A stretch of 64,000 nucleotides of DNA from an uncultured archaeon. Lineage in GTDB: Archaea > Aenigmatarchaeota > Aenigmatarchaeia > Aenigmatarchaeales > Aenigmatarchaeaceae. The position numbers and the translations under genes were made by a program. Below the pieces are notes generated by a model that worked only from the letters and a program-made list of their open reading frames with translations, searched no databases and was not told the origin of the DNA. Shown one piece after another: positions 1 to 64,000 of this stretch. The stretch covers positions 43,696 through 107,695 of the forward strand of contig CAZSPB010000001.1 in assembly GCA_964608725.1 (NCBI GenBank), read 5' to 3'. How positions within the stretch are numbered: the first letter of the stretch is position 1; each line of letters starts with the position of its first letter.

Positions 1-584
1 CTTCCTACAGCCTTCATTCCATGATCCGAAATTATCAAAATAAAGTCATCGTAATTTTTAGATTGTTTTGCAATTTTATCTAATTCTTTATAAACTTTTT
101 TCATCTTTTTAGTAATTCCAAAACTTAAGTGCCCAATTGCATCTGCGAGATTAAAATAACTCATCAAACATTCAAACTTTCCAAGATTTTCAAAAAATTC
201 TCTTTTATTCTCTTCATGATTTTTCCAAATAATTTTATCATAATCCTCTATGGTATTTCTATTTTCAAAGTAACCTTTCAATAATTTTCTTTCTAAAGTA
301 TGATTTTCTTGCTTATAAGAAAAGGCTGGAACATCTATTGCTTTAAATGATTTAAAAAACTTGAAAAAAGTTTCTTCTTTCTTTAGTTTAAAGTTCCATT
401 GCCCTTTTACTGGAATTTTCTTTTCCATGTTCTTTCCAGTCAAAAATGAAGCCCATAAAACAACTGTTCTTTCCAATTGAAATTCTGAAATATCTGTTTT
501 GCCAAATTCAACTTGCATCAAATTTTTACAATTAAACTTTTTCACAAGATTTAAATCTAAAGCATCAAAAGCCAAAATTATCAT
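1..584 (-). CDS. Alkaline-phosphatase-superfamily protein (type I phosphodiesterase/nucleotide pyrophosphatase-like). The window start cuts off its C-terminus.
   Basis: Hand translation of the minus strand from ATG (rc) at 582-584 gives MIILAFDALDLNLVKKF...DDFILIISDHGMKAVG, running open to position 1. The N-terminal metal-binding Asp and the SDHGM motif are typical of PF01663-like enzymes. Not in the ORF track because it is truncated. Confidence 0.45.
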   Translation of the reverse strand, partial: MIILAFDALDLNLVKKFNCKNLMQVEFGKTDISEFQLERTVVLWASFLTGKNMEKKIPVKGQWNFKLKKEETFFKFFKSFKAIDVPAFSYKQENHTLERKLLKGYFENRNTIEDYDKIIWKNHEENKREFFENLGKFECLMSYFNLADAIGHLSFGITKKMKKVYKELDKIAKQSKNYDDFILIISDHGMKAVG

Positions 585-601
585 AGAACCACCAAAACTT
601 T

Positions 602-829
602 TTAATCTCTTTTATACCCATGTTTAATGAAAGACCATATTCTTTCGAAAATATAGTAACTTGGTATTTTGACGAAAAACTCTAATATACTAAATTTAAA
701 TGAAAGTTGAAAATTTCCTGTTAAAAGGTAAATTATTAAGGGGGAAATCAAAAATGACTGATATATTCTATAACTGAGAGTTTTTGCAAAGCTTCTTTTA
801 TGAGTTTCGTAAGTTTCCATTAAAATCAC
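602..829 (-). CDS. Small hydrophobic hypothetical protein (75 aa)
   Basis: ORF track. Overlaps the downstream gene start by 4 nt (ATGA-type coupling). Low complexity, no recognisable motif. Confidence 0.2.
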   Translation of the reverse strand: MILMETYETHKRSFAKTLSYRIYQSFLISPLIIYLLTGNFQLSFKFSILEFFVKIPSYYIFERIWSFIKHGYKRD

Positions 830-1698
830 ATATATCCTAAACTTCTCAACCTTCTCATTATTTCTTCTGCTTCCTTATCTTGAGCTCTTCCACTTCTTTC
901 TTCAACATCAGTTGTTTCTAACTCTTCTATTATCTCATCTATTGTGCTTGCTCTTGAATTTACTGGCATTGTGCAAGGTTGACAACCTAAAGATCTAAAC
1001 CTTTTATTCTTCCATCCATAAGCCTTTTTAACGTAATCAGCAAAGTATAATGGGTTTACTGGTATCTTTTCTCTTTTTATATATCTCCAAACATCAAGCT
1101 CTGTCCAATCTAAGATCGGATGGACTCTAACATGAGAGCAATTCGGCCCAAAGTCAGTTTGATACAAATCCCATAATTCTGGTTGTTGCAAAGCTTCAAA
1201 AGGTGCATCTCCTTTTTCTCCTTTTCTCTTTGGCCTTACAAAATGCCACTTAAACTCTTTATCCCTAGGTGAAAAGTGTCTTTCTATGTTTCTCATAGCA
1301 TGCTCATCATGTCTTATTGAAAGGATTAAAGCATCAAATTTATACTTTCTCAAAACCATTTTCAATGTTTCTGTTTTTAATGCTGTGCAACAGTTAAACC
1401 TTGAAGTAACTTCTGGTGACATCCCTTCTTTTAAAGCTTTTTCATTTCTTGCAATTATCAAATTTAAATTCCATTCTTTTGCAATTTTATCTCTAAACTC
1501 GTAAATTTCAGGAAATTTATAACTTGTGTCTAAATGAACAACTGGAAATGGAATTTTTCCATAAAATGCTTTTTTGATTAGCCAAAGCATTGTTGTGCTA
1601 TCTTTACCAGTAGACCACAAAACTCCAATATTTTTAAACCTTGCATTTGCTTCTCTAATAATGAAAATGCTTTTTTTCTCAAGCTCATTAAGATTCAT
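826..1698 (-). CDS. PAPS reductase family / PP-loop ATP pyrophosphatase protein
   Basis: The PP-loop-like motif WSTGKDST appears near the N-terminus (GVLWSTGKDSTTM). Length is 290 aa and it has a C-terminal Cys pair (CQPC). Confidence 0.7.
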   Translation of the reverse strand: MNLNELEKKSIFIIREANARFKNIGVLWSTGKDSTTMLWLIKKAFYGKIPFPVVHLDTSYKFPEIYEFRDKIAKEWNLNLIIARNEKALKEGMSPEVTSRFNCCTALKTETLKMVLRKYKFDALILSIRHDEHAMRNIERHFSPRDKEFKWHFVRPKRKGEKGDAPFEALQQPELWDLYQTDFGPNCSHVRVHPILDWTELDVWRYIKREKIPVNPLYFADYVKKAYGWKNKRFRSLGCQPCTMPVNSRASTIDEIIEELETTDVEERSGRAQDKEAEEIMRRLRSLGYM

Positions 1699-1707
1699 TA
1701 TCTCACC

Positions 1708-1929
1708 TCAAATGTATCCTAAAGCCTTTAGTCTTTGCTTTATTATTCTTATCTCTTTTTCAGTCAGCTTATTCTCTTTAGAAACTTTTCCTGCTACTAC
1801 CCCCCTCATAACATAAACTATGAATTCTGTAACACTAGAAAAGCCTGTTCCTTTAATCATTTTTTTAATTTTTTTGTATAGTGGCCTTGGAATTTTTATA
1901 GTTACCTTATCATTTGACACTCTAATCAC
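1708..1929 (-). CDS. Small DNA-binding protein, possibly ribbon-helix-helix (CopG-like)
   Basis: 73 aa. A beta-strand-like N-terminus (VTIKIPRPLYKKIKK) followed by a helical region. Assigned from length and pattern only. Confidence 0.35.
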   Translation of the reverse strand: MIRVSNDKVTIKIPRPLYKKIKKMIKGTGFSSVTEFIVYVMRGVVAGKVSKENKLTEKEIRIIKQRLKALGYI

Positions 1930-1969
1930 ACTCCATTTGTAGTGTATTTAGAAAGATAGATATTTAAAG

Positions 1970-3463
1970 TTAACCGAAAAATGAAACTAACTTTTTAATA
2001 AAATTCTTGAATTTTTTTACTCCAAACTTATTTGGAAAATAATCAAGTAACAAAAGATCTTTTTCATTTATAATTTTGAACTTGAATAACAAAACAAAAT
2101 AAGAGAGAAAAGCAAATGCTATTAAAATTATTTTTAGGAAAGAATTAGATAAAGAAGCTAGTAACAAAATTATCAAAAAAATTATGTTATTTGGTATTAA
2201 AAATATGCTTCTTCTTGAAATTTTTAATGGTAACACTTTGTTAACAAAAAATATTGATATGCTTATTATGAAAATTTGGGATGTTAAAAATGAGAAAACT
2301 GCTCCAAGAACATCATAAAGAGGAATGAGAAGAAAACACAAAATAATGTTTAAAAGCATTCCGAAGAAAAGGATAAGCAATCTTATTTTTGGTTTGTAAG
2401 CAGAGTAAAGGAACAAAAGAAGTAAGCTACTTATTCCCATTAAGAAAAATGCAAGTAAGTAAGGTGCAAACAAAAGAGATGCTCCTAAAAATTTACTTCC
2501 AAAAAACAACTCTACAAAAAATTTTGAAAATATTGAGAGAAAAATGATGAGAGGTAAAACTATAACAACAATAGTTTTTACTGCTATAGTTAACAACAAC
2601 TTAACTTTCTCTTTTTCTCTAACCCAAAATTCTGAAAAACTTGGAAATATTGCTCCAGCTATTATAGAAGGAATAAAAAGAGTTATCATACCAAAAAGGT
2701 AAGCAACACTTAATAAGCCAACAGAACCAAAAGTTGAAAGAAAACTAGAAATTATTATCCCTCCTTGAAGTATGAAAAAAGATGAAATAGAAGAAAGTAA
2801 ACTGAAAGAACAAAATTTCAAAAAAATCTTCTTATCAAAACTATTTTCTTTTTCAAAACTCATTTTAGAAAGGATTAATGAGTACAAAATTAAACAAGAA
2901 AGGAAGTATGATATCCATGCAAAAACTCCACCCAAAACTTTAAACCCGATAAAAGTTAAGAGTAAGGCTATCAATATTTTTAAACTTGCACTAAAAGAAT
3001 CAACTAAGAACATGCTTTTAAAATTTTGAAACCCTTGAAAAGTTGATTTCAATATTGAAGTCAAAGTGAAAACGAAAATTAAAATTGAAGAGTATTTTAA
3101 AGGTAAGGCCAATTCTTCAGAATTGTAAAGGTTAAGAGCAATTAACTTTGAAAAATAAAATATTAAGAAAGAAATTATTAGAGAAGTTATGATGATAACT
3201 TTTATAGAAAATTTTATTGTTGCTTTTACTTTTCCTTTTTTACCTTTTTTCAAAAATTCTGGTATGAATTTTGGTAAAGCTTCTTGAAAACCTAAGGTTG
3301 AAAATAAGGCTAACCCATTTGAAAAAGAAATTATTGTAAAAAGAATTCCATACTCTTCTTTTGTTAAGAACCTCCCCATCAAAATCCAAAATAAGTAACC
3401 TAAAATAGTAAGAACTAAAGCATCCAAGAAATAGTAAAAAACGTTTGAAACTATTTTTTTCAT
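1970..3463 (-). CDS. Polysaccharide biosynthesis / oligosaccharide flippase family membrane protein (MOP superfamily)
   Basis: 497 aa, about 12-14 hydrophobic segments. The N-terminus and a mid-protein KEEYG/loop pattern are typical of Wzx-like flippases. Confidence 0.6.
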   Translation of the reverse strand: MKKIVSNVFYYFLDALVLTILGYLFWILMGRFLTKEEYGILFTIISFSNGLALFSTLGFQEALPKFIPEFLKKGKKGKVKATIKFSIKVIIITSLIISFLIFYFSKLIALNLYNSEELALPLKYSSILIFVFTLTSILKSTFQGFQNFKSMFLVDSFSASLKILIALLLTFIGFKVLGGVFAWISYFLSCLILYSLILSKMSFEKENSFDKKIFLKFCSFSLLSSISSFFILQGGIIISSFLSTFGSVGLLSVAYLFGMITLFIPSIIAGAIFPSFSEFWVREKEKVKLLLTIAVKTIVVIVLPLIIFLSIFSKFFVELFFGSKFLGASLLFAPYLLAFFLMGISSLLLLFLYSAYKPKIRLLILFFGMLLNIILCFLLIPLYDVLGAVFSFLTSQIFIISISIFFVNKVLPLKISRRSIFLIPNNIIFLIILLLASLSNSFLKIILIAFAFLSYFVLLFKFKIINEKDLLLLDYFPNKFGVKKFKNFIKKLVSFFG

Positions 3464-3471
3464 TTTTCTCC

Positions 3472-4452
3472 CTAATAAATTATATCACTGTCAAATGATA
3501 TTCTCTTGGGAAGAAGCCAAGGTAAGTGCAAAGCTAAAAATCTTGCTAATTTGTCTCCAAGTTTTGAAAAGAATATTTTTGGTTCAAAAAACTCTTGTAA
3601 TTCTTCTTCATATTTTTTAAAATCTGGAAAATTTTCAACCAATATTTCACTTGCTATTAAACCCCACATTATTCCTCCACTAGATAAAGGTTTTGTTAGT
3701 CCTATTGAATCACCACATAATGCAACTCTATCTTTTGCAGCTTTCACTAAACCGTATGGTATAGGTGCTGAATAAACTTTTTTTATTTTCACCTTCTTCC
3801 TTTTACAAAATTTCTTGAATTCGCTTTTGGCAACTTCAGGAAGTTCTAACAAACCATATTCAATTTTTTTACCTCTGGGAATTTTCCAAGCAAACCCATT
3901 TTTTAAAGGAAAAACATCAACTTTTTTGCTTTCATCTTTTTTATTAACATAACAATAAATACCGAGAATATAGTCAGGATCTTTTATTTTAAGTGTTTTT
4001 CTAACTATGGAGAAAAAACCATCACAGCCTATTAAGTAATCAAATTCAATAACTTTTCCAGAAACTAAGACTTGTGGCCTTTTCTTCTTTAAAAAATAAA
4101 CTTTTTTTACTTCACTGTTCAAAAAAATCTTTGCTCCATTCTTTTCAGCAAGACTCGCAACATATTGATCTAATTTTTTTCTATTTATAACGAACATCCT
4201 TGGATAAAAATCAAGAATTACTCTCTTCTTCGGAAAATGTACATAAGCTTCTTCTATTGTGTTCTCTATCAGCTCATTATTCCTTGGAATAAAATCCCAA
4301 ATTCTCTTAGAAACTAAACCTGAGCATGCTTTTTCGCCAATTCTTTTATTCTTCTCAAAAACTGTTACATCGTGTTCTTCAGAAAGCCTCCAAGCTAAAT
4401 AAGAGCCAACTATACCACAACCAACTATACAAACTCTCATATTCCTAACCAA
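3472..4452 (-). CDS. FAD-dependent oxidoreductase, geranylgeranyl reductase family
   Basis: N-terminal Rossmann dinucleotide motif VCIVGCGIVGSYLA. Length is 326 aa, and a GD..G motif sits near the C-terminus (ALCGDSIG). Confidence 0.7.
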   Translation of the reverse strand: MVRNMRVCIVGCGIVGSYLAWRLSEEHDVTVFEKNKRIGEKACSGLVSKRIWDFIPRNNELIENTIEEAYVHFPKKRVILDFYPRMFVINRKKLDQYVASLAEKNGAKIFLNSEVKKVYFLKKKRPQVLVSGKVIEFDYLIGCDGFFSIVRKTLKIKDPDYILGIYCYVNKKDESKKVDVFPLKNGFAWKIPRGKKIEYGLLELPEVAKSEFKKFCKRKKVKIKKVYSAPIPYGLVKAAKDRVALCGDSIGLTKPLSSGGIMWGLIASEILVENFPDFKKYEEELQEFFEPKIFFSKLGDKLARFLALHLPWLLPKRISFDSDIIY

Positions 4453-4481
4453 TATATAGTTTAATACAATATCTATTTTCT

Positions 4482-5300
4482 ATGAATTATAAAATATTAT
4501 TCCCGCTTTTGTTTTTAGTTTTTTGTATGGTATATTTGGTTTACCAAGTAACTACTGTAGGCCTTAATTTAGATATAGATTTGAAAGGTGGTACTCAAAT
4601 ACTAGCAGAATCTTCGAAACCTTTAGATGAGAAGGAACTTGAAAATGTTTTGAAAGAATATGATGCCTCTGTTAGAAGTGCCAAAGGAGTGAAAGCTTAT
4701 TCTATTTTCATAGAGTTTGATGCAAGTATAAATCCTGAAAATGTTATAGAAACTTTAGAAAAAAATGGATACAAATTTGAAGATTATTCTGTACAAACTA
4801 TAGGTCCTGCTTTAGGTAGTGCTTTTCTTCAACAAGCAGTTTTTGTTTTAGTTATAGCTTTCATATTTATGGCCGTAACAGTTTTCATAATTTTCAAAAT
4901 ACCACTCCCAAGTTTTTATCTAATCTTAACTTCATTTTCTGATATAATCGAAACTTTAGTGATAACACAAATTCTAGGAATAAAGCTCTCTTTAGCAACT
5001 TTTGCATCCCTCCTCTTGCTTGTAGGATACAGCGTTGATGATAATATTTTGCTTACAACTAGAGTTTTGAAGAAAGCTGGGGGTGATATAGAAACTGAAA
5101 TTAAAAATACTAGAAAAACTGGATTCACAATGATGGGTGCAACTATAGTTGCATTATTTGCACTTTTCATAATTTCAACATCTGTTGTAATAACTCAAAT
5201 TGCTTCAGTTCTCTTGATAGGTTTATTAATAGATTTGGTAAACAGTTGGGTGTTAAACACAAACTTGCTAAGATGGTATGTTAAGAGGAAGATAAAATGA
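4482..5300 (+). CDS. secF: Protein-export membrane protein, SecF-like
   Basis: 272 aa. The LDIDLKGGTQI motif matches the SecD/SecF periplasmic motif, followed by several TM helices. It is immediately followed by the partner gene, with a 4-nt overlap. Confidence 0.7.
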   Translation: MNYKILFPLLFLVFCMVYLVYQVTTVGLNLDIDLKGGTQILAESSKPLDEKELENVLKEYDASVRSAKGVKAYSIFIEFDASINPENVIETLEKNGYKFEDYSVQTIGPALGSAFLQQAVFVLVIAFIFMAVTVFIIFKIPLPSFYLILTSFSDIIETLVITQILGIKLSLATFASLLLLVGYSVDDNILLTTRVLKKAGGDIETEIKNTRKTGFTMMGATIVALFALFIISTSVVITQIASVLLIGLLIDLVNSWVLNTNLLRWYVKRKIK

Positions 5301-6973
5301 AGGAATTGCTTAAAGAATGGAGAATTTGGCTAGTTATAGTTAGCTTAATAATTGCAATTTACTTGATATCGCCTTTTCCTCAAAAAGGAGTTATAGTCAC
5401 TTACATCTCAGAAGATTCTCCATTTAAGAACAAAATAGAAATTGGGGAAACCATAACATGGGCAAATGAAAAAGAAATAAGCTCTCCTGAAGATTTTTAT
5501 TCTTTTGAAAATTATACTGGAACTTTTAGGTTCATTCATTCTGGAAAATTAGATTTAGTTAATATAGAAAAGCCTGGGCTTGGAATTATTGTAAAAAAGA
5601 AGCCTTTTTCCAATTTGCAGTTTGGTTTAGATTTAGTTGGAGGAACAAGAGTTTTACTAAAACCAAAGGGAAATGTTAGTGATGCCACTATACAACAAGC
5701 TATAGCAACCTTAGAAACTAGAATAAATATATTTGGCTTAAAAGAAGCAACTTTCCAACCTGTAAAAGATGTTGCTGGGAATAGATACATTCAAATAGAG
5801 ATGGCTGGAGGAACAAAAGAAGAGGTTAAAAGTTTGTTGGCAAAACAAGGGAAATTCGAAGGAAAAATTTTGAGAACTATAATTTTCAAGAATAAAACTG
5901 GAAGTATAAAGTTGATGAATAATCATTTAATAGAACTTCTTGATCATGAAATAAAAATAAATGGAACTGTGTTAAAAGAGAATGAAACTTCAAAGCTTGA
6001 AGGGGTTGATTTTCAAGTTTTAAACTTAACTCAAGAAAATGTAACTTTAGCTTTTACAGTTTTTACTGGAAGAGATATTCAATCAGTATGTTTACAAGAT
6101 CAGCCAGGAATTTGTGTTTCAAGAACTATAAGGCAAATGGGAGGGTGGCAATTCAACTTCCAAGTTTTCATATCCCAAGAAGGAGCTGAAAAATTTGCAA
6201 AAGTTACGAATGGGATGGAAGTTATAACTGATCCAAGAACAGGAGAAAAGTACTTAGATGGAAAAATTTCTTTATATCTAGATGAAAAGTTGATAACAGA
6301 ACTTAACATAGCTTCAGAGTTAAAAGGCCAAGCCTATACAACTCCTGCTATAACAGGTTTTAGAAAAACTAGGAGTGAAGCTATAAAAGAGCAATTAATG
6401 CTAAAAAGTATTTTGCAATCAGGAGCTTTACCAACAACTGTTGAAATAGTAAGAATTGATGAAATTTCTCCAGCTTTAGGAAGAGAGTTTTTTGAATCAG
6501 CAATACTTTCAACTTTCATTGCTTTAGTCGCAGTTGCTTGTGTGATTTACTTTAGATATAGAAACTTTAAGATATTATTGCCAAACATCCTTTGGAGTTT
6601 AATAGAGTTGATATTAACTTTAGGTGGTGCCGCTTTGATAAAATGGACTTTAGATTTATCTTCTATAGCAGGAATAATAGCTGGGATAGGAAGTGGAACT
6701 AATGATCAAATTATGATAATAGATGAAATATTAGCTGGTGGTGCAAAAGAAGAAGAAAGATTTTACACTTTAAAACAAAGGATAAAGAGGGCATTTTTCA
6801 TTATATTTGGTTCAGCTGCAACTGTAGCAGCATCAGTTGTTCCTATGATGTTTATTGGAATAGGAGCTATGAAAGGTTTCGCAGTTACCACTCTTCTTGG
6901 AATATTCATTGGTGTTTTCATCACAAGGCCTGCTTTCAGCATAATTGCTGAAAGGATATTAAAGAAGAGCTAA
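5297..6973 (+). CDS. secD: Protein-export membrane protein, SecD-like
   Basis: 558 aa. GLDLVGGTRVLLKP motif, a large periplasmic domain, and six C-terminal TM helices of RND-like topology. Confidence 0.7.
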   Translation: MKELLKEWRIWLVIVSLIIAIYLISPFPQKGVIVTYISEDSPFKNKIEIGETITWANEKEISSPEDFYSFENYTGTFRFIHSGKLDLVNIEKPGLGIIVKKKPFSNLQFGLDLVGGTRVLLKPKGNVSDATIQQAIATLETRINIFGLKEATFQPVKDVAGNRYIQIEMAGGTKEEVKSLLAKQGKFEGKILRTIIFKNKTGSIKLMNNHLIELLDHEIKINGTVLKENETSKLEGVDFQVLNLTQENVTLAFTVFTGRDIQSVCLQDQPGICVSRTIRQMGGWQFNFQVFISQEGAEKFAKVTNGMEVITDPRTGEKYLDGKISLYLDEKLITELNIASELKGQAYTTPAITGFRKTRSEAIKEQLMLKSILQSGALPTTVEIVRIDEISPALGREFFESAILSTFIALVAVACVIYFRYRNFKILLPNILWSLIELILTLGGAALIKWTLDLSSIAGIIAGIGSGTNDQIMIIDEILAGGAKEEERFYTLKQRIKRAFFIIFGSAATVAASVVPMMFIGIGAMKGFAVTTLLGIFIGVFITRPAFSIIAERILKKS

Positions 6974-7025
6974 CCACTCCTAGAAGTTAAATAGAATTTT
7001 CAAGTTTTTTTTACTTTCTTAAATT

Positions 7026-8220
7026 ATGCTTCTCATAATATTTTCAATTTTCATTGGAATTTTAATTGGAATAGTTGCTGGAATACTTCCTGGCCTTCAC
7101 CCAAATAATACTATTCCAATGATATTAAGTTTATCTTTTCTTTTTGGGCCTTTACCTACTGCAATAATTTTAGTAACTTCTGGAATTGTTAATTGTTTCA
7201 TTAATTTCATACCTTCAATTTTACTAGGGGCTCCAGAGGATTCTTCTGTATTGGGAGTTTTACCTGGCCATAAGTTATTGTTAGAAGGAAGAGGATATGA
7301 AGCTGTTAAGTTATGTGTTATTGGAAGTTTTTATGGAATTATTTTTTCTGTGTTAACTTTACCATTTTTTATAATTTTCATTCCATTTTTATACAAAACT
7401 ATAAGGCCTTATATTCATTGGTTGCTAATTATTGTAATAGGATATTTAATTTTGAATGAAAAGAAGAAAGGGATTGCAACCTTTGTTTTCATAATTTCAG
7501 GAATTTTAGGTTTCATTGTATTGAACAATTTTTCAGATTCTGCTCTCTTTCCTCTTCTTACAGGTTTGTTTGGCTTACCTATCCTTCTCGTTTCAATTTT
7601 TCAAAAAAACAAAACTTCCTGAAAAATTTGTTTTTAATGAAATCAAGTTAGAAAGGAAAAAAGTTTTCTCTTGTGTTAGCATTGGAGCTTTAGCAGGAAT
7701 AGTAGCTGGTTTATTACCTGGAATAGGAGCAACTCAATCAACTATATTAACTCAAAACGTTTTTGGAAAAAATAAAGATGAGAGAAGTTTTTTAATATCA
7801 ATTGGTGCAATAACGACTTCAGACATAGTATACTCTATTCTTGCCCTTTTCTTAATAGGAAACCCAAGGTCTGGAATAGCTGTTGGAATATCTAAGTTAT
7901 TAGATGTTAAGCTAATTGAAACTATGATTTTTATTTCAACTATAATTTTATCATCTGGAATAAGTGTTTACTTAACTCTTAAGCTAACAAAAATTTCTCT
8001 AAGTTTTTTGAAAAAATTAAATTACAGAAAACTATGTTTTTCAATCATAATTTTCCTTTTAGTTTTAACTTTCATTTTTTCTGGTTTTGAAGGGATTTTT
8101 ATTCTCACTGTTGCAGTGGCAATAGGTTTAATACCAAATGTCGTTGGTATAAGAAGAAGTTATGGAATGGGTTGTTTAATTATTCCAACTTTGATCTTTT
8201 TCTTTAACTTCTATGGTTGA
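7026..8220 (+). pseudogene. TctA-family (DUF112) membrane transporter, interrupted by a frameshift at an A7 homopolymer
   Basis: Two ORFs (7026..7622 in frame 0, 7570..8220 in frame +1) overlap by 53 nt. Each carries one copy of the duplicated G-L-L-P-G motif (GILPGLHP / GLLPGIGATQ) typical of the two halves of TctA. The overlap contains caaaaaaacaaaac (A7) at about 7596-7602. Confidence 0.5.
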
Positions 8221-10847
8221 AACTCAACCCTTTTACCTAAAGAGCCATTAAATGAGAAATAAAGTGGCCCGGAACACTTAGGGCATTTACCACTTAAAGT
8301 TGGTCTCCTAAAGCTCCAATTACAATTAAAGCAAACAACATTATCAAAATCGCTTAAAACAGTTTCTTCTGGTGATTTTGGTTTCTCCTTTTTCAAAATA
8401 TCTAACAAACTTTTCTGTCTAACACCTTCTAATAATTCAGAAGCAGAAATGCCACAAACTTCAAATATCCTTTCGAGGGGAGGAAGAAGCTGATTGTAAA
8501 TGTAATATTCAGAATCAATTGGTAAACCCCTTTCTTTTACGAATTCAGGATCTTCTGCTCTCTTTGATAAGAGTTGATTACCTTTTATTATAACGTAACC
8601 TAACCTTTCTCCAACTACTGACCTAGTTTTATCTCTTTTCAAAATTTTTTTTGCAAGCTCAACATGAGGTTGAACGCCTTCATACTTATCTAAAGACTTT
8701 GTTATACCTTTAACTATAGTTAGTTTTTCTATCGGTATTCTTCCTTTTGCAAGGTCTTCTATCACTTTTCTCACATATTTCGAAGCTTTCGTAATATTCT
8801 TTTCTTTTAAGATTATTTCAAGAACATTTCCCAAAGTTTCTGATACTAAATCACACCAATCTCTTCTTACAGTTTCTATACCTTTCATCTCTATTTTATC
8901 AACCCACTTATCCCTTTCCCTTTCAAATGCCCAACCAGCATACCTCTTCTTAGCTTCTATCAAGAAAGTTTTGTAAATTTTTTCGAATTTTAAATTAAGA
9001 CCTGGAAGTCTTTCTGAAATGAATTTTGATACTTTTCTCCCAAATTTTTCAGCTTCATCAAGATCTCTTATATCAACTTTAAGAAAAACAGAATCAGTAT
9101 CTGCATACAAAACTTTAACTGGAAAGTTTTCTTCTATAAGTTTTTTTGTTTTTGTTATAGTTTCTCTACCAAAAGCTGTTATCGAGTTTGCAATTTCTAT
9201 AACATACAATCTTGATCTTATGTAACCTGTGTAACCATACAAAGAATTTAAAAGGTCTTTTAAAGCTAATTGTTTTGCATTCAACAACCTTTTCTTCTCA
9301 GGGTCTGTCTCAAGTTTTAGTTGTTTTTTTATAGCTATTCTTGCTGACAAAATTTCATCCACAACTTGAGGTAAAATTCCTTTAAAAACTTCAGGTTTAA
9401 CGAACTTCGTACCAAAAGGAGAAACTATATGTTCTACATCTTCTCCATTTTTTAATAAAGTTGTTGTACAAATGTTGTAAGCCCTTATTAAAGAAGGATA
9501 CATACTAGTAAAATCCAAAACAACTACCCACTCATGCAAACCTATTTCAGGTTCTAAAACTATAGCTCCTTTTAAAGTTCTACCTTTTAATCTACTCTTT
9601 ATATCTCTTGGCTTACAAGGCATTAAGAAATTTCTTTTGTGAAATTCATGTAAAAGTCTACACTCATGTCTTTGAGCTTGACCACCAAAACAGTCTTGTA
9701 AAAGTAACCCAGAAAGCTTTGAAAGCTCAAAAAATTTATCTAGCAAACGTTTCTCTATAACTAATCTCAAAACTAAAATAGCATCTCTTTTAGCATAATC
9801 AACTAATAGTTGCATATCTTTTCCATTCCATATTTCTCTTATTTTTTGTAAGTAATTTTTACCCAACTCTATTTTTCCTATCCCTAAAACTTCTTTTGAG
9901 ATTGTACTCAAATCATACCTTTTAAACTTTACCCAAGGATCTCTCCTAAATATTTCAAAAGTATCAACAACAATTCTTCCAGAAATACTTGGAATGTAGC
10001 TATGTTCTAATTTTCTAGCAATAGAATTTTTCTCTGATCTTCCAAGATCTCTTGGAATTTTATATTTTTCGAAACGTTTTAAAAGAAATGGTAAATCAAA
10101 ACCATTAATGTTATGGCCACAAATTACATCAGGATCGAAATCAATTAAGATCTCTTTAAATTTTTTTAACATTTCTTCCTCGCCAGAACAAGTTATGGCC
10201 CCATTTGCTTTTCCTGATTTTGCAAGTAAAACTAAAGATTTCCTACCTTTATATTCAGGGTGAAAAGCTAAACTTATAACAATGATTTTATCTTTTTCTG
10301 GTGTTGGTATTCTCTCTTCTTCAGTCAAGCATTCTATATCAAGAGATAAGTATTTAAAAGGTGCGTTTTTCTCTAATTCAATTGGCCTTATTTCTTCTGC
10401 TTTAATTGCCTTACATTTTACTGTGTTAGTTGATATGAATTTTCCTTTTACATCTATCCAACTCATCCCTTTCAAGTTATGATCTGCCATAAATCTATAC
10501 TTAAAAAGAATGTCTGCTTCATAAGGAATTCCAAAATTTTTTGCAAAATCTCTTATTTCAGGTATCTTTCCTGGATCATTACCTGTTATTTTCAAGACTT
10601 TAACTGGAGGCTGAAAACCTATTGGCAATTTTCTCTCAACAACTTCAAATTTTAGCTCTGGATACCTATTTTTCAAAGCTTTAATAGCGTCTTCATAATT
10701 CTCTTCTTTAGAATATAAGTAAAAGTAAGGAAGAAAACCTTCGTAAAAAACGCATATAACTTCACCTTTAATGTTTTTACAAAAAATTCTTATAATTGGT
10801 TTTTTGTTAAGCATTATGTAATCGCAATCAAGAATTTGGAGTTCCAT
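8211..10847 (-). CDS. polB: Family B DNA polymerase (PolB) with 3'-5' exonuclease domain and C-terminal zinc finger
   Basis: Motif C YADTDSVF, exonuclease-region motifs (LSLDIE, FDPDVI...GHN), KxY-type motif, and a C-terminal CFNC...CPKC. Length is 878 aa. Confidence 0.9.
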   Translation of the reverse strand: MELQILDCDYIMLNKKPIIRIFCKNIKGEVICVFYEGFLPYFYLYSKEENYEDAIKALKNRYPELKFEVVERKLPIGFQPPVKVLKITGNDPGKIPEIRDFAKNFGIPYEADILFKYRFMADHNLKGMSWIDVKGKFISTNTVKCKAIKAEEIRPIELEKNAPFKYLSLDIECLTEEERIPTPEKDKIIVISLAFHPEYKGRKSLVLLAKSGKANGAITCSGEEEMLKKFKEILIDFDPDVICGHNINGFDLPFLLKRFEKYKIPRDLGRSEKNSIARKLEHSYIPSISGRIVVDTFEIFRRDPWVKFKRYDLSTISKEVLGIGKIELGKNYLQKIREIWNGKDMQLLVDYAKRDAILVLRLVIEKRLLDKFFELSKLSGLLLQDCFGGQAQRHECRLLHEFHKRNFLMPCKPRDIKSRLKGRTLKGAIVLEPEIGLHEWVVVLDFTSMYPSLIRAYNICTTTLLKNGEDVEHIVSPFGTKFVKPEVFKGILPQVVDEILSARIAIKKQLKLETDPEKKRLLNAKQLALKDLLNSLYGYTGYIRSRLYVIEIANSITAFGRETITKTKKLIEENFPVKVLYADTDSVFLKVDIRDLDEAEKFGRKVSKFISERLPGLNLKFEKIYKTFLIEAKKRYAGWAFERERDKWVDKIEMKGIETVRRDWCDLVSETLGNVLEIILKEKNITKASKYVRKVIEDLAKGRIPIEKLTIVKGITKSLDKYEGVQPHVELAKKILKRDKTRSVVGERLGYVIIKGNQLLSKRAEDPEFVKERGLPIDSEYYIYNQLLPPLERIFEVCGISASELLEGVRQKSLLDILKKEKPKSPEETVLSDFDNVVCFNCNWSFRRPTLSGKCPKCSGPLYFSFNGSLGKRVEFQP

Positions 10848-10896
10848 GAAATTATATTTAAGTTAACAATTTAAACCATTTTCGTTACTTTAAAAT

Positions 10897-11793
10897 TTAA
10901 ATTGGAGTAATATCTCTTGTTTTCAGATTTATTATGTTATTTGGTAAGACTATAGTTACTCCTTTATAATTTTTTATTTCTCCTTTATTTGTGAAGAGAA
11001 TATCAGGTATAGGATCAATTAAAAAATCTGTTTTCTTCAAATTTACAAACCTCTTTTTTAGCAGTTCTGAGCCATCTAAATCAGGTGCTATCAAAATAAT
11101 TATATTCTCTATCTTTAGAAAGGCTGGTGTTTTCACTTTAATTTTCTTATTCTTTAAGTTATCAAAAACTTTATCAAAAAACACTTTATAGTGTGCTTCA
11201 CACTCTTTTTCATCTTTCAAGAATGCAACTAAAATTTTGTCTTTTGTGTGACTTGCGGTCCTTAATGGAATATCAGGATAAAAAATTTTGTTAGCTATTA
11301 ATTTCTCAGAATAAAAACCAGAAACAGCTATAACATCATCTAGCTCAAGTTTTTTCCAATCCTCTTCTTTAACTAAAATATCAATATCTCCTGTTGGATC
11401 CTCTAAAGTTATGAGAAACTCATTATCTTTTTCTTTCTTCTCTTTAACAAAACCAATCACACTTATTTTCCCTTTACTTCTCTTGTTTATCGAAATAACA
11501 TTCGTCAACTCAAGTTTTTTTAAAAGAATATTTTGAAGAAAATTGTACCTTTCGTTTAATTGTTTAACATACTCTTGAATTGAAAAACTTTTTCTTGGTT
11601 CAAATTCTTTTAAAATCTCAACTTCACTACTTAATATTTTTTTGATAATATCTTTAGAAAGAATAAAGGTTTGAGTTTTTTTAAGTTCTTCTAAAAGTTT
11701 CTTAATTTTTTCTTCATTAAGTTCTTTAATTATTTCAACTGCATCTTCTTTTATTAAGAAACCTTGGTTCAAAAGTTCTTTTAAAAAATTCAT
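10897..11793 (-). CDS. DP1-like protein (PolD small-subunit N-terminal domain plus OB fold) lacking the phosphodiesterase domain
   Basis: N-terminus MNFLKELLNQGFLIKEDAVEIIKEL resembles DP1 N-terminal domains. The OB-fold segment VIGFVKEKK...LITLEDPTGDIDILV...VIAVSG...YPDIPL matches the DP1 OB fold and the PDIP junction. Only about 110 aa follow, with no HxD/GNHE metallophosphatase motifs. The position between orc1 and a polymerase gene is where DP1 sits in many Euryarchaeota. Confidence 0.45.
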   Translation of the reverse strand: MNFLKELLNQGFLIKEDAVEIIKELNEEKIKKLLEELKKTQTFILSKDIIKKILSSEVEILKEFEPRKSFSIQEYVKQLNERYNFLQNILLKKLELTNVISINKRSKGKISVIGFVKEKKEKDNEFLITLEDPTGDIDILVKEEDWKKLELDDVIAVSGFYSEKLIANKIFYPDIPLRTASHTKDKILVAFLKDEKECEAHYKVFFDKVFDNLKNKKIKVKTPAFLKIENIIILIAPDLDGSELLKKRFVNLKKTDFLIDPIPDILFTNKGEIKNYKGVTIVLPNNIINLKTRDITPI

Positions 11794-11824
11794 AAGAGTA
11801 TTTGAACCTAGAAATTTTTATTCT

Positions 11825-13030
11825 TTAAGAATAAAATATTTGCTCAAGAAGTTTTTTCAACTTCCTAAAAATAGTTTTTGATAGGTTTATACTAACTACC
11901 CTTGTTCTTCCATATCTTCCTTTTGAAACTATTTTAGCATTTATTATCCCAAAAAGATCAAGTTCACTTATAAGATCTGAAATCCTTCTTTGAGTTAATA
12001 CTTTAAGGCCTTGTTCTTTACATATTTCTTGGTAACAATCAAAAATGTCTCCTGTTTGTATTTCTTTGTTCTTTTCAGCAAGCCTTAATATAGCATAAAG
12101 TACAGCTTGGCTTTGTTTTGGTTGTGTTTTGACTGTTTCAATTATCCTATCTAAATCTATTTTTTCATGGGCCATATCTACATGAGCAACTCTAACTTTG
12201 TCTTCTCCATTTCTTTCTGCTAATTCTCCAGCTACTCTCAAGAGATCCAAAGCTCTTCTCGCATCCCCATGCTCTTGAGCTGCAAGAGCTGCACATTTTT
12301 CTATAACCCCCTCTTCTAAAACACCCGGCTCAAAAGCTATTTTTGCCCTTTCCCTTAAAATATCTTGAAGTTGTAAAGCATTGTATGGGGGAAAAATTAG
12401 TTCTTCTTCACTGAGCGAACTTTTTATCCTTGGATCTAAAGTTTCAATAAAGCTTAAATTGTTTGTTATTCCTATTAAAGAAACTCTAGAATTATGAAGC
12501 TCTTGATTCATTCTTGTTAAATTATAGAGTATTTCATCACCTGTTTTATTTATAAGAGCATCTATTTCATCAATAATAATTATAATAATTCCTTTATTCT
12601 CTTCTAATGTTTGAAAGAATGTATTGTATACTTTATCTGTTGGGAGCCCAGTAAATGGAACTTCTCTACCAAGCATCCTAGATAATTCAGCCAATAATCT
12701 ATATTCAGTATCTGCAACCCTTTTCATTTTACAGTTCACATAAAGGGTTTTAACTCTTTGGCCATTACAATTACTTATCTCTTCTAATTGGGATCCAACA
12801 TATCTTGAAACTAAAGTTTTTCCTGTTCCAGGCCTCCCATACAAGAAAATATTGCTTGGCCTTTGCCCTTTCAAAGCAGGTGCTAATATTCTACTAAGAT
12901 CATTTATCTGTCCTTCTCTATGGGGTATTGTTTCTGGAGTAAATGATATTGTTAAAGCATTTCTATTCTTAAATATTGGTTTAGATTCAAGAAATTTCAT
13001 AAAAATGTTATTATTCAATTCCCCTTTCAT
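11825..13030 (-). CDS. cdc6: Orc1/Cdc6 replication initiator
   Basis: Walker A LYGRPGTGKT, Walker B IIIIIDEID, sensor motifs, and a C-terminal winged helix. The likely start is the second Met (MKGELNN..., ATG rc at 13028-13030). The ORF track extends to 13120. Confidence 0.9.
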   Translation of the reverse strand: MKGELNNNIFMKFLESKPIFKNRNALTISFTPETIPHREGQINDLSRILAPALKGQRPSNIFLYGRPGTGKTLVSRYVGSQLEEISNCNGQRVKTLYVNCKMKRVADTEYRLLAELSRMLGREVPFTGLPTDKVYNTFFQTLEENKGIIIIIIDEIDALINKTGDEILYNLTRMNQELHNSRVSLIGITNNLSFIETLDPRIKSSLSEEELIFPPYNALQLQDILRERAKIAFEPGVLEEGVIEKCAALAAQEHGDARRALDLLRVAGELAERNGEDKVRVAHVDMAHEKIDLDRIIETVKTQPKQSQAVLYAILRLAEKNKEIQTGDIFDCYQEICKEQGLKVLTQRRISDLISELDLFGIINAKIVSKGRYGRTRVVSINLSKTIFRKLKKLLEQIFYS

Positions 13031-13103
13031 AGAAAAAACCTCTATTTCTTTTGAAAGTAAATACGTGAAGTTATATATTTTTTTCTTCACGTTAACCCCT
13101 TTA

Positions 13104-13170
13104 TTTCCTGTGAAGTTCATATGAAGTTTTTTCTCAAATCACACCCTATTTTTTCCTGTGAAATCTCCAG
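13104..13170. promoter_or_regulatory. Two direct mini-ORB-like boxes (TTCCTGTGAA) upstream of orc1/cdc6; candidate origin or autoregulatory element
   Basis: tttcctgtgaag at 13104-13115 and ttcctgtgaaatctccag at 13153-13170. They resemble the archaeal mini-ORB core TTCCAGTGGAAA and the TTCACGTGAA iterons at 23.7-24.1 kb. An AT-rich stretch follows (13171-13287). Confidence 0.4.
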
Positions 13171-13287
13171 AAGAAATAAAAATTTGAAAATTTTTTAGAA
13201 CCTTTATTTCTTATAACAATGTTAATATTTATATATAAGAATAATTTTGGAAAAGTAATTACTTGTTCGACAAGAAATTAAGGGGAG

Positions 13288-14064
13288 CTAAAAAGATCTT
13301 TTTAATAATTTTAGAAATTCATTTTTATCTTTTATTTCTGTAATGGCAACTGGTATATTTTCTAATTCTGCTATTCTTTTCGCTAATTCATCAATTTTTT
13401 CAGAACCATGTAAAACAACTAATCCAGGCCTTAAATTTGTCACTTTTATAGCTACCATAGAACTTTTTCCTGTATGGGCTCCTATGAATATTAAGGCCCT
13501 TTTGCTTGTTGCACCATACAACTTTACCATATCCATTGGGGAAAGATCAATTATAGCTTTTAAACTATCAATAACAGTGTAACCATAAAGAGTTTCATCT
13601 GAAAGTTCTTCTTTTACAACAACATTTGCATTTATAATTTTACAAAAATCTGAAATCTTTTTTGGTATACTAAACTCTTTCATATCTAAAATAGCTTCAG
13701 AAAGGGCTGGTTTTGGGGGATAAATTGAAAACTCTTTTATAATTTTTCCACCTCTTTTCTCATCTATGGCTAACATAGCTTCGACAATTTTTCTTATTAT
13801 CTTTATTCCTGGAGATTTTCTTCTCCCATTTTCATAATCAGAAATAACAGAAGGCATTACTCTCATTTCATCAGCAAGTTTTCTTTGTGGTATCTTGAAG
13901 ATGTTTCTCCATTTTTGAATAGTTCTTCCAGCTTCATTACTAAGAACTATTTCACCAGCTATTCTTTTAGCTAACATTTCTCTTGCTAATTCTTGTGTAT
14001 TCATGTTAATATATTGTCGAAAAAAGCTTAAAAAACTTTCATTCTCTTCTAAACCCGAGTACAC
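13288..14064 (-). CDS. HTH (XRE/Cro-C1 type) transcriptional regulator with a C-terminal uncharacterised domain
   Basis: The N-terminal region IQKWRNIFKIPQRKLADEMRVMPSVISDYENGRRKSP matches the HTH_3 pattern. Length is 258 aa. Confidence 0.55.
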   Translation of the reverse strand: MYSGLEENESFLSFFRQYINMNTQELAREMLAKRIAGEIVLSNEAGRTIQKWRNIFKIPQRKLADEMRVMPSVISDYENGRRKSPGIKIIRKIVEAMLAIDEKRGGKIIKEFSIYPPKPALSEAILDMKEFSIPKKISDFCKIINANVVVKEELSDETLYGYTVIDSLKAIIDLSPMDMVKLYGATSKRALIFIGAHTGKSSMVAIKVTNLRPGLVVLHGSEKIDELAKRIAELENIPVAITEIKDKNEFLKLLKRSF

Positions 14065-14100
14065 ATAACTTTAAATATTTTTGAAAGACCAAACAATTAT

Positions 14101-14652
14101 ATGCCCACAGGAATTAAAGTGAAAGATGCAATGATAAAAAATGTAATTACTGGTAAACCAGACCAAACAGTATTTGAAGGATCTAAAGTAATGAGAGAAA
14201 AGGATATAGGAAGTCTTATAATAGTTGAGAATAGTAAGCCAATAGGTATAGTGACAAGGGAAGATATTGTTAATAAAGTAACAGCAGAAAATAAACTTGC
14301 TTCTGAAGTTTTATTAAAAGACATTATGTCAAGAAATCTTGTAACTTGCCCTCCTGATTGTGATATTTCTGAAGTTGCCAGAGTAATGTCAAGGTACCAA
14401 TATGAAAGAATACCAGTTGTTTCTAAAGGTAAGCTTGTGGGTATAATTTCTACAAGAGAAGTTGCTAAAGTTGCGCCAGCAGCACTTGAAATTCTAACAG
14501 AACATTTAAGAATTGAACAACCTCCAGAACAACCACCAGAAGAAACTATAGCTGGTGAGTGTGAACTTTGTGGGAATTTTTCTGAAGAACTTCATCATGT
14601 AAATGGATTGTGGGTTTGTGAGAATTGTATGGAAGAGGCCCAGGAACTTTAA
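14101..14652 (+). CDS. CBS-domain pair protein with C-terminal zinc ribbon
   Basis: Two CBS-like segments (IIVENSKPIGIVTREDIV; IPVVSKGKLVGIISTREV) and a C-terminal CELCG...CENC. Confidence 0.75.
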   Translation: MPTGIKVKDAMIKNVITGKPDQTVFEGSKVMREKDIGSLIIVENSKPIGIVTREDIVNKVTAENKLASEVLLKDIMSRNLVTCPPDCDISEVARVMSRYQYERIPVVSKGKLVGIISTREVAKVAPAALEILTEHLRIEQPPEQPPEETIAGECELCGNFSEELHHVNGLWVCENCMEEAQEL

Positions 14653-14680
14653 TATATTTAAATATTTTTAATCTAATTTT

Positions 14681-15031
14681 ATGTTTAAAGAAGAGATTGG
14701 AGAATTGTTGGAGTTACTAGATGAGATAAAAGATAAAACAATAATAGTTGAGGGTAAGAGAGATAAAGAAGCTTTATGCTCATTTGGTCTTAAAAATGTA
14801 ATAACTTTACATAAAGGCTTGTACGAAACTGCTGAAAGTTTAAAAAGTAGAGAAGTAGTAATTTTAACTGATTTCGACAGGGAAGGCAAAGGGATAGCAA
14901 AAAAACTTAATAAAATTCTCCAATCTCTTGGTTATAAGGTAGATAAGGAAAGTAGGAGGAAAATAAGCTTCCTATTTTCCAGACTAAGGATCAAAAAAAT
15001 AGAAGAATTGAGAGGTGTTATTCATGAGTAA
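14681..15031 (+). CDS. Small Toprim-domain protein (COG1658-like mini-primase/RNase M5-like)
   Basis: IIVEGKRDKEAL (conserved Glu) and VVILTDFDREGKGIAKKL (DxD). Length is 116 aa. Overlaps dnaG by 17 nt. Confidence 0.65.
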   Translation: MFKEEIGELLELLDEIKDKTIIVEGKRDKEALCSFGLKNVITLHKGLYETAESLKSREVVILTDFDREGKGIAKKLNKILQSLGYKVDKESRRKISFLFSRLRIKKIEELRGVIHE

Positions 15032-16166
15032 GTTGGCCCAAACAACTTCGAAATACACTATTTATGTTAAATTTGAGGCTGATGGTATTGTTGAGAAACC
15101 GGATGTTATAGGAGCTATTTTTGGCCAAACAGAAGGATTGTTAGGCCCTGATATGGAGTTAAGAGAATTACAAAGAACAGGAAGGATAGGAAGAATCGAC
15201 GTTAATTTAAGAACTCATAATGGAAAAACAACAGGAAAAATAATAATACCTTCTTCTCTTGATAGTGCAGAAACATCTTTAATAGCAGCTTGTGTGGAAA
15301 CTATAGAAAGAGTAGGGCCATGCAATGCTAAAATTCAAGTTGAGAGGATAGAAGATGTAAGAGCAAATAAAAGAAAGTATGTTGTTGAAAGAGCAAAAGA
15401 ATTGCTTGGAAAGATGTTTGAAGAAAATTTCTATGATATTGAACAAATAACAGAGCAAATAAAAGAAGCTATAAGAACAAGTGAAATTTCAGAGTATAAA
15501 GGTTTACCAGCAGGCCCAAATGTAGCTAACTATGACTCGATAATTATAGTTGAAGGGAGAGCAGATGTTTTAAACCTTTTGAAAAATGGTATAAAGAATG
15601 TTATTGCGATAGAAGGAACTTCCGTACCAAAGGCTATAATTGATCTCTCAAAAGAGAAAGTAGCAACAGCTTTCCTTGACGGAGATAGGGGAGGAGATTT
15701 AATACTAAAAGAGTTGTTAGAAGTTTGTGATATTGATTTTATAGCAAGAGCTCCTGAAGGGAAGGAAGTTGAAGAGTTAAGTAAGAAAGAGATTTACAAA
15801 TGTTTAAGGAGTAGAGTGCCAACACATCAAGAAACAGAAATAATAAAAGAAGAAAAAACTCACAGAATTCCTATAGAAACTAACAAACTTGATAAATTCA
15901 AAACTTTGTTAGAAGAATTAATAGGAACGAGAGCTGCATGCTTTTTAGATGAGAATATGCAAATCTTAGGCAAAGTTCCAGTTAAAGAGATGTTTTCTGC
16001 AATGAGAGGCCTTAATGCTAATGCTCTATTGTTTGATGGTAACATTGATCAAAAGCTTTTGAATCAATGTTCAGCCAATGGAATAAAATATGTAGTTGGA
16101 ATGAAGATTGATAGGGTAAGAATACCAAAAGGCATTTTTGCTTTAACTATTCAAGATTTGAGATAA
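15015..16166 (+). CDS. dnaG: Archaeal DnaG-type primase (Toprim)
   Basis: IIIVEGRADVLNLLKNG...AIEGT and AFLDGDRGGDLILKEL. The N-terminal region is typical of archaeal DnaG. Length is 383 aa. Confidence 0.8.
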   Translation: MLFMSKLAQTTSKYTIYVKFEADGIVEKPDVIGAIFGQTEGLLGPDMELRELQRTGRIGRIDVNLRTHNGKTTGKIIIPSSLDSAETSLIAACVETIERVGPCNAKIQVERIEDVRANKRKYVVERAKELLGKMFEENFYDIEQITEQIKEAIRTSEISEYKGLPAGPNVANYDSIIIVEGRADVLNLLKNGIKNVIAIEGTSVPKAIIDLSKEKVATAFLDGDRGGDLILKELLEVCDIDFIARAPEGKEVEELSKKEIYKCLRSRVPTHQETEIIKEEKTHRIPIETNKLDKFKTLLEELIGTRAACFLDENMQILGKVPVKEMFSAMRGLNANALLFDGNIDQKLLNQCSANGIKYVVGMKIDRVRIPKGIFALTIQDLR

Positions 16167-16200
16167 TTCTTTAAGTAGGAGAAAAGAAAAATTATTTGAA

Positions 16201-17601
16201 ATGATAGGAATAGCTGAGAAAGTTTTAAAGTACGCTGAAAAGAAAGTTGAGTATGCAGAGGTTAGAGCTGAGAGTTCTCAAGAGAATAGTATAACGCTTA
16301 AAAATGGCAATTTGGAGGTATTTGAATCTTCAAAAAATATTGGTTTTTGTATTAGAGTGTTAAAAAATGGTGCATTAGGGCTGGGATTTTCAAATAGTCT
16401 TAAATTTTCTAAATTGAAGAAAGCAGTTTCCGAAGCAATTAAGATGGCAAAAAGTTCGAAAAGGAAAACGAAAAAAATCCAATTTTCTGAAGAAAATGTT
16501 GTTAAAGATAAGTATGAAGTGAAGCAAGTTTTTGATCTTAAGAATATTGAACCAGAAGAAAAGATAAACTTTCTTTTAGAAGTGGATAAAACTCTTGTCC
16601 TTTCAAAATTCCCACTTTTAACAAGAGTCTTTGAACTTCTTGATGAAGTAAAAGAAAAGTATTATATTAACAGTGAAGGGACTAAAATATTTTCAAAAAT
16701 ATCAAGAGTGAGTTTAGATTACTTGTTAACAGTTGCATCAAATGGCCAAATAGAACAAAGAAGTTTTCAACTAGGAGGAACAGGAGGTTGGGAAGTTGTA
16801 AGGAAGTGGAATTTAAGAGAAAGACTTTTTGAAGAAGCAGAAATTTTAACTAAATTGTTAAAAGCTAAGAGAGCACCAAAAGGAAAGTTTGATGTTATTT
16901 TATCTCCTGAATTAGTTGGTATAGCTTCTCATGAAAGTTGTGGCCACCCTTACGAAGCTGATAGGATACTTGGAAGAGAAGCGGCCCAAGCTGGAGAATC
17001 TTTCATAACTAAAGAAATGTTAGGGAAAAGAATTGGAAGTGAAGTTGTTAACCTAGTTGATGACCCAACTTTAAAAGGGAGCTATGGTTTTTACTTGTAT
17101 GATGACGAAGGTGTTAAAGCAAAAAGAAGATTTTTAATAAAGAATGGAATTATTAATACTTTCCTTCACAATAGAGAAACAGCTTTTGAATTTGGAATTA
17201 AAAGTAATGGTGCTGCTAGGGCAGCAGATTGGTGTTTTGAACCAATAATAAGAATGGCCAATACTTTCATTTTACCAGGAGATTATAAATTTGATGAATT
17301 GATTGATGTTAGGAACGGTATTTACATAAAATCTTACATGGAATGGAATATAGATGATAAAAGGTTTAACCAAAAGTATGTTGGGTTAGAGTCTTATTTA
17401 ATAAAAAATGGGGAAATAAAAAGTTTAGTAAAGAGACCAGTTCTAGAAATTAAAACACCAAAATTTTATAGTTCTATTGATGCAGTTGGCAATGATCTTA
17501 GCTTTTCGGCAGGAACATGTGGAAAGGGCGATCCAATGCAAGGAGTCCCAGTTTGGTTTGGAGGCCCACATATTAGATTAAAGAATTTGAGGGTGAGTTA
17601 A
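16201..17601 (+). CDS. tldD: TldD family metalloprotease
   Basis: HESCGHPYEADRIL metal-binding motif and a C-terminal GxC...GG region. Length is 466 aa. Confidence 0.8.
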   Translation: MIGIAEKVLKYAEKKVEYAEVRAESSQENSITLKNGNLEVFESSKNIGFCIRVLKNGALGLGFSNSLKFSKLKKAVSEAIKMAKSSKRKTKKIQFSEENVVKDKYEVKQVFDLKNIEPEEKINFLLEVDKTLVLSKFPLLTRVFELLDEVKEKYYINSEGTKIFSKISRVSLDYLLTVASNGQIEQRSFQLGGTGGWEVVRKWNLRERLFEEAEILTKLLKAKRAPKGKFDVILSPELVGIASHESCGHPYEADRILGREAAQAGESFITKEMLGKRIGSEVVNLVDDPTLKGSYGFYLYDDEGVKAKRRFLIKNGIINTFLHNRETAFEFGIKSNGAARAADWCFEPIIRMANTFILPGDYKFDELIDVRNGIYIKSYMEWNIDDKRFNQKYVGLESYLIKNGEIKSLVKRPVLEIKTPKFYSSIDAVGNDLSFSAGTCGKGDPMQGVPVWFGGPHIRLKNLRVS

Positions 17602-18903
17602 ATGAACATAATAAAATTTGCGTTAAAGAAAGGTGCTGATGATGTTGTAGTTGAAAAAGCAGATGAAATAATGAAGCAAATAAGATTTTCAAATAATTTA
17701 ATTACGGTATCAAAGGTATGGAAAACTTCTGTTTACAAAGTGTTTTTAACTAGGAATAAAAGAGTTGTAAGTACTGTGATTTATGATACTAGAAAAAAAT
17801 CTATAAAAAATGCTATAGAAAACTTGATTAAAGCAACTAAAATAATAGAACCAAATAAAGATTATTATGGAATTGCTAAAGGTCCGTTCAAATACAAAAA
17901 AATTCCAAGGCTATTTGATAAAAAACTTCTAAATGTAGATTGTGTTGATTTAGTAGAAGCAGCTATAAATTCAGCTTTAAAGTATAGCAAGAAAACAGCT
18001 GGAACTTTCGTTTTACATTTTTTAAAAAGGAATCTTGAAACTTCTTCCAAAATTTCAGCTTCTGAAAAAACAACAGCAGTAAGTTTATCCATAAGAGCTT
18101 TTAATGAAAAAGATGAGTCTGGTCATGCTGTTTCTTGTTCTAGAATTTTAAGCGAATTTAGGCCAGAGAAAGCAGGAGAGAAAGCAGGCAAAATAGCAAA
18201 ATTGGCAAAAAAACCAAAAGAAGGAAAAAAAGGAAAGTTTGATGTAATATTTGATCCTCTTTCTATAGCAAACTTGTTAAGTTTAGTAGGTCAGTTTTCT
18301 TCCATTTTTTATGTTGAGTCAGGACTTTCATTTTTGAGAGACAAGTTGAATAAAAAAGTTGGCAGTGAAAAAGTTACACTAATCGATGATGGGAGAATAG
18401 AAAATGGAGTTAACTCAACTTTATTTGATGAAGAAGGAGTTCCAACAATGAGAAAAGTAATTATAGATAAAGGCATACTAAAGACTTATCTTCATAACAC
18501 ATCAACTGCAAAGAAGTACAATGTAGAAACAACTGGAAATGCCGGTTTAATTACTCCATCTCCAACTAATATCATCTTAGAAAAGGGGAAACTTAAGAAA
18601 GAAGAATTGTTTGAAAAAGTTAAAAACGGCCTTTACATAACAAACGTATGGTACACAAGATTTCAAAATTATGTTACAGGAGATTTTTCAACTATACCTA
18701 GAGATGGTATATTCTTGATAAGAAAAGGAGAAATAGTTAGATCATTAAAAAATATTAGGATAAGTGATAACTTAGAAAGAATATTGCTAAATGTTATTGA
18801 TATTTCTAACAAGCCTGAATGGATACATTGGTGGGAGGTTCAGTTCCCTGTTCTCACACCTTACGTTTTGGTAAAAAATGTTAACATTTCAAAACCAATA
18901 TAA
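17602..18903 (+). CDS. pmbA: PmbA/TldE family protein (TldD partner)
   Basis: Starts at the stop of tldD. 433 aa with TldD/PmbA-like C-terminal segments (DEEGVPT, GNAG, TGDF). Confidence 0.75.
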   Translation: MNIIKFALKKGADDVVVEKADEIMKQIRFSNNLITVSKVWKTSVYKVFLTRNKRVVSTVIYDTRKKSIKNAIENLIKATKIIEPNKDYYGIAKGPFKYKKIPRLFDKKLLNVDCVDLVEAAINSALKYSKKTAGTFVLHFLKRNLETSSKISASEKTTAVSLSIRAFNEKDESGHAVSCSRILSEFRPEKAGEKAGKIAKLAKKPKEGKKGKFDVIFDPLSIANLLSLVGQFSSIFYVESGLSFLRDKLNKKVGSEKVTLIDDGRIENGVNSTLFDEEGVPTMRKVIIDKGILKTYLHNTSTAKKYNVETTGNAGLITPSPTNIILEKGKLKKEELFEKVKNGLYITNVWYTRFQNYVTGDFSTIPRDGIFLIRKGEIVRSLKNIRISDNLERILLNVIDISNKPEWIHWWEVQFPVLTPYVLVKNVNISKPI

Positions 18904-21015
18904 TTATAGTTTACATGTAGTACAACCACCGCTATAATCAGCTGGAACTTGAATTTCAAAATTGATTAAATCTTTCTTTTCTTTCAAAGACTCCTCTGTT
19001 ACCAAAACTTGTTTCTTTCTACTCCCATCTCTATAAACAGTAACACCTTTACATCCAAGTTTATAAGCAAGCCAATAGGCCTTTTCTATATCTCTCGGTG
19101 TTGCATGATAAGGGAAATTGATAGTTTTACTTACCGCATTATCAACATACTTTTGAAATGCAGCTTGAATTCTAATATGCCATTCAGGTGTTATGTCATG
19201 GGCCGTAACAAAAATTTTTCTAATATTTTCTGGAATTTCCTCTATATGCTGAATAGATGCTTTTTTCGAAACTTTTTTCATCAATTCTTCAGAATAAAAA
19301 CCTTCTTTTATTGCAATGGTTTCAAACAATGGATTAACTTCTACTAGATTGGTTCCAATTGTATCACCAACGTTTCTCACATAAGAAATTGCAAACAATG
19401 GTTCAATTCCACTTGAACAGCCTGCTATAACACCAATTGAACCTGTTGGTGCTATTGTTGTTACAGTAGCATTTCTCATGGCATCATACTTTCCATCCCA
19501 GATACTCCCTTTAAAATTCGGGAAAGAACCTCTTTCTCTTCCAAGCTCAACTGACATTTTTCTAGCTTCTTCAGAAATGAACTTCATTACTTTTTCGGCA
19601 ACTTCTAAAGCTTTTTCAGAATTGTAAGGAATTCTAAGTTTTATGAGCATGTCAGCAAATCCCATCACTCCAAGGCCAATTTTTCTATTCGCTTTTGTCA
19701 TCTTCTCTATTTCTGGTAATGGATACTTGTTAACATCAATAACGTTGTCCAAGAAATGAACAGCACTTCTAACTGTTTTTCTTAATTTCTCCCAATCTAT
19801 TTCACCATCAACTACCATTTTCGAAAGGTTTATTGATCCTAAATTACAGCTTTCATAAGGAAGTAAAGGCTGCTCTCCACATGGATTAGTAGCTTCTATT
19901 TTACCAATATGAGGAGTAGGATTCGATTTATTAATAGTATCTATGAAAACGACACCAGGCTCACCATTTCTCCAAGCCATAGTTACTATCAAGTTCCATA
20001 TTGCCCTTGCTTTTATTTTTTTCACAGGCTTCTTTGTCCTCGGATTTATGAGATCTATATTTTTATCTTTCAAAACAGCATCCATGAATTCATCAGTAAC
20101 AGCAACAGAAATATTAAAATTATTTAGCTCACCTTCTGTTTCTTTTGCAACTATAAAATCTAAAATATCAGGATGATCAACTCTAAGAATACCCATGTTA
20201 GCCCCCCTTCTCTTACCTCCCTGTTTTATTGCATCTGTATTTGCATTAAAAACTTTCATGAAAGATAACGGCCCAGATGCAATACCACCCGTTGACCTTA
20301 CAACATCGCCTGCAGGCCTTAATTTTGAAAAATCAAACCCAGTACCACCACCTGTCTTTTGGACTAAAGCCATAGCCTTTATAGCATCATAAATACTTTC
20401 TATACTATCTTCTACAGGAAGGACAAAGCAAGCGCTTAGTTGTCCTAAATCAGTACCAGCGTTCATAAGAGTTGGAGAATTTGGTAGGAATTCTAAATTC
20501 ACAAGCATGTTGAAGAACTCTTCTTCAGTTCTCTTAACTTCTTCTTCACTTTTTCCATAAAGTTTGTCTGCAGCTGCTATAGCTTTTGCAACCCTTCTAA
20601 ATAATTGTCTTGGAGTTTCAATTATTCTCAGATTTTCATCCCTTCTCAAATACCTGCTTGCTAAGACAATAAGTGTATTTAAAGGCAATTTCAAATCATC
20701 TTCTACTCCAAGTAAAGCTTTTGCTCTCCTAATTTCAGCTCTTTTTTGCCTATAAAGTATGTAAGCTTTTGCAGTTTTTGCATGTCCATTTTCAATCAAA
20801 ACTTTTTCTACAATATCTTGAACTTGTTCTACTGTTGGTATTTCTCCTTCTTTCAATTGCTTTTCTAAATATGAGACAACTTCATCAGCAAGTTTAGCAG
20901 AAAGTTTTTTATCTTTACCACCAACAGACTTTGCGGCTTTCCATATAGCTTCAGTAATTTTATTCTTATCAAAATCTACTATTCTTCCATCCCTCTTTCT
21001 TATTTTTTTAATCAC
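18904..21015 (-). CDS. nrdJ: Class II (adenosylcobalamin-dependent) ribonucleotide reductase with N-terminal ATP-cone
   Basis: ATP-cone at [24 protein letters not shown]. Finger-loop motif [16 protein letters not shown], plus NPCGEQ and C-terminal CTTC redox cysteines. Length is 703 aa. Confidence 0.85.
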
Positions 21016-21019
21016 ACTA

Positions 21020-21463
21020 TCACCTCAGAGCTTTTTTGAAAGATTTTACATCTTTAAATGGTTTATAATATGAAGCAAATCTAACATAAGCAACTTCATC
21101 CAACTTCTTCAATTTTTTCATCACAATATCTCCTATTGTTCTGCTTTTTATTTCAGGTGTGTGCAATTCTCTTAATTCTGATTCAATTTCATTCACTAGC
21201 CTCTCTATAGTTCTCAAACTTATTGGCCTTTTTTCACAAGCTTTCATTATGCCAGTTTTTAACTTCTCTCTATCAAATCTCTCTCTTCTTCCATCTTTTT
21301 TAATAACGATAAGGTCAAGGCTCACCCTTTCGTAAGTGGTGAATCTCTTTTTGCATTTTAAACATTCCCTTCTCCTACGTATAACTTTTCCTCTTTCAGT
21401 ATCTCTTTTATCTATAACGCGAGTTCTGGGTGATTTGCAAAAAGGGCATAGGATGGTTAACAC
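21020..21463 (-). CDS. nrdR: NrdR transcriptional repressor (zinc ribbon plus ATP-cone)
   Basis: CPFCKSPRTRVIDKRD...CLKCKKRFTTYERV zinc ribbon, followed by an ATP-cone (VIKKDGRRERFDREKL). Length is 147 aa. It lies immediately upstream of, and co-directional with, the RNR gene. Confidence 0.8.
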   Translation of the reverse strand: MLTILCPFCKSPRTRVIDKRDTERGKVIRRRRECLKCKKRFTTYERVSLDLIVIKKDGRRERFDREKLKTGIMKACEKRPISLRTIERLVNEIESELRELHTPEIKSRTIGDIVMKKLKKLDEVAYVRFASYYKPFKDVKSFKKALR

Positions 21464-21466
21464 CTA

Positions 21467-21510
21467 TACAATATATTGTGTTTAAAAGACCTTGAAAACA
21501 CAATTGTAAA
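21467..21510. promoter_or_regulatory. Putative NrdR boxes upstream of the nrdR-nrdJ operon
   Basis: Palindrome tACAATATATTGTgtt at 21467-21482 and a partial palindrome aACACAATTGTaaa at 21497-21510, about 28 bp centre to centre, just 5' of the nrdR start codon. The bacterial NrdR-box consensus is an approximately 16-bp palindrome, acaCwAtATaTwGtgt. Confidence 0.5.
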
Positions 21511-21602
21511 GAGAAAAAGTGATTCTACATTTAAACATTTTTCTATACTTCAAAAGATATGTTTTGAGATAGTTTTAAAATTTCATAATTTGATATAAGA
21601 TT

Positions 21603-22166
21603 ATGCGTGCTTTTGTTGGGATTCCAATACCAGAAAAGCTAAAACCAAAGATAGTTAAAATTCAAGAGAGGTTTTCTAGGTTTGATATTAAGCTAGTTGA
21701 ACCTGAAAATTTGCACTTCAACTTAAAATTTATTAAGGAGATAGGAGAAGATAAGATCGAAGTTTTAAAAAAAGAAATCGAAAAAGTTGTAAGTATTTTT
21801 GAACCTTTTTCTCTAAAAGTAGCAAGTTTTGGAGTATTCCCAAATGAAAAGTATTTAAGAGTTATCTGGTTAGGTGTTAAAGATGGTAAAGAGACACTTA
21901 TAGCGTTAGCAAAAGAAGTAAACAATTCTCTTGAAAAGTTTGGTTTAAGAAAAGAGGCCAAGTTTGTACCACATTTAACTTTAGGGAGAGTTAGAAGTGG
22001 AAAGAATAAAGAAGAAATACTAAGAATAATAGAAGAATTGAAAGATGTTGATATAGGTGAAATGAGAGTTGAAAAAGTTGTACTTTTCAAATCAACTTTA
22101 ACTTCTAAAGGCCCTATATATGAAGAAATATTCTCAGTAAATCTTGGGAGTAAAGAAAAATGTTAA
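21603..22166 (+). CDS. 2'-5' RNA ligase / 2H phosphoesterase (LigT/ThpR family)
   Basis: Two H-x-T/S-x motifs, LHFNLKF and PHLTLGRV, in a 187-aa protein. Confidence 0.7.
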   Translation: MRAFVGIPIPEKLKPKIVKIQERFSRFDIKLVEPENLHFNLKFIKEIGEDKIEVLKKEIEKVVSIFEPFSLKVASFGVFPNEKYLRVIWLGVKDGKETLIALAKEVNNSLEKFGLRKEAKFVPHLTLGRVRSGKNKEEILRIIEELKDVDIGEMRVEKVVLFKSTLTSKGPIYEEIFSVNLGSKEKC

Positions 22167-22199
22167 ATTTACCTAAGAATTAATAATTTTTAGATTAAA

Positions 22200-22394
22200 A
22201 TGGTAAGCCTAATTAACAAATTAGATGTACCTTTACTAGGCATAGTTTACATAGTTAGTGTTATTATAGTTTTCTTATACTATTATGAAAAAATTGATCT
22301 AGGATTTTTAACTCTCATCTCTTGGTTTATAGTTTTGCTTGGTGCATTAGGATTTGTATGTTATGTTTTCAAGAAGGTTAGTAAAACAAGATAG
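22200..22394 (+). CDS. Small membrane protein (64 aa)
   Basis: ORF track; two hydrophobic helices. Confidence 0.3.
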   Translation: MVSLINKLDVPLLGIVYIVSVIIVFLYYYEKIDLGFLTLISWFIVLLGALGFVCYVFKKVSKTR

Positions 22395-22620
22395 GGTATT
22401 TTGTTTTCATACTTTCTAATAACCTTTCAGAAATAGCAAGATCTATTTTCATATCCATTTCAGCTAACTTTAACAGTTCGATAATTTCATCTTCCAACAG
22501 CTTTTCTTTACCTATAACGTAAACACGTCTTCCATTTTCTTCTCTAACTTCTATCTTTTTTCCTTTTTTTATACTTTCATATAACTTCTCCAAAGGCCTA
22601 TATTCTTTTGGTAAGTTCAT
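22378..22620 (-). CDS. Hypothetical protein (80 aa)
   Basis: ORF track; charged and helical, no motif recognised. Confidence 0.3.
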   Translation of the reverse strand: MNLPKEYRPLEKLYESIKKGKKIEVREENGRRVYVIGKEKLLEDEIIELLKLAEMDMKIDLAISERLLESMKTKYPILFY

Positions 22621-22663
22621 ATTTATAATTACTATTTGGTAGTATATAAATTTACTACTAGAA

Positions 22664-23053
22664 GTGGTAAAGAATGTTTATCATCCCTCTTTTCTTATTC
22701 ATTTTATGAACTTATTAAAAATTTCAGTTATAACATCTATCATAGGATTAATTCTACTTTTTCTTTTTGCTAATTCTCTTACAAAAGAAGTAACAAAAAT
22801 ATCTTCTCTTAAAATCGGCCAAATAGCAAGAATAACAGGGATGGTCACATCTTTTTATCATAGTAAAAAAGGTCACATCTTTTTGAAAGTTGCTGATAAT
22901 ACTGGAGAGATAGATGTAGTAGTTTTTAACAGTTCAAAAGAAATAGAAAAAGTTAGAAATCTTGAGTTAGGAGACGAGGTTGATATAATAGGGAGAGTTG
23001 AAGAGTATAAGGGTAAAAAGGAAATAATACTTAGAGAAATAAGAAAAATTTAA
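22664..23053 (+). CDS. Membrane-anchored OB-fold nucleic-acid-binding protein
   Basis: N-terminal TM helix, then an OB-fold pattern ITGMVTSF...IFLKVADNTGEIDVVVF...GDEVDIIGRV. Confidence 0.5.
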   Translation: MVKNVYHPSFLIHFMNLLKISVITSIIGLILLFLFANSLTKEVTKISSLKIGQIARITGMVTSFYHSKKGHIFLKVADNTGEIDVVVFNSSKEIEKVRNLELGDEVDIIGRVEEYKGKKEIILREIRKI

Positions 23054-23078
23054 ATATAACTGAGTAGTAGTAAATAAT

Positions 23079-23285
23079 ATGGAAACTAAAGCGAACTCTC
23101 CTTATGATGCAATAAAGAGGCACTTAGAAGAAGTAAGATATGAGGGCGTTGATAGACTTCAAAAAGTTGTTAGAGGCTCAGGTTTTGATGTTGGTATTGA
23201 AATTATTTACAGTATCTTAAGGAACATGGAAGGAGCAGGTGAAATAAGAAGGACAGGGGACGTTGTAGAGTGGATAGGCACTTAG
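23079..23285 (+). CDS. Small hypothetical protein (68 aa), possible winged helix
   Basis: ORF track. Helix, then a GxG turn, then a beta hairpin (RRTGDVVEWIG). Confidence 0.3.
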   Translation: METKANSPYDAIKRHLEEVRYEGVDRLQKVVRGSGFDVGIEIIYSILRNMEGAGEIRRTGDVVEWIGT

Positions 23286-23596
23286 ATTATGTGTTTTATT
23301 CTTCTCTTTACTTCCCAGTAATGCAATACATCTTTTGTTGTTAAATTTTCTTTTCCTTTTTTCAGTTTTATTATCCTAATACCCATAAACCTACCCTTTT
23401 CGTCTCTATAACCCAGATTTTCAACAAAGTACTCTAGAAAATGATCTATATAATAAGTAAGAGTTGAGATTGGAAGATGAGTTTCTTTTGCTAAATTTCT
23501 TAACCAAATACCATCTTTGTACATTCTTAAGACTCTCAAAATTATTTCCACCTTTTTAGGATCAGGGCCTATAGGTCTTCCGCCTCTTCTTTTCAT
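23282..23596 (-). CDS. Winged-helix DNA-binding protein (104 aa)
   Basis: LRNLAKETHLPISTLTYYIDHF is HTH-like, and basic N and C termini. Transcribed divergently from the iteron array. Confidence 0.4.
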   Translation of the reverse strand: MKRRGGRPIGPDPKKVEIILRVLRMYKDGIWLRNLAKETHLPISTLTYYIDHFLEYFVENLGYRDEKGRFMGIRIIKLKKGKENLTTKDVLHYWEVKRRIKHII

Positions 23597-23740
23597 ATTT
23601 TTTCACTAAGTTTTTTGAACACTGTTCAATAAAAGTTTTATGTAATCTTTAATATTAATATTTTTCCTTTTTCTCTGATATTTTTTCGTTTATTGTCGAA
23701 AAAAACATTGTTTTATAATCGTCAATAAACGACTAAAATG

Positions 23741-24091
23741 TTCACGTGCATGTTCACAAAACCTTCACACTTTCACGTAGGAACTATGAAAATCTTCTCT
23801 CAATTAACTCACACATTATACTCATTTTATAATCAAAAAGAAAATTTTATTAAAAATGAAATGTAACATAAAATTATGTTCACGTGAACTTCACGCGTGA
23901 AGATGTGAACTTCACGTGAACTTCACAAAATCTTCACGTGAACATCATGAACTTCACGTTAATGTTCACAAAATCTTCACGTGCAAAACTAATCTTCACG
24001 TGAAGATAGCAATTTCTCGAAGAAAAACAACGAAATATTTAAATATTTAATTCACGTGAATATATACAAGTTCACGTGAACTTCACATGAA
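23741..24091. repeat. Iteron array of at least 12 copies of the palindromic decamer TTCACGTGAA and close variants
   Basis: Perfect copies at 23879, 23911, 23933, 23995, 24051 and 24071. Variants: ttcacgtgca (23741, 23976), ttcacgtagg (23772), ttcacgCGtgaa (23890), ttcacgttaa (23953), ttcacatgaa (24082). Half-sites (ttcaca) at 23751, 23763 and 23965. Spacings are about 11 or 19-23 bp, i.e. helical-turn multiples. The array ends at the start codon of the downstream AAA+ gene. Confidence 0.85.
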
Positions 24092-24109
24092 CATTTTGGT
24101 GTGAATATC

Positions 24110-25210
24110 ATGGTTAATGAAAATAAGGATATCTCAAAATGGGGCTGGAATGCCAACCCATTTGTATTAAAAATTGATCCTAAATTATTTGTTGGTTATG
24201 AAGAACAAATCGATGCAATAAGGAGACATATAAAACATAAACATAAAATAGCTTTGATAACAGGCCGTACAGGCTCAGGAAAAACAACTTTTTTGAAATG
24301 GTTAGAAACCCAGTATGATACAGCTAAAATATATGTGAGTAAACCCCCAAAAAGACCTGAGGAATTTGTATCTTTATTTACTGAGATTTTTGGGTTTAGT
24401 TTTTTCGAAAGATTATTAAGAAGAAAGCCTAACCTTTATACTTTACCGAACTATATTAATAAAAAATTAAAGGGAAATCATTTAGTTTTTTTGTTAGATG
24501 AGGCCCATGAGACAGAGAGAGATGTTTTAGAATGGTTAAGAGTTCTTACTGACCAAATAAATGAAGTGAGCTTAGTAATGGCTGGCTTACCTGTGATGGA
24601 AGGAAAAATAAAAACAGAGTTAGAGACATTAGATCAAAGAATAACAACAAGAATATCTCTCACTTCTCTTGATTTAGAAGAGACAAAAGAGTTAATAAAG
24701 AAAAGAATAGAATCTGTTGGTGGCAAAGGAACATATCCTTTCACAGATTCTGCTATAGAAAAGATATACGAGAAAACAGGAGGGTTTCCTAGAGAGATTT
24801 TAAAGCTTTGTGATAGACTTATAAACACAGCTTTAGAAAAAGGCTTGGACATTATAGATGAAAAAGCAGTAGAAGAACATAAAGAAATAGAGCTTCCAAA
24901 AGTGAGATTAGAAGAGCCAGTTGTCACTTTCATGCCGAAACCACCTTCAGAAGAACAAATAAGAAATTTGCCTTATAAACAAAGAAAGATTTTAGAGCTA
25001 TTAGCTAGAAAAGACTGGCTCACACCTACAGCTATTGTAGAAGAGTTAGGGATAGCAGATAACTACAAGTCAAAAGGCCATGCTATAAGATCAATAAACA
25101 ATATCTTGAAAAGACTCATGCTTGAAGGTTATGTTCAAAGAGAATCTAGAGGAAAAGCTTTTATGTATGCTTTAACACCAAAAGTAAAACCATTTTTTGT
25201 TCAAGCTTAA
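24110..25210 (+). CDS. Orc1/Cdc6-like AAA+ ATPase with C-terminal winged helix (second initiator paralog)
   Basis: Walker A ITGRTGSGKTT, Walker B LVFLLDEAHE, an N-terminal segment GYEEQIDAIRRHI resembling the Orc1 Rx(E)Q(I) region, and a C-terminal wH (GYVQRESRGKAFMYALT). The ORF track starts at GTG 24101; ATG at 24110 is more likely. Confidence 0.7.
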   Translation: MVNENKDISKWGWNANPFVLKIDPKLFVGYEEQIDAIRRHIKHKHKIALITGRTGSGKTTFLKWLETQYDTAKIYVSKPPKRPEEFVSLFTEIFGFSFFERLLRRKPNLYTLPNYINKKLKGNHLVFLLDEAHETERDVLEWLRVLTDQINEVSLVMAGLPVMEGKIKTELETLDQRITTRISLTSLDLEETKELIKKRIESVGGKGTYPFTDSAIEKIYEKTGGFPREILKLCDRLINTALEKGLDIIDEKAVEEHKEIELPKVRLEEPVVTFMPKPPSEEQIRNLPYKQRKILELLARKDWLTPTAIVEELGIADNYKSKGHAIRSINNILKRLMLEGYVQRESRGKAFMYALTPKVKPFFVQA

Positions 25211-25422
25211 TCTTTTGTGAGACTTTTAAGATTCAGTATCCTTTCTGCAAGGGATAACTCGTTAATTTCTCTTCTAGGAAGGCCTAAAGCTATGCCAACA
25301 TATTCTGTTGGAAAACTTTTCTTTCCTTCAGGCCCTTTGAAAGTGCAATAATCACTATTTACATGAGTTTCGTAAGAGTTTAGGGCAGTATAAATTATGT
25401 TTTCAAGCTTTTTGTATTCCAT
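25207..25422 (-). CDS. Hypothetical protein (71 aa)
   Basis: ORF track; no motif recognised. Confidence 0.25.
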   Translation of the reverse strand: MEYKKLENIIYTALNSYETHVNSDYCTFKGPEGKKSFPTEYVGIALGLPRREINELSLAERILNLKSLTKD

Positions 25423-25496
25423 ATTAATTACTTTGAAGTAGTAATATATAAAGATAACGTTTGAAGTAATAATAATTTAAAAAGGAAAAATATTGT

Positions 25497-26057
25497 ATGC
25501 GAAAATTAATTTTGATAGTTGGATTGCCTGGTAGTGGAAAAACTACTGTCGCAGAATTCATAAAAAAACATTTTAATGCTTATATTCTTCACAGTGGTGA
25601 TGTAATAAGAGAGGAAATTAAAAGAAGGGGTTTAAAATATACACCTGAAAGTGATATGTTAATTGCTCATTGGTTTCATACTCACGGAAGAGAAAAGTTA
25701 ATAGCAAAAAGAGTATGGGAAAAGGTTAAAAAAACAAAGAAAAACATAGTAGTCATCGAAGGTTTTAGATCATTAAAAACTGTTAATCACTTTAAAAGAA
25801 TATCCAAAATAACACCCATAATTATAGCTGTTGAAGCAAGCTTTAAAGTGAGAGCTGAAAGAGAGTTAAAAAGAAAAAGATTTGGGAAAAAAGAGAGTAT
25901 AGAATATTTAAAGGCTAGAGAAAAGTTAGAAAGAAAGCACGGGATAATAAAATTAATAAAAAAAGCAGACTTTAAAATCAATAATTCAAGGATGACTAAA
26001 AAACAAACAGAAAAGAAAGTTGTGGAGATTTTAAAAAAAGTTCTTGAATCAAAATAA
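25497..26057 (+). CDS. P-loop nucleotide kinase-like protein (AAA_17 / dephospho-CoA-kinase-like)
   Basis: Walker A LILIVGLPGSGKTTVAEF at the N-terminus, in a 186-aa protein. Confidence 0.55.
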   Translation: MRKLILIVGLPGSGKTTVAEFIKKHFNAYILHSGDVIREEIKRRGLKYTPESDMLIAHWFHTHGREKLIAKRVWEKVKKTKKNIVVIEGFRSLKTVNHFKRISKITPIIIAVEASFKVRAERELKRKRFGKKESIEYLKAREKLERKHGIIKLIKKADFKINNSRMTKKQTEKKVVEILKKVLESK

Positions 26058-26102
26058 ATTTAAATATACAAACTAAAGATATACTAGATAAGGTGAATTT
26101 TT

Positions 26103-26360
26103 ATGGAGATTGTAAGAGCAAAAGATTTAATTGGTAAGGTTATTGTTTCTAGTGATACAGGAAAGAAATTCGGTATAGTTGGTGATGTGAATTTTATAAC
26201 AGAATCAGGAGAATTGATGAATTTGATAATTTCTGAGCCAACAAAACAGGCCCTAGAGCTTAAACTTTCTGAAGATGAGAAAGGCAGGCTTTTAATACCA
26301 TTTTCAGCTGTAAAGTCTGTTGGAGATTTCATTGTTGTTTCAGAGAAGGACATCGTTTAA
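26103..26360 (+). CDS. PRC-barrel domain protein
   Basis: 85 aa. LIGKVIVSSDTGKKFGIVGDVNF pattern and a C-terminal beta region. Confidence 0.5.
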   Translation: MEIVRAKDLIGKVIVSSDTGKKFGIVGDVNFITESGELMNLIISEPTKQALELKLSEDEKGRLLIPFSAVKSVGDFIVVSEKDIV

Positions 26361-26489
26361 TAAAATTTGATTAATTTTTTTATTTTTCTTTAGTTAGTTT
26401 TTCATTTCTGAATTCTTCTATAATTAATGAAAATAACTCATAATCGTTAGTCTCAAATTTTCCTGCCTTTAAAACGTACTTCTCTTTCA

Positions 26490-27446
26490 TTATTTCCCTT
26501 TTGGATCTCTTATTCCTTCAGGAGTAATGACAAATACTGTTTCACCTTCTGGTAAAGATGGACTATCTACAACTCTAGCAATTCTTGTATTGCCTCTAGA
26601 CTTTCTTAAATAAAGTCTATGAGTACTAAAGTGACCTAGAATATGACCACCAATTGGTGCTGTTGGATCACCAAATAGTATATCTGGTCTTGCCATAACT
26701 TGGTTTGTAATGTAAACAGCAATGTTATATACATCCGCAAGTCTTTGTAAAGTGTGAAGATGCCTATTGAGTTTTTGTTGTCTTAAAGCTAACTCTCCTC
26801 TACCAGTATAATCTACCCTAAAATTTGAGGTTACACTGTCAACAATCAGAAGTTTAACATTTTTTTCTTTTATTAATTCACTTGCTTTTTCAGCAAGTAT
26901 CATTTGATGGTCAGAATTATAACATCTAGCAACATAGATATTATCTAAAACCTTTTTTGGATCTAAACCTAAAGCTTCGGCCATTTGTTTTATTCGAGAT
27001 GGTCTGAAAGTATTTTCCGCATCTAGGAAAAGGCACCCTCCTTCTAAACCACCTTCTTCTACAGGTAATTGAACATTCACAGCAAGCTGGAAACCAATTT
27101 GTGTTTTTCCAGCACCAAATGCACCATGAAATTCTGTAACAGCAAGAGTTTCTATACCCCCTCCTAATAAACGGTCAAGATTTTCACTTCCAGTTTTAAT
27201 TTTACCAATATTCTTCCTTTTTTCTAATACATCAGTAGCTTTTTCAAAACCTATTTCTAAGGCCTCTCTTGCAGCATTTATTATTTTTGAAGCAGTTGTC
27301 TCACCTATTTCTGCTATACTTGAAAGTTCCATGGGTGATGCAGCAGCAATAGCCATTACATCAATATACCCAGCATTTCTCAGTTTATCTGCTATTTTTT
27401 CTCCTACTCCAGGAAGATCAGATATATCTTTAATTTTCTTACTCAT
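26490..27446 (-). CDS. radA: RadA recombinase
   Basis: N-terminal HhH domain ([12 protein letters not shown]...), Walker [10 protein letters not shown], Walker B LLIVDSV. The start at the second Met avoids overlap with the upstream gene's stop. Confidence 0.9.
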
Positions 27447-27459
27447 AAAATTACCACAC

Positions 27460-28461
27460 TTAAACATTCGGTACCAATTTATTTATTATTTTGTTTATCT
27501 CACTTTTAACATCAACTTCTTTTACTTCACTAACAATGAATTCAGGCCTGTTAAAGAGCTTATTTTTTCTTACTTTACCTTTCATAACAAACTCTTTACC
27601 AAGAATGTCTACTATATCAAAAATTGACTTATCATGCTTTAATGCATTTTCCAAATCCATACCAACTAATTGGAGAGCAACGTCTCTAAAAAATACAGCC
27701 CTCATATTCATTGTACCATCATCAATAACACCAGATATTACCATAGCTTTTTCTGGTTCAACTTCTCCATGTTCTTTACACACAAATTTATTCTCAACTT
27801 TTTCCACTTTTCCTCCACATTTAGGACATATTTCAAAGAAAAGATTTGTTTCAAATATTTGCACTATGGCAGCTCTCACTTCAGCTATATCATTTAACTT
27901 TAATTGAGAAATCTTCTTTCTTACGACTTTTCTTTCCAAAATTCTTTCTATTTCTTCTAAAGAAGGAAGGTCACTTTCTTCTAGTATTTTTATTCCACCT
28001 CTTTCACTAAGTCTTAATTCTACACCACCAATTCCATTATCTCTTGTATAAGCTCCAAAAGTTTCAATGGCCATTCCAGGCTTTAATTTTTCAGCTATTT
28101 CAGTTTGTTCATCCCATAGAGAAAGTCTTATTGTGCCAGTAGAATCTCCCAATATCACACTTGCAACTTTTCCTTTCCCACCTTGTCTTTCAAATTCTTT
28201 TGGTTCAAAAACTTTCAATACTCTTCCACTTAATGTTAAATTTCTTATCCTAGGAACAACATTTTTTATTTCTAACCTTCTTTTTTCTTTAATTTTTGGA
28301 AGAAGATCTAAACCTAACTCTTTTGCAACTATGTAAGCAGCACCTTCCTTTGAAACTAAGTGTGATAACTCTTTTTGTTTTTCTATTATTTTATTTTCAA
28401 TTTCTCTTCTTTCTAAACCTGTCTTTTCTTTGATCTTTTCTATTATCTCTTCTAAGTTCAT
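27460..28461 (-). CDS. RPA-like single-stranded DNA-binding protein (OB fold plus zinc ribbon)
   Basis: OB-fold pattern ([11 protein letters not shown]...[20 protein letters not shown]) and CPKCGGK...CKEHG. Adjacent to and co-directional with radA. Confidence 0.65.
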
Positions 28462-28518
28462 AAGAACAAATTAAATTCTAAAGCTTATATTATTTTTTCA
28501 CTAATGTATTAGAAAAAA

Positions 28519-28722
28519 TTATTCTATTTTCCTTTTTGCTTCTAAAACATCTTCAAGCAAAACCGTTTTTCTTCCCTTACTTTTTGCTATAGCAACCGAT
28601 TCTGCAGCTATGTCAGAAATTATCTCTTCTAAAACATTTGCAAATTCCTTTACAGCATTTTTACTAACTCTCATATTAGTTTTTTTCAGTATTTTTTCAG
28701 CTGATGCCAAGGAAATATCCAT
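28519..28722 (-). CDS. Archaeal histone (HMf-like)
   Basis: 67 aa. A histone-fold pattern, MRVSKNAVKEFANVLEEIISDIAAESVAIAKSKGRKTVLLEDV, closely resembles archaeal histones. Confidence 0.85.
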   Translation of the reverse strand: MDISLASAEKILKKTNMRVSKNAVKEFANVLEEIISDIAAESVAIAKSKGRKTVLLEDVLEAKRKIE

Positions 28723-28761
28723 ATTTTTATATTCTTTCCCTTAAATTTTAAGTTTCTACCT

Positions 28762-28788
28762 AACTCTCACTTTTAATTTTGTGAGAGT
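28762..28788. other. Perfect 9-bp inverted repeat (AACTCTCAC / GTGAGAGTT) with a 9-nt loop
   Basis: aactctcac at 28762-28770 and gtgagagtt at 28780-28788. Shares the core TGTGAGAGTTCA with the element at 29916-29943. Confidence 0.6.
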
Positions 28789-28976
28789 TCAAGCAAAATT
28801 CAATTTTAAAATATATTTTACGAGAAATATTTATTGAAATATTTTATGTTTAAGTTATTTTTAAAAATAAACTTTTTAAAAAGATTTTTTATAAATATTC
28901 TACAAAAAATATATTTACGGAATACAAGATAGGTTTAAATAATTGTTTTATCTTAAAATTATTAAGGTGTTGAAAA

Positions 28977-29291
28977 GTGAGAGTTAAAAAGTTAAAGAAA
29001 ACAATATTTGAAAACTTGTTCTTAAGGCCAAAACCAGTAAATATGTTAACAAGCTTAAGAAAAGATGCTATAAGGTATGCTACTCAAGTTTCTAAAGCAG
29101 TTGATTGTACTTATTCTCACACTGTAAAAGTTCTTGAACAATTTAGAAAATTGGGTTTAGTTGAATTTGAAAAGAAAGGAAGGATCAAAATAATAAAGTT
29201 AACTAGTGATGGAAAAAGTATTGCTGAAGATTTAGCGAATCTAAAAAAGAAGTTTCTTTCATTATCAAAAAAAGTTAAAGAATCTAAGTAA
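28977..29291 (+). CDS. Small winged-helix (MarR/PadR-like) DNA-binding protein
   Basis: 104 aa. HTVKVLEQFRKLGLVEFEKKGRIKIIKLTSDG is wH-like. Confidence 0.4.
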   Translation: MRVKKLKKTIFENLFLRPKPVNMLTSLRKDAIRYATQVSKAVDCTYSHTVKVLEQFRKLGLVEFEKKGRIKIIKLTSDGKSIAEDLANLKKKFLSLSKKVKESK

Positions 29292-29444
29292 AAATTCTTG
29301 TGGACAGTTGATGTTAATCTTAAACTTTTCAGCATCCTTTTTCTTGTATGATCAAGATTATTTACTCAGATATACCACTCATTAATACTATCTCTGAACC
29401 AGAAAATGCAAAGTTTTATTAACTTGGACACTTAATGTTAATCT

Positions 29445-29789
29445 ATGAAAGAATTGTTAACTTGGCTTTATGGAAAGTCTGCTAGGAACGCGCACATAAG
29501 AGAAATGGCCGAAAAAGCTATAAAAATTCTGAGTGAGCAGGGATCAATGGAACATCAAGAGCTTTGTGAGGCTTTAGGGATAGGGTTTAACAAGTACAAA
29601 AAGCCTAAAAGAACATTTTATTTTGTTGTTAATCCTTTGAAAAAAGTGAGATTAATAAGAGAGAAAAGGATCTTTCCAGAAAAAGGTTCAAGAAAGTTTA
29701 AAACACATTACATCTTCACTCCAGAGGAATTTAAAGGTTATATGGCTAGGGTAATAGAGGAATTTTATGAAAAAGTTAAAAGCAAGTAA
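29445..29789 (+). CDS. Hypothetical protein (114 aa)
   Basis: ORF track; basic, possible DNA-binding. Confidence 0.3.
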   Translation: MKELLTWLYGKSARNAHIREMAEKAIKILSEQGSMEHQELCEALGIGFNKYKKPKRTFYFVVNPLKKVRLIREKRIFPEKGSRKFKTHYIFTPEEFKGYMARVIEEFYEKVKSK

Positions 29790-29915
29790 AAAATATATTT
29801 TAGAAAATATTTTAATAAAAGAAACTTTTTAAAAGGTTATTTTTAAATAAATTTCTAAAAAAATATATTATTTAAAAGATATATTTAAAAATATATTGTT
29901 CAAAATTTGTGAAAT

Positions 29916-29943
29916 TGAACTCACATTGAAATGTGAGAGTTCA
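29916..29943. other. Near-perfect inverted repeat (TGAACTCACA / TGTGAGAGTTCA) with a 6-nt loop
   Basis: 29916-29925 and 29932-29943. Same-strand core TGTGAGAGTTCA as at 28778-28790. Lies in the convergent region between 29445..29789 (+) and the ABC ATPase gene (-). Confidence 0.55.
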
Positions 29944-30066
29944 GCGAAAAATGTGAAGGAAAAAAGGAAGTTTCAAATCTTAGAAAATCTCACAAATTAA
30001 TTATAAAAATCATAAAGTTCTCTTACCTCTATATAAGGCCTTATATATGAAAAGTAAAGGAAAGTA

Positions 30067-30786
30067 TTAGTGCTTACACAATTCGTATTTTACCTTCTTT
30101 TTATAAAATTCTTTAGGAGTTCCTTTAAATGTTATTTTTCCATCTTTGAGAACATAAACTGTATCTGCAAATTCTCTTAAAGTTGTTATATCATTAGTAG
30201 CAAGGATTATAGTAGTTCTCTTTTCTTTACTTAATTTGTTAAATTTTTTGATCATAAACTTTTTTGAAACAACATCCAATTCAGCTAATGCTTCATCTAA
30301 AATTAAAAGTTCAGGCTCAATAACTAAAGCTCCAGCTATTGCAACCTTTTTCTTTTCACCTCCACTTAAGTAACGAGGTATCTTATTTTTAAGATGCTCA
30401 ATTTTTAATTCTCTAATTATATCATTCACCCTCTTTTTAACCTCTTTTTTATCAAACCCAAAATTCATTGGAGAAAAAGCTATATCATCCCACACTGTTG
30501 GTCCAATCAGTTGTTCATCTACATTTTGAAAAACAACTCCAATTTTTTTCATAATTTTTTCAAAATTTTTTGAAGGATCAACTCCAAAAACTTCTATAGT
30601 GCCTTCTGTAGCCTTTAAAAGACCTACAATGTGATGAAGTAAAGTTGTTTTACCAGCTCCATTAGGGCCTATTAAAATAACTTTTTCACCTCTATGAACA
30701 ACAAAGGATAACCCACAAACTCTCACTTCAGTTTTGTCCGGATATTTGTGTTTTAAACAATTTACTCTCACTATTACTTCTTTCAT
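30067..30786 (-). CDS. cbiO: ECF/ABC transporter ATP-binding protein (CbiO-like)
   Basis: Walker A LIGPNGAGKTTLL, ABC signature LSGGEKKKVAIAGAL, Walker B LLILDEA. Confidence 0.85.
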   Translation of the reverse strand: MKEVIVRVNCLKHKYPDKTEVRVCGLSFVVHRGEKVILIGPNGAGKTTLLHHIVGLLKATEGTIEVFGVDPSKNFEKIMKKIGVVFQNVDEQLIGPTVWDDIAFSPMNFGFDKKEVKKRVNDIIRELKIEHLKNKIPRYLSGGEKKKVAIAGALVIEPELLILDEALAELDVVSKKFMIKKFNKLSKEKRTTIILATNDITTLREFADTVYVLKDGKITFKGTPKEFYKKKVKYELCKH

Positions 30787-31475
30787 ATGAAAATCACCAA
30801 GAAAATAATTATTCCAATTATTACTAAAAATAAATCTGAAAGTCTAAATTTATGTTCCTCAAAAGAATAAATTTTTCCTTTAAAACCTCTTATTCTTAGG
30901 ATATTGTAAATTCTTTCGCTTTTTTCAATAGAAGAAATGAATAAAGAACCTATGAGCATGCCTATATTTTTCATTCTTTTTAGCAAACTACCAGAATAAC
31001 CTCCTCTCACTTTCAAAATTTTTAATTTAACTTCCATTTCATCAAGAAGCAAAAAGAAAAACCTGTAACTTAAAAACATAATTGATGCTAAAGTAGTTGA
31101 AATCTTATTAAAAACTGAAAAAATTCTTGGATACGGAGTAGTACAAATTATAAGAAACATGAGTGAAGATGCACAAAATGCTCTTAAAATTGTTTGCAGA
31201 GGGAGTAACCCATAACTAATTTGACTTATTGCAAAAAGGGAAGCAAAGAAAACTAAAAATAAAGACCAACTTAAAATTTTGAGAATTGGAAGTTTCGCTA
31301 CTTTAATTAAAGTTATTATAACAAAAATTATTAATAAAAGCTTAAACAAAGATTTGGTCAATAAAATTGAGATTAAAACTAAAATTAGAAAAATTATTTT
31401 TGAGATTGTCGAACTTTTGTGAATTACACTTTCTAGGTTGTTTGAATAATAATCTATAATGTAAATTGAGCTCAT
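30783..31475 (-). CDS. cbiQ: ECF transporter transmembrane (T) component, CbiQ-like
   Basis: 230 aa, multi-TM. In an operon between cbiM-like and cbiO-like genes, with 4-nt and 1-nt overlaps. Confidence 0.65.
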   Translation of the reverse strand: MSSIYIIDYYSNNLESVIHKSSTISKIIFLILVLISILLTKSLFKLLLIIFVIITLIKVAKLPILKILSWSLFLVFFASLFAISQISYGLLPLQTILRAFCASSLMFLIICTTPYPRIFSVFNKISTTLASIMFLSYRFFFLLLDEMEVKLKILKVRGGYSGSLLKRMKNIGMLIGSLFISSIEKSERIYNILRIRGFKGKIYSFEEHKFRLSDLFLVIIGIIIFLVIFI

Positions 31476-32113
31476 TATTTCACCAAGTTTGGCTTAATTT
31501 TTTTAATATACTGGATAAGAAAACCTGTAACTAAAGCTTCTATTATTGATCCTCCAATAGCTATAGGGAGAATTAAAGATATGTAAGTTGGTAAAGAGAT
31601 TTGTAAGTGTCCCAGCTCTTCATGTAAGAATTCGCCTGGGTTTATAGTTGAAATAGCAACTATTCCAATAACTAGGAAAGTTGAACATATTAATGAGAAA
31701 AATGTTGAAATGCTTGCTCTAATAAAATAATTTTTTAAATATTTTTTAAGCACTTTGAATAAGAAAATCCCTACTATTGCTTCAAACCAAAGAACTAGAG
31801 CATTTAGTCCAACTATAGTTATGCCTCCATGACCTAAAAATGCAAGAATGAAATTTACAATAAAAGAAATGATAAGAGAAAAATAAATTCCAATTATTAA
31901 ACCAGAAAAAACACTTAAATTCATATGAAATGGAACACCAAGGGGAATTGACATTACTACTAACATCAAAGCAACTAACATCGCTGCCAAAGGAATTTTT
32001 TTAACTTCTTTTTTTACTTTGTGTAAAGCTATAGCTAGAAAGATTATTGTGATTAAGTAACCACTCACCCATAACCAAATAGGTAAAACACCGTCAGGTA
32101 TGTGAATGTGCAT
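31475..32113 (-). CDS. cbiM: Cobalt/nickel ECF transporter substrate component, CbiM-like
   Basis: N-terminus MHIHIPDG (the CbiM/NikM MHIxDG motif) and six TM helices. Confidence 0.7.
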   Translation of the reverse strand: MHIHIPDGVLPIWLWVSGYLITIIFLAIALHKVKKEVKKIPLAAMLVALMLVVMSIPLGVPFHMNLSVFSGLIIGIYFSLIISFIVNFILAFLGHGGITIVGLNALVLWFEAIVGIFLFKVLKKYLKNYFIRASISTFFSLICSTFLVIGIVAISTINPGEFLHEELGHLQISLPTYISLILPIAIGGSIIEALVTGFLIQYIKKIKPNLVK

Positions 32114-32159
32114 GTTAATTTATAATATCCTTCACAATTTATAATAGTAAAGTGAGAAA

Positions 32160-32510
32160 ATGAGAATTGCTTTCGCAAGTGATGAAAACAAGGGTCTTGA
32201 AAGTAATATTGCATTTCATTTTGGAAGATGTAAGTATTATGTGTTTGTTGATGTTGAAGATAAAGAAATTAAGAAAATTGAAGTAAAAGAAAACCCTTTT
32301 TTTAACCAACATCAACCAGGAATTATACCTCAATTCATTGCAAAAGAGAAAGCAAATGTAATTATTGCAGGAGGAATGGGGCCAAGAGCTGTTGATTGGT
32401 TCAAAAAACTTGGCATTAGACCAATAACGGGTGTAAAGGGAAAGGTTAAAGATGTGTTAAATGATTTTCTTGAGGGTAAGTCGTTTAATGTTAAAACTTG
32501 TAAAGAATAA
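32160..32510 (+). CDS. NifX/NifB-like dinitrogenase FeMo-cofactor-binding family protein (PF02579-like)
   Basis: MRIAFASDENKGLESNIAFHFGRCKYYVFVDV...ANVIIAGGMGPRAVDWFKKLGIRP matches the family pattern. 116 aa. Confidence 0.7.
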   Translation: MRIAFASDENKGLESNIAFHFGRCKYYVFVDVEDKEIKKIEVKENPFFNQHQPGIIPQFIAKEKANVIIAGGMGPRAVDWFKKLGIRPITGVKGKVKDVLNDFLEGKSFNVKTCKE

Positions 32511-32522
32511 TTTTATGATTAT

Positions 32523-32729
32523 ATGGAAGAGAAAAGAATTTTCTTTGTGAAAAAAGAAGTTTCAAAAGAAGAGATACCCAAAAAAATCGAAGTAGAAGAG
32601 ATATCATACTTTGGTTATACGGGCAGACATTTTTTGTACGAGTTGGAGAAAATAGAAGATTGTGAAAATGGTTTTATGAAAGTTATTTATAAAAAGAAAG
32701 GCTTTGTTGAAAATAATCATAAAACTTAA
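32523..32729 (+). CDS. Hypothetical protein (68 aa)
   Basis: ORF track only. Confidence 0.25.
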   Translation: MEEKRIFFVKKEVSKEEIPKKIEVEEISYFGYTGRHFLYELEKIEDCENGFMKVIYKKKGFVENNHKT

Positions 32730-32754
32730 ATTTTTTATTTTTTATAAGAAGTAA

Positions 32755-33801
32755 ATGAAAGGTATATTCATTACAGATTTAGAGGGCCCGCTTTCTAAAA
32801 ATGACAATGCATTTGAGTTAGCAAAAAACTATATTCCTGATGGTGATAAATTCTTTTCTTTAGTGAGCAAATATGATGATGTTCTTGCAGATGTTTTTCA
32901 TAGGCCAAACTATAAAGCAGGAGATACATTAAGGTTAATTCTTCCATTTTTGAAAGCTTATGGAGTAACAAGTAAGGAAATGGAAGAATATTCTTCTGAA
33001 AGCATTCTTCTAGTGCCTAAGGCTAAAGAAACTATAAAAACTGTAAGAAGTTGGATGCCATCTTTCATAGTAAGTACAAGTTATGAGCAATATGTAAAAG
33101 CAGTTTGTGATTGGCTGGAATTTCCATTTGAGAATGCTTTTTGTACAAGAGTAAATATTGATAAATATGAAATGGATGAAATTGAAAAAGAAAAAGTAAA
33201 AAAGTGGAGTAGGGAAATAGTTAAAATGCCTATGATTCAGATACCAAGAAATGCTAAATCTTTAAAAGATTTTTCAAAAAGAGATCAAAAAACTATAGAA
33301 AGGTTAGATGAAATATTCTTTGAAGAAATTCCTAAAATGAAATGTGGAAAAATGCTTGAAGAAGTTAACCCAATTGGTGGTTATGAAAAAGCAGAGGCCG
33401 TTAAAATGATAACGGAAAATATGAATGCTAATTTTTCCAATGTTATTTACTTTGGTGATAGCATAACGGATGTTGAATCTTTTAAGTTAGTAAAAGATAA
33501 TGGAGGGGTTAGTATTTCTTTTAATGGCAATCAATATGCAATAAGAGAAGCAGAAATTGCGGTTTTGTCAAAAGATACATTTCCAATTCTTACTCTTTCT
33601 CATGCCTTTAAAAGGAAAGGTAAGGAGGGAGTTTTTGAGTATGTAGAAAAATGGGATGAAATGTTTGGAGAAAGTGATTTATGTCCAAAAGTTCTCCCCC
33701 AAATAAAAGTAATAAATGATGAGAACAAAGAAAAGCTGGCAGAAGAGAGTAGTGTTTTCAGAAAAACAGTAAGAGGAGAGGCTATAGGGAAGTTAGGTTG
33801 A
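32755..33801 (+). CDS. Putative HAD-superfamily hydrolase-like protein
   Basis: N-terminal FITDLEGPL (degenerate DxDG motif I) and a late YFGDSITDV (motif IV-like GDxxxD). 348 aa. Confidence 0.35.
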   Translation: MKGIFITDLEGPLSKNDNAFELAKNYIPDGDKFFSLVSKYDDVLADVFHRPNYKAGDTLRLILPFLKAYGVTSKEMEEYSSESILLVPKAKETIKTVRSWMPSFIVSTSYEQYVKAVCDWLEFPFENAFCTRVNIDKYEMDEIEKEKVKKWSREIVKMPMIQIPRNAKSLKDFSKRDQKTIERLDEIFFEEIPKMKCGKMLEEVNPIGGYEKAEAVKMITENMNANFSNVIYFGDSITDVESFKLVKDNGGVSISFNGNQYAIREAEIAVLSKDTFPILTLSHAFKRKGKEGVFEYVEKWDEMFGESDLCPKVLPQIKVINDENKEKLAEESSVFRKTVRGEAIGKLG

Positions 33802-34566
33802 AGTTGCTAATGCTTTTACTGTTGTTTCTCTTATTTTTAGGCCTTTATAGAAAATGTTCATCATTTCTTTTTCAGTTAAGTTTGGCCATACTAAAGGTAC
33901 ACTTAATACTTCTAACACATCTTCAGGGTTCACTTCAGGAAATGCTTCTATGAATTGGTTAGCAATTTCATATTTTGTATCACCTTTTAACTTTTCTCCT
34001 TTTAGAATTACAGCATTTCTAAAGAAATTTCCTAAAGCTTTCGTACTTTTCTTAAAGTTGTAGGCAAAGCTCCTCTTATTATGCTTTCTAAGATAATCAA
34101 GAAGAGTTGCAGTTTTCCTAGTTCTCCATATAGAATAAGCTAAACTTGACTCTTCATTAGGGCCAGGATTTTTATCCGACAAGATGTTTCTGAAATCTTT
34201 ACCAAAAAGGATCTTACCAGAACTTCTAAGATGTTCTTTGAAAGATTTTATAATCCAAGCATACTTTCCTGATTTTACACTTCCCACATCATAAACACTA
34301 AACTCTACTTCTTCTTCAATACCCCAATTTATCTTTTTTTCTAATCTTTCTCTAACTCTTGTGTAAGTATTAGATAACTCTTCATAAAATTCAACTGGGC
34401 AACAAAAATTATATTTTGATAAAAATAAAACATCAACATCACTCCACTTTTCTTTATAATCTTCTTCTCTCGCTGCGGAACCATAAGTCATTATTCCAAA
34501 ACAATGTCTAAGAAGCGAAGGTTTTAACTCTTCTTTCAAAACTTTTAGAATTTCATTCAATTTCAT
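33793..34566 (-). CDS. Nucleotidyltransferase-domain (Pol-beta superfamily) protein
   Basis: MTYGSAAREEDYKEKWSDVDVLFLSK carries the GS...D.D signature. Confidence 0.55.
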   Translation of the reverse strand: MKLNEILKVLKEELKPSLLRHCFGIMTYGSAAREEDYKEKWSDVDVLFLSKYNFCCPVEFYEELSNTYTRVRERLEKKINWGIEEEVEFSVYDVGSVKSGKYAWIIKSFKEHLRSSGKILFGKDFRNILSDKNPGPNEESSLAYSIWRTRKTATLLDYLRKHNKRSFAYNFKKSTKALGNFFRNAVILKGEKLKGDTKYEIANQFIEAFPEVNPEDVLEVLSVPLVWPNLTEKEMMNIFYKGLKIRETTVKALATST

Positions 34567-34596
34567 AAAACTATAATAAAAAGAAAATTTTAAATC

Positions 34597-35496
34597 TTAA
34601 ACAGGTAAAAGAAGGTTTAGAGTACATTCTTCTTTCACTTTTATAATCATCGTGTTTCCAATATTTTCACTTTTAAAACGAACATTAGTTCTTGTAATTC
34701 CTTTTGACCATTTCTGTTCCTTCTCTATCCAATCATAAAGTCCTAATACTATACAATCTCCTTTTATTTCATCAAAGGATAACCCAACCATTTGAGGAGT
34801 TATATGAATAAAATTCCAACCTTTATATAGGTGTATCTCACCAAGTTTTGGCATAAATTGAGGATTGTAAAGGTAATATCTCATTTTCCCGCTCTTCTTT
34901 GAATAAACCCATACAGAACTCGATCTTACATAACTTTCAAGTTTTGAATTACTCTTTAACTTTTTCCCGAGATCTTCTAGAGCTAAGTTCATATACTTTT
35001 GTTTTTCAGGATCAAAAAAGTAGCTTACTATAAAATCTTTTTCATCGATTTCAGAATAACCAACAATATCTTCAATTTTAGTGCCATTTTTTAAAATATA
35101 TCCATAAGATGAAGGAATGAGATTCCACCCTTTATATATTTTTATAGTTATAACGTAATTTGAACGATTAGTAGATCTCAAAAATTCTGTGTTGTAAGAG
35201 GTTAAGTAGTCTGTTTTTGAAAATGCTGAAGGAGGAATTGAAGGAGGAATTGGTATGATGCACTTACAATTTATACATACCTTATTTTCAGGACAAGGAG
35301 AATTATCACATTCTTCACCAATTTCAATTTTACTATTACCACATATAGCTTTAGGTTGAATGCATCCTAGGAAAAAGATTAAGAGAAAAATAAGGAAGAT
35401 TAATTTTAGTGGGAAATTCATAAGATATATTCGTAAAGGTTCGTATAAAAATTTTCTGGTTAAATTTAAATCCTTTTCTTTAAAATTTATTTTCAT
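34597..35496 (-). CDS. Secreted or membrane-anchored cysteine-rich protein
   Basis: N-terminal TM/signal segment, a Cys-rich module (CGNSKIEIGEECDNSPCPENKVCINCKC), and a Pro-rich linker. Confidence 0.45.
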   Translation of the reverse strand: MKINFKEKDLNLTRKFLYEPLRIYLMNFPLKLIFLIFLLIFFLGCIQPKAICGNSKIEIGEECDNSPCPENKVCINCKCIIPIPPSIPPSAFSKTDYLTSYNTEFLRSTNRSNYVITIKIYKGWNLIPSSYGYILKNGTKIEDIVGYSEIDEKDFIVSYFFDPEKQKYMNLALEDLGKKLKSNSKLESYVRSSSVWVYSKKSGKMRYYLYNPQFMPKLGEIHLYKGWNFIHITPQMVGLSFDEIKGDCIVLGLYDWIEKEQKWSKGITRTNVRFKSENIGNTMIIKVKEECTLNLLLPV

Positions 35497-35950
35497 GTCT
35501 TACAATGTGAAGTGTGTTCATAAAGATTTCATTGCAGATAATTCATTAGGCAATTGGAAAAGATTCAAAGTTTATTACTTAGAAAATCTTCCTAAAAACA
35601 CTTGGGAAAATGCACCACTTCCAATCAGGGACTTAAATGAAGAAATGGAAAGAAATTCGCAAATAGTTGGCTTGGGCTATATAATTTCTTGGCCAAACCT
35701 TATAAGGAAGTGTAATTTTGTAAAAGAACACGTTTGCGAAGTTACTTGTTTTCATCCTCCTAAAGCTAAAGGTGAGAGGTTTGAAGAGTATCCAGAAATG
35801 GAGAATGGTGCTTGTTTAGCAGAATTACTAATAGGAGGTTATGAAGCATCATTTTGGTGGAATTCAGAAACTATAGATGAATACCTCAGTATGTTTACAG
35901 ACGCCTTAGATAAGGAAAAACGTCTTGAACATAAAAAATTACCGTGGTAA
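35495..35950 (+). CDS. Hypothetical protein
   Basis: The ORF track gives 35360..35950. Starting at the internal Met (MSYNVKCVHKDF) removes the 136-nt antisense overlap with the preceding gene. Confidence 0.3.
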   Translation: MSYNVKCVHKDFIADNSLGNWKRFKVYYLENLPKNTWENAPLPIRDLNEEMERNSQIVGLGYIISWPNLIRKCNFVKEHVCEVTCFHPPKAKGERFEEYPEMENGACLAELLIGGYEASFWWNSETIDEYLSMFTDALDKEKRLEHKKLPW

Positions 35951-35982
35951 TTATAAGTTTTAAAATAATCTAAAAATTAAAT

Positions 35983-36750
35983 ATGAAAAAATTGATATTA
36001 ATATCAATATTTCTAATTTTTTTGGTATTTTTTCTTTCCTTTAATTTTTTAATGAATACGATTAAAGAAAAAGCCACAATTTTTACAGAGAAAATTTCTG
36101 ATCAAGTGATAGTAGATGGTGCTAAGTTTAAAGCTAAACTAATAACTACTCCAGTAAAAAATGTTGAAACTCCATTTCAATTAACAATAGTAAATGGTGT
36201 TACACCTCCAGACCCTCAAATTTGTGTTTTAAATGTTTCAATAAACGGAGAGACTGTTCTTTCAAATAAAAGTTGCATAAATGAAAATGAAACTTTAAAC
36301 CTTACATTTGACTACAAAGTTAAAGAAAATGAAACAACATGGAACATTTCAATATTTTACTCTGTTGAAAGTATAGTGAAGAATGTAAGTTTGTTTTTAA
36401 AGAAAAGGCCAGCAGAAGAAGGCAGTAAAATTAACCTTATCATCATTTTACCTGAAAAAGTAAAGAAAGGAGATATTTTAAGAGGGAGTGCAACTTTCAC
36501 TTCTGATTTAGATAATTGGATAAAAGTTGAAAAAGTTGTGTTGATAATAAAAAAAGAAAATACTTATTACAAATTTGAAAAAATTTTAGATTATTCTATC
36601 CCTCCAAAATTTCATTACACAACTGATTATGAGACTGCTTTGCCAGAAAATATCCAAACCGGAAATTATACTGTTAGGGGAATTCTTTTCTATTTTGAAA
36701 ACAATGTAGAGAAGGCTATTGGTTATTCTAGAAACATTGAAATTATTTAA
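35983..36750 (+). CDS. Secreted hypothetical protein with signal peptide
   Basis: N-terminal hydrophobic signal and several N-x-T/S sequons. Confidence 0.4.
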   Translation: MKKLILISIFLIFLVFFLSFNFLMNTIKEKATIFTEKISDQVIVDGAKFKAKLITTPVKNVETPFQLTIVNGVTPPDPQICVLNVSINGETVLSNKSCINENETLNLTFDYKVKENETTWNISIFYSVESIVKNVSLFLKKRPAEEGSKINLIIILPEKVKKGDILRGSATFTSDLDNWIKVEKVVLIIKKENTYYKFEKILDYSIPPKFHYTTDYETALPENIQTGNYTVRGILFYFENNVEKAIGYSRNIEII

Positions 36751-36822
36751 TTTCACTTTTTGTGAAAGGTTATAAGTTCTAAAATTTTCGAAAAATGAAG
36801 GAAGAAATTAAATCCCTTCTTT

Positions 36823-38550
36823 ATGGAAAAAATATATGGGGCTATAAAAGATCCTTTATTTCATGAAAGGGTAATACTTGGAGAGGATTTACAAAAAGAA
36901 TTACTTAAAGAATATCTTTCTCTATTTCCAAATATGAAAAGTGCATCTGAATCTTTAGGTCTGAATTTAACAACGTTTTTTGCATATCTTAAATATCAAA
37001 ACAAATCTATCCCTAAAAAAGTTTTTGAAGTTGTAGCCTCTCGATTAGGTATTGAAGACCCATCAAAACTAATAAGAGAAAAAACTACACTTAAAGAAAT
37101 TCGAAGCAAATTTCTTAAAGAATTTTGGAGAAACGATAGAGAACGTGCTTTGAAGGTAGCTAGAAAAGCGGCACCATTGGGGATAAAAAAGCTAGAAAAA
37201 AAGAAAGGTAAAAGTAGGAAAGAGATAATGAAAGAGGTTCGGAGTCATCTTTATAATAAGTATGGACTAGATGCTCACCGTGTAATTGGTAATTTAAGAA
37301 TCGAGAAAGCAAAAAGGGAGTTTGGTAAAAACTGGAAAATGGAAATGATCAAACCTGCAATGGAAAAACTTAAAGAGAAATATGGAGAAAAATATTGGGA
37401 AGTTCTTTTACCTAAAGCTCGAGCTGCCTTAGAGAAAAAATATGGCCCTCTTTGGGCCTTGAGGCTTTCAAGAAGAGGAATGAAGGCTTTAAGAGAAAAA
37501 TTTGGTGAAAATTGGAGAGAAATAACTTTAGAGAGGGCTAGAAAAAAACTCAAAGAAAAATATGGAGAAGATGTTTACCATTTTCTTAGTAAGTTGTCGA
37601 AAGAGACAAGAAAAGTTAAATCCTTTGCTTCAAAAAGAATGGATATGAAGGAAGAAGAAAGGAAGTGTTACAGTTGTGGAAGTACTAACCTTATCAAAGA
37701 TCATGAAACTGGTGAAACTGTTTGTGCTGATTGTGGTTTAGTTCAATATGAAGCTTCACTTGATATGGGTCCAGAATGGAGAGCATTTGATGAAGAACAA
37801 AAGAAGGCTCGCACAAGAGTAGGACCTCCACAATCCCATAGGTACCATGATAAAGGTTTAGGTACTACAATAGGATGGATGGATAAAGATGCGCATGGTA
37901 AATCGTTAAAACCTGAACAAAAGGCTCAAGCATTTAGGCTTAGAAAATGGCAGAAGAGAGCGAGAGTACAAAGTTCAGATGAAAGAAACATAGCTTATGC
38001 TTTAACTTTAATTAATGGAATAGGAGAAAATCTTAATTTACCATCTCAAGTTTTGGATAATGCTTACATAAATTACAAAAAAGCAGTAAAGAGAAAATTG
38101 ATCAGGGGAAGGTCTATTCAGCAGGTAGCTGCTGCAACAGTTTATTTAGCTTGTAGATTGTGTGGTATAAACAGAACTTTGGAAGAAGTTGCTGAAGCAG
38201 CTTCTCTGAAAAAGAAAGATGTTGGAAAGCAGTATAGATTTATTGTGAAAGAATTTGAGTATTGGAATATTCCTCAACAAAAAGCATCAAATTATGTTAG
38301 TAGATTATGTAGTAGTATGGAACAAGAAGAGATATCTTACAAGATTCTTAATGCAGCAAAAAAGGCTAATCTTACTTCCGGCCGTGGCCCTATAGGTATT
38401 GCAGCTGCCGCAACCTATATTGCAGGTGTTTTATGTGGAAAGAAAGTAACTCAAAGAGAAATTGCTGAAAGAGCGGGGGTCACAGAAGTCACAATAAGAA
38501 ATAGGTATAAAGATTTAATGGATGAATTATTATTTGAAATTTCTCTTTAA
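36823..38550 (+). CDS. tfb: Transcription initiation factor TFB with a 272-aa N-terminal extension containing tandem 20-aa repeats
   Basis: The TFB core begins at MDMKEEERKCYSCGS...CADCG (zinc ribbon), followed by the B-finger and two cyclin folds. ATG at 37639 would give a canonical 303-aa TFB. The same frame stays open for another 816 nt upstream, with repeats ([AK]L[KR]EK[YF]GExxW...) of about 60 nt period in 37290-37610. Confidence 0.85.
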   Translation: MEKIYGAIKDPLFHERVILGEDLQKELLKEYLSLFPNMKSASESLGLNLTTFFAYLKYQNKSIPKKVFEVVASRLGIEDPSKLIREKTTLKEIRSKFLKEFWRNDRERALKVARKAAPLGIKKLEKKKGKSRKEIMKEVRSHLYNKYGLDAHRVIGNLRIEKAKREFGKNWKMEMIKPAMEKLKEKYGEKYWEVLLPKARAALEKKYGPLWALRLSRRGMKALREKFGENWREITLERARKKLKEKYGEDVYHFLSKLSKETRKVKSFASKRMDMKEEERKCYSCGSTNLIKDHETGETVCADCGLVQYEASLDMGPEWRAFDEEQKKARTRVGPPQSHRYHDKGLGTTIGWMDKDAHGKSLKPEQKAQAFRLRKWQKRARVQSSDERNIAYALTLINGIGENLNLPSQVLDNAYINYKKAVKRKLIRGRSIQQVAAATVYLACRLCGINRTLEEVAEAASLKKKDVGKQYRFIVKEFEYWNIPQQKASNYVSRLCSSMEQEEISYKILNAAKKANLTSGRGPIGIAAAATYIAGVLCGKKVTQREIAERAGVTEVTIRNRYKDLMDELLFEISL

Positions 38551-38828
38551 TCTTCTTTCCAAAAATATTCTGTTCTTTGAGGGAATTCTTTTACTAAACA
38601 ACCTCTTTCTAGTTTATAGAATACTTCTTTTATTATATAATTTAACTCGTAATAGTCAAATCCAGTATTTTTAACTATAATCTTACACTTTTTCCCATTG
38701 ACTAAAATACTTTCTTTCTTTTTATCATTGACCTTGTAAAATTTTGTACAATTTTTGCCAAGCTCAATTACATAACTCTCAGAAACCTTTTTCTTAATTT
38801 CTCCTACAAGAGTTTTCCAAATTTTCAT
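38547..38828 (-). CDS. Hypothetical protein (93 aa)
   Basis: ORF track only. Confidence 0.3.
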   Translation of the reverse strand: MKIWKTLVGEIKKKVSESYVIELGKNCTKFYKVNDKKKESILVNGKKCKIIVKNTGFDYYELNYIIKEVFYKLERGCLVKEFPQRTEYFWKED

Positions 38829-38835
38829 GAAATTC

Positions 38836-40737
38836 TTATAATTTATCTATTCCTTTTCCAGCAGCTAAACCAATGTTGGATTTTAAAATTTTATCAAGAA
38901 TTTCCATGTTAAGTTTCTTAAGCTGGCACATATGGCCACCTTTTAAAATTTTATGAAAATCTCCAAGAAATTCAATTTTTTCAATATCAGGCAGATTAAT
39001 ATCAACACCACCAGTATAAAAATCTCTTTTTGAGTTAAATTTCATTTTATCATATTTTGCAAAACCTTGTGAGAGGAGAGAATAGTCGAATTCTGCTAAC
39101 CCTACTCTCAAATTTTTTAGTTTAATATTTTTGTCAATAAATTTAAGAATTTTCAACGCAAGCTTTTTATTTTCAACATAATCACCAGCTATAGTTTCTA
39201 TCAAATCTTTAACACCACAAACTTCAACAATGCTTATTCCATCATCAAAATGACAATATTTATCCCTTCCAACTCTATGATTTAAATAATTTAATTCAGT
39301 AAGAGCTTTTGAGTTTATACTTTCTACTGATGCTACAATACACTTTTTTATTAAATTAAGCCTTTCTAATAGTAATTCATAAATTTTATCTTCATCCTTT
39401 GTTATATAACCTAATCTAGGAAGGTTTAAAGCAACCATTTGCATTTCAACAGTTCCGATTGTTCTTTCCCAACTTTTCCAGTTTGAGTCGAGTCTTGTCC
39501 AATCAAACATGTAGTTTGCATTTTCAGTTTGCCATTTTGGAATGAGGTTAGCAACGTAAATTTGGTCAAAGACTTTTTTGATATTTTCTGGTATATCTTT
39601 TCTGTTTCTAAATTTCAAAATAAATTTTGGGCAAATTGTTTTTCCTTTTTCACTCAAAACACTTAGAAACATTTCTAACAAAGTTCTTGCTTCGGCTTCA
39701 TAATCTTTATAACTCCCAACTTCTTTCCCACCACAATAAGCTGGTTGGTTTTTCAAAAATTTTGGGATGCTAACCTCCAAATTTATATAAACCCTTAAAG
39801 ATTTTGCATTTGTGATAGTGTATAAGTGATCTAAAGAGTAAATTATTCTTTCTGCCATTTGTTTTACTTCATATTTATTCTTCTTCCTTATGTATGGTGC
39901 TAAGAAAATGTTAAAAAAATCAAATGTTTGTTGCAGGTCTGCTAAATTTTCATTTATGGCTTTTATAGCTGTCTCAAAATGCGAAACACAAGAAGTCATA
40001 TTTTTTGGTGGTTCAGCTTTTAGGCCAATTATTTTCAAACCATGCTTTAAGATGAGCGAAAAATTATGCTGAAGGTCTATAGGGTAAGATTTTCCTACAT
40101 TTCTTATATGAATATCTTTTTCTAAATGTGCTCTCACAATTTCTCCCAAATTTTTTTCTCTTAATACATCAAGGAAATTTTTCTTTCTAAATAAAAACTC
40201 AGTTGATTGTAAAGCTTCTCTTAAGCGATATATTTTTCTATTTTCTTCTTCAAGAATTTCGAATAAAATTTTCCTAATTTCTGCAAACGTTATCCCATTA
40301 TAAACTCTCTTTGCTAACACTCTTCTTATTTTTTCAATAAGATCTTTTGGTGTCCCTGCTTCAATTGCAATTCTCTCTATTACATCTATATCAAATTCTT
40401 GCAATTTTCCTTCCCAATCTATTGCCAACAACTTTTTCTTTCTTCCTCTTTCTTTTCTAGAGAATACTTGTGAAATGCCTTCTGGAGAAATATCTAACTT
40501 AAATTTTTCTAAAGTATAGATATTCTTTTTCCTTCCATCTCTTATCTTTCTACATCTTAAAATCCCAGCTTTCTCCATTTGATTTAAGTACTTGAAAGCT
40601 GTTGAGAAACTTATTTTCAATTCATTTCTTATATCAGACAAAGATTTTGAGCCTTCTCTTGCGATTAAATCTACAATTTTTAATTTTATAGGATTATCAA
40701 GAGCAGAAAGTAGTTCTGCAAGCTTTTCAGGTTTCAT
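38836..40737 (-). CDS. Large protein with N-terminal ArsR-like winged helix and an uncharacterised 550-aa domain
   Basis: N-terminal wHTH (LSDIRNELKISFSTAFKYLNQMEKAGILRCRK). An internal ATP-cone-like stretch (IDVIERIAIEAGTPKDLIEKIRRVLAKRV...ITFAEIRKILFEIL). The segment YTGGVDINLP resembles RNR finger-loop motifs. No glycyl-radical or other known catalytic motif was recognised. Confidence 0.5.
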   Translation of the reverse strand: MKPEKLAELLSALDNPIKLKIVDLIAREGSKSLSDIRNELKISFSTAFKYLNQMEKAGILRCRKIRDGRKKNIYTLEKFKLDISPEGISQVFSRKERGRKKKLLAIDWEGKLQEFDIDVIERIAIEAGTPKDLIEKIRRVLAKRVYNGITFAEIRKILFEILEEENRKIYRLREALQSTEFLFRKKNFLDVLREKNLGEIVRAHLEKDIHIRNVGKSYPIDLQHNFSLILKHGLKIIGLKAEPPKNMTSCVSHFETAIKAINENLADLQQTFDFFNIFLAPYIRKKNKYEVKQMAERIIYSLDHLYTITNAKSLRVYINLEVSIPKFLKNQPAYCGGKEVGSYKDYEAEARTLLEMFLSVLSEKGKTICPKFILKFRNRKDIPENIKKVFDQIYVANLIPKWQTENANYMFDWTRLDSNWKSWERTIGTVEMQMVALNLPRLGYITKDEDKIYELLLERLNLIKKCIVASVESINSKALTELNYLNHRVGRDKYCHFDDGISIVEVCGVKDLIETIAGDYVENKKLALKILKFIDKNIKLKNLRVGLAEFDYSLLSQGFAKYDKMKFNSKRDFYTGGVDINLPDIEKIEFLGDFHKILKGGHMCQLKKLNMEILDKILKSNIGLAAGKGIDKL

Positions 40738-40813
40738 AATATTAATTATTTTTCAAGTTTTATAAAACTTTCATAATTCAAGAAATTATATTTTATGAAG
40801 AATGAAATAAAAA

Positions 40814-41608
40814 TTGAATGCAATAAAAATTTCTTATGGTGAAAAAATGGAAACTTTAGTAGAAAAATCAAGTAAAGAAATTTTTAAAGAGTTTTCAATT
40901 AAATCAGGAAGATATGCAGAATCTTCACTAATAAATTCTTTAAGAGAATTGAGAAATTATTCACCATTACCATATGAAGCAGAAAAGAAAGAATTTTATA
41001 TAAAAAGTTTAGTAAGGGAATGGTTTTCTTACAGAATGAGAAGAAAATATGAGGAATTGTCTCCAGAAATATTTGAATTAAAAAGAGAAATTGAAATTGA
41101 TGCAAAACACTTTACAAGGAGAAATTCTTACAGAGGGAATGGATTTGAAAAAATTAAAATAGAAATTCCTATGCTTGCCCGTGCAAGACTTGATAAAGAT
41201 AAAGGTTGGAGCAGTAATATAGAAGCAGAATATCCTTATGAAATTTCTTTGAGTTCAAGGATGCCAAGAATTCCATTAGAAGTAAGAAGAGCTGGAATGG
41301 AAGCTCTAGGATATGCTTACAAAACATTTGGAGATGCTCTTGCTACTGAAGTTCTTGGAGAAATTATAATGGAAAAGCCAGATTATGCGCCACAACCAAA
41401 AGATGCGGAACTTCTTGTTCTTTGGAAGCCCAGAGCATCTGAGATACATGTTGAAGCTAAAATACTGGACGATGACCCAGCTTTAGTTTTGAAATGGGAT
41501 AGGCCTTATTTAGTAACTACATGGAAAGAACCAGAAGAAGAACCATTTATGCGTCTAATCACAGCTTGCAAACTTCCTAATCTAGATGAATTTTTGGTGA
41601 GAAAATGA
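40814..41608 (+). CDS. Hypothetical protein (264 aa)
   Basis: ORF track; overlaps the next gene by 4 nt (operon). Confidence 0.35.
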   Translation: MNAIKISYGEKMETLVEKSSKEIFKEFSIKSGRYAESSLINSLRELRNYSPLPYEAEKKEFYIKSLVREWFSYRMRRKYEELSPEIFELKREIEIDAKHFTRRNSYRGNGFEKIKIEIPMLARARLDKDKGWSSNIEAEYPYEISLSSRMPRIPLEVRRAGMEALGYAYKTFGDALATEVLGEIIMEKPDYAPQPKDAELLVLWKPRASEIHVEAKILDDDPALVLKWDRPYLVTTWKEPEEEPFMRLITACKLPNLDEFLVRK

Positions 41609-42003
41609 TAAGATTAAACTCAAAAACAGAAATTTTAGTGAAATCAAGAGAGTATGAAGCCTCCATTTTTTATAATTTTTTAATTAAAAGATTATCAAAG
41701 TTAAAGTTTAAGTTAGTAGATGAATGGTATGAGATAGAAAGTTCTAGTGGAGAAATTGAAAATACTCAAAATTTAAGGCTTTTGGAAATAATAAGTAGGA
41801 GTTCATTCATTAAGAAAATAATAAATGTTAAAAGATATAGAAAAGGTAACAATTTTGTTACAATAAGAAATTATTATTTAAACTTTGATGATTTAATAGA
41901 TAGCATAATTGAGAAAACTATAGTTTCTATAAAATTTTCTTCAATTAAACTCTGTCAAAATTATTCAATTATAGCTTTCTTTAAAGAGTTAAAAATCTCA
42001 TAA
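41605..42003 (+). CDS. Hypothetical protein (132 aa)
   Basis: ORF track only. Confidence 0.3.
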   Translation: MIRLNSKTEILVKSREYEASIFYNFLIKRLSKLKFKLVDEWYEIESSSGEIENTQNLRLLEIISRSSFIKKIINVKRYRKGNNFVTIRNYYLNFDDLIDSIIEKTIVSIKFSSIKLCQNYSIIAFFKELKIS

Positions 42004-42815
42004 ATTTCAACAACAGTTTTAGAATCAGTTTCAATCACTGGCTTTAAATTGACTATTGCTTCAATAACCTTTTTATCATAAGAAATTTTTCCTAAAAATT
42101 TGTCTTTCGACCATCTTTTTATTTTTTCTGAGAGTTTTTTGTTTACATCCCATTTGTTTATCACTATATTATACCTTATTTTGAAATGATTAACAATATC
42201 TAGAATTCTTTTTAAATCAGAGAACCCAGAAGGTGTAGGTTCTGTGATTAAAACGACAAAATCACAACCTGAAAGGGAAGCAATAACAGGGCAACCTATT
42301 CCTGCTGCAGAATCAAGTATCATTATATCATGATCAAACTTTTTAGCCAGATTCTTAACTTCTTGAACTATTTTCCCTGATCCAGATTCTCCAGGATAAA
42401 GTTGTGCAGAAATTAAAGGAAAACCATATTTAGTTTTTTTGATCCTTAATTCACCATTATTAACTGGTTTTGTTTCTATTGCTTTTGGATAAAAAATTTT
42501 ACAAGCCCCACAACCTTCACATAAGAACTGGTTAATTACATATTTTTTATTAACTTTTTCTATAGCACGAAAATTGCATATTTCCAAAACTTTATCATCT
42601 AAGAGTTTTTGATTAATTATTTTTGCTTTTTCGGATGTTGAAATTTTTTCAACTTTATCATAATCTGTAATTCCTAACCATAAACCTAAATTTGGAGCAT
42701 CGACATCGCAATCACAAGCAACTACCTTCTTTTCTTTTGAAAAAAGAAGGGCTAAAGAGCTTGCAAGCATCGATTTTCCTACTCCACCTTTTCCTGATGC
42801 GACTGCTATTTTCAT
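41961..42815 (-). CDS. MinD/ParA-type P-loop ATPase fused to a 4Fe-4S ferredoxin-like segment (Mrp/NBP35-like)
   Basis: Deviant Walker A ASGKGGVGKS, CDCDVDAPNL, and a Cys cluster CEGCGAC. Confidence 0.75.
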   Translation of the reverse strand: MKIAVASGKGGVGKSMLASSLALLFSKEKKVVACDCDVDAPNLGLWLGITDYDKVEKISTSEKAKIINQKLLDDKVLEICNFRAIEKVNKKYVINQFLCEGCGACKIFYPKAIETKPVNNGELRIKKTKYGFPLISAQLYPGESGSGKIVQEVKNLAKKFDHDIMILDSAAGIGCPVIASLSGCDFVVLITEPTPSGFSDLKRILDIVNHFKIRYNIVINKWDVNKKLSEKIKRWSKDKFLGKISYDKKVIEAIVNLKPVIETDSKTVVEIYEIFNSLKKAIIE

Positions 42816-43216
42816 ATTTTTAGCCTGTTAATAACTTTTATTAAAGATGCTTTTCTTTTAAAGAAATGTAAATGGCCTTTACACTTACAATCACTTGAAC
42901 CAAAATTTTTGATTGTCTTATCTGCATTCTTCTCAATATATTGAGAAATAAAACATTCTATTTTTTTCTTACTTTGTATTACTATTGCTCCATCTATGGA
43001 AACTAATGGGTTTGAAAGTAAATAATCTATATGCCATTTCTTTTTCTTATTTCTTCTAAAATGTCTTTCTAACCTATTTTCAAGGTTTATATTTTTTCCT
43101 AATGCAGAACCAACATAACAATAATAACCCTTTTGAAAATCAATCAAACCTAACTTTCCAATTTTTATTTTTGATTTTTTCTTTAACTTTAAGACTAGGA
43201 TATAACTTCCCCTCAT
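42812..43216 (-). CDS. DUF123-like protein (GIY-YIG-related fold)
   Basis: GYYCYVGSA...RLERHFRR...KKKKWHIDYL pattern. Located between the two MinD-ferredoxin ATPase genes, as in methanogen genomes. Confidence 0.5.
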   Translation of the reverse strand: MRGSYILVLKLKKKSKIKIGKLGLIDFQKGYYCYVGSALGKNINLENRLERHFRRNKKKKWHIDYLLSNPLVSIDGAIVIQSKKKIECFISQYIEKNADKTIKNFGSSDCKCKGHLHFFKRKASLIKVINRLKI

Positions 43217-44034
43217 ATAAGATCAACTACTTTTTCTAAATTTTTCTCACAATATGCTTTAAGTAATCTTTCAGAATATGGGATTTCTAGTGAAATTTTG
43301 GTATTAAACTTTTCCGCTATTTTTTCAATAATTTTTCTCTCTCCTATTCCTGATTTGTTCAAAACAACTTTACCATTTATATCCATCTTTTTTAATAACT
43401 CAAGAATTATCTCTAAGTCATGTGCACCTAGTGGTGTAGGTTCTGTAACAGCATAAACTTCATCACAATTAAGTAAAGCATGAATTACATTACAATGTGT
43501 TCCAGGTGCTGTATCTATGATTAAAAAGTCAGCCCTTACTTTTTTCGCAAAATTTATTGCCCTTTTCTTTACTTCATTAACTATTGGCCCTGTTTCTGAA
43601 ATACCTGTTTTTGATTTTCCTGTGAAAAGCCAAAAATTTTCTTTAACTTTATTCAAAAAAGATTTACCAGCAATTTCTTTCTTCTTTTTTATAGCTTTTT
43701 TAGGACAAGACATCCAACATGCTCCACAACTGTTACAAAGATCGTGAATAAATAAAGGATAATTATCTTTTACCCAAAATATTGCGTGTTCTTTACAAAT
43801 TCTAGAACATAAACCACATTTTTCACATTTACTTTTATCAAGCTCAGGAAAATTTTGATAAATTGGTTTAGAATTTTGGAGTTTTTGGTTCAAAATTAAA
43901 AAGTCGTTAGGACATTCAACATCACAATCACAAAGTACAACTTTTTTCTCTTTTGAAAATTTCAAAGCTAAAAGGATAGCGAAAGTTGATTTTCCTACTC
44001 CACCTTTTGCACCAGTTGAAGCAATAATTTTCAT
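43213..44034 (-). CDS. MinD/ParA-type P-loop ATPase with ferredoxin-like Cys clusters (paralog)
   Basis: ASTGAKGGVGKST, CDCDVECPN, CEKCGLCSRIC and CNSCGACWMSCP. Confidence 0.75.
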   Translation of the reverse strand: MKIIASTGAKGGVGKSTFAILLALKFSKEKKVVLCDCDVECPNDFLILNQKLQNSKPIYQNFPELDKSKCEKCGLCSRICKEHAIFWVKDNYPLFIHDLCNSCGACWMSCPKKAIKKKKEIAGKSFLNKVKENFWLFTGKSKTGISETGPIVNEVKKRAINFAKKVRADFLIIDTAPGTHCNVIHALLNCDEVYAVTEPTPLGAHDLEIILELLKKMDINGKVVLNKSGIGERKIIEKIAEKFNTKISLEIPYSERLLKAYCEKNLEKVVDLI

Positions 44035-44035
44035 T

Positions 44036-45439
44036 TTATACTAACCCTAAAACCATTCCAATACCTAAAAAGAAAATTATAAGGCCAGCTATCAAATGAA
44101 GGTATCGAATATTCCTTTCTTTCCATCCTGAAATATCTTCAACTTTTGCTATTCCAAAATAAACTATTAAAGTAATTCCCAACATTGGTGAAACAAAAAT
44201 TGCATTATAAAGAAGAAGCCAAGGAAGTGTTTTGAACAATTCAAGAGCTGAAAGAATACCACTAGCTATTACATAAGGACCTATGGTACATGGTAAAAGG
44301 AAAACTGTTACAAAGGCACCAACTAAGAAAGCACCTCTTGGCGATGTTATTTTAGAAATAATTTTCTTTACTTTAGGCCTCCAACCAAGAGGCATTTCTG
44401 TAAGAAACCCTCCAGGTTTATATTTAATAAAATCTTTTATTTGAAGAATTCCTAAGAGAATAGCAGCTAAGCCCAATAATTGATATAGTAACAAACGTAT
44501 GGAAGTAATAACTTGAATAATCTGGAAAAATTTTACTAAAATAAGACCATAAAAAAGGTAAATAATAAAAACAGATAAAGTAAAAGCTAAACCAGCAAAT
44601 AAAACATTCTTTTTTTCTTTTGGATTATAAGTAAGAATAGCTATGAGCATTAAAGTTAAAACAGCAAGAGCACAAGGATTAACTGCATCAACAGCAGCTA
44701 AGGAAATAAGTTTAGCTATTGTAAGTTCACCTTTTGTTAGTTGTTCTTTTTCACCTCCTGTTATTTCTCCTTTAACAATTTTTTCTTTTACTGATTCACC
44801 ATTCCATTCAAATATCCAACCATCAATTTTAATAGCGTTTTCAAAATTGACGTATTTCCCAGAAAGTGCCACTGGCTTAGGTTCTATAGTTTCATAATTT
44901 TGGCCCTTTAAAGTTTTCGATAAATTTTTAGTGAGGAGTAACTCTCTTAACAAAGTTTCATTACCTCCACCACCAGAATAAATCAAAATTCTTTCTCCAT
45001 GCCATATTTTTGGTTTGCCAGGTAAATCGTTTATTTTTAGAGTTTCAAATTTTTCAGAACCATTTATTAATGGGCAATCATTTTCTTTTATTCTTTCTAT
45101 TGTACTTCGAATATTTTCCAAAATAGGTAAATCTCCAATTATATGTGTTTCTTTATTAAAGATTATCAAAGGTACTCCTAAGCCACAATTATATTGAGAA
45201 TCAAAAGAGTAAAGTAAAGCAGCATTTCCAGTTTGTTGATAAATTTCATATTCAATTATTATCAATTCTGGATACTCTTTTAATAAATCTTCAAGTATTA
45301 CAGGATCAGTCTTTGCGCAATGAGGGCAACCAACTCCAGTAAAGTAAACAGCACAAATTTTAGCCTCTGCGACAGGGATAAAAATAAGAAAAAGGAAAAT
45401 TCCACTCAAAATTGATGTTCTAATTTTCATATTATACAC
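44036..45439 (-). CDS. Thioredoxin-domain / CcdA(DsbD)-family fusion membrane protein (disulfide electron transfer)
   Basis: N-terminal signal plus Trx motif GVGCPHCAK, and a second Trx-like region. C-terminal polytopic domain with NPCALAVL and a second LPCTIGPY Cys motif. Confidence 0.7.
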   Translation of the reverse strand: MYNMKIRTSILSGIFLFLIFIPVAEAKICAVYFTGVGCPHCAKTDPVILEDLLKEYPELIIIEYEIYQQTGNAALLYSFDSQYNCGLGVPLIIFNKETHIIGDLPILENIRSTIERIKENDCPLINGSEKFETLKINDLPGKPKIWHGERILIYSGGGGNETLLRELLLTKNLSKTLKGQNYETIEPKPVALSGKYVNFENAIKIDGWIFEWNGESVKEKIVKGEITGGEKEQLTKGELTIAKLISLAAVDAVNPCALAVLTLMLIAILTYNPKEKKNVLFAGLAFTLSVFIIYLFYGLILVKFFQIIQVITSIRLLLYQLLGLAAILLGILQIKDFIKYKPGGFLTEMPLGWRPKVKKIISKITSPRGAFLVGAFVTVFLLPCTIGPYVIASGILSALELFKTLPWLLLYNAIFVSPMLGITLIVYFGIAKVEDISGWKERNIRYLHLIAGLIIFFLGIGMVLGLV

Positions 45440-45902
45440 CTAAGATTATGAATATTTTAAATAAAACATATGAGAATAAAATTCCGCTTAAAAAAATTAA
45501 AAAGATTTTTGTATATGGGATAAGATGTAAACACTTACAATTAAAAGTCTGATAAAACGGCATAGTTAATTCCAATTTCTTTCTCCAACTTCTCACCAAA
45601 TTTAGGAGATATCCTTTTTTATAATTATGACCTTTTTCAACTCTTTCTAAGAAGTTTTCAATTTCTTCATATAAAATTTTGAAAATTTTAACATTTTTTG
45701 GTTCAATTCTGGATGCATGGGCTATAGCTTCTTCTAATTCACCTCTAATGAAAATTAAATGTTTTAGAACACAGGAACCTTCACCCTCTATGAAAGAGGG
45801 TGTATTCATAGCTTTTATATGATTTTCTGCTTGTAGAAAATTAGTTAAACAATTCTTTTTGTTATAAGATAAAAATTTCTTATCTTGATTTTCTCTTTTC
45901 AT
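45432..45902 (-). CDS. Hypothetical protein with C-terminal TM helix
   Basis: ORF track only. Confidence 0.3.
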   Translation of the reverse strand: MKRENQDKKFLSYNKKNCLTNFLQAENHIKAMNTPSFIEGEGSCVLKHLIFIRGELEEAIAHASRIEPKNVKIFKILYEEIENFLERVEKGHNYKKGYLLNLVRSWRKKLELTMPFYQTFNCKCLHLIPYTKIFLIFLSGILFSYVLFKIFIILGV

Positions 45903-46071
45903 TTTAACAACACCTAAAATTGTCTAATATTTTTAATACCTTTTTCTTAATTTTACTTCTTTCTGAATAAACTTTCCCACCAATTATCATTCCTATTAAA
46001 ACTATAAAAATGATTGCTATTAATATATCTTCATTCATAAAAAATTTGTATAATGAAACCATATTTAAAGG

Positions 46072-46554
46072 TTGGTTTCAAAATTTGAAACTGAGAATAT
46101 GCTTAAGAAAATAATCATTACGATGATATTGTTCGGAGGTTTCATTTTCCTAGTTTCAGTTACAACATTTTATGTTCAAAGCCAAATATCTCATTATGGT
46201 TATTGTCCAATTCCTATACCCGTGCTCATGCCTACTCTTGCATCTCTTGGGTTATTTGTAGGCTCTCTTGTATATTATATAATGTTGGGTAAAGTTGAAG
46301 AAAGTAGAGAGAAGAGGACAGAAGCAATAAATTTTTTGTTAGAGCTCTTACCTACAGATGAAAAAGAAGTTTTGAGGAAAATAATAGAGAATAAAGGAAA
46401 AATAACACAAAGTAAACTTTCCTCTTCCTTAGGAAAAGTTAAGGCATTTCGCGTTTTAGAGAGTTTAAGAAAGAGAGGCATTATTTTAAAAGAACCCTAT
46501 GGAAAAACAAATATAATCAAATTAAATGAAAAATACTCTAAAATTTTGATTTAG
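46072..46554 (+). CDS. Membrane-anchored winged-helix regulator
   Basis: Two N-terminal TM helices, then a wH-like region ITQSKLSSSLGKVKAFRVLESLRKRGIILKE. Confidence 0.45.
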   Translation: MVSKFETENMLKKIIITMILFGGFIFLVSVTTFYVQSQISHYGYCPIPIPVLMPTLASLGLFVGSLVYYIMLGKVEESREKRTEAINFLLELLPTDEKEVLRKIIENKGKITQSKLSSSLGKVKAFRVLESLRKRGIILKEPYGKTNIIKLNEKYSKILI

Positions 46555-47358
46555 TTATATTTTAATTATTTTTCCAACCCCCACTTTAATGAAGTTATTC
46601 TTATAATTCTTTTCAAAAAGATTCATAGCTTTTTCTCCTGTGCAATGGCATGGCGCAACTTTCTTTACCCCTAATTCTTTAAAGTTTTTGATTATACCTT
46701 CTATTTCTTCATCACTTTTTCCTATTAAATGAAAACCACCTATAACAAGGTAAACATTTGAATTACTTAGTTCTTTAGCTTTTCTAATTATATTTACTAT
46801 TCCAGGATGTGCACAACCTGTAATGAGTACCACTCCTTTTTCTGTTTTTATTATCAAAGATTGTTCTTTTATCCAAGTTCCTAATTCACCTGTAGAATAA
46901 ACTCCATCAAAAATTTCTTTACCCTCTTCAATGTTTACATAATTTGCTCCATAGTGTTTTATTCTATCTTTAAAATCTTGGGGGAATGAATTTGGTAAAT
47001 ATATAGTAACATTAGGATTTACTTCTAAAAAGCCAAAAAGCCCACCAGTATGATCACCGTGAATATGAGATAAGACTATTATTTCTATTTCCTCCGGTAA
47101 AATACCAAGGGCCTTTATATTTGAAAGGAGAATAGAAGAATCACCACCAGTATCAAATAGAATCTTCTTTCCTTTAACTTCTATTAAACAAGCAAATCCC
47201 CAAGAAGTTTTTAACTTTTTATCAAATTCGTTGTTATCGTAAACTACAAATAAAGTTACATTTGAAGTATTTTTCATTTGTAAAACCTCTTTTTTATGGA
47301 AAGAATAAATTAACATCAAAATGATTATTCCTATAATCGAAATAAATTCTTTTTTCAT
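46555..47358 (-). CDS. Metallo-beta-lactamase-fold hydrolase (secreted/anchored)
   Basis: VLSHIHGDHTGG (HxHxDH) and downstream His/Asp ligands. N-terminal signal. Confidence 0.8.
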   Translation of the reverse strand: MKKEFISIIGIIILMLIYSFHKKEVLQMKNTSNVTLFVVYDNNEFDKKLKTSWGFACLIEVKGKKILFDTGGDSSILLSNIKALGILPEEIEIIVLSHIHGDHTGGLFGFLEVNPNVTIYLPNSFPQDFKDRIKHYGANYVNIEEGKEIFDGVYSTGELGTWIKEQSLIIKTEKGVVLITGCAHPGIVNIIRKAKELSNSNVYLVIGGFHLIGKSDEEIEGIIKNFKELGVKKVAPCHCTGEKAMNLFEKNYKNNFIKVGVGKIIKI

Positions 47359-47364
47359 ATTTGA

Positions 47365-47721
47365 CTATAAATTTATAGCTTTGTTAGGACATGCTTGAAC
47401 ACAAAGTCCACAACCTCTACAACGTTCAGGATGGACTATTTTTGCCTTTCCATTAATTATTTCTAAAACACCGAATGGGCAAGCTTTAACACAACTCCCA
47501 CAACCTGTACATTTACTTTCATCTATTTTTGGAAAGGGTGGTTGTGGAGGAGCAACTTGGCCTCTTCTCATTCCTGCTCCTCTTGGCGGACCTTTATCTA
47601 ATCTATGAATAAATTGTGCAGGTGCACCACAGTAAGGACATCTCATAGGTTTAGGAATACCTCTAGGAACTTCTATTATTTTACCACAGGAAAAACACTT
47701 GAATTTTTTTGTTAGGTTCAT
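47365..47721 (-). CDS. Zinc-ribbon / 2x[4Fe-4S] ferredoxin fusion with Pro/Gly-rich linker
   Basis: CFSCGK...CPYCGA, then CTGCGSCVKACP and CRGCGLCVQACP. Confidence 0.7.
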   Translation of the reverse strand: MNLTKKFKCFSCGKIIEVPRGIPKPMRCPYCGAPAQFIHRLDKGPPRGAGMRRGQVAPPQPPFPKIDESKCTGCGSCVKACPFGVLEIINGKAKIVHPERCRGCGLCVQACPNKAINL

Positions 47722-48212
47722 TTTTCTTGCAACTCTTTAATTTTTGCTTCTAGATATTTTATTTCCTCTTCTATCATTTGTTTTTGGAGTTCAAGCATTT
47801 TCTTTTCAAATTCAATATCTAACTTGCTAGGTTTGAACTCTTGAACTCTTGGTACGGCCGGTATAGCTTGTGTAGCTTGCATAGTTTTGGAGCTTTTTAA
47901 ATAATCTTCAACTGCTTCTCTTACTTTTCCAACACTTATAAAAACTTCTATTCCAGCTTGGTTTAAGACCATTGATGCATTTGGGCCAAAATTTCCAGCT
48001 ATTACTACTTTTGCACCTTGATTTGCTATAAACTGAGCTGCTTGAATTCCAGCACCACCAAATGCAGAGGCTGAAGGATTTGGTTTAACTTCAACTTTTC
48101 CTATCTTTTCATTTTCAACTTCAACTATGGTAAAAGTTGGTGCTCTACCAAAAACTGGTGACACTTGATCTTCTAAACCACCTTTACCTTGAGTTGCTAC
48201 TACAATTTTCAT
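47718..48212 (-). CDS. NifX/NifB-like FeMo-cofactor-binding family protein with C-terminal coiled coil
   Basis: [32 protein letters not shown]...[13 protein letters not shown], with a C-terminal [17 protein letters not shown]. Confidence 0.7.
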
Positions 48213-48589
48213 TTTTTCTCACTTAATTCTTTTAGTCTTTCTTCTATATATTTTAATTCTTCCTCTAGCATTTTCTTCTCTTGTCTCAAAGCTTCTATTT
48301 CACTAGCAGGCTGATAAGGCACTGAAGTTGGTGTAAAGCTTTGCGGAGCTGTTTGTGAAGTTAGCATAGGCCCCATTGAAGTCCATGTAACTGGTCCATA
48401 AATTCCAGACCACCACCATCTTGGTAGCCAAGGAAACCATCTACATCTCCCAAACCAATTATATGTTGGCCAAGTTGCCCAACCAAATCCTCTACCAAAA
48501 GCTGGCCATCCCATTCCAGCTCTCATCCATCCTGGTAGACCGGTTGCATAAAACCACCATCTCCATCCTCTTCCCCATCCCCATGGCAT
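48209..48589 (-). CDS. Trp/Gly/Arg-rich low-complexity protein with C-terminal coiled coil, DUF5320-like
   Basis: [12 protein letters not shown]...GRGFGW...C-terminal [30 protein letters not shown]. The composition and architecture resemble DUF5320 proteins. GC-rich relative to the surroundings. Confidence 0.4.
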
Positions 48590-48603
48590 TTTCTCACCTC
48601 CTA

Positions 48604-48879
48604 TTATTCAATAATTCCAATATCGTAAAGTCCTACTTCCTTTGATGACTTTTTATAAATTCTAACTACACCATTCTCTTCTTCAATTCTAATTTTTCCT
48701 TTTAACAAGCATCCTAGATTTTGATAAAAATATCTTTTAAGTAAGTCTTTTTTCATTTCTCCAAATGACTCTTTCCCTTCTTTTAATTCGTTATTCATAA
48801 TTTTTGTGATATTGCACATAATAATTATGTGCATATGCAAATATTTAAATTTAACGGTTGCTAATAATTTATATGCCAA
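48604..48879 (-). CDS. Hypothetical protein (91 aa or shorter)
   Basis: ORF track only. Confidence 0.25.
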
Positions 48880-49202
48880 GATGGAGATGGTGTTGGAGAA
48901 GGAGAGGCCCAGGAAGACCTTTTAGTTATTTATTCTTAACTTCTTTGCCAAATGTGAAAGAGTTTGTTCCAAGGCCTTGTTTAAATCCTCAACCTATAGA
49001 AATAACTTATCCAGAATACAATGCTCTAATTCTTGTTGATTTAGAAGGATTAGATCAAGAAGGTGCTGCAAAAAGAATGAAAACTTCAAGAGGTACTATA
49101 TGGAGATTATTAAATAACGTTAGAAAAAAGATAGCACAAGCTTTAAGTGAATCAAGACCAATTATTATATCTTCAAAAGGAGAAGTAGAGAAAGTCAGGT
49201 GA
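48873..49202 (+). CDS. DUF134-family predicted DNA-binding protein
   Basis: [16 protein letters not shown]...F.P N-terminus and C-terminal HTH EYNALILVDLEGLDQEGAAKRMKTSRGTIWRLLNNVRKKI are typical of DUF134. The ORF track starts at TTG 48858. Confidence 0.55.
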   Translation: MPRWRWCWRRRGPGRPFSYLFLTSLPNVKEFVPRPCLNPQPIEITYPEYNALILVDLEGLDQEGAAKRMKTSRGTIWRLLNNVRKKIAQALSESRPIIISSKGEVEKVR

Positions 49203-49206
49203 TAAG

Positions 49207-49596
49207 TTGGACATAGAAGAAATAAGAAAAAAGAAATTAAAAGAGCTGAAAGAAAGGTTAAATTTTCCTGATAAACCTATAAAAGTGACAGATGAAAATT
49301 TTGATGAGGTAAAGAGAAAGTATTCTATGTGTGTTATTGATTGTTGGGCACCTTGGTGTATGCCTTGTAATTTGATTGCACCAGCAATAGAAAAATTAGC
49401 AAAAAAGTACAAAGGAAAGATAGTTTTTGGAAAACTTAATGTTGATGAAAATAAGTTAACACCTATGAAATATAATGTAATGGGTATTCCTACTCTCCTA
49501 ATCTTTAAAAATAACAAATTAGTTGATAGAATAGTTGGTGTTTTACCTTTTGATTTGTTAGATTTGAGGTTAAAAAGTTTACTTGAAGCTGAATAA
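49207..49596 (+). CDS. trx: Thioredoxin
   Basis: WAPWCMPC active site and a thioredoxin fold. Length is 129 aa. Confidence 0.85.
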   Translation: MDIEEIRKKKLKELKERLNFPDKPIKVTDENFDEVKRKYSMCVIDCWAPWCMPCNLIAPAIEKLAKKYKGKIVFGKLNVDENKLTPMKYNVMGIPTLLIFKNNKLVDRIVGVLPFDLLDLRLKSLLEAE

Positions 49597-50893
49597 ATTG
49601 GAGGTGATGGAAGTGTTAAAGGGATTAAGGAGACATTACAATGCAGATATAACAACAAATACAAAATTGAGTTTTCCTGAACACACTTCTTCAAGTGGAA
49701 TGTGTTCAATTTGTATAAAGTGTGGACAGTGTGAAATTGCTCAAAAAGCAAAAACTGGAAGGACTTTATTCCCTTCACCATTCGGTAAAGCTCAGTTTGG
49801 TGCTGAAAAAAGGCTACCAGATATAAACGATATTCAAATATTAGCTGAAATGTGGGGAGAAAGTAGTTTCTTCGTTGATGTAAAGACAGAAGTGAATATA
49901 GGAGGTTTTGAGTCTAGTGCACCAGTTGTTATAGCAGCATTAGGTTCTACAAAAGTTGCCTCTTCTGGAGCTGATGTTTTATCAGAAGGTGCTGCATTAG
50001 CAGGTATACCAAGAGTTATAGGAGAAAATGTCTTTGCAACTTTTGGTAAAGAAGGGCTTAAGAAAATGATACAACCATATCTTGATAATTATCAAAATAA
50101 AGGAGCTATAGTAGTTCAAGCTAATGTTATAGATCAAAAGTTAGGTGTTCCTGAAATGGCAGTTGAGTTAGGGGCACATGCTATTGAGCTAAAATTAGGC
50201 CAAGGAGCAAAACAAGGTTTAGGAGGGGAGATTAGGTTCAAAGAAAAAAGTGCAGCTGAAAAGTATAGAAAATATGGTTACTTAATTTTAGAGCATAATG
50301 GAAGTTATGAGAGGCATGTCTATCCAGGAGATATAACTAAGGAAGGCTTAAGAGACATGTTAATAAAGTACTCTGACTTAAAAGTTCCTCTTTGGATCAA
50401 AGTTGGGGTTGGAAGAGGGATAATAGAACTCATAGAAGAGCTTCAAAAGATAAAAAGCGAAGAAAATGTTCCTCTAAAATGTTTAACTGTTGATGGTCAT
50501 GGCGGCGGAACTGGAATGTCACCATGGTTAATAATGAATGAAACATGTTTGCCATCTCTTGCTATACTTCCTAAAGTAAGAGAAATGAAGTTAAGTTTTG
50601 ATGTTTTAGTTGCTGGGGGTTTAACAAGTGGAATAGATATTGCTAAAGCTATGATGTTAGGTGCAGACGGGGCAGCAATGGGAAGAGCAATGATAGTGGC
50701 TGCATCAGCTCATGGAAGTAAAGGAATAGTCAACTTTGTAAAAGCTATGAAAGAAGAATTGCAAATGATTGCAACAATTCAAAGGGTAAAAGAAGTTTCA
50801 AAATTGAAAAATAGAATAAACAACTTAGTGGCTTTAACTGAAGAAGCAGGAAGGATGTTTGGAATAGAAAGTGATAGCAAAAAAGTTTTGTGA
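49583..50893 (+). CDS. Glutamate-synthase-domain (FMN-binding, GltB domain 2-like) family protein
   Basis: GHGGGTGMSPW, LVAGGLTSG, and an N-terminal Cys cluster (CSICIKCGQCE). Confidence 0.7.
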   Translation: MKLNKLEVMEVLKGLRRHYNADITTNTKLSFPEHTSSSGMCSICIKCGQCEIAQKAKTGRTLFPSPFGKAQFGAEKRLPDINDIQILAEMWGESSFFVDVKTEVNIGGFESSAPVVIAALGSTKVASSGADVLSEGAALAGIPRVIGENVFATFGKEGLKKMIQPYLDNYQNKGAIVVQANVIDQKLGVPEMAVELGAHAIELKLGQGAKQGLGGEIRFKEKSAAEKYRKYGYLILEHNGSYERHVYPGDITKEGLRDMLIKYSDLKVPLWIKVGVGRGIIELIEELQKIKSEENVPLKCLTVDGHGGGTGMSPWLIMNETCLPSLAILPKVREMKLSFDVLVAGGLTSGIDIAKAMMLGADGAAMGRAMIVAASAHGSKGIVNFVKAMKEELQMIATIQRVKEVSKLKNRINNLVALTEEAGRMFGIESDSKKVL

Positions 50894-51319
50894 TTAGCCT
50901 ATGTATTTACTTTCTTCTCTTTTTCTTGCAAATGGTAGTGCTATTGGTGGTGGGAGTTGAAGTTCTTCACTTAGGTTAAGAGCTTTTACGAAGCTCCTCC
51001 TTAAAATTGTATTTATGATTTCCAAATTTGTATCATCTGGTAGCTTTTTATCCTTTTCCCAACCTTTTAAAATTTTATCTTGTTGTGGGTCAATGAATAT
51101 AACATTCCCTTCAATTACTATTTCACCTATAGTTTTATTTTTCGATAAATATTGTGTTTTAAACTCAAAATCAATAGACAAACCATTTTTGTTTAGAAGG
51201 GGTAAATTTTGTTTTTTTACATCTTTTAAATTTACATTACTGTTAACTTTTACAGGGCCTTTCAAGCCTTCATATTTTTTTGCTGTAATATTCCTTATAT
51301 TCATTCCAATTACTGGCAT
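50894..51319 (-). CDS. Hypothetical protein (141 aa)
   Basis: ORF track only. Confidence 0.3.
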   Translation of the reverse strand: MPVIGMNIRNITAKKYEGLKGPVKVNSNVNLKDVKKQNLPLLNKNGLSIDFEFKTQYLSKNKTIGEIVIEGNVIFIDPQQDKILKGWEKDKKLPDDTNLEIINTILRRSFVKALNLSEELQLPPPIALPFARKREESKYIG

Positions 51320-51368
51320 AGTATCACGTTAATAATAGAAAGGATAACTATTTATTATTTATTTTCTA

Positions 51369-51893
51369 ATGAGCTTAATTAATTTTATGGCAAAAAAAGT
51401 GTTGATGGTAATAGCACCAGATAATTTTAGAGATGAAGAATTTTTTGAGACTAGAGATGTTTTAAAAGATGCTGGTATTGAAGTAACAGTGGTTAATTCT
51501 ACTGGACAACCATCAAAAAGCATGTTTGGAAGGATTGTGACTCCAGATAAGAATTTTTATGAAATTGATTCAAAAGATTTTGATGCAATCGTTTTTGTAG
51601 GTGGTACTGGTGCAGCTGCCTACTTCGATAACAAAAGAGCTATAACTCTTGCAAAAGAATTTTATGAATCTGGAAAATTGGTAGCTGCAATCTGCATTGC
51701 ACCAACAATACTTGTTAATGCAGGAATTCTTGATGGAAAAAAAGCTACTGCTTTTCCTTCTGAAAGAGAAAAAATAAATGCTGTTGGAACTTACACAGGA
51801 AATAATGTTGAAGTAGATGGTAAAATTATAACAGCTTCAGGACCTCAAGCAGCAAGAGAATTTGGTAGAAAGATTGTTGATGCTTTGAAGTGA
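51369..51893 (+). CDS. DJ-1/PfpI family protein
   Basis: AAICIAPTILVNAGILDGKKATAF contains the nucleophile-elbow Cys. 174 aa. Confidence 0.8.
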   Translation: MSLINFMAKKVLMVIAPDNFRDEEFFETRDVLKDAGIEVTVVNSTGQPSKSMFGRIVTPDKNFYEIDSKDFDAIVFVGGTGAAAYFDNKRAITLAKEFYESGKLVAAICIAPTILVNAGILDGKKATAFPSEREKINAVGTYTGNNVEVDGKIITASGPQAAREFGRKIVDALK

Positions 51894-51897
51894 GAGA

Positions 51898-52224
51898 ATG
51901 AAGCACTTAGCAATTTTTTTAATTTTACTAGTTATTCTTATTAGTGGTTGTACAACTAGTGGGGATACAGAGTCATTTAAAAAAGCAGCAATAGATGCTT
52001 GTATCAAAATTTGTAATTCGATCAAAGACAAACAAGATTTAAGTAATGGACCTTGCATAGGTGACCCTATTCCAGAACATCCTGGTTGGGTTTGCGATGT
52101 TGCTCATTGGCCTAGAGAACCTGTAGATAATTTACCAGAAAATCAATGCGAGGCTTATAGAAATGGGACAGCAACCCACTTTGTTGAAGTAACTCCAGAA
52201 TGTACACTCATCAGAGCAGTCTAG
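51898..52224 (+). CDS. Small Cys-rich secreted/lipoprotein-like protein
   Basis: Signal peptide ending LISGC, and eight Cys residues. Confidence 0.4.
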   Translation: MKHLAIFLILLVILISGCTTSGDTESFKKAAIDACIKICNSIKDKQDLSNGPCIGDPIPEHPGWVCDVAHWPREPVDNLPENQCEAYRNGTATHFVEVTPECTLIRAV

Positions 52225-52301
52225 CTCTCTCTTTTTAGTATCAACATCCTGATCTTTGACTCATTTTAAATGGAAATTATTAAAGTTTTTTATTATATAA
52301 G

Positions 52302-52424
52302 CTATTCTTTCATTTCGTATTTAGGTTTACAACCACCTCGTCCATGACCAGCTGCGGGTCCCCTTCTTCCTATCTCATACATATAACTTTCTTTTCTTGG
52401 TCCTGTCCCATCTTTATCAGGCAT
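52302..52424 (-). CDS. Unannotated 40-aa ORF resembling the DUF5320 N-terminal motif
   Basis: Hand translation gives MPDKDGTGPRKESYMYEIGRRGPAAGHGRGGCKPKYEMKE. The pattern MP..DGTGP...GRG.GxC is characteristic. Below the 60-aa ORF-track cutoff. Confidence 0.3.
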   Translation of the reverse strand: MPDKDGTGPRKESYMYEIGRRGPAAGHGRGGCKPKYEMKE

Positions 52425-52833
52425 TAAATCACCCCTTCTAATTTTGGACTTATAAATTTATAAATCTAAATTTTGAATTTTTTTTAGAAGGTTTAGGGTA
52501 TAGGAGCATTTATTTAATTATATATTTATATTACTTTGATTTCAAACCATCGGAGTCTAGAATTTCACTATAGTTCAACGCTCCTACAATTTCCTATTAT
52601 TTTCATCTACTGTGGTCAAAAAATTTGGAGTGTGATATTCCTTAATTCTGGTAGGCATGATTTAACTTTCTTTTCTAATTTACTTAATAATCTTTGAGGT
52701 AGTTTATTCACTTCCATTACTTCCTGAAAAAAGTAATGTTTCTTACGGAATATATCTTTTTGTTGTATTTTCAACAAAGGTAATTTAGAAAAGTTCTTAA
52801 ATTCTAAAATTTGAATATTCTTTAGTTTTTAAT

Positions 52834-52906
52834 AGCCCCGTGGTGTAGTGGCCAAGCACAGAGGGCTCTGGACCCTCAGACGGAGGTTCGAATCCTCCCG
52901 GGGCTA
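52834..52906 (+). tRNA. tRNA-Gln (anticodon CUG)
   Basis: Folded by hand. Acceptor AGCCCCG/CGGGGCT; D-arm GTGT-AGTGGCCAA-GCAC; anticodon stem GAGGG/CCCTC with loop CTCTGGA (anticodon CTG); T-arm GGAGG-TTCGAAT-CCTCC; discriminator A; no encoded CCA. Confidence 0.9.
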
Positions 52907-52940
52907 TTCTATTTTATAAAGAAGAGAACAATTTTTCTAT

Positions 52941-53774
52941 ATGTATGTAATAAAAGCTTCTGGTGAAACTGAAAAATTTAATGTAAAGAAGATAGAAAGA
53001 ACTTGTTTAAGAGCAGGTGCACCAAAAGAACTTGCTAAGAAAATAGCAAAAGAGGTTAAAAGAAGAGCTTATGATGGAATTACAACTAGAGAGATTTTAC
53101 ACATAACTTTAACCCTTCTAAGAAAAGAAGAGCCTCATATAGCTTCTAGATATGATTTGAAAGGAGCTTTGTTAAGATTAGGGCCAGCAGGTTTTACATT
53201 CGAAAATTTAATAAGCGAAATTTTGAAAGAGTATGGTTATTCAATCAAACTACGAAGTATTGTTAGAGGTTTTTGTGTTTCTCATGAGATAGATATTATT
53301 GCTACTAAAAATGGCAAAAATTTTATGATAGAATGTAAATATCACAATTTTCCAGGTGTTTATACTGGTTTAAAAGAAACTTTGTATACTTATGCTAGAT
53401 TTCTTGATTTAAAAGAAGCTTGGAAAAAAGGTTTTTGTAGAAAATTTGAAGGGCCTTGGCTTATATGTAATACAAAGTTCTCGGAAGATGCTATTAAGTA
53501 TGCAAATTGTAGAGAAATTAAATTAATAGGATGGAATTACCCTTCAGCCGGGAATTTGAAAGATCTTATAGAAAATAGGAAACTTTATCCTATAACTATA
53601 TTAAGAAGTTTAGATAAAGACTCACAATTAAAGTTAGCAAAAGTAGGCCTTGTTTTAGCTCTTGATTTAATAAGAGTAAATCTTAAAGAATTGAGACACA
53701 TAACTAAAATTCCGTTAAAGAAATTAAAAGTTCTTGTAAAAGAGGCAAGTGGAATTTGTAAAGTTAACGGTTAA
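52941..53774 (+). CDS. ATP-cone domain fused to an Mrr-like (PD-D/ExK) restriction-endonuclease domain
   Basis: N-terminal ATP-cone (MYVIKASGETEKFNVKKIERTCLRAGA...ITTREI). C-terminal FENLISEILKEYGYSI...HEIDIIATKNGKNFMIECKYH matches the Mrr catalytic core (D...E.K). Confidence 0.55.
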   Translation: MYVIKASGETEKFNVKKIERTCLRAGAPKELAKKIAKEVKRRAYDGITTREILHITLTLLRKEEPHIASRYDLKGALLRLGPAGFTFENLISEILKEYGYSIKLRSIVRGFCVSHEIDIIATKNGKNFMIECKYHNFPGVYTGLKETLYTYARFLDLKEAWKKGFCRKFEGPWLICNTKFSEDAIKYANCREIKLIGWNYPSAGNLKDLIENRKLYPITILRSLDKDSQLKLAKVGLVLALDLIRVNLKELRHITKIPLKKLKVLVKEASGICKVNG

Positions 53775-54018
53775 TTTTATATATAAAGGTTTTCTAAATA
53801 TTTTCAAGATGGTAGTTTCTATATCAGACTCTTGGTTCATGATTGTAACATTCATAATAATAATTATCGGTGTTATTATTCTTGGAAGTGGTTTTCCTTT
53901 TTTAAATGTTATAGAGGTTTGTAGCGGTTTAATATTGATAATTCTTGGCATAGTTTTCCTAGTTTACTACGTTTACTATGCTTCTCTTCACTATTCAAGA
54001 AAAGTTAAAAGTAAATAA
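53749..54018 (+). CDS. Small membrane protein (89 aa)
   Basis: ORF track; two TM helices. Confidence 0.3.
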   Translation: MEFVKLTVNFIYKGFLNIFKMVVSISDSWFMIVTFIIIIIGVIILGSGFPFLNVIEVCSGLILIILGIVFLVYYVYYASLHYSRKVKSK

Positions 54019-54045
54019 ATCCTTCTATAAATATTAGATGATTTT

Positions 54046-54996
54046 ATGGAGAAATATGACGTTATTATAGTTGGTGCTGGACCAGCTGGTTTAACAGCAG
54101 GAATTTACGCAGGAAGAAGAGAATTAAAAACTCTCATTCTTGGAGAAATTTTAGGTGGGCAAATGTCTTATGCTCATTTAGTTGAAAATTATCCTGGAGT
54201 AGAACCAATGAGCGGAAAGGAGTTAGCAGAAAGAATGAAAAAACAAGCTGAGAAGTTTGGTTGTGAAGTTAAAATGGAGACTGTAGTGAATATGGAATTG
54301 CAAGGTGAAATTAAAAAGGTTATAACAAGAGAAGGGGAGTATAGAGCGGATGTTGTAATAATAGCGACAGGAAGCAAGCCTAGAAGATTAAAAATAGAAG
54401 GTGAAAGTAAATTTTTAGGTAAAGGAGTATCTTACTGTACAATATGTGATGGCCCTTTATTTAAAGGTAAAAAAGTTATTGTGATCGGAGGTTCTGATGC
54501 AGCTGTTACTTCTGCGCTTTATCTTAGTGAAATAGCATCTCAAGTTTTTCTTGTTCATAGAAGAGATCAATTAAGAGCAGAAGAGGCTAATCAAGAAAAA
54601 TTAAAAAAATCTCCAGTTAAAATCATTTGGAATTCTGTTGTAGAGAAAATAGAAGGGGATGAAGTGGTTAGAAAAGTTTTGATAAAAAATTTGAAAACTA
54701 ATGAAGCTAAAGAATTGGAAGTAGATGGAGTTTTCATTGAAATTGGTGAAGTACCTACAACCGAGATAGTAAAGAAAGCAGGAGTTGAAGTTAATGAAAA
54801 AGGGTATATAAAAGTAAACGAAAGGATGGAAACTAACATTAAGGGGGTTTATGCAGCAGGTGATGTTATAGGTTCATTGGCCCAAATTGTCGTTGCAGCA
54901 TCAGAAGGGGCCCAAGCAGCAACTAATGCTTATTTATACCTAAAAGGAGGAGTTTATGGGGAGAGAAGGAAGTTTGATTGGGGAGAAAAGAAATAA
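54046..54996 (+). CDS. trxB: Thioredoxin reductase
   Basis: FAD motif IIVGAGPAGLTAG, redox CTICDG, NAD(P)H motif VIGGSDAAV, and GDV near the C-terminus. Confidence 0.85.
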   Translation: MEKYDVIIVGAGPAGLTAGIYAGRRELKTLILGEILGGQMSYAHLVENYPGVEPMSGKELAERMKKQAEKFGCEVKMETVVNMELQGEIKKVITREGEYRADVVIIATGSKPRRLKIEGESKFLGKGVSYCTICDGPLFKGKKVIVIGGSDAAVTSALYLSEIASQVFLVHRRDQLRAEEANQEKLKKSPVKIIWNSVVEKIEGDEVVRKVLIKNLKTNEAKELEVDGVFIEIGEVPTTEIVKKAGVEVNEKGYIKVNERMETNIKGVYAAGDVIGSLAQIVVAASEGAQAATNAYLYLKGGVYGERRKFDWGEKK

Positions 54997-55180
54997 AAAG
55001 ATATTTGGATATTTAGAGCATTCCTTCTTTTACTGTATCATAATTTTTTTGTTTTTTTCAATTTTTGGCTTTAAAGATTTTTATTTATTTCTCAATTCTT
55101 TCTTGGTATTAAGTTTATTTTTCATATTCTTGAATCTTTTAAAGAAAAAAAGTAAGAGAGAAATTATCCTAAGTGGTTAA
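54956..55180 (+). CDS. Small membrane protein (74 aa)
   Basis: ORF track; overlaps the trxB 3' end. Confidence 0.2.
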   Translation: MGREGSLIGEKRNKKIFGYLEHSFFYCIIIFLFFSIFGFKDFYLFLNSFLVLSLFFIFLNLLKKKSKREIILSG

Positions 55181-55624
55181 ATGAAAAGGGAAAAAAAGAA
55201 ACAGATAATGTCAGCAATAATACTTCTTGTGTTTTCTGGTAGCATTTTAACTTATGCTATTATGTTTGCTTTTCCAGAAGAAGAAAAGGAAGGTGTTTGG
55301 AAAGTTGGTTTATTAATTTACATTTATGGGGAACCAATTCAAATTCCAGCTGGTATAGGAGTTTTTAATGAAACAAAATCTAAGCTATATACTTTAAGCA
55401 ATGACAATATAATTTATAAAAAAGGAAGCGAAGAAGCTACACTTGGTGAATTCTTCAAAATTTGGGGAAAAGAATTTAATAGAACATGTATATTAGATTA
55501 TTGCAATAATGAAAACCATTCTATGAGAATGTATGTGAGGAAAAATGGAAAATGGGTCGAAAATTTTGATTACGATTCATACGTTCTTAAGAATGGTGAT
55601 GTAATTTTAATAGATTACAGATGA
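55181..55624 (+). CDS. Secreted/anchored hypothetical protein
   Basis: N-terminal TM/signal. Confidence 0.35.
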   Translation: MKREKKKQIMSAIILLVFSGSILTYAIMFAFPEEEKEGVWKVGLLIYIYGEPIQIPAGIGVFNETKSKLYTLSNDNIIYKKGSEEATLGEFFKIWGKEFNRTCILDYCNNENHSMRMYVRKNGKWVENFDYDSYVLKNGDVILIDYR

Positions 55625-56179
55625 TCATAACTTTGGTATTTCAGTCTCATAAATTATTCTATCTTCTTTAATTTTCATCTTACCCTTATTATTAGTTCTT
55701 ATCCTTTTAAAACCAATTTTGAAGTACTTACCATCATTTTTGAAATACAAAAAAGTTTTATCAATTTGTGTGCTCCAGCCACTATAGCTCCCACTGGAAG
55801 GATTGGAAGGACAAGAGTAAACCATAACAGAATCTTCACCAGGTTTTTCAAATCTTTTGTCTATGAGACTTTCAACCTCTTTTTTAATTTTGTTAATTCC
55901 TTTATCTTTACCATGGTAAGAAGTTGAAATAACAATATTAGCTTGATTTTTCGCTTCCATTTTTCTAATTTCAAAAAGCTTTCTTCTTGCTTTCACATCT
56001 GCAAATCTAAGAAGCCTGTTTGGTATCTCATTAGCAAACTTAATAAGGTTTTCATCTTTTCCAAAATCAACTACACCATCCTTTTCTATTTTATCTGCAA
56101 TTTCTCTTAGCCATCTAGCTACGTATGCTCTCCTTAATAAAGAAATTTCACTCTCATCTTTGAGTAAACTTTTTTGCAT
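55625..56179 (-). CDS. Hypothetical protein (184 aa)
   Basis: ORF track only. Confidence 0.35.
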   Translation of the reverse strand: MQKSLLKDESEISLLRRAYVARWLREIADKIEKDGVVDFGKDENLIKFANEIPNRLLRFADVKARRKLFEIRKMEAKNQANIVISTSYHGKDKGINKIKKEVESLIDKRFEKPGEDSVMVYSCPSNPSSGSYSGWSTQIDKTFLYFKNDGKYFKIGFKRIRTNNKGKMKIKEDRIIYETEIPKL

Positions 56180-56216
56180 ATAAAAAGAAAGAATTCTAGA
56201 TTTATAAAATTTTCTA

Positions 56217-57152
56217 CTAAAGTTTCAAAAATTTATCTTTTAAAATATTGAGAAAATCTTTAGAAGATAAATAGCCTGAAACACTTGCTGCACAAGCAAC
56301 TTTATGCCCTCCACCTCCAAAGAATTTTGCGATTTTATAAACATTTTTATTAGTGTGAGTTCTAAGATCAACTCTAGTGAAAACCTTTCTATTTCTCATG
56401 TTTATCCTATGAGTTAAAATAGCTATAACATCAAAGGGTGCTTTTTCATGATTCAAAAGAGCGTTGTTGACGACATATACAGGAACACCTTCTGTAGTTT
56501 CATAAATTGCAATTTTCATACTGTCTATAGAAAACCATTTGAATTTTTGGCGGACTGTTTTCTTGATTTTTTCTATCCATTTTAAGTAATTTTGCATTAA
56601 TTCAGCAATTTTTTCATTTCTCTCAAATTCTTTTAAATCAGAAAAAGCAAGATTTTTAGCAAGATTTTTGAATTTATTGTTTAATATACTTGGAACTCTA
56701 TTTTTCCATCTCAAAGCACCAACAAGGTTTCTTAAAAATTCAGCATCTTCACTTTTAACATTATTTTTGTCTATTTCGTTAGCTAACCTAACTAACTCTG
56801 TATCTATGTTGAAATATTTTGCAACTAATTCTGCAGCACTGTCACTCCTAGTATTTACCAAAGCTTCAACATTTTTTGGTATATTTAATTCTGGCCAAAT
56901 ATGGTGGTCTATCCAACGAACATTTTTATAAACTGATGCCAAAATTAGTGTTTCTCTTTTTGCAGTTAAATCAAAAACATATAAGTTTTCAAGGTTATTT
57001 GCTTTCATTATTGAAAGACATAAGGTTTCTTTTAGCTTTGATAAGGGAGAAAAATAAACTCTACAATCCATACTTCCAATTTTCTTTAGAAATATAGAAA
57101 AACAAAGTATACCATCTGCATCTGCGTGTGTTATTACAGTAGGATACTTCAT
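56217..57152 (-). CDS. DHH-family phosphoesterase (NrnA/RecJ-like core with DHHA1)
   Basis: VITHADADG, the DHH motif (WIDHHIW), and C-terminal GGGGH (FFGGGGHKVA). Confidence 0.7.
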   Translation of the reverse strand: MKYPTVITHADADGILCFSIFLKKIGSMDCRVYFSPLSKLKETLCLSIMKANNLENLYVFDLTAKRETLILASVYKNVRWIDHHIWPELNIPKNVEALVNTRSDSAAELVAKYFNIDTELVRLANEIDKNNVKSEDAEFLRNLVGALRWKNRVPSILNNKFKNLAKNLAFSDLKEFERNEKIAELMQNYLKWIEKIKKTVRQKFKWFSIDSMKIAIYETTEGVPVYVVNNALLNHEKAPFDVIAILTHRINMRNRKVFTRVDLRTHTNKNVYKIAKFFGGGGHKVACAASVSGYLSSKDFLNILKDKFLKL

Positions 57153-59743
57153 AATAGTTCACTTACTTTCTTAAAGGCTTCTTTCCCTTTTTCTTTTAGT
57201 GGGCCACCCCCTTTATACTCATTGCCTTTACCACCTGCTGAACCACCCATGATTTTTGCTATTTCTTTCACTATAGGTTCTATATTAACATTACATTTTT
57301 CTCCTCTTATCCCGAATACTATACCCCTTCCTATGAGAATAGAATATTTTGTTGGGTCTTCTTTAATACTTTCTTTTCCTATAATTTCTAGTTCTTTCAT
57401 ATCCTCGGTTTCTATGTAGTTAATTCCAAATAATCTTATTCTTTTTTTCTTCAACAATCTAATTTTTTCCTTTTCTTCTTTGATTCTTAACAATTTTCTT
57501 TTTAATATCTCTTTCTTCTCTCTTTCTTTTTCCTCTTTCTCTCTTTTAGCTTTTTCAACTAATTCTTTACCAGCAACGTATTCTATCCTTATTACACCAT
57601 CTTGTATTTTCTTAGAATCTGTGATGAATATCTCTTCTACTTCTTTGGTGTTGTCAACATGTAAGCCACCACAAGCTTCTACATCCCATTCATTAATAGC
57701 AATGATTCTTAATTCTTTCCCAGGAATAGCACCACCTTGGTATAATCTGAAGCCGTATTTTCTTTCAGCTAAATTTCTGGGAAGAATAAGTTTTTTCACA
57801 ACAACCCCTCTTTTTACTATATCATTTGCAATTTTTTCTATATTTTTCAATTCTTCATTAGTTAATGGATTATAGTGAGTTATATCAAGATGAGCTTTAT
57901 CATAATCTTTCTTACTTCCTGCTTGCCACACATGATTTCCTAGAACTCTTCTAGCGGCACCATTGATTATATGTGTAGCAGTATGATGTTTTTTTATTTG
58001 CTCTCTCCTTTTTTTATCAACAACACAATTTACAATATCGTTAACTTTAAAGTTTGGATTTTCAACTTTATGAATTATTACACCATTTAACATTTCAACA
58101 TCGTAAACTCTACAACCTTCAATGGTTCCCAAATCTGGTTCTTGTCCTCCACCTCTAGGATAAAATGCTGTTTGATCTAAAATCACATTTTCATTCTCAA
58201 TTTTTATAACCTTAGCCTTAAAATTGAAAAGTTTCTCATTTTCATAATAAAGCTTTCTAGTTTTTGTTAAATTTGAAATATCAACTTCCTTAATTTTTTC
58301 CTTAGCTTTGACAATAGATTTTTGAACAGCTATCCTAGTTTCTATATCAGTTAAATCAAGTTTTATTTCAGGAATAAATCTTTTTACATCTCTTGGTAAT
58401 AAACCATGAGAATCGTAGAGCATAATCAAAATTTTTCTATCAACTTTCTTTTTTCCTTTTAACAATTTTTTTAAAATAAATTTTCCTCTTTTTAACGATT
58501 CCAAATATTTCTTTTCTTCTATCTCAACCATTTTCAATATATCAGTTTTATTTTCTTCGAATTCAGGATAAACATCTTTACTCTCTTCTATTTGCATTTC
58601 AACTATTTCAGAAAGAGGAATTTTTAACTCAAGATCTTGTAGGTTCCTTATACTTCTTCTTATAAGTAGTCTTGCAAGATATCCTTCCCTAACATTTGAA
58701 GGTACTACTCCATCACCCAAGATAAACATTATAGCTTTTGTATGATCTGCTATTTGATAAATTTTATGGAAAAAAAGTATTTGCTTCAAAATTTCTTCTT
58801 TTCTTTTTCCAAGTTTTTTTGATATTTCTTCTATGATTTTATTTCTAAGCAATTCCACGTTTCTTTTTATTTCCAATTTTCCACAAACTTTACAAAATTC
58901 AGAGAGTATCTCCTTTTCAACATTTTTTTCTTTTTTCAAAAAATTTATTATACTTTCATAAATGTTATCATATATAGTTGGTGTGCCTTGAGATGCCCAT
59001 ACATGTCTTTCTAAACCATAACCTGTATCTACAACTTTCATTTCCATTTTTTTATACTTTCCTTTAAAAGGGCCTTCATATTCCATAAAGACTAGGGTAG
59101 CAAGTTCATTACCATCTACTATAACCTCAAAACATGGGCCTGCGTTACCTCCACCTTCCCACCAACTCTCTTTGAAAGCAACTTTTTCTGGTTTTATTCC
59201 CAGACTTTCTGTTAACCATCTGTAACATAAATCAACAGTTTCATCTTTCCAATAAATTTTTTTCTCATTGTTAAATGCATGGTGAGCCATCATTTCAAAA
59301 ACTGTTAAATGTCTTCCTGTTCCTAGGCCAACATTATCTAAATCAACAAATCTTAAAGAAGGTTGACTCATGACTAAAGGGTTGGCTGGTGGTTCAACAG
59401 TTCTATTTAATACCCATGGCATGAAACAGTAAATTGATGCTCCTGTATAAAAAGTGTCTGGTTTCCACCTTGCTATAGTTGGATACCTGTTTATTGGTTG
59501 ATGCCCATTTTTTTGAAACCATTTAATGTATTTTTCTCTTAATTCTTTCCAATTGTATTTCTTTGGAATTGTGGGATTATTAATAAATCGATAAATATCA
59601 CAGGGTGGTTCACCACAGTTTTCTCTCTCTTTCAATGACCAAAAAAATGAACCACAACTTTCGCATTTATATCTTTTAAAATTATTTTCTTTAAAGAAAT
59701 CTAATTCGAATATACTTGCCTTTAATATATCTTTCTTTAGCAT
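57149..59743 (-). CDS. alaS: Alanyl-tRNA synthetase
   Basis: 864 aa. Class II catalytic core, editing-domain HxxxH (HHTATHIING), zinc-binding Cys, and a C-terminal GG-rich DHHA1-like end. Confidence 0.9.
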   Translation of the reverse strand: MLKKDILKASIFELDFFKENNFKRYKCESCGSFFWSLKERENCGEPPCDIYRFINNPTIPKKYNWKELREKYIKWFQKNGHQPINRYPTIARWKPDTFYTGASIYCFMPWVLNRTVEPPANPLVMSQPSLRFVDLDNVGLGTGRHLTVFEMMAHHAFNNEKKIYWKDETVDLCYRWLTESLGIKPEKVAFKESWWEGGGNAGPCFEVIVDGNELATLVFMEYEGPFKGKYKKMEMKVVDTGYGLERHVWASQGTPTIYDNIYESIINFLKKEKNVEKEILSEFCKVCGKLEIKRNVELLRNKIIEEISKKLGKRKEEILKQILFFHKIYQIADHTKAIMFILGDGVVPSNVREGYLARLLIRRSIRNLQDLELKIPLSEIVEMQIEESKDVYPEFEENKTDILKMVEIEEKKYLESLKRGKFILKKLLKGKKKVDRKILIMLYDSHGLLPRDVKRFIPEIKLDLTDIETRIAVQKSIVKAKEKIKEVDISNLTKTRKLYYENEKLFNFKAKVIKIENENVILDQTAFYPRGGGQEPDLGTIEGCRVYDVEMLNGVIIHKVENPNFKVNDIVNCVVDKKRREQIKKHHTATHIINGAARRVLGNHVWQAGSKKDYDKAHLDITHYNPLTNEELKNIEKIANDIVKRGVVVKKLILPRNLAERKYGFRLYQGGAIPGKELRIIAINEWDVEACGGLHVDNTKEVEEIFITDSKKIQDGVIRIEYVAGKELVEKAKREKEEKEREKKEILKRKLLRIKEEKEKIRLLKKKRIRLFGINYIETEDMKELEIIGKESIKEDPTKYSILIGRGIVFGIRGEKCNVNIEPIVKEIAKIMGGSAGGKGNEYKGGGPLKEKGKEAFKKVSELL

Positions 59744-59800
59744 AAGTATCTAATATAATTAGAAATACAAAAAACTTTCTTTTAAAAGAAAATTAAGCCG

Positions 59801-61279
59801 TTATTTTGCTGGTTTCTTGAACCACAACTCCCAAACTATGATTATAACTGCTGCAACAGCTATGATAACAACACCTAACTGTAAAAAGTTTTTAGTTGCA
59901 ATCAAAGTACCAGTAGGTGCGGTAGAAACTTCAACTGATACTTCTTTTGTTGCTGTTATTCCTTCTTTTGAAGAGCTTGTAAATGTTATTGTTTTACTTT
60001 CTGTTTCGTTTTCTGGTAAAGTCATTACTACTAGAAAATCTTTTGAATCATTAGGTGCTATATCAACTGAAGGCGGATAAATTTCTATCCAATCTCGAGG
60101 CACACCTTCAAAAGATATTGCCACTTCACTTAATTCAACATTTCCTATATTTGAAACTGTTAAGATGAAAGTTTCATTTTCCCCAGGAGAAATTGTTATT
60201 GAATCAGGACCACTAAAGCTCATGTTTGCTATTTCAACTTCTTTTGGTACCTCAACTTTAACACCAGTTTTTACTCTTAACGTTGCACCATCAACTAAAC
60301 TTTTACCATTATATTCGTATATCGCTGTAACAGTCCATAAACCTTCATTCCCAGGCGTGTAAATATTTGCATCCCAGGTACCATCAGCTTCTTCATCGAT
60401 GCCAAACTTGCTTTTTTCAGTAACATCAAATAAATTGTCATACTTATCTTTTGCTATAACTGTAAATTCTATCGTTTCATTTGTTAAAATTTCTTTGTTA
60501 TCTGGGGAAATTTCAATGGCAGTAGGTTCTGATGGTATTACTTTTACTTCAAAACTTTCACTCACTTTTAATTTTTCATCTGAAATTGTAATTGTCTGGT
60601 TTCCTGCAGTTTTAAGTTTTATGTGAAAACTTTTTGTCCCAGAATCTTCTTTTTCAAAGGTATAATCTTTTGGTAAAATCGCTCTTTCATCTGTTGAAGA
60701 GAAGGTTACAGTTCCAGTGTAATCAGTTTTTACTTTACCAAACTTATCATATACTTTTACTGCAATGTTAAAAGCTTCGCCAGCTTTAACTTCCTTTGGA
60801 GCTGTTATTTTAAAATAGCCTAATGGAGCTAAAGTTGCTTCAGAAGTTATAGTTGTAACAAAAGCTTCACCTTCTTTATCAAAAGTTGTCACTTTCCATT
60901 CATACTTTCCAACTTCTTTTGGGGCCTCTGCTGTAAAGCCAAAATCTAATGAAGAGTCCTTTTCAATTCCTGTCCCTTCTGTAATCCATGTAATTTTATA
61001 AGGATACGCTTGGCCTATTCTGCTTCTAATTTGATAAGTCCAACCAGCAGGACTAGAAATTTCTTTTATTTTGTACAGTGGGATGTTATCACTTTCAGGA
61101 ACTAGCACTTCTATTTTAACTATATTGCTTCCATCTAAGTTAGTAACTTTAAGTGTTATATCAGCATCTGTTCCGCAAGCCCATTCACTAGGAGTCATAG
61201 AAATATCTGCTTCATGAGAAGCAAGTACTAAAGTTACTGTAATAAGAAAAGCTGTTATTATTGCTAATTTTAATCTCAT
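59801..61279 (-). CDS. Cell-surface protein with N-terminal signal, multiple beta-rich (Ig-like) domains and C-terminal TM anchor
   Basis: Signal MRLKLAIITAFLITVTLVLA, Thr/Val/Glu-rich beta-repeat composition, and a C-terminal VVIIAVAAVIIIVWELWFKKPAK. Confidence 0.55.
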   Translation of the reverse strand: MRLKLAIITAFLITVTLVLASHEADISMTPSEWACGTDADITLKVTNLDGSNIVKIEVLVPESDNIPLYKIKEISSPAGWTYQIRSRIGQAYPYKITWITEGTGIEKDSSLDFGFTAEAPKEVGKYEWKVTTFDKEGEAFVTTITSEATLAPLGYFKITAPKEVKAGEAFNIAVKVYDKFGKVKTDYTGTVTFSSTDERAILPKDYTFEKEDSGTKSFHIKLKTAGNQTITISDEKLKVSESFEVKVIPSEPTAIEISPDNKEILTNETIEFTVIAKDKYDNLFDVTEKSKFGIDEEADGTWDANIYTPGNEGLWTVTAIYEYNGKSLVDGATLRVKTGVKVEVPKEVEIANMSFSGPDSITISPGENETFILTVSNIGNVELSEVAISFEGVPRDWIEIYPPSVDIAPNDSKDFLVVMTLPENETESKTITFTSSSKEGITATKEVSVEVSTAPTGTLIATKNFLQLGVVIIAVAAVIIIVWELWFKKPAK

Positions 61280-61349
61280 AATAACTAATAATGATACTAA
61301 AAAATTTAAACTTTCAAAAACTTCTCAATGTAATGTTTACGTAATGTTT

Positions 61350-61646
61350 TTAACCAAAAAGACTTGCCAGGCCCTCTACAGCTTCTTCTGCCTTTTTCTC
61401 CTCTTCTTCTGCCTTTTTCTCTTCTTTCTTTTCTGGTTTTGCTTCTGCTGGGGCCGGAGCTGCAACGGGCATAGAAGCTTTACTTATAGCTTCTTCTATA
61501 TTTACATTTTCTAGTGCTGCTACTAACGCTTTCACCCTAGCCTGATCTATGCTAACTCCAAGCGCTGAAAATATTTTATTTATATTTTCTTCATTTATTG
61601 GTTGCTTCAAAGAATGAAGCAAGAGGGCACTATAAATTAATTCCAT
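61350..61646 (-). CDS. rpl12: Ribosomal stalk protein P1 (aL12)
   Basis: [12 protein letters not shown]..., Ala/Glu/Lys-rich hinge, and C-terminal GLASLFG. Confidence 0.85.
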
Positions 61647-61756
61647 CTTTTACACCTCCATTTTTATAAGCATTATGATAATTTTTTATTTCCGAAATTT
61701 TTATTAAAATTACTTTTACAAGACTTTCAATTAATTCTTTTAACTTGTTATTCATT

Positions 61757-62590
61757 TTAACCACCAACTCTTTCTTTTAATGTTTCAGCTTCAATTTTTG
61801 CTTTAGCTAACAAATCTTCTATTACTCCAGGTTCTATTAATTTAGCTTCTATTCCTAAACTCTTAGCATTTAAAAATGCTTTAATTATCATAAAGTTAAT
61901 TGTCTCTTTAGTAGGATAATTAGAATTTAAAGATAAATTAAACGCATTTTGTACTCCTTTTGAAATTTTCATCAAAATTTCTTCTTCATTTACAAATAGT
62001 TGTTCTTTCGTGTAAATTGAACCATTTTCCATCATCGCTAGCACATTTAACCCAACTTCAATTGGTTTAATTTTGAGTAGTTGCAAAGCAGATGCTAACT
62101 CCAATGATATTTTTTCCCCAGCTTTGCAAACAACTTTATCCTTCATAATTGCTATTTTCCCTGCTTGAACTTTAGCTGGTATTCCAACTTTTGTTAAAGT
62201 TGAAATTGCTGGGCCAGGAGGTAAATCAGTAGAACCAGCTTTTACTTCTATATCTTTCGTTGCTATATCTCCAGGTTTTGCTGAAACGTAAGACTTCATC
62301 TTTTGTAAGAGAAGACAAAGTTTAAAAGGATTCATATTTGTTAAAATGAGAGCTGGATATTCTTTAACGTAGTTCTTTAAATTATCTTTTCCTACTTTTT
62401 CTAATGCGAATAGAATAGTGCTCTTTTTAGCAACTTTTATTAAAGCTTTATCTTTTAATTCTCTCTTCAATTTTTGTAAAGCAGAAGTTGGAGTTTTATG
62501 TAAGTTTAAAATGCCTATTACAGAATATTTTTTAATCAAGTTTGCTAATTCTTCAACTTTTTTTATTTTTTCAGGTTTAACTTTAGACAT
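61757..62590 (-). CDS. rplP0: Ribosomal protein P0 (uL10)
   Basis: 277 aa. N-terminal KPEKIKKVEELANLIKKY, and operon position between L1 and P1. Confidence 0.85.
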   Translation of the reverse strand: MSKVKPEKIKKVEELANLIKKYSVIGILNLHKTPTSALQKLKRELKDKALIKVAKKSTILFALEKVGKDNLKNYVKEYPALILTNMNPFKLCLLLQKMKSYVSAKPGDIATKDIEVKAGSTDLPPGPAISTLTKVGIPAKVQAGKIAIMKDKVVCKAGEKISLELASALQLLKIKPIEVGLNVLAMMENGSIYTKEQLFVNEEEILMKISKGVQNAFNLSLNSNYPTKETINFMIIKAFLNAKSLGIEAKLIEPGVIEDLLAKAKIEAETLKERVGG

Positions 62591-63233
62591 TTTTAACCCT
62601 CACACTTTTTCCCATAGTCAATTTTATGACAATATCTTTAATTTGCTCTTTACCTTTTGGCAAAAGTGAGATAATAGTGTTTAGTGCAGCTTCAATATTT
62701 TCTGCAACTTCTTCATCTTTCATATCTTCTGTACCGACAGGCAAATGTATTACAGGAGAATTTTTTAGCTGCACTCTAATAGTTTTCTTTTTCCTTTCAA
62801 CTACAGACTTTAAATCAACAGTTGGTGGAATTGGTGTTGGCATTAAATTTCTTGGTCCTAAGACTTGTCCTAAGAATCTACCTACTAAGGACATTAGCGG
62901 TGCTTCAGCCACAAAGTTTAAACATTTTTTTGCAATTTTTTTAACAGATTTTTTATCTTTTCCTAAACTTTCTATTTCATCTTTCCTTATTACTATCACA
63001 TCTTCTAAATTCTTTGCTTGAGGCAATAAAGTATCTGCAATAATTCCTATCGTAACTTTTTTACCTAGGCCATGAGGAAGGAAAATTTCAGCCTTTATTC
63101 TATTCTCTGGTTTTTTCAAATCTATATTTTTTAAGTTAATAGCAAGATCAAAAGTTTGTCTAAAATTTCTCTTCTTTGTATCTCTAGCTTTTTTAACTGC
63201 CTCTAGTATTTTTTCATTAACCATATAAAACAC
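62583..63233 (-). CDS. rpl1: Ribosomal protein uL1
   Basis: 216 aa. Conserved L1 segments (FDLAINLK..., GKSVRVKNV). Overlaps P0 by 8 nt. Confidence 0.85.
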   Translation of the reverse strand: MFYMVNEKILEAVKKARDTKKRNFRQTFDLAINLKNIDLKKPENRIKAEIFLPHGLGKKVTIGIIADTLLPQAKNLEDVIVIRKDEIESLGKDKKSVKKIAKKCLNFVAEAPLMSLVGRFLGQVLGPRNLMPTPIPPTVDLKSVVERKKKTIRVQLKNSPVIHLPVGTEDMKDEEVAENIEAALNTIISLLPKGKEQIKDIVIKLTMGKSVRVKNV

Positions 63234-63293
63234 TTGCGCACCATGCTACTGCCGAAGCAGTACTAAATACTTTGAAGAAATACATTTAAATAT

Positions 63294-63707
63294 TTATTCC
63301 CTAGATTCCAAAGTTTCTATTCTACTTTCTAATTCCTTTAAAGAATCAGCTAGTTTTCTTCCAAACTCATTCAAATTTTCCTCCAATTTTCTAGTTTTTT
63401 CATTTATCTCATTTAAAGTTTTTTCTGTACTTTCTTTCTGCTTTTTCATCTCACTTTTCATATTCATAAGTGAAAGCTCAGTGCTTATATTTCTTAATAT
63501 AATTGAGCAAAGCTTTTCTATGTTTTCTAATTTTGAAGTTAGTTTATCATTTTCTTTAACTTCTTTCTTTTCCAAACTCATTCCAAGAATTATTAAGTTT
63601 AAAGTTAGCAAAACTATTACGATCTCAGAAGAAAATTTTACTAATTGAAATGAGGCAATAAGTATTGTTATTACTATTAAAATCCAGAAAATCACTTTAT
63701 AGTTCAT
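63294..63707 (-). CDS. Membrane-anchored coiled-coil protein
   Basis: Two N-terminal TM helices, then heptad-rich charged sequence. Confidence 0.35.
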   Translation of the reverse strand: MNYKVIFWILIVITILIASFQLVKFSSEIVIVLLTLNLIILGMSLEKKEVKENDKLTSKLENIEKLCSIILRNISTELSLMNMKSEMKKQKESTEKTLNEINEKTRKLEENLNEFGRKLADSLKELESRIETLESRE

Positions 63708-63739
63708 GAAAATATTCTCTCGCTAAATAATTAATTGTT

Positions 63740-64000
63740 TTAGCTTTTCTTCCTTTTAAATAGATTTATTACTTTACTCCAAAACGTTGGCCTCTTGTAA
63801 GTAGCACCAACGAGCCTAGCGGCAATTTCAAAGAATGCTTGACTTGCTGGAGAGTTTTCTTTTAAAATTGTTACTAATGTTTTTTTATTTACGCTTTTTA
63901 ACACATTTTCATCTTCAGGAACAATGCCAATTATTGGGAGGCCTGTGAACTCTCTTATTTCAGTAGAATTTATTTCATATGGTTTATTTCTTGTTCTGTT
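63740..64000 (-). CDS. minD: MinD/ParA-family ATPase, C-terminal part; the N-terminus lies beyond the window end
   Basis: Hand translation of the minus strand gives ...GLPIIGIVPEDENVLKSVNKKTLVTILKENSPASQAFFEIAARLVG...*, typical of an archaeal MinD C-terminus. Stop at 63740-63742. Confidence 0.5.
   Translation of the reverse strand, partial: NRTRNKPYEINSTEIREFTGLPIIGIVPEDENVLKSVNKKTLVTILKENSPASQAFFEIAARLVGATYKRPTFWSKVINLFKRKKS

Follow-up and report, generated by a model that had tools for sequence, protein, structure and literature searches.

The locus raises the question of what a protein resembling DP1, the small subunit of the archaeal polymerase PolD, does when it is encoded beside a B-family DNA polymerase. 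The window analyzed here is the whole 64-kb stretch, taken from a 318-kb contig, and it has a GC content of about 30%. On its minus strand, an ORF of 298 aa with an ATG start was read at positions 10897-11793, stop codon included, and its product is referred to below as mini-DP1. The gene for Orc1/Cdc6 (11825-13120; NCBIfam ORC1-type, E=9e-158) lies directly upstream at a distance of 31 nt, and the gene for an 878-aa B-family polymerase (PolB, 8211-10847) follows 49 nt downstream, all three on a common strand. The first-pass annotation had placed the ORF between orc1/cdc6 and polB, which is borne out by coordinates, strand, and the Pfam and NCBIfam matches of both neighbours.

Upstream of orc1, a gene for a 258-aa HTH_3 protein was identified on the same strand (13288-14064; Pfam HTH_3, E=5e-7). 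It recurs at this position in 13 loci of closer relatives with 57-73% identity, and it may stand outside the mini-DP1/PolB system functionally. Origin-of-replication repeats were sought near orc1 and only AT-rich chance repeats were found. The spacer upstream of orc1 contains an ORB-like string, TCTCCAGAAGAAAT, and its reading as an origin element was set aside because near-copies of it are scattered across the whole window.

By sequence and by predicted fold, the 298-aa protein is a homologue of DP1. The NCBIfam profile of the PolD small subunit (NF003118) matched with E=1.7e-26, aligning residues 2-194 to profile positions 7-233 of 481, and DP1 of P. abyssi (6hmf/5ihe) matched residues 71-194 with E=1.4e-10. 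A profile built from the family matched full-length DP1 of T. kodakarensis (6knb) with E=1.7e-25 in two stretches, where profile positions 5-180 correspond to residues 3-258 and positions 217-287 to residues 390-493. As these stretches are separate, the middle of the phosphodiesterase (PDE) domain is skipped in the match. With such profile and PDB E-values, the likeness to DP1 is real and far beyond chance. Weaker signals for the OB fold were a sub-threshold Pfam match of the protein to tRNA_anti-codon (E=6.5e-4) and weak RPA32 OB matches of the family profile. The profile searches that the first-pass annotation had proposed gave a divided result, as the DP1 profile was significant and the Pfam family DNA_pol_E_B (PF04042) was without a match to the 298-aa protein.

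Four parts were delimited along the protein. Residues 1-60 (11614-11793) form a helical N-terminal domain of the DP1N type, as supported by NF003118, 2kxe, 6knb, and the structural model, which predicts four helices there. A linker helix and the OB fold occupy residues 61-172 (11278-11613), are supported by PDB alignment and Pfam, and carry the invariant strings LEDPTG and LDDVIA. The OB/PDE junction YPDIPL spans residues 172-177 (11263-11280), aligns opposite LPDVPL of P. abyssi DP1, and contains P173 and P176, which are invariant in 37 family members. The remainder, residues 178-298 (10900-11262), is assigned to a reduced and inactive PDE stump on the basis of the MAFFT alignment, the 6knb profile match, model confidence, and conservation. 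An AlphaFold2 model from the alignment of the 37 family members reached a mean pLDDT of 92.9 and a pTM of 0.86. In Foldseek searches with this model, DP1 (5ihe) was the top match with E=8.9e-17 and a TM-score on the query of 0.62. It was followed by the B-subunits of human Pol delta (p50, 6tny_B), Pol epsilon (5vbn_A), and Pol alpha (4y97_C) with E=2.9e-10, 7.9e-8, and 2.2e-6, respectively, and TM-scores on the query of 0.50-0.56. Yeast Pol31 and the B-subunit of Pol zeta were also among the matches, and the eukaryotic B-subunits together ranged from E=3e-10 to 1e-5. What had been read from the letters alone, a helical domain of DP1 type followed by an OB fold and a PDIP-like junction, thus holds up on the strength of the NF003118, 6knb, and 5ihe matches and the pairing with LPDVPL.

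The neighbouring PolB has both polymerase and exonuclease domains. Its Pfam matches to DNA_pol_B and to the exonuclease domain (exo1) have E=3.7e-109 and 1.6e-36, respectively. In the translation, the exonuclease motifs Exo I (DIE), Exo II (NxxxFD), and Exo III (YxxxD) are intact, as are the polymerase motifs A (DFTSMYPS), B (KxxxNSxYG), and C (YADTDS). The best PDB match was the catalytic subunit of Pol delta from humans with E=8.8e-110 and 371.5 bits, compared with 348 bits for Thermococcales PolB. Together with two Delta-like strings, DIEC (Exo I) and NICTTT (following motif A), this best match suggests that PolB is of the Delta-like, group B6 type.

The C-terminus of PolB carries a zinc ribbon, CFNCNWSFRRPTLSGKCPKC, at residues 839-858 (8274-8333, minus strand). 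Going by its sequence, this ribbon is homologous to the Zn-III module of DP2, the partner of canonical DP1 in PolD. The NCBIfam profile of DP2 (NF003103) matched the PolB C-terminus weakly at positions 1041-1071 of 1125 (E=6e-4). When DP2 proteins taken from DPANN loci were aligned directly to it, identities over 29-40 residues were 44-52% for seven of them and 39% for an eighth. In these alignments, CFNCNWSFRRPTLSGKCPKCSGPLYFSFN-GSLGKRVE pairs with CVxCNExxRRPPLxGKCxxCxGKxIFTxxEGxxKYxE of DPANN DP2. The spacing C-x2-C-x12-C-x2-C is identical in the two, and the Arg-Arg-Pro loop is common to both. PolB proteins of related loci follow the consensus C-x2-C-x-W-x-FRRP-x-L-x-G-x-CP-x-C-x3-LYFS, and the ribbon is conserved wherever the 3' end of polB was recovered, which was the case in 15 of 20 syntenic loci. 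Only 20 residues follow the ribbon in PolB of the window, compared with 62 in DP2, and the helical bundle of DP2 is missing. The derivation of this zinc finger from DP2 was a point missing from the first-pass annotation.

Gene order was compared between loci of the short form and loci of canonical DP1. A DP1 homologue followed by a PolB of this type on the same strand was found in all 20 family loci, with a 2.7-kb insertion between the two genes in one of them (L010), and 14 of the 20 also had Orc1 directly upstream of that homologue. Canonical DP1 loci of Woesearchaeota, Pacearchaeota, and others had Orc1 upstream in 59 of 60 cases, and an ORF of DP2 size (1,045-1,656 aa) downstream in 53 of 60. 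Three of these downstream ORFs were checked by Pfam and all were DP2. PolB thus occupies the slot that DP2 holds in related archaea. The 64-kb window contains no DP2-sized or DP2-like gene, in agreement with the earlier remark that PolB follows and DP2 does not. From this comparison, an ancestral order orc1-DP1-DP2 would have become orc1-miniDP1-PolB(ZnIII). The likely route is a replacement in situ, in which a polB core would have displaced most of dp2 and been fused to the retained 3' end of dp2. After this replacement, the nuclease domain of DP1 would have been eroded step by step.

What the mini-DP1 contributes to such a pair can be approached from better-known polymerases. Eukaryotic Pol alpha, delta, and epsilon are joined to their B-subunits through docking of the CysB/Zn-2 module. 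In PolD, cryo-EM located Zn-III and its RR loop in an acidic groove of DP1 where OB fold and PDE meet, a Zn-III peptide of 20 residues was enough for nanomolar binding to DP1, and DP2 helices were found in contact with PDE loops (PMC6355029). For Aenigmatarchaeota, an interaction between DP1 and PolB-DP2CTD has been reported from AlphaFold3 models and yeast two-hybrid assays (PMC12680538). Against this background, mini-DP1 is very probably a non-catalytic adaptor of PolB, whose groove between OB fold and PDE stump takes the DP2-derived ribbon, with proofreading left to the PolB exonuclease and a putative link to GINS provided by DP1N. By analogy with PolD and in keeping with the two-hybrid result published for the phylum, the zinc ribbon of PolB would dock into this groove. 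As PolB would proofread with its own exonuclease, the nuclease of DP1 may have become dispensable. The retained DP1N could tether the polymerase to GINS and the CMG helicase, a role suggested by the DP1N domain, by the example of Dpb2, and by the binding of DP1N to the C-terminal domain of Gins51 in Thermococcus (PMC9023282). DP1N on its own matches weakly, with E=0.012 between the family profile and the N-terminal domain of P. horikoshii DP1 (2kxe), and the GINS link is therefore one that we infer. Because PolB is without the helical bundle by which DP2 reaches PDE loops in PolD, the interface would be smaller than in PolD or in eukaryotes. The ribbon and the core that forms the groove are kept, and the DP2 helices and PDE loops are lost, which would be consistent with a joint reduction of both partners. 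Of the two roles that the first-pass annotation had considered, that of an inactivated DP1 derivative serving PolB as the B-subunits serve eukaryotic polymerases is therefore favoured by the DP1 homology, the Zn-III ribbon, the synteny in 20 of 20 loci, and the published interaction.

An alternative is that mini-DP1 works independently of PolB, as a factor associated with GINS/CMG or Orc1 or as an OB protein that binds ssDNA, and that its adjacency to polB is merely inherited order. The adjacency of orc1 and DP1 is indeed ancestral, as it is also found with canonical DP1, DP1N is a known GINS-binding module from the same Thermococcus work, and OB folds can bind ssDNA, a role to which the weak RPA32 matches would correspond. 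However, PolB specifically retains, in conserved form, the Zn-III ribbon of DP2 together with the RR loop, a ribbon whose only known role is docking to DP1, apart from DNA contacts within PolD (PMC6355029). Ribbon and mini-DP1 also occur together in all 15 loci with a recovered polB 3' end, and in Aenigmatarchaeota DP1 binds the PolB CTD in the yeast two-hybrid assay. An independent role is therefore considered improbable, and the PolB adaptor remains the preferred reading.

The part of mini-DP1 that differs most from canonical DP1 is the PDE domain. From the junction to the end, the protein has 126 residues compared with 289 in canonical DP1, and about 160 residues have been deleted from the PDE. 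Aligned by MAFFT to canonical DP1 of DPANN archaea and to intermediates, the stump keeps the PDE strands beta1 (ILVAFL) and beta2 (HYKVFF) and the C-terminal strands. The metal-binding motifs I-V (DxH, GD, GNHD, H, and GHxH) are all lost, substituted, or deleted. The segment with motifs II and III is deleted, the His of motif IV is replaced by Ala, GHxH reads TNKG, and the protein also lacks two more stretches, one of about 15 and one of about 20 residues. None of the five motif positions holds a His in the window protein, and the Pfam scan gave no Metallophos match, in line with the reported absence of the metallophosphatase His/Asp motifs. The claim that the PDE domain is lacking stands for these motifs and the roughly 160 residues, but a conserved stump remains, as seen in the MAFFT alignment and the 6knb profile match.

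The roughly 120 residues that follow YPDIPL are predicted to be confidently folded. Residues 200-298, with pLDDT values of 92-98 in the AlphaFold2 model, make up a domain that is rich in beta structure and contains a single helix. Among closer relatives, the frequency of the majority residue was 0.69 for residues 241-298 and 0.67 for the OB region, and the C-terminal half of the stump is thus as conserved as the OB fold. R248, P263, D264, Y276, K277, G278, and L290 are invariant in the stump, and D211 and D264 are conserved acidic residues. The first-pass annotation had described this region as about 110 degenerate residues, a description contradicted by its conservation, its pLDDT values, and its recognisable PDE parts.

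Relatives of mini-DP1 were found in large numbers. A word-indexed search retrieved 74 proteins, about 69 of which measured 290-360 aa and had full-length identities of 27-57%, and nearly all named homologues and syntenic loci were labelled Candidatus Aenigmatarchaeota. When 1.84 billion representatives were searched exhaustively with the family profile, 371 clusters (50% identity) were returned at E<=1e-30. Among the best 150 of these, nearly all were 250-400 aa long and covered the 300-position profile end to end, and a few were shorter fragments. The conservation of the short form in relatives, which the first-pass annotation had proposed to check, is therefore extensive. In viral contigs, no relative of mini-DP1 was found, which gives no support to a currently virus-borne version. 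Invariant residues, conservation of the stump at the level of the OB fold, and clusters matched end to end point to purifying selection on mini-DP1, the stump included.

This pattern bears on the suggestion that mini-DP1 is a decaying and functionless remnant of PolD, left behind after the loss of DP2. Every catalytic motif is gone, the PDE domain has lost more than half of its length, and mini-DP1 evolves faster than its neighbours, with 42-49% identity compared with 62-77% for PolB and Orc1 of the same loci. Yet hundreds of clusters have an intact ORF whose length varies little, and their end-to-end conservation leaves the idea of a decaying remnant without support. The invariant residues along the whole length, the very high confidence of the predicted fold, the strict synteny with PolB, and the interaction reported in PMC12680538 likewise speak against it, and decay is considered very unlikely.

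Across the retrieved proteins, the number of residues past the PDIP junction forms a graded series. Canonical DP1 has 289 residues after the junction, intermediates have about 190-215, and forms without the motifs have 116-160, a range that includes the 126 of the window protein. DxH survives in eight of the longer proteins, which have 188-214 residues there, and seven of these eight also keep GHxH. In the 128 members with 116-160 residues, GHxH did not occur at all and a DxH-like string occurred in only two. L014, an intact protein of 391 aa, represents an intermediate in which the five motif positions read DLH, GN, GEND, H, and GHFH. Another locus, L023, was rejected as a short intermediate, since its DP1 gene is broken by a 10-N scaffold gap, and L014 is its intact equivalent. 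That mini-DP1 is still a nuclease or phosphoesterase with a re-wired active site in its reduced PDE domain is hardly credible. Although D211 and D264 are conserved, and although DxH, GHxH, and the His of motif IV persist in longer relatives of about 370-400 aa (such as L014, P0150, and P0216), GHxH is absent and DxH nearly so from members with at most 160 residues past the junction, the window protein has neither a His at the five positions nor the motif II-III segment, and intact Exo I-III motifs are present in PolB itself.

With mini-DP1 read as the non-catalytic partner of PolB, the erosion series can be set beside the reduction of the PolB CTD to a bare Zn-III ribbon. Whether these two together amount to the smallest natural docking module of a polymerase and its B-subunit is, in our estimate, evenly balanced. 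If so, the reduction of docking in the mini-DP1/PolB pair would go further than in eukaryotes. The residue-level picture indicates that a small remainder of the PDE domain and of the DP2 CTD seems to suffice, and it could guide biochemistry on minimal interfaces.

Eukaryotic replicative polymerases are chimeras in which a B-family core is combined with a zinc module at its C-terminus that stems from DP2 and with an inactivated B-subunit derived from DP1. In Aenigmatarchaeota, the same combination arose within archaea, which is relevant to the assembly of the eukaryotic replisome (PMC7544198, PMC12680538). The window provides a clean and complete example with its genomic context, in which orc1, mini-DP1, and PolB-ZnIII stand in place of orc1-DP1-DP2. 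Little in the system itself is new, because its kind has already been described and experimentally probed. PolB group B6 was defined in Aenigmarchaeota by Kazlauskas et al. 2020 in NAR, where the C-terminal metal-binding motif of B6-aenigma1 was found to be most similar to DP2 Zn-III, DP2 was reported as absent from most Aenigmarchaeota, a group of inactive DP1 was described, and replacement of DP2 by B6 PolB was proposed (PMC7544198). The CTD of Aenigmatarchaeota was called degenerate and shorter in Nat Ecol Evol 2025 (PMC12680538). The main texts of both papers contain no mention of a DP1 truncated to a stump of about 120 residues, of a graded size series, or of a positional replacement of dp2 in orc1-DP1-DP2. 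The Aenigma DP1 of these papers is possibly of another length type. The additions made here to a known system are thus modest and consist of a residue-level map of how the PDE was eroded, the size series, and the proposed exchange of dp2 for polB in place.

Compared with known systems, the pair in the window is almost certainly a member of the published B6-PolB/inactive-DP1 system of Aenigmatarchaeota, from which it departs in no essential respect. An inactive DP1, a PolB that appears Delta-like, a single Zn-III-like motif, the absence of DP2 nearby, the proposed role as second subunit of PolB, and, going by the labels of homologues, apparently the phylum are shared between them. Canonical DP1 of P. 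abyssi and T. kodakarensis (5ihe, 6knb) shares with mini-DP1 the DP1N domain, the OB fold, the PDIP junction, the first and last PDE strands, and the gene position after orc1. Unlike mini-DP1, it has a Mre11-like active site, more than twice the length past the junction, and DP2 rather than PolB as its partner. Baldrarchaeia of the Asgard archaea, with PolB3-DP2CTD and DP1, likewise are without DP2 and have kept DP1, which is bound by a DP2-derived CTD fused to PolB; this CTD is full-length and eukaryote-like, whereas that of Aenigmatarchaeota is the shorter, degenerate one (PMC12680538). The eukaryotic B-subunits (p70, p50/Pol31, and p59/Dpb2; PF04042) resemble mini-DP1 in their DP1-derived OB fold and inactivated PDE, bind a zinc module at the C-terminus of their B-family catalytic subunit, and use an N-terminal domain for contacts within the replisome. 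They retain a full-size inactive PDE fold where mini-DP1 has a stump that escapes PF04042, and the CTD of their catalytic partners comprises two metal modules and a helical bundle, in contrast to the single ribbon of PolB in the window.

The gene directly preceding orc1 in the window (13288-14064, minus strand) encodes a 258-aa HTH_3 protein, in which an N-terminal HTH_3 domain is followed by a C-terminal domain of about 150 aa. This gene occupies the same position in 13 of the genome loci compared for gene order (L001-L012 and L045), with 57-73% identity, and the resulting cluster comprises four genes: HTH, orc1, mini-DP1, and PolB. The HTH_3 protein is perhaps a regulator of the replication cluster. 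It is separated from orc1 by an AT-rich upstream spacer of 167 nt (13121-13287), which contains an imperfect 20-nt palindrome at 13171-13212 as well as TCTCCAGAAGAAAT, a sequence with a faint resemblance to archaeal ORB elements. No repeated ORB set was found, and a replication origin at this site is therefore unproven.

The mini-DP1 gene and PolB were directly adjacent at every locus except L010, an Aenigmatarchaeota-type locus in which about 2.7 kb are inserted between them (5785-8486). The orc1/mini-DP1/PolB-ZnIII cluster typical of Aenigmatarchaeota was also present in two records labeled Nanoarchaeota archaeon (L011 and L012) and in one labeled uncultured bacterium (L024). Probably, these taxonomic labels are imprecise or the bins are mixed.

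Divergent from the replication cluster, and separated from it by a CBS-domain gene, lies a pair of Toprim genes on the plus strand. The first encodes a stand-alone Toprim-domain protein of 116 aa (14681-15031) and overlaps by 17 nt the start of the second, an archaeal DnaG-like gene of 383 aa (15015-16166). Further DNA-metabolism genes of the window, all on the minus strand, were the large subunit of a ribonucleotide reductase, which carries an ATP-cone (18904-21015), a neighboring pair of RadA and an RPA-like OB protein (26490-28461), and an NrdD-like anaerobic reductase with an ArsR-type HTH at its N-terminus (38836-40737). In a TFB/TFIIB ORF of 575 aa (36823-38550, plus strand), the zinc ribbon starts late, at residue 281; either the protein carries an N-terminal extension of about 280 aa, or the mechanical ORF start was placed too far upstream.

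At locus L014, a DP1 homologue of 391 aa (9983-11155, plus strand) adjoins a B6-type PolB with a zinc ribbon. It retains DxH, the motif IV His, and GHxH, while GD is changed to GN and GNHD to GEND, and it apparently occupies an intermediate position between canonical and mini-DP1. Its counterpart at L023 (9854-11022) is broken by a 10-N gap, and seven of the retrieved DP1-family proteins appear similar to it (P0150, P0181, P0186, P0212, P0214, P0216, and P0217). The ORFs located 3' of DP1 in six DPANN loci (L018, L028, L036, L047, L049, and L051) were 1,602-1,656 aa long. They exceed the usual length at the DP2 position, about 1,150-1,190 aa, by about 450-500 aa, a difference that may stem from an insertion in DP2, either an intein or some other element.

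Follow-up and report, generated by a model that had tools for sequence, protein, structure and literature searches.

A nrdR-nrdJ operon of a DPANN archaeon with a predicted NrdR operator of one and a half boxes downstream of an archaeal TATA box

Results

The nrdR-nrdJ locus

The window, the whole 64-kb stretch of DNA analyzed here, is archaeal by its gene content (TFB, Orc1/Cdc6, RadA, family-B polymerase, and RPA), and the named homologs of NrdR, NrdJ, and AlaRS, on which the taxonomic placement rests, identify its host as an Aenigmatarchaeota-related (DPANN) archaeon. In agreement with an earlier note on this DNA, nrdR was found directly upstream of an ATP-cone class II ribonucleotide reductase (RNR) gene, nrdJ, on the same strand and with 4 bp between the genes. 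The features of the locus are summarized in Table 1.

Table 1. Genes and predicted regulatory elements of the nrdR-nrdJ locus (window coordinates)
Feature	Position	Strand	Description
nrdJ	18904..21015	-	class II (adenosylcobalamin) ribonucleotide reductase with N-terminal ATP-cone, 703 aa; second operon gene
nrdJ SD-like GGTGA	21020..21024	-	overlaps the nrdR TGA stop; 4 nt before the nrdJ GTG; read from the sequence
nrdR	21020..21463	-	Zn-ribbon and ATP-cone repressor, 147 aa from GTG start
Proximal NrdR box, complete	21466..21481	.	plus strand ATACAATATATTGTGT, gene strand ACACAATATATTGTAT; ends 2 nt before the GTG
Linker between boxes	21482..21497	-	16 bp, tttcaaggtcttttaa; TATA-like TTTTAAA at 21482-21488
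Distal NrdR half-box (predicted)	21498..21513	-	gene strand CTCTTTACAATTGTGT (21513..21498); positions 8-16 conserved, left half degenerate
Archaeal TATA box of nrdRJ (predicted)	21528..21535	-	gene strand TTTAAATG, relatives TTTATAAAT; 14 nt upstream of the distal half-box

The product of nrdR matched the TIGR00244 NrdR model over residues 5-146 with 190.2 bits (curated equivalog cutoff 124.65 bits), and the Pfam domains PF22811 (Zn_ribbon_NrdR) and PF03477 (ATP-cone) were assigned to residues 6-45 and 52-138, respectively. C6, C9, C34, and C37 make up the two CxxC motifs of the Zn-ribbon (C3/C6/C31/C34 in S. coelicolor), and the solved NrdR structures of E. coli and S. coelicolor were aligned with E-values of 1e-39 and 1e-31. 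The residues contacting DNA in the S. coelicolor protein (R12, D15, R17, R26-R29, and R37) correspond to R15, D18, R20, R29-R32, and R40, all identical, while the nucleotide-site residues K50, E56, K62, K69, F124, and Y128 are conserved as K55, E61, K67, K74, F129, and Y133. Substitutions at this site relative to S. coelicolor are R51 to K56, V127 to Y, and Q72 to E, the last as in E. coli. Both the DNA-reading and the nucleotide-sensing residues are conserved, and judged by its sequence the window protein is a normal NrdR repressor. Another NrdR, P0001, is 99% identical to it.

NrdJ contains the ATP-cone (PF03477) followed by PF00317 (Ribonuc_red_lgN) and PF02867 (Ribonuc_red_lgC), and scored 767.9 bits with TIGR02504 (cutoff 400) and 1004.5 bits with NF006417 (cutoff 961). 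No other evident functional ribonucleotide reductase is encoded in the window. GGTG-type motifs before the internal operon genes of the window start at -12 to -9; assuming a leader and translation from the GTG, nrdR has no clear SD. In relatives NrdR starts three codons later, at M-x-C-P-x-C, where the window has ATC (21452-21454). In favor of this ATC as the start, it lines up with the position at which all relatives begin (M-x-C-P), and a GGTG precedes it by 6 nt; against it, alignment A2 has a 4-nt length difference after the box, which suggests that the start has been remodelled to GTG.

The NrdR boxes

The proximal 16-mer, ATACAATATATTGTGT, has one mismatch to the consensus ACACWATATATWGTGT, and its core CAA.A..TTG is kept in all close relatives. 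The first palindrome of the earlier note is thus a real, near-consensus box, with ACAATATATTGTGT at 21468-21481 and not exactly at 21467-21482. Further NrdR boxes, which the same note had proposed to look for, were searched for in the 64 kb; the proximal box was the only match at ≤1 mismatch, and none of 100 shuffles gave any. The window scan detected no NrdR box upstream of the NrdD-like gene at 40737. Two other sites were considered and rejected: a box-like site at 4447-4462, upstream of secF-like/secD, has three mismatches and stands alone, with no partner, and a perfect palindrome at 42931-42946 (TCTCAATATATTGAGA) lies inside a small ORF and has no link to RNR. The published core pattern C.[AT].A[AT].[AT].G was also discarded as a box finder. 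By our own estimate, roughly 170 chance matches per strand are expected in 64 kb; at 30% GC the pattern is too permissive and many of its matches are noise, and box pairs were therefore scored by a weighted 16-mer pair score with shuffles. One noise match to the core pattern was recurrent, lying inside CP[FY]C codons.

The second element, described earlier as a partial palindromic repeat at 21497-21510, is indeed part of a conserved element, but ACACAATTGT is located at 21498-21507 and is better read as belonging to a half-box. ACACAATTGT fails the core pattern mentioned above, and the box-pair score in the window alone is unexceptional (31, where shuffled 64-kb sequences reach a maximum of 31.8 on average). 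Support for the distal element comes instead from its right half, AATTGTGT, which is conserved at the same spacing in related loci and is the sole conserved half of the element. In 15 related loci, positions 10-14 read ATTGT without exception, and the left half has an information content of <0.7 bit per position; the window element has no C4, with a C at position 3, and has G13. The linker is 16 bp in 14 of the 15 clade members and 15-16 bp in all of them, which is the canonical linker length for NrdR boxes (PMC13584703) and sets the box centers about three helical turns apart; the linker sequence is not conserved. The conservation in relatives expected for the palindromes was accordingly observed for the proximal core and the distal right half, and the putative operator of one and a half boxes recurs in the 15 related loci. 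In a wider comparison, significant box pairs with a spacing of 31-33 bp were identified upstream of nrdR in 36 of 49 archaeal-labelled GTDB nrdR loci.

Promoter and proposed mode of repression

The operator adjoins nrdR-nrdJ on the upstream side, in the promoter of the RNR operon. All sequences in alignments A1 and A2 share a T.TAAAT core, which reads TTTAAAT in the window and TTATAAAT in most relatives. Among archaeal nrdR loci, approximately 38 of 42 carry an 8-mer of the TTTAWATA type whose end lies 2-27 nt upstream of the distal box; 49 of the 55 matches to this motif fall in the 2-27 nt zone, whereas the matches in reversed control sequences are scattered. The distances from TATA to box fall into classes (2-10, 14-19, and 23-27 nt) that give no clean pattern of 10-bp phasing. 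With the TATA box upstream of the boxes, the operator probably covers the transcription start and early transcribed DNA; from the TATA distance, the start is predicted near 21505-21507.

Our preferred reading, to which we assign a probability of roughly 0.6, is an autoregulated nrdR-nrdJ operon with a predicted operator consisting of a full box and a half-box downstream of an archaeal TATA box. Through its ATP-cone, NrdR probably responds to the balance of dATP and ATP, and at high dATP it probably binds as a tetramer to the proximal box and the distal half-box. The distal element would then cover the predicted start and the proximal box about +24 to +40. Bound NrdR would leave the access of TBP/TFB to the TATA box largely free, would block either recruitment of RNA polymerase or promoter escape, and would repress its own gene together with nrdJ.

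An arrangement with the same repressor and boxes but a different promoter has also to be considered, in which TTTTAAA in the linker is the working promoter of a leaderless mRNA, and NrdR brackets TATA/BRE and the start site and excludes TBP/TFB, not RNA polymerase. Most first genes in the window look leaderless, having no SD and typically a TATA hexamer that begins 27-31 nt from the start codon (-31 to -27); leaderless mRNAs thus seem to be the norm here, which favors such a linker promoter. From the first base of the linker TTTAAA it is 23 nt to the GTG and 32 nt to the ATC, TTTTTAAAA is also present in the linkers of L001 and L081, and close relatives have no SD before the nrdR ATG. However, the 23 nt to the GTG fall about 5 nt short of the window norm, and the TATA-like linker sequence is not conserved: L084, L083, and L092 lack it, and L085 has a poor version. 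The upstream TTTATAAAT, unlike the linker sequence, is invariant in all nine aligned loci, and a strong TATA box upstream of the distal box is found across DPANN loci. We therefore consider a working promoter in the linker unlikely.

The two-box geometry itself may also be questioned. If the distal element were not an NrdR site, NrdR would use the single proximal box or none, and AATTGTGT would have another role, for instance as an initiator or initially transcribed element or as a site bound by a different factor. For bacterial NrdRs, C4 and G13 are critical in each of the two boxes, and one substitution can be enough to prevent binding, while a one-position shift of the C is tolerated in one box (PMC13584703); a half-box without C4 may thus bind weakly. 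Moreover, isolated boxes are not bound by E. coli NrdR, the conserved distal half coincides with the predicted start-site region, and the box-pair score of the window alone is, as noted, not significant. Against this, the conserved half matches the right half of the NrdR consensus (aTTGTGT), and it is held at the canonical linker of 15-16 bp in 15 of 15 loci, while its distance to the TATA box varies from 14 to about 27 nt. Sister DPANN lineages furthermore have complete distal boxes at the same spacing. A distal element unrelated to NrdR thus appears improbable, and the preferred reading retains both elements as one operator.

Origin of the locus

The earlier note had interpreted the locus as a joint acquisition of operon, regulator, and operator sites from bacteria. 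The intact unit of nrdR, operator, and nrdJ is present in this archaeal genome, with the operator kept in relatives, but its joint arrival from bacteria is unsupported by the archaeal NrdJ relatives, the synteny, and the native composition. The premise that NrdR is essentially bacterial is dated as well, as published counts place NrdR in 22% of archaeal genomes; among bacterial genomes (77%) it is far more common (PMC13584703). A recent bacterial origin of regulator, operator, and reductase as one module has a precedent in the haloarchaea, which did gain nrdR-nrdAB from bacteria (PMC3019208). In addition, the NrdRs of Omnitrophota, Poribacteria, and Planctomycetia are 55-64% identical to the window protein, about as close as many DPANN NrdRs, and no gene of the window has a higher GC3 than nrdR (0.277). 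The named close NrdJ homologs, however, are all archaeal (Aenigmatarchaeota, Micrarchaeia, Bathyarchaeota, and Nitrososphaerales, at 69-81% identity). In a neighbor-joining (NJ) tree with bootstrap, NrdR pairs with its closest named homolog, from Aenigmatarchaeota (79% identity), with 99% bootstrap support, and it is not nested within bacteria at any supported node. The thpR<->nrdR-nrdJ(-PmbA/TldD) locus is syntenic in relatives, and NrdR and NrdJ are 76% and 81% identical to their counterparts in the L164 genome, a divergence similar to that of AlaRS (70%) and one that fits vertical descent. The promoter is of the archaeal TATA type. The base composition of the locus matches the rest of the window, and the comparison of GC and codon use suggested earlier showed nrdJ to be native in GC content, GC3, and codon use, with only the GC3 of nrdR slightly high. 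A recent import of the whole module is thus very improbable.

The locus also does not resemble the mobile nrdR-RNR modules of bacterial origin found in haloarchaea, as it shows no bacterial nesting, a native composition, and conserved synteny. The arrangement is evidently inherited within the archaeal group and is not a recent import from bacteria. The named homologs gave archaeal relatives for NrdJ, and the NJ tree, as a form of the phylogeny proposed in the earlier note, gave no supported bacterial nesting for NrdR; the deep nodes of this tree are unresolved, and it hence gives neither a date nor a direction for inter-domain transfer, an ancient event of this kind being possible for nrdR. 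As a negative control, the nrdJ counterparts in Bathyarchaeota and Nitrososphaerales were found with neither nrdR nor boxes, which indicates that enzyme and regulator have separate histories.

Discussion

Comparison with known systems

The closest parallel described in bacteria is nrdRJ of S. coelicolor (Borovok/Grinberg; cryo-EM structure 7P37 and related ones, PMC9110341), which shares with the window the order of nrdR followed by a class II nrdJ, the domain architecture of NrdR, and the DNA-reading (D15, R17, RRRR) and nucleotide-site residues. In both, the boxes are 15-16 bp apart and lie over the transcription start (predicted in the window), and the repressor's own gene is included in the operon. 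The two systems differ in that the S. coelicolor promoter has sigma-70 -35/-10 elements, whereas that of the window is of the TATA/TFB type, and in that the distal box of the window is a half-box only. Furthermore, the window NrdJ is of archaeal lineage and has an ATP-cone of its own, and the window NrdR (147 aa) is without the long C-terminal tail of the S. coelicolor protein (195 aa). The haloarchaeal nrdR-nrdAB/nrdBA operons (Lundin et al. 2010, PMC3019208) likewise have nrdR directly upstream of the RNR operon. There, nrdR and a class I RNR arrived together, sometimes on plasmids or secondary chromosomes, and bacterial neighbors are identifiable (PMC3019208), while the window has an archaeal-type class II RNR that is chromosomal, syntenic in its lineage, and without an identifiable bacterial donor.

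With regard to the promoter, the locus resembles another group of systems. MDR1 of Archaeoglobus and LrpA and Phr of Pyrococcus, for example, repress transcription from sites downstream of the TATA box by preventing the recruitment of RNA polymerase. Like these, the window NrdR is a bacterial-type DNA-binding protein with an operator over the start, here predicted, of a TATA/BRE promoter; it differs in its Zn-ribbon and ATP-cone fold, its presumed dATP/ATP effector, and a predicted two-box tetramer geometry that would kink DNA. The initiation step that the window NrdR would block is inferred.

NrdR in DPANN archaea

Nearly all work on NrdR concerns bacteria, where it is promoted as an antibacterial target, and recent papers disagree on archaeal NrdR, describing it as absent, rare, or present in 22% of genomes. 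NrdR systems in archaea are already known, and the biology of the present locus is as annotation would predict; what is added here is modest, namely the geometry of operator to TATA box and the half-box variant. A complete NrdR system is retained by many DPANN archaea, with operators positioned relative to an archaeal TATA box. The locus provides a simple, sequence-defined case of a bacterial-type nucleotide sensor facing the archaeal (eukaryote-like) transcription machinery, and shows how dNTP supply may be controlled in symbiotic archaea with small genomes.

We give about even odds to a DPANN-wide extension of this arrangement, in which NrdR acts in TATA/TFB promoters in a fixed geometry, from an operator always within about 27 nt downstream of the TATA box, with the distal box on the start, and is joined interchangeably to nrdJ or nrdD of archaeal lineage without having been imported together with it, one Aenigmatarchaeota-related clade having reduced its operator to 1.5 boxes. 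If correct, this would be a mode of archaeal NrdR repression that we did not find described in the literature searched, and the operator of 1.5 boxes would imply an asymmetric engagement of the NrdR tetramer. The conserved half-box would also serve as a natural test of how far NrdR depends on the two-box rule. In most of the DPANN loci, nrdR is followed by an RNR gene, either nrdJ or an nrdD with an ATP-cone.

Operon and regulator

Matches to TIGR00244, TIGR02504 and NF006417 bear out the reading of the earlier note that nrdR stands immediately upstream of an ATP-cone class II ribonucleotide reductase (RNR) gene on the same strand. The gap from nrdR to the downstream nrdJ is four bases, and a GGTGA overlaps the nrdR stop codon, 4 nt ahead of the nrdJ GTG, in a position that agrees with the Shine-Dalgarno-like (SD) motifs of internal operon genes in the window. 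Because of this spacing and placement, the two genes are almost certainly co-transcribed. The features are summarized in the table.

Features of the nrdR-nrdJ operon, its operator and promoter, and a second RNR-like gene
Feature	Position	Strand	Description
nrdJ, class II RNR	18904-21015	-	703 aa; N-terminal ATP-cone; TIGR02504 768 bits, NF006417 1004 bits
nrdR	21020-21463	-	147 aa; Zn_ribbon_NrdR and ATP-cone domains; TIGR00244 190 bits (cutoff 125)
Proximal NrdR box	21466-21481		ATACAATATATTGTGT; 1 mismatch to consensus ACACWATATATWGTGT
Distal element	21513..21498	gene strand	CTCTTTACAATTGTGT, canonical register; only the right half matches the consensus
TATA box of nrdR-nrdJ promoter	21535..21528	gene strand	TTTAAATG; from close-clade alignments
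Divergent NrdD-like protein	38836-40737	-	633 aa; N-terminal ArsR/MarR-type winged helix fused to NrdD-like body

The zinc cysteines, the phosphate-contacting arginines (R12, R26-29, and R37) and the two base-reading residues (D15 and R17) of Streptomyces coelicolor NrdR (PMC9110341) are identical in the window's NrdR. So are K50, E56, K62, K69, F124, and Y128 of the nucleotide site, in which R51 is replaced by K (S. coelicolor numbering). Judged by these residues, the protein should work like bacterial NrdR. In the published mechanism, NrdR with ATP only forms oligomers unable to bind DNA, and loading with dATP/ATP yields tetramers, which bind two boxes. From the conserved zinc, DNA-reading and nucleotide-site residues we infer that this switch is the best available model here; dATP/ATP-loaded tetramers would then sit on the two boxes, and the ATP-only form would be DNA-incompetent.

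All NrdR relatives begin with M-x-C-P-x-C, and the window's nrdR has ATC at that first codon (21452-21454). A GTG (21461-21463) lies three codons upstream of the ATC, and a GGTG 6 nt before it. In one promoter alignment of the close clade (A2), the window has 4 extra nt between box and Cys codon, which suggests that the nrdR start has been remodelled, with GTG or ATC as candidate starts. Several close NrdJ homologs (P0124, P0131, P0149, P0150, and P0176) reach 1037-1150 aa and contain intein/homing-endonuclease domains (PF14528, PF14890); no intein is present in the NrdJ of the window.

Operator

Two NrdR-box palindromes had been proposed upstream of nrdR, and the first of them stands. A scan of the 64-kb window for further NrdR boxes gave no other site with ≤1 mismatch, the proximal box was also the highest-scoring single box in a weighted scan, and 0 of 100 dinucleotide-preserving shuffles contained a ≤1-mismatch box. 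The second, ACACAATTGT (actual coordinates 21498-21507), fails as written, with C and G 5 bp apart and the published core pattern not matched (PMC12051234), and survives as part of a conserved half-box, the distal element, exactly 16 bp from the proximal box. The box-pair score in the window is 31, no better than in shuffled sequence, so that support for the distal element has to come from comparison with relatives.

The comparison drew on GTDB genomes and metagenomes for 160 loci that encode relatives of NrdR, plus syntenic contigs. The closest clade (15 loci, NrdR 60-79% identical) has a complete proximal box, as in the window, and a linker of variable sequence that is 16 bp long in 14 of the 15. 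The clade's distal element has an invariant ATTGT at positions 10-14 and <0.7 bit at each of positions 1-7. One observation speaks against the tetramer model: binding by bacterial NrdRs depends critically on C4 and G13 of both boxes, with a one-position shift of C tolerated in one box (PMC13584703). The window's distal element has C at position 3, where relatives lack it; with C4 also missing, the half-box is thus, on sequence grounds, a real departure from the bacterial two-box rule and a candidate NrdR site. Other DPANN lineages (Woese-, Pace-, Nano- and Micrarchaeota) have both boxes complete, 31-33 bp centre-to-centre, and box pairs beat at least 99% of shuffles at 36 of 49 archaeal-labelled GTDB loci versus 10 of 28 bacterial-labelled ones in the same set.

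In most DPANN loci an RNR gene, nrdJ or nrdD with ATP-cone, directly follows nrdR. The closest relative, L001 (an Aenigmatarchaeota MAG; nrdR at 4001-4432, NrdR 79% identical), has the same operator architecture. Its downstream gene is an ATP-cone nrdD (class III), not nrdJ; the locus thus retains the regulator and operator with another class of RNR behind them. As a negative control, nrdJ homologs (69-70% identical) from a Bathyarchaeota genome and Nitrososphaerales MAGs had neither upstream nrdR nor boxes.

A perfect 16-bp palindrome, TCTCAATATATTGAGA (42931-42946), shares a 10-bp core with the NrdR box. The site falls within a small unannotated ORF flanked by two MinD/ParA-like genes and has neither a partner box nor an RNR link; the likeness is probably coincidence.

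Promoter

Upstream of the distal element, TTTATAAAT is invariant in the close-clade alignments, and a weakly conserved tttAC follows ~23 nt further along. A TTTAWATA-type 8-mer ends 2-27 nt upstream of the distal box in about 38 of the 42 non-redundant archaeal loci that have good box pairs. This interval took 49 of 55 motif hits, only six lay further upstream, and a control with reversed sequences gave scattered hits. In archaea the TATA box usually has its centre about 26 nt ahead of the transcription start; by this measure the operator would cover the start site together with the first ~40 transcribed bases. In the window the TATA box is 14 nt from the distal element, which places the predicted start near 21505-21507, within the distal half-box, and the proximal box over roughly +24 to +40 of the transcript. 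Transcription from a TATA-like TTTTAAA in the linker (21482-21488) ranks second as the less likely alternative: such a promoter would agree with the leaderless layout that first genes of the window typically show, but the motif is not conserved in the relative loci L083, L084, and L092.

The gene matches, the unique box and the conserved operator confirm an intact nrdR, operator and nrdJ unit in an archaeal genome, and the reading of it as NrdR-regulated is well supported. According to an early survey, which bioRxiv 10.1101/2025.03.28.645925 cites, NrdR was absent from archaea. In later papers it is "rare in archaea" or occurs in "some archaea" (PMC9110341, PMC12176259), and the most recent count puts it in 22% of archaeal genomes (PMC13584703). 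For haloarchaea, nrdR-nrdAB operons that came from bacteria are on record (PMC3019208). The combination of NrdR, its boxes and an RNR operon is already known; a clade-specific 1.5-box operator and the conserved place of the operator just downstream of the archaeal TATA box are modest additions to it. In the literature searched, no paper links archaeal NrdR boxes to TATA promoters and none describes a DPANN NrdR.

Origin of the module

The earlier note also suggested horizontal acquisition, from a bacterial source, of the operon along with its regulator and operator sites. This horizontal-transfer reading is not supported: the evidence weighs against any recent transfer as well as against one that brought all the parts at once. 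All named close NrdJ homologs are archaeal (Aenigmatarchaeota, Micrarchaeia, Bathyarchaeota, and Nitrososphaerales). In the NrdR tree the window's protein pairs with an Aenigmatarchaeota sequence (99% bootstrap) and the sampled bacterial sequences fall into supported groups of their own; with no more than 146 alignment columns, support at all deeper nodes is close to zero. The thpR<->nrdR-nrdJ neighbourhood is common to two relatives, one of which also has the PmbA/TldD pair; against the latter, identities of 76% (NrdR), 81% (NrdJ) and 70% (AlaRS) are consistent with common descent. In GC, GC3 and codon use, nrdJ does not differ from what is typical for the window. Only nrdR stands out, with the highest GC3 (0.277 vs 0.194 ± 0.026) and the largest codon-usage distance among 47 genes tested, but none of the 47 is shorter than its 148 codons, and the deviation may be sampling noise. 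An ancient inter-domain transfer of nrdR is plausible in view of its distribution.

Genome setting

The window, with a GC content of ~30% throughout, is archaeal in its gene content: it encodes TFB, Orc1/Cdc6, RadA, a family-B DNA polymerase and RPA-like proteins. The first gene of a transcription unit here mostly lacks an SD and is preceded by a TTTAAA/TTTATA-type hexamer whose start is 27-31 nt from the start codon, an arrangement that looks leaderless; before internal genes, GGTG-type motifs begin at -12 to -9. The TFB (TFIIB) homolog (36823-38550, +) has 575 aa, with the Zn-ribbon from residue ~281 and an N-terminal extension of about 280 aa without Pfam match. Side by side on the minus strand (8211-13120) are genes for the family-B DNA polymerase, an OB-fold protein and Orc1/Cdc6, and the stretch bordering the Orc1/Cdc6 gene (around 13121-13287) could contain a replication origin.

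The NrdD-like body of the winged-helix fusion protein is very divergent, at 105 bits against TIGR02487 (cutoff 326). Neither the glycyl-radical RVCGY motif nor the Zn cysteines are present at the C-terminus (...GLAAGKGIDKL), and the protein is therefore unlikely to be an active class III reductase; a DNA-binding protein derived from an RNR is one possibility. A gene of similar make-up (HTH + ATP-cone + NrdD-like; 739-2817) lies directly upstream of the nrdJ counterpart in the Nitrososphaerales loci L162/L163.

Follow-up and report, generated by a model that had tools for sequence, protein, structure and literature searches.

Phased palindromic sites upstream of an AAA+/winged-helix gene in Aenigmatarchaeota: a possible assembly platform and operator in the vicinity of the canonical origin region

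In an uncultured archaeon of the phylum Aenigmatarchaeota, a dense array of short palindromic sites lies directly upstream of a gene for an AAA+ protein, within a 64-kb stretch of DNA that is referred to below as the window. This raises the question whether the array is a replication origin bound by the adjacent protein as a second Orc1/Cdc6 paralog, which the preliminary description had considered the most economical reading, or whether it serves some other function. The analysis presented here suggests, with a probability of roughly one half, that the array functions both as assembly platform and as operator of the neighbouring protein, which would build an origin-proximal complex. The elements of the locus are as follows.

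23597..24109, unstranded: whole intergenic control region, 513 bp, the second-longest intergenic region of the window
23687..23731, unstranded: distal imperfect inverted repeat cgtttattgtcga / tcgtcaataaacg flanking AACATTGTT, read from the sequence
23741..23781, plus strand: cluster A, four same-orientation TTCAC half-sites at 23741, 23753, 23764 and 23772
23782..23878, unstranded: spacer 1, 97 bp, 19% GC, with 0 TTCAC sites and one CTCAC variant at 23808
23879..24004, unstranded: cluster B, 15 half-sites including the palindromes at 23879, 23911, 23933 and 23995
24038..24049, plus strand: TATA-like element TTTAAATATTTA with perfect palindromes on both sides
24051..24105, unstranded: cluster C, operator-like, located past the TATA element and before the start codon
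24110..25210, plus strand: 366-aa AAA_22 AAA+ ATPase with a lid and a C-terminal MarR-like winged helix, according to profile, structure-match and alignment evidence

The region 23741-24105 contains six perfect copies of the decamer TTCACGTGAA (at 23879, 23911, 23933, 23995, 24051 and 24071), four one-mismatch copies of the substitution type (at 23741, 23953, 23976 and 24082) and 25 half-sites. The perfect decamer occurs neither elsewhere in the window nor in any of 100 shuffles, and the sites are confined to this locus and not spread in the manner of a general transcription-factor site. The earlier count of at least six one-mismatch copies was too high, a fifth being located outside the array at 13086 next to orc1; the other sites of the array are half-sites and one insertion variant, TTCACGCGTGAA, at 23890. 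Cluster A starts with the one-mismatch decamer TTCACGTGCA at 23741, cluster B also holds the one-mismatch decamers at 23953 and 23976 together with the insertion variant, and cluster C is made up of the perfect palindromes at 24051 and 24071, TTCACATGAA at 24082 and a GTGAA at 24101. Two copies do indeed abut, forming the string GTGAACTTCACGTGAACTTCAC at 23906-23926, and the array runs towards the start codon as described, ending 5 bp 5' of the ATG at 24110. The distal inverted repeat (23687..23731) is a degenerate version of the palindrome TAACANTGTTA, which also occurs upstream of orc1 and of which better copies can be found at the loci L001, L004 and L018 as well as in orc1 upstream regions.

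Spacings of 11 and 20-22 bp separate the sites, and over the 355 bp from 23745 to 24100, the dyad centres, 19 different ones, keep a helical register with a period of about 10.6-10.7 bp and a resultant of 0.77, a value reached by none of 2000 random placements. This bears out the previous view that spacings of about 11 and 21-22 bp place the sites on one face of the helix. With regard to the AT-rich intergenic region of about 500 bp likewise put forward, the length is correct but the additional AT-richness is not, since the region has a G + C content of 28% compared to 25% in the other intergenic DNA of the window. G + C content is 34-44% in the site clusters and 19-22% in the spacers, with a genome value of about 30%. 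Spacer 1 is a candidate unwinding or bending segment, and in relatives the corresponding gaps of the arrays are occupied by CTCACA elements. The TATA-like element is kept as AAGCTTAAATAT in relatives, the GC-rich ones having an identical layout, and the palindromes proximal to this promoter support the autoregulatory operator that had been named as an alternative. An Rfam scan of positions 22000-26500 gave no meaningful match, and a structured RNA is therefore unlikely.

The protein encoded at 24110..25210 contains Walker A and B motifs and a C-terminal winged helix, just as initially reported, and is an AAA_22 ATPase of the MuB/TniB/ExeA type within the initiator clade of AAA+ proteins. It matches Pfam AAA_22 at 1.6e-13 (51.5 bits, gathering score 27) and a PHROG family annotated as 'DNA transposition protein' at 6.5e-21, and MuB is its top sequence match among solved structures. 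Walker A (K58) and Walker B (D130/E131) are intact, with conserved arginines, the ATPase motifs being invariant across homologs, and the extra helices between strands 2 and 3 that characterise the initiator-clade AAA+ fold are present. This fold is equally near to TnsC, MuB and Orc1/Cdc6, all of which oligomerise on DNA, and can be aligned to Sulfolobus Orc1-1 and Orc1-3 over 265-278 residues. The label 'Orc1/Cdc6-like' is thus appropriate for architecture and fold but not for the sequence family, and an Orc1/Cdc6 paralog in the strict sense has to be abandoned. With the Orc1/Cdc6 model TIGR02928, whose cutoff is 181.3 bits, the protein scores 15.1 bits (E 0.008), neither Cdc6_lid (PF22703) nor Cdc6_C (PF09079) has a match in the protein, and the isolated C-terminal domain is nearest to MarR/ArsR regulators, with no Cdc6 winged helix among the best 60 matches. 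Archaeal Orc1/Cdc6 proteins nevertheless share with it the initiator-clade AAA+ base, the lid, the C-terminal winged helix, and a gene position beside a long intergenic region that is packed with presumed sites and has autoregulatory potential.

The best profile match of the ATPase module is the PEP-CTERM-associated family TIGR03015 (8e-29), and the lid motif GGxPR, typical of ExeA, is present as well. Unlike ExeA/GspA and the TIGR03015 proteins, however, the archaeal protein stays below the equivalog cutoff (100.9 bits against 324.5), carries a DNA-binding winged helix in place of a PG_binding (peptidoglycan-binding) domain, and is encoded among replication and repair genes. ExeA functions in the assembly of secretins and is not known to act on DNA, and its place among the closest sequence relatives counts against the DNA-acting role that is favoured here. 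At E<=1e-10, 9725 library proteins match the AAA_22-type ATPase, and those sampled have TPR plus zinc-ribbon or peptidoglycan-binding domains. Archaeal winged-helix ATPases of the PF01637 type, such as Pyrococcus PABY2304 and Sulfolobus SSO1545, are weak sequence matches below the Pfam cutoff, and we know of no site array for either of them. PADLOC returned generic P-loop matches only, so the locus is not a recognised defence system.

MuB, TnsC and TniB form ATP-dependent filaments or rings on DNA, and the presence of these transposition proteins among the closest ATPase relatives, together with iterons beside an initiator-like gene, would be in line with an integrated element, plasmid-like or transposon-like, of which the locus is the rep-iteron module. 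But in contrast to the MuB/TnsC/TniB systems the archaeal protein has a predicted sequence-specific winged helix fused C-terminally and a dedicated site array upstream, and the locus, which is fixed in its chromosomal position, comprises neither a transposase gene nor transposon ends. There is also no integrase gene or tRNA target nearby, the tRNA scan having placed the sole tRNA of the window at 52.8 kb. Moreover, housekeeping flanks are common to 58-67 of the 80 species-level loci (LigT in 62, the PRC-barrel gene in 67, RadA in 61 and RPA in 58), further neighbours being an OB-fold protein and a kinase; protein identities of 40-86% across the phylum are consistent with vertical inheritance; and there was no match in 2.9 million viral contigs. 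With the chromosomal gene order kept phylum-wide, an integrated element, also named as an alternative at the outset, is very improbable.

Dense arrays, for which the threshold was set at 10 or more strict half-sites in 400 bp of upstream DNA, are found at 58 of the 72 Aenigmatarchaeota species loci with enough upstream DNA for scoring, with a median of 15.5 strict half-sites per 400 bp upstream of the gene in comparison to 4 elsewhere in the same loci. Pooled same-strand spacings peak at 11, 22, 31-33, 41-42, 52 and 62-63 bp, and the resulting period of about 10.4-10.7 bp, maintained over 350-450 bp, indicates that across the phylum, too, the sites lie on one helix face. The arrays contain 20-35 phased half-sites, and the consensus derived from them is perfectly palindromic, position 7 being T in 61% and G in only 9%. 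In every lineage the array follows the AAA_22 gene and not orc1. In a metagenome scan, this gene adjoins the match at 13 of the 24 matching loci, the remainder being other dense arrays at the end of the stored DNA and isolated single matches. A non-canonical one-face array that is tied to the adjacent AAA+/winged-helix gene, as the preliminary description had it, therefore stands.

The linkage of array and gene, and their co-variation, lead us to propose the adjacent protein as the putative reader of the array. In a clade in which H324 of the recognition helix is replaced by N, half-sites are kept (26 vs 29) and perfect palindromes are lost (0.35 vs 3.1 per locus), although this change may represent a single evolutionary event. 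In distant homologs from Lokiarchaeia and Nanoarchaeia, different repeats (TAGWCA, GACAWWTGTC, ATGGAGTT and TAACA) are located upstream of the same gene. A divergent ORF next to the control region was considered as an alternative source of the array binder:

23282..23596, minus strand: 104-aa ORF, helix-turn-helix-looking by eye

It has no match in Pfam, NCBIfam, PADLOC or PHROG, and being kept in just 21 of the 80 loci, as opposed to the near-universal array, it is the weaker candidate. Similarly, the 89-aa ORF at 26084-26353 on the minus strand was discarded as a conserved partner, as it is the antisense frame of a PRC-barrel-like gene on the plus strand.

A different candidate reader is the canonical Orc1/Cdc6 protein, which is encoded in the same window and has its own origin-like region.

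11825..13030, minus strand: canonical Orc1/Cdc6 with strong Cdc6 domain matches, followed by an OB-fold gene and PolB; its start was corrected to Met31 of the ORF beginning at 13120
13031..13287, unstranded: region resembling a canonical origin, with ORB boxes, in front of the true orc1/cdc6
13086 and 13116: array-type sites TTCACGTTAA and TTCATATGAA, respectively, in the orc1 upstream region
13095-13114, minus strand: ORB TTCACAGGAAATAAAGGGGT, part of 13031..13287
13143-13162, minus strand: weaker ORB copy, part of 13031..13287
13273-13286, plus strand: inverted ORB AGAAATTAAGGGGA, part of 13031..13287

These local ORBs, located beside orc1-PolB, have G-rich tails and are inverted. The kinship between the array and the boxes upstream of orc1, noted before, is real, and these boxes turn out to be the core of the canonical ORBs: the decamer and the local ORB core TTCACAGGAA share the TTCAC..GAA frame and agree at 8 of 10 positions, and dyad symmetry is a common property of array and ORB/mini-ORB sites. 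Accordingly, the array could be a mini-ORB-like cluster bound cooperatively by the canonical Orc1/Cdc6, with the adjacent gene as a conserved neighbour or co-factor, a reading to which the array-type sites inside the orc1 upstream region would also lend themselves. The counterpart of the array would then be the second ORB cluster of Thermococcales, the one located in dp1. Pyrococcus Cdc6 binds to each of the two ORB/mini-ORB clusters near cdc6, and binding of Methanothermobacter Cdc6-1 to multiple 13-bp mini-ORBs is cooperative (PMC1904270). The array consensus, however, is palindromic with T at position 7 and lacks both GGAAA and a G-rich tail, and 20-35 half-sites in strict 10.5-bp phase are unlike the few ORBs of 20-36 bp at ORB origins. 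The association with the AAA_22 gene instead of orc1 in every lineage, the unrelated repeats before the same gene outside the phylum, and the correlation of the recognition-helix change with the motif change likewise argue against this explanation, which we regard as rather improbable. As the ORB core differs at two positions only, canonical Orc1 could still bind the array, alone or in addition.

In the reading considered most probable, assembly platform and operator, one winged helix would bind per TTCAC half-site and a palindrome would be read by two protomers, with ATP-dependent AAA+ contacts polymerising the protomers along one face of the DNA into a filament-like or wrapped complex. Where the protein occupies palindromes next to the TATA box and the start of transcription, negative autoregulation would result, and the complex itself may be the output, because sites outside the locus are rare. 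It would reside 11-15 kb from the canonical Orc1-ORB origin, inside an island of replication and repair genes (PolB, Orc1, Toprim genes, ribonucleotide reductase, RadA and RPA). The rarity of outside sites and this origin-proximal position are the reasons why we read the array as an accessory element, involved in the control of replication or in organising the chromosome locally, instead of a primary origin. The orc1 ORB region is about 10.5 kb from the array in the window and 10.5-15 kb in every genome examined, orc1 and the AAA_22 gene are 11-15 kb apart in five genomes, and the control regions of the two genes face each other in the three genomes for which orientation was worked out. On the near-complete contig Ga0366824_1000001 (740,627 bp), for instance, the array is located at about 344.3-344.9 kb and the region upstream of orc1 at about 358.3-358.6 kb.

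Could the array nevertheless be a genuine origin of replication, be it the main origin or a second one, at which a non-Orc AAA+/winged-helix protein initiates? The initiator would in this case oligomerise on the phased iterons, melt the adjacent AT-rich segment and recruit MCM. Clustered putative initiator sites next to an initiator-type gene, the initiator-clade fold with lid and winged helix that aligns to Sulfolobus Orc1-1/Orc1-3, and the location within the replication/repair island agree with such a function, and the 11-bp-period arrays resemble the low-affinity DnaA box arrays of E. coli oriC. DnaA, too, combines an AAA+ module with a DNA-binding domain of its own and has sites in its own promoter, and in both systems an AT-rich region at one edge accompanies an array that templates a filament, as is proposed here for the archaeal locus. 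But DNA-binding domain and box sequence are unrelated, the host is an archaeon with Orc1 and a family-B DNA polymerase, and unwinding is known for the DnaA side only. Where the genome has about 50% GC, a stretch of 100-130 bp with 10-25% GC and phased CTCACAAA repeats is found at the distal array edge, the promoter lying proximal, and in some clades blocks of half-sites in opposite orientation flank a central gap; both features might be expected of an origin. This AT-rich stretch might just as well be intergenic or terminator DNA of the usual kind.

With regard to strand composition, cumulative GC skew in the 64-kb window is dominated by gene strand without a V shape at 23.9 kb, AT skew within the window shows nothing, and a gene-strand-corrected regression puts the best GC3 switch at 25 kb with a plateau at 23.5-31 kb (F ~5.9, weak and uncorrected for multiple testing), a signal that is not significant and is not counted as support here. 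Evidence against an origin is that the ATPase is of the ExeA/MuB type and not Orc, that the winged helix is of the transcription-factor type, that the Lokiarchaeia and Jingweiarchaeum homologs have repeats of merely operator size, and that a separate, classical ORB region by orc1-PolB is so close in every genome examined, which weakens the case because two origins that near to each other would be largely redundant. The array is therefore probably not the main origin, and origin function of any kind appears unlikely, if conceivable. The exclusion of a primary origin could be wrong, since 20-35 phased sites, an AT-rich stretch and an initiator-type ATPase do look origin-like.

To our knowledge, DnaA and Orc1/Cdc6 are the sequence-reading cellular replication initiators known so far. 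We consider it a speculative possibility that in Aenigmatarchaeota, and perhaps in other archaea with this protein family, a MuB/ExeA-type AAA+/winged-helix protein that is not an Orc1/Cdc6 paralog acts as a sequence-specific initiator, polymerising on phased iterons and either firing a dedicated origin or licensing the neighbouring Orc1-ORB origin. If true, cells would have a third type of replication initiator in addition to DnaA and Orc. The protein comes from a different branch of the initiator ATPase clade and is fused to a transcription-factor-type winged helix.

Direct repeats that build a large complex, in conjunction with palindromes or inverted repeats autorepressing at the own promoter, and short phased repeats are also features of iteron Reps (RepA, pi, TrfA) and of partition operators (R1 ParR-parC, TP228 ParG, omega), even though these are plasmid-borne, lack an AAA+ module and differ in repeat lengths and DNA-binding folds. 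R1 parC, the TP228 ParG sites and the heptads of the omega protein consist of short repeats in phase, placed on both sides of the promoter of the respective operon, and are centromere and operator at once. The matching layout of the array suggests that it might be a centromere-like or chromosome-organising site by the origin, doubling as operator of the nucleating protein, with the complex marking or positioning the origin region for segregation or folding. The conserved distance of 11-15 kb to the origin region is reminiscent of bacterial parS sites, and in one clade a second mini-array is found beside LigT, just beyond the 3' end of the convergent gene, where a promoter is not evident. The winged helix shows a marginal match (E 0.17) to the centromere-binding protein AspA. 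On the other hand, no gene for a ParA/SegA-type motor is linked to the locus, and we know of no AAA+ protein that binds a centromere, so that this role, too, is improbable. The decamer is identical to the 10 bp in the centre of the parS consensus of bacteria, TGTTTCACGTGAAACA, which is probably a coincidence; a bacterial ParB-parS system was rejected, as the identity is limited to these 10 bp, the flanks are unlike parS (C, G or A, not T), and no ParB-like domain (Pfam) was detected in the adjacent protein.

Searches of the literature on origins in Aenigmarchaeota/DPANN and on archaeal ExeA/MuB-type AAA+ proteins gave no description of this module. Whatever its role, i.e., auxiliary origin, replication regulator or centromere-like organiser, an unusually regular array with one half-site per helical turn has been kept beside a canonical origin for as long as an archaeal phylum has existed. 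It provides a defined putative protein-DNA pair from an uncultivated DPANN lineage that can be expressed and examined in vitro, a natural template for how DNA phasing sets AAA+ filaments, and a sequence landmark for the origin region in metagenome-assembled Aenigmatarchaeota genomes. Isolated decamers also occur elsewhere in related loci, several of them within conserved coding sequence, where they are probably codon-driven.

The 64-kb window has a G + C content of ~30%, and the best-matching counterparts of its genes come from metagenome-assembled genomes of Candidatus Aenigmatarchaeota (DPANN). Within it, the perfect decamer TTCACGTGAA occurs six times (23879, 23911, 23933, 23995, 24051 and 24071), always upstream of the ATPase gene, with no further copy outside this array and none in 100 shuffles. 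When one mismatch was allowed, the search of the 64 kb added four copies in the array (23741, 23953, 23976 and 24082) and a single one outside it (13086); the near-copies of the preliminary description are thus present, but number four in the array rather than six or more. The TTCAC/GTGAA pentamers of the array (n = 25) fall into three clusters:

23741-23781, half-site cluster
23879-24004, half-site cluster
24051-24105, half-site cluster

The spacers between these clusters have a G + C content of 19-22%, and the 19 distinct dyad centres stay in helical register throughout 355 bp, spacers included, at a 10.6-10.7 bp period (resultant 0.77, reached in 0 of 2000 random placements). The intergenic region of 513 bp had been described as AT-rich; its G + C content is, however, 28% as compared to 25% in the other intergenic DNA of the window. 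Two isolated TTCATATGAA decamers (30782 and 31920) are situated within or close to genes for the ABC transporter and CbiM/CbiQ; in AT-rich DNA, both have probably arisen by chance. It is possible that the array is a centromere-like site. Its decamer (23879-24080) is identical to the middle 10 bp of the parS consensus TGTTTCACGTGAAACA from bacteria, but the bases on either side differ, and no ParB adjoins the array.

The ORF at 24110-25210 codes for 366 residues that match Pfam AAA_22 (1.6e-13), the NCBIfam model TIGR03015 for ExeA-like ATPases (8e-29, yet far under the curated cutoff), a PHROG whose annotation reads 'DNA transposition protein' (6.5e-21) and, amongst solved structures compared by sequence, MuB (E 1e-4). 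The Orc1/Cdc6 model TIGR02928, whose cutoff is 181 bits, gives it 15, and neither Cdc6 lid nor Cdc6 winged-helix domains were detected by domain-profile searches. Therefore, the earlier designation 'Orc1/Cdc6-like' is right with respect to architecture and clade but wrong with respect to family. Invariant in the family alignment are Walker A (G52..K58), Walker B (D130 E131), the arginines R177 and R181, and the lid motif GGFPRE (R228).

The ATPase is found with 60-86% identity in many Aenigmatarchaeota assemblies, and 80 species-level loci encoding relatives of 40-79% identity were compared. For 72 loci, 900 bp or more of DNA preceding the gene was available; in 58 of these, a 400-bp segment in front of the gene contains at least 10 strict half-sites. 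The median is 15.5 as opposed to 4 elsewhere in the same loci, and most of the lower-scoring loci have variant half-sites, e.g., TTCAT or CTCAC. Spacings between sites on the same strand, when pooled, peak at 11, 22, 31-33, 41-42, 52 and 62-63 bp and hence show helical phasing across at least six turns. As LigT (62/80), a PRC-barrel gene (67/80), RadA (61/80) and RPA (58/80) are kept as neighbours, the module sits in a conserved chromosomal neighbourhood and cannot be a mobile element. When metagenomes were scanned for GTGAANTTCACGTGAANTTCAC, 24 loci matched. The ATPase gene adjoins the match in 13; the remaining dense arrays stand at an end of the stored DNA, where the presence of the gene cannot be judged, and the rest are isolated single matches. 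Hence, wherever it can be judged among these 24 loci, the dense array does not occur apart from the ATPase gene, and viral contigs contained no match to its motif. No description of this module of gene and array was found in the literature searched. It joins known principles, namely an AAA+ ATPase of the initiator clade, a winged helix, iterons and an autoregulatory operator, in a combination not filed under any known family.

In the window, the neighbour conserved in 67 loci is an 85-aa protein (26103-26360, plus strand) that looks like a PRC barrel, and PRC-barrel proteins have been associated with archaeal cell division. The 89-aa ORF on the minus strand (26084-26353), a serine-rich antisense frame of this gene, is probably spurious. 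Mini-arrays of 4-6 half-sites are present in three homologous loci (L056 ~2770-2850, L069 ~2860-2930, L067 ~1095-1165), beside LigT and 1.5-1.8 kb further upstream than the main array, just beyond the 3' end of a convergent gene and with no promoter evident.

A TATA element is conserved as AAGCTTAAATAT (in the window TTTAAATATTTA at 24038-24049), flanked on both sides by perfect palindromes in close relatives and by half-sites in a clade of ~50% GC genomes. In two further loci (L013 4227-4985, likewise L014), a 252-aa ORF of the homing-endonuclease type with two LAGLIDADG-like motifs lies exactly between array/promoter and the ATPase start codon, making an operon, and the array remains with the promoter. 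Since the L014 contig (JBHIEE010000119.1), labelled 'Aminicenantia bacterium', carries the archaeal locus of L013, it is probably mis-binned.

In the mechanism that is best supported, the winged helix of the ATPase would read TTCAC, a palindrome being taken by two protomers. The phasing would set successive protomers on one face of the DNA, so that the AAA+ modules could polymerise, presumably in an ATP-dependent manner, and palindromes around the TATA box, when occupied, would repress the ATPase gene. Oligomerisation on DNA is known for MuB, TnsC, DnaA and Orc. Sites beyond the array locus are rare: the rest of the 64 kb has no perfect decamer, and the other 10-kb loci contain few. The functional output therefore seems to be the large protein-DNA complex itself.

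Conservation of the motif goes together with that of the recognition helix YKSKxHAIRSVNNIL. In 17 loci (L037, L040-L043, L046, L048, L052, L057, L058, L062, L068, L071, L074, L075, L078 and L079) N replaces H324; here half-sites are kept (26 versus 29 per locus) and still phased, whereas perfect palindromes, which are centred on CACGTG, are nine-fold fewer (0.35 versus 3.1 per locus) and almost absent. Substitution and palindrome loss may represent a single evolutionary event. Full-length homologs from outside the phylum have different repeats upstream of the same gene:

L105, Jingweiarchaeum (Nanoarchaeia): GACAWWTGTC palindromes at the TATA box
L106: TAGWCA, nine copies, mostly 12-13 bp apart
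L113: ATG[GT]AGTT, eight copies, 11 bp apart
L114, Lokiarchaeia: ATGGAG, two copies
L115: TAACA-rich region of 580 bp

Repeats that differ in this way are what one would predict for proteins that each bind in front of their own gene. In L106, a second TAGWCA cluster (4671-4743) lies beside a small gene weakly matching an MCM winged-helix domain.

A true Orc1/Cdc6 is encoded at 11825-13120 on the minus strand (Cdc6_C 1.6e-28, Cdc6_lid 1e-27), followed by an OB-fold gene and then PolB. According to the N-termini of homologs, its start codon is probably Met31 at position 13030 and not 13120, which exposes a 257-bp upstream region (13031-13287) with two direct ORBs and an inverted one about an AT-rich centre:

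13095-13114, minus strand, classical ORB TTCACAGGAAATAAAGGGGT
13143-13162, minus strand, weaker ORB copy
13273-13286, plus strand, inverted ORB AGAAATTAAGGGGA

Located beside orc1, the OB-fold gene and PolB, this region is likely to be the canonical oriC; equivalent GGAAAT..GGGGT boxes precede orc1 in three more genomes. The TTCCTGTGAA boxes reported before orc1 are indeed related to the array motif, but constitute the core of canonical ORBs. ORB core and array decamer have TTCAC..GAA in common, in the same frame and at 8 of 10 positions, whereas the array is devoid of the GGAAA and the G-rich tail of the ORB and has T instead of G at position 7. Array-type sites also occur in the orc1 upstream region (TTCACGTTAA at 13086, TTCATATGAA at 13116) and twice in the homologous locus L108. 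It is also possible that the array sites are bound by Orc1 in the manner of mini-ORBs, a situation with precedent (PMC1904270).

The distance between orc1 and the AAA_22 gene is 11-15 kb in five genomes, and both genes are divergent with their control regions facing each other in the window, in the 740-kb contig (Ga0366824_1000001) and, judging from the coordinates, in the contig of locus L010. In the window they belong to a DNA-metabolism island:

8211-29000, part 1: PolB, OB-fold protein, Orc1, HTH_3 protein, CBS protein, two Toprim proteins
8211-29000, part 2: two TldD/PmbA proteins, ribonucleotide reductase, NrdR, LigT, OB-fold protein, ATPase
8211-29000, part 3: nucleotide-kinase-like protein, RadA, RPA, histone

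That the array itself is a replication origin appears less likely, but three features keep this reading in play. It resembles DnaA-type phased box arrays, the best GC3-skew switch of the 64-kb window falls, without being significant, at 23.5-31 kb, and ~50% GC genomes have a stretch of 10-25% GC with phased CTCACAAA repeats at the distal array edge, although the promoter lies on the proximal side. What is favoured over a primary origin is an accessory element close to the origin, acting in replication control or chromosome organisation, since the textbook Orc1-ORB origin region is only 10.5-15 kb away, the winged helix of the ATPase is of the regulator type, and the repeats of two distant homologs are no larger than an operator.

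In L096 (~5225-5355) and its equivalents L063, L061 and L081, all from ~50% GC genomes, the AT-rich stretch comprises 100-130 bp and is followed by 2-3 CTCACAAA-type repeats with 11-bp spacing; central array gaps are also filled, by CTCACA elements. Another palindrome, (A)TAACANTGTTA(TA), is shared by the DNA upstream of orc1 in four genomes (window 13214-13224; L108-L110) and the distal array edge in L001, L004 and L018 and, degenerate, in the window (23704-23712). Taken by itself, the window has no more copies of it than chance would give. The palindrome may be the site of another factor common to both control regions.

What the first reader, a model, noticed from the sequence alone, without database searches (positions are those of the whole stretch)
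36823..37638. TFB carries a 272-aa N-terminal extension built from about 20-aa tandem repeats
A canonical TFB (zinc ribbon CYSCGS..CADCG, B-finger, two cyclin folds) would start at ATG 37639 and be 303 aa. The frame stays open for 816 nt upstream in a genome where stop codons are frequent, so a fusion is more likely than chance. The extension contains an HTH-like N-terminal segment and 5-6 imperfect repeats ([AK]L[KR]EK[YF]GE..W.....A). The repeats are visible in DNA as about 60-nt periodicity across 37290-37610. Extended TFBs are rare; this could tether TFB to another factor, or represent a captured upstream gene.
Basis: seen in the sequence. Interest (0 to 1): 0.65.

Follow-up and report, generated by a model that had tools for sequence, protein, structure and literature searches.

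The report
TFB fused to HTH-plus-repeat module
An uncultivated, AT-rich archaeon encodes its transcription initiation factor TFB as one 575-residue protein whose first 272 residues are a conserved helix-turn-helix head plus a basic array of 20-residue repeats, and related genomes put the same module on TFB and on the other initiation factor TFE, suggesting a lineage-specific extra layer on the basal transcription machinery.

Summary
ORF 36823-38550 (+) encodes 575 aa: a canonical TFB (aa 273-575) preceded by 272 aa with no Pfam or NCBIfam family. The open frame is not chance (P about 4e-10), and the identical protein occurs on three public contigs.

The extension has four parts:
- an Xre/Cro-like HTH (aa 15-90);
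- a conserved connector;
- six exact-register 20-aa "KYG" units plus one degenerate unit (aa 118-257, net charge +32);
- a variable linker.

The fusion is conserved. P0124 (571 aa, 727-kb contig) aligns end to end at 48% identity, with the extension (47.8%) conserved about as well as the core (51.3%).

The same module heads TFE-alpha-like proteins, winged-helix proteins and a zinc-ribbon-only protein. In a sister genome the module-TFE gene lies in the neighbourhood where L002 has module-TFB.

The repeat is homologous (hhalign 99.5%) to arrays in GIY-YIG and DUF559 homing-endonuclease-like proteins, and more distantly to GsiB/LEA-1 20-mers.

Best reading: a flexibly tethered DNA-contacting module built into general transcription factors. 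The fusion is shown; the DNA-binding function is inferred.

An internal start giving a short TFB cannot be excluded. I found no literature on this. I rate it a new variant of a known kind.

The parts
36770..36778 (+). TATA-like element TTATAAGTT, 53 nt upstream of the start codon (candidate promoter; implies a leader of about 20-25 nt)
   Evidence: Read directly from the sequence. The same word lies upstream of the neighbouring gene at 35983. TATA-like words are the only enriched upstream motifs in the window. No functional evidence.
36823..38550 (+). Complete ORF, 575 aa: module-TFB fusion protein
   Evidence: The exact protein is on 3 public contigs. It aligns end to end with P0124 at 48% identity.
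36865..37092 (+). Xre/Cro-like helix-turn-helix domain (aa 15-90)
   Evidence: AF2 pLDDT is 91-96 over aa 21-80. Foldseek matches LexA-like, SinR, Aca7 and Cro-type domains at probability up to 0.84 in PDB and 0.99 in BFVD. Homologues P0128 and P0133 pass Pfam HTH_3. This part is 54% identical to P0124.
37090..37173 (+). Conserved connector helices (aa 90-117; motif TL.EIR...W..NRE...A..AS)
   Evidence: Family-wide conserved columns L90 and G120 and the consensus in A3. Helices at aa 90-104 and 106-128 in the model.
37174..37593 (+). Array of seven 20-aa KYG units (aa 118-257): one degenerate unit plus six in exact register; strongly basic
   Evidence: Anchors at aa 147-247 spaced 20 apart. 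Autocorrelation. The 177-aa segment aa 96-272, which contains the array, has net charge +32 and pI 10.4. Helical with pLDDT 83-92. hhalign 99.5% to homing-endonuclease repeats.
37594..37662 (+). Variable linker between module and zinc ribbon (aa 258-280)
   Evidence: pLDDT falls to 58-61. Sequence and length are not conserved with P0124 (alignment A6).
37639..37647 (+). Met273 and Met275: candidate ancestral or internal start codons of a canonical 303-aa TFB
   Evidence: P0124 also keeps a Met directly before its ribbon. The internal-promoter test was inconclusive: both sites score 6 of 8, which 28% of random internal ATGs also reach.
37663..37788 (+). TFB zinc ribbon with four cysteines (aa 281-322)
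   Evidence: Pfam Zn_Ribbon_TF, 55.5 bits. Cys pattern CYSC...CADC aligned to canonical TFBs.
37789..37992 (+). B-reader / B-linker region (aa 323-390)
   Evidence: Invariant GPEWRAFD...HDKGL...W columns shared with Bathyarchaeia TFBs.
37993..38547 (+). Two cyclin-like TFIIB repeats (aa 391-575) with C-terminal HTH
   Evidence: Pfam TFIIB, 2 stretches, E 7e-35. 56-59% identity to Bathyarchaeia TFBs.

Best explanation
The gene encodes a single polypeptide. A conserved N-terminal module is joined by a flexible linker of about 23 residues to the zinc ribbon of an otherwise canonical TFB. The module consists of an Xre-type HTH, a connector and a basic array of seven 20-residue helical KYG units.

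The module is an independent evolutionary unit. In this group of AT-rich archaea it has been placed at the N-terminus of proteins that dock on RNA polymerase: TFB, TFE-alpha, and a protein with a zinc ribbon only.

Proposed mechanism (inferred, not shown):
- The HTH and the basic repeat array contact promoter-proximal DNA.
- The zinc ribbon (in TFB) or the winged helix plus ribbon (in TFE) holds the polymerase.
- The basal factor therefore carries its own recruitment or anchoring domain in cis. This would be comparable in logic to a DNA-bound activator that recruits TFB, or to the flexibly tethered alpha-CTD of bacterial RNA polymerase.
- The number of repeats (7 on TFB, 5 on most TFE fusions) would set the reach.

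Confidence by step: real and conserved fusion, about 0.9. Module contacts nucleic acid, about 0.5. Module acts as a promoter anchor, about 0.35.
For: Shown:
- One open frame, far beyond chance, with the identical sequence on independent assemblies.
- P0124 aligns collinearly across the junction (aa 6-575 against 2-571). The extension is 47.8% identical and the core 51.3%, so the extension is under comparable constraint.
- The window, L002 and L004 are syntenic relatives.
- The TFB core is intact: four Cys, B-reader, two cyclin repeats.
- The same module is N-terminal in TFE-alpha-like proteins. P0138 and P0130 pass the Pfam TFIIE_alpha cut-off, and P0126 and P0127 are homologous to them. It is also N-terminal in winged-helix proteins (P0125, P0128, P0142) and in P0129, which ends in a TFB-like ribbon.

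Supporting the DNA-contact inference:
- The head has an Xre/Cro fold.
- The repeat-containing segment (aa 96-272) has net charge +32.
- The repeats are homologous (hhalign 99.5%, E 7e-23) to arrays attached to GIY-YIG and DUF559/Vsr nuclease domains. PHROGs annotates those proteins as homing endonucleases. Such enzymes need an appended DNA-targeting region; the GIY-YIG two-domain architecture is described in PMC3664794.
- Repeat number is conserved by partner: 7 in both TFB fusions, and 5 in P0126 and P0127.
Against: - There is no direct evidence of DNA binding. The window's own HTH does not reach any Pfam HTH threshold.
- The repeat array has no solved structural counterpart.
- Its more distant relatives are GsiB/LEA-1 hydrophilins, which are not DNA-binding proteins. 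The array could be only a hydrophilic spacer.
- No extra promoter motif beyond TATA-like words was found upstream of the 37 usable genes in the window.
- An internal start at Met273/275 that yields a plain TFB cannot be excluded.
- It is unknown whether this genome has another TFB. The L002 genome has a second one.
- The family is rare: 42 representatives among 1.84 billion proteins.
Confidence: 0.55

Rival explanations
1. Two products from one gene. An internal promoter or internal translation start at Met273/Met275 gives the ordinary 303-aa TFB that does the housekeeping work. The 575-aa form is a minor, regulatory or condition-specific isoform.
For: - Both orthologues keep a Met codon immediately before the zinc ribbon.
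- Each has an A/T-rich element about 30 nt upstream (score 6 of 8 at -30 and -32). That is the spacing at which TATA-like words peak before start codons in this genome.
Against: - The same score is reached by 28% of random internal ATGs, so the signal is not significant.
- TFE fusions have no Met at the junction.
- The extension is conserved about as well as the core, which argues that the long form matters.
Confidence: 0.2
2. The module is a protein-protein interaction or assembly device rather than a DNA binder. Identical-type modules on TFB and TFE-alpha would pair with each other, or with a common partner, to couple the two factors on the polymerase.
For: - The same module sits on both factors, whose N-termini lie on the same (clamp/dock) side of the polymerase. 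That placement is from established PIC structures and my own knowledge, not a tool result.
- The P0124 (TFB) repeats are closer to the P0127 (TFE) repeats from a sister genome (53%) than to the window's TFB repeats (46%). This would be expected if the two copies co-evolve.
Against: - The head is a classical DNA-binding fold.
- The +32 charge disfavors self-association.
- The relatives of the repeats sit in nucleases that need DNA targeting.
- Co-occurrence of both fusions in one genome has not been shown.
Confidence: 0.15
3. A domesticated or decaying remnant of a mobile-element (homing-endonuclease-type) DNA-binding region that became fused upstream of TFB and is tolerated with little function.
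For: - The repeats are shared with homing-endonuclease-like proteins.
- A sister family has the HTH + KYG array followed by a duplicated nuclease-like tail (P0133-P0145).
- The partner differs at a syntenic locus, which suggests recombinational mobility of the module.
Against: - The module is conserved at 48% across orthologues whose core is 51% identical.
- The 20-aa register and the unit number are retained.
- The module always sits N-terminal to polymerase-binding or winged-helix domains.
- No viral contigs carry it.
- The genomic contexts are ordinary chromosomal ones.
Confidence: 0.1

Closest known systems
Canonical archaeal TFB (TFIIB family; NCBIfam PRK00423; Pfam PF08271 + PF00382 x2)
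   Same: Residues 273-575 have every TFB element: a four-Cys zinc ribbon, B-reader and B-linker, and two cyclin repeats. They are 56-59% identical to Bathyarchaeia TFBs.
   Different: A 272-aa structured N-terminal module precedes the ribbon. The 120 closest TFBs are all 312-329 aa.
Specialised TFB paralogues and TFB-recruiting activators (Sulfolobus TFB3; haloarchaeal TFB expansions; P. furiosus TFB-RF1)
   Same: They are ways of adding promoter selectivity or activation at the TFB step (PMC7289017, PMC6101594, PMC5937170, PMC3261711). P0129, which is module plus ribbon only, recalls the truncated, ribbon-bearing TFB3.
   Different: In those systems the extra specificity comes from paralogue sequence divergence, or from a separate protein acting in trans. 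Here a DNA-binding-type module is covalently joined to a full TFB, and the same module is also on TFE-alpha.
Repeat-bearing GIY-YIG and DUF559/Vsr homing-endonuclease-like proteins (PHROG 314, PHROG 3339; Pfam DUF7487)
   Same: The same 20-aa unit (consensus A..aLk.KYG.dW.k) with the same exact 20-residue spacing. hhalign gives 99.5% probability.
   Different: Those proteins carry a nuclease domain and lack the Xre-type head. The window protein does not reach the DUF7487 Pfam model. The function of the repeat is not described anywhere I could search.
Group 1 LEA / GsiB / KGG 20-residue hydrophilin repeat (Pfam LEA_5, KGG)
   Same: Period of exactly 20 residues (motif quoted in PMC5014412). Weak but significant profile matches: P0158 passes LEA_5 and KGG, and hhalign gives 98%.
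   Different: The window's units lack the GRKGG signature, are predicted as stable helices, and match no LEA_5 or KGG model. The compared sequences were selected by the profile itself, so the link is tentative.
Xre/Cro/SinR-type HTH regulators
   Same: Fold of aa 15-90. Homologues pass Pfam HTH_3.
   Different: Here the HTH is followed by a repeat array and a general transcription factor rather than an oligomerisation or sensor domain.

Membership tests
TFB / TFIIB | N-terminal zinc ribbon with four metal ligands | tested here: met
   Pfam PF08271, 55.5 bits against a cut-off of 29. CYSC...CADC aligned to canonical TFBs.
TFB / TFIIB | Conserved B-reader / B-linker between ribbon and core | tested here: met
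   Invariant columns G316 P317 E318 R320 A321 F322 D323 ... H342 D343 K344 G345 L346 shared with Bathyarchaeia TFBs.
TFB / TFIIB | Two cyclin-like repeats | tested here: met
   Pfam PF00382, two stretches, 119 bits against a cut-off of 23.6.
TFB / TFIIB | NCBIfam PRK00423 whole-protein cut-off (384 bits) | tested here: inconclusive
   382.1 bits over aa 271-573, which is 2 bits under the cut-off.
TFB / TFIIB | Supports promoter-directed initiation with TBP and RNA polymerase | not testable with these tools
   Needs in vitro transcription.
Xre-type HTH (Pfam HTH_3 clan) | Sequence match to an HTH model above threshold | tested here: not met
   The window protein gives only HTH_50 at 13.2 bits against a cut-off of 27. 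Family members P0128 (29.2 bits) and P0133 (23.9 bits) pass HTH_3.
Xre-type HTH (Pfam HTH_3 clan) | Five-helix Cro/cI-like fold | tested here: met
   AF2 helices at aa 21-32, 38-44, 49-56, 65-74 and 80-83 with pLDDT above 90. Foldseek matches to SinR, LexA-like, Aca7 and N15 Cro with TM 0.5-0.7 on the target. E-values are weak because the query is 272 aa.
DUF7487 / homing-endonuclease 20-mer repeat | Match to Pfam PF24308 | tested here: not met
   No hit at E < 1 for the window extension. P0150 hits at 1.5e-32.
DUF7487 / homing-endonuclease 20-mer repeat | Homologous 20-aa units in exact register | tested here: met
   hhalign 99.5%, E 7e-23 over 119 columns. Spacing of 20 in all groups. HMMER E 1e-24 to P0131.
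Group 1 LEA / KGG repeat | Match to LEA_5 or KGG models; GRKGG signature | tested here: not met
   No Pfam hit. The units lack GG. There is only a distant profile-profile similarity.
NUMOD (nuclease-associated modular DNA-binding) motifs | Match to NUMOD1 or NUMOD3 | tested here: not met
   None in the window protein. Weak NUMOD1 in P0135 and weak NUMOD3 in P0149, outside the KYG units.

The most novel reading that the evidence does not exclude
A clade of small, AT-rich archaea has rebuilt its initiation machinery so that both TFB and TFE-alpha carry the same N-terminal HTH + KYG-repeat DNA-binding module. The two copies are kept alike by recombination between them, which would explain the partner swap at a syntenic locus and the TFB/TFE module similarity exceeding orthologue similarity. 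The module would read an additional promoter feature, or bridge TFB and TFE on DNA. That would be a lineage-specific third layer of promoter recognition beyond TATA and BRE, built from a repeat otherwise used by homing endonucleases.
Probability: 0.25. Interest if true: 0.85.

Novelty: new variant of a known kind. Interest (0 to 1): 0.62.

Why it matters
- TFB and TFE are the universal archaeal counterparts of TFIIB and TFIIE, and their domain architecture is regarded as essentially fixed.
- A conserved, structured, probably nucleic-acid-binding module wired to the polymerase-docking end of both factors would be a new way of adding promoter selectivity or recruitment in cis. It may be relevant to how very AT-rich genomes, where TATA-like words are everywhere, achieve specificity.
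- It also gives a first functional handle on an uncharacterised 20-residue repeat (DUF7487-like). That repeat is shared by homing endonucleases and distantly resembles LEA-1/GsiB motifs.
- The idea is directly testable with recombinant protein.

Tried and rejected
- Tandem Repeats Finder on the DNA found nothing. The repeat is a protein-level feature.
- The sigma-70 promoter and terminator scan was uninformative for an archaeon.
- Word-indexed protein searches found only 1-3 relatives and even missed the window's own protein. The exhaustive HMMER search was needed.
- The GTDB representative genomes gave no relative. Viral contigs gave none. The metagenome scan gave only one 30-residue fragment.
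- The internal-promoter test was not significant.
- The search for an extra promoter motif found only TATA-like words.
- There is no second TFB, no TFE and no second module copy in the 64-kb window.
- Assembly artefact or chance ORF: rejected.
- Mobile-element or viral origin of the locus: rejected on context.
- DPANN affiliation: considered but not supported by anything tested. The TFB core is closest to Bathyarchaeia TFBs, and the lineage is left open.
- Literature searches for an extended TFB, for TFB/TFE fusions and for DUF7487 found nothing relevant.
Full report
**1. The observation**

The + strand ORF 36823..38550 encodes 575 aa.
- Residues 273-575 are a complete TFB. Pfam finds the TFIIB zinc ribbon (aa 281-322, 55.5 bits) and two TFIIB cyclin repeats. 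NCBIfam PRK00423 covers aa 271-573 at 382 bits, against a cut-off of 384.
- In an alignment with canonical TFBs, the four ribbon cysteines, the B-reader and B-linker, and both cyclin folds are in place.
- The 272 residues in front match no Pfam, NCBIfam or PHROG family.
- The nearest in-frame upstream stop is at 36796. In this 30.4% G+C window, 272 open codons have P = 3.6e-10, and only 29 of 8607 stop-to-stop stretches are that long.
- The identical 575-aa sequence is on three contigs in public assemblies (sources NCBI, JGI, ENA, Logan; longest 318 kb) and is called at full length on the one place the look-up listed, L010. It is therefore not an assembly or reading artefact.
- Composition runs smoothly across the junction. 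No RNA family or tRNA lies in the region.

**2. Anatomy of the extension**

An AlphaFold2 model built on 13 family members is confident, with mean pLDDT 84.5. It shows four parts.
- *HTH head (aa 15-90).* A short strand plus five helices, pLDDT above 90. Foldseek matches LexA-like, SinR, Aca7 and Cro-type HTH domains, with probability up to 0.84 in PDB and 0.99 in BFVD. The homologues P0128 and P0133 pass Pfam HTH_3.
- *Connector (aa 90-117).* Conserved across the family.
- *Repeat array (aa 118-257).*
  - Helices of about 17 residues are separated by turns of about 3 residues at the KYG motif.
  - Protein autocorrelation is positive only at offsets 20, 40 and 60. The best diagonal scores (47, 40, 39) exceed or equal the best of 300 shuffles.
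  - The [YF]G anchors fall at aa 147, 167, 187, 207, 227 and 247, exactly 20 apart, with a degenerate unit before them.
  - The 177-aa segment aa 96-272, which contains the array, has net charge +32 and pI 10.4.
- *Linker (aa 258-280).* pLDDT falls to about 60 here, and this stretch is not conserved in the orthologue.
- At DNA level the periodicity is faint, and TRF reports nothing.

**3. The fusion is conserved**

An exhaustive HMMER search of 1.84 billion representatives found 42 relatives of the module.
- P0124 (571 aa) aligns with the window protein in one collinear HSP, aa 6-575 against 2-571, at 48% identity. The extension is 47.8% identical and the core 51.3%.
- P0124 lies on a 727-kb contig (L002) in an ordinary chromosomal context.
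- The window, L002 and L004 share several neighbouring genes: a 132-aa gene, DJ-1, a 108-120-aa gene and an ATP-cone gene. They are therefore related genomes, and the fusion predates their divergence.
- None of the 120 closest TFB cores (56-59% identity, mostly Bathyarchaeia) is longer than 329 aa.
- L002 also encodes a second, 306-aa TFB. Its ribbon has lost all its cysteines, but its core is 66-72% identical to Bathyarchaeia TFBs.
- The window holds no second TFB, no TFE and no second copy of the module.

**4. The module is a family with telling partners**

It is always N-terminal. The partners are listed below.

| Partner | Proteins |
|---|---|
| TFB | window protein, P0124 |
| TFE-alpha-like winged helix plus four-Cys ribbon | P0138 and P0130 (both pass Pfam TFIIE_alpha); P0126 and P0127 (homologous to them) |
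| Winged-helix proteins | P0125, P0128, P0142 |
| TFB-like ribbon only | P0129 |
| Tail of about 90 aa with no family match | P0001, P0122, P0123 |
| Duplicated nuclease-like tail | P0133-P0145 |

- Repeat number tracks the partner: 7 units in both TFB fusions, 5 in P0126 and P0127, and 6 in the stand-alone forms.
- All genomic contexts examined are archaeal chromosomal. No viral contig carries the module.

**5. An unexplained locus-level swap**

| Locus | Gene order around the fusion |
|---|---|
| L002 | [132 aa] [201 aa] [module-TFB] [54 aa] |
| L004/L005 | [125 aa, 75% identical] [module-TFE] [45 aa] [111 aa] [66 aa, 83% identical to the 54-aa gene] |

- Nucleotide homology (70%) starts 11 nt upstream of both start codons. 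It runs through about 540 nt of the module and stops where TFB or TFE begins.
- The flanking orthologues are 75-83% identical, but the two modules only 52%.
- In the repeat part, P0124 (TFB) is closer to P0127 (TFE) at 53% than to the window TFB at 46%. P0127 is at most 35% identical to the other TFE-fused arrays.
- Recombination or gene conversion between paralogous modules within a genome would explain this. Showing it needs the complete genomes.

**6. What the repeat is**

- The same 20-aa unit, with the same exact spacing, occurs after GIY-YIG domains (P0131, P0149, P0154, P0161) and before DUF559/Vsr-type nuclease domains (P0148, P0150). PHROGs calls these proteins homing endonucleases, and Pfam labels the array in P0150 as DUF7487.
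- Profile-profile comparison with the transcription-factor-fused arrays gives 99.5% probability, E 7e-23.
- At the weak end of the list are GsiB/LEA-1-type proteins. P0158 passes LEA_5 and KGG, and hhalign gives 98%. Group 1 LEA proteins are known for a 20-residue motif (PMC5014412).
- These comparisons use sequences picked by the profile itself, and repeats inflate scores. I treat the endonuclease link as solid and the LEA link as tentative.
- I found no paper on DUF7487 or on such TFBs.

**7. Mechanism**

*Shown:* a conserved single-ORF fusion of HTH, basic repeat array and flexible linker to an intact TFB.

*Inferred:* the module contacts DNA. The reasons are as follows.
- Its head is a DNA-binding fold.
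- The array is very basic.
- In three unrelated nuclease families the same array occupies the position of the DNA-targeting region. GIY-YIG homing endonucleases are catalytic domain plus DNA-binding domain (PMC3664794).

From established PIC structures (my own knowledge, not a tool result), the TFB ribbon docks on the polymerase dock domain and the TFE-alpha winged helix on the clamp. N-terminal modules on either factor would then sit on the same face, towards upstream DNA. I therefore favour a cis-acting anchor or recruitment domain whose repeat number sets its reach.

Weaknesses of this reading:
- No binding data exist.
- No extra promoter motif was detectable in 37 upstream regions.
- The LEA-like kinship allows a mere hydrophilic spacer.

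Rivals:
- A short TFB made from Met273/275. The signal is not significant, because 28% of random internal ATGs score as well.
- A protein-protein coupling device between TFB and TFE.
- A tolerated remnant of a mobile-element DNA-binding region.

**8. Verdict**

- It is a TFB, with all sequence-testable features met. It carries a previously undescribed N-terminal module that is shared with TFE-alpha in related genomes.
- Novelty: new variant of a known kind. Interest: 0.62.
- TFE-beta is reported absent from DPANN and group II Euryarchaeota (PMC7289017). Whether this lineage lacks it, and whether the module compensates, could not be tested. The lineage itself remains unplaced.

Noticed in passing
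window 38836-40737 (-): A 633-aa protein with an ArsR-type winged HTH (aa 14-59) fused in front of an anaerobic-ribonucleotide-reductase-like (NrdD, PF13597) body. It is convergent with the TFB gene. The window also encodes a B12-dependent NrdJ (18904-21015).
   Followed up: partly
L002 16155-17075: A second TFB paralogue (306 aa) lies 4.4 kb downstream of the module-TFB gene. All four zinc-ribbon cysteines are lost, yet the core is 66-72% identical to Bathyarchaeia TFBs, closer than the fused TFB at 63%.
   Followed up: partly
L002 9990-12107 versus L004 652-2752: The same neighbourhood holds module-TFB in one genome and module-TFE-alpha in a sister genome. Nucleotide homology covers the upstream flank, the first ~540 nt of the gene and the downstream 54/66-aa gene.
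   Followed up: partly
window 37275-37553 (-); L002 10198-10815 (-): Long antisense ORFs (92 aa and 205 aa) lie across the repeat array. They are shadows of the K/E-rich sense codons, conserved only because the sense strand is conserved, and are not genes.
   Followed up: yes
proteins P0133-P0145 (alignment A7): A sister family of 360-540 aa has the same HTH + KYG array followed by a twice-repeated nuclease-like motif (E..D..IP...P.I.IE.S and D..E...KI.YEI.S). It has no Pfam family.
   Followed up: partly
protein P0137: A 6648-aa protein with ten separate stretches matching the KYG-repeat profile (E 5e-16).
   Followed up: no
L011 278-1807 (P0130): A TFE-alpha fusion that carries two tandem copies of the HTH head before the repeats.
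   Followed up: partly
window 36795-36866 (+): A 23-codon upstream ORF starts at ATG 36795, out of frame with the TFB start at 36823 and overlapping it. It lies between the TATA-like element and the start codon.
   Followed up: no
window 52833-52907 (+): tRNA-Gln(CTG), the only RNA gene detected in the window. It sits between the DJ-1 cluster and the ATP-cone gene, which are adjacent in the related loci L002 and L004.
   Followed up: no
search tools (versus 22, 77): The word-indexed protein search missed the window's own protein and nearly all family members, although they are in the collection. This is probably because K/E-rich words swamp the candidate list. Negative results from that tool on low-complexity-like queries should not be trusted.
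   Followed up: yes
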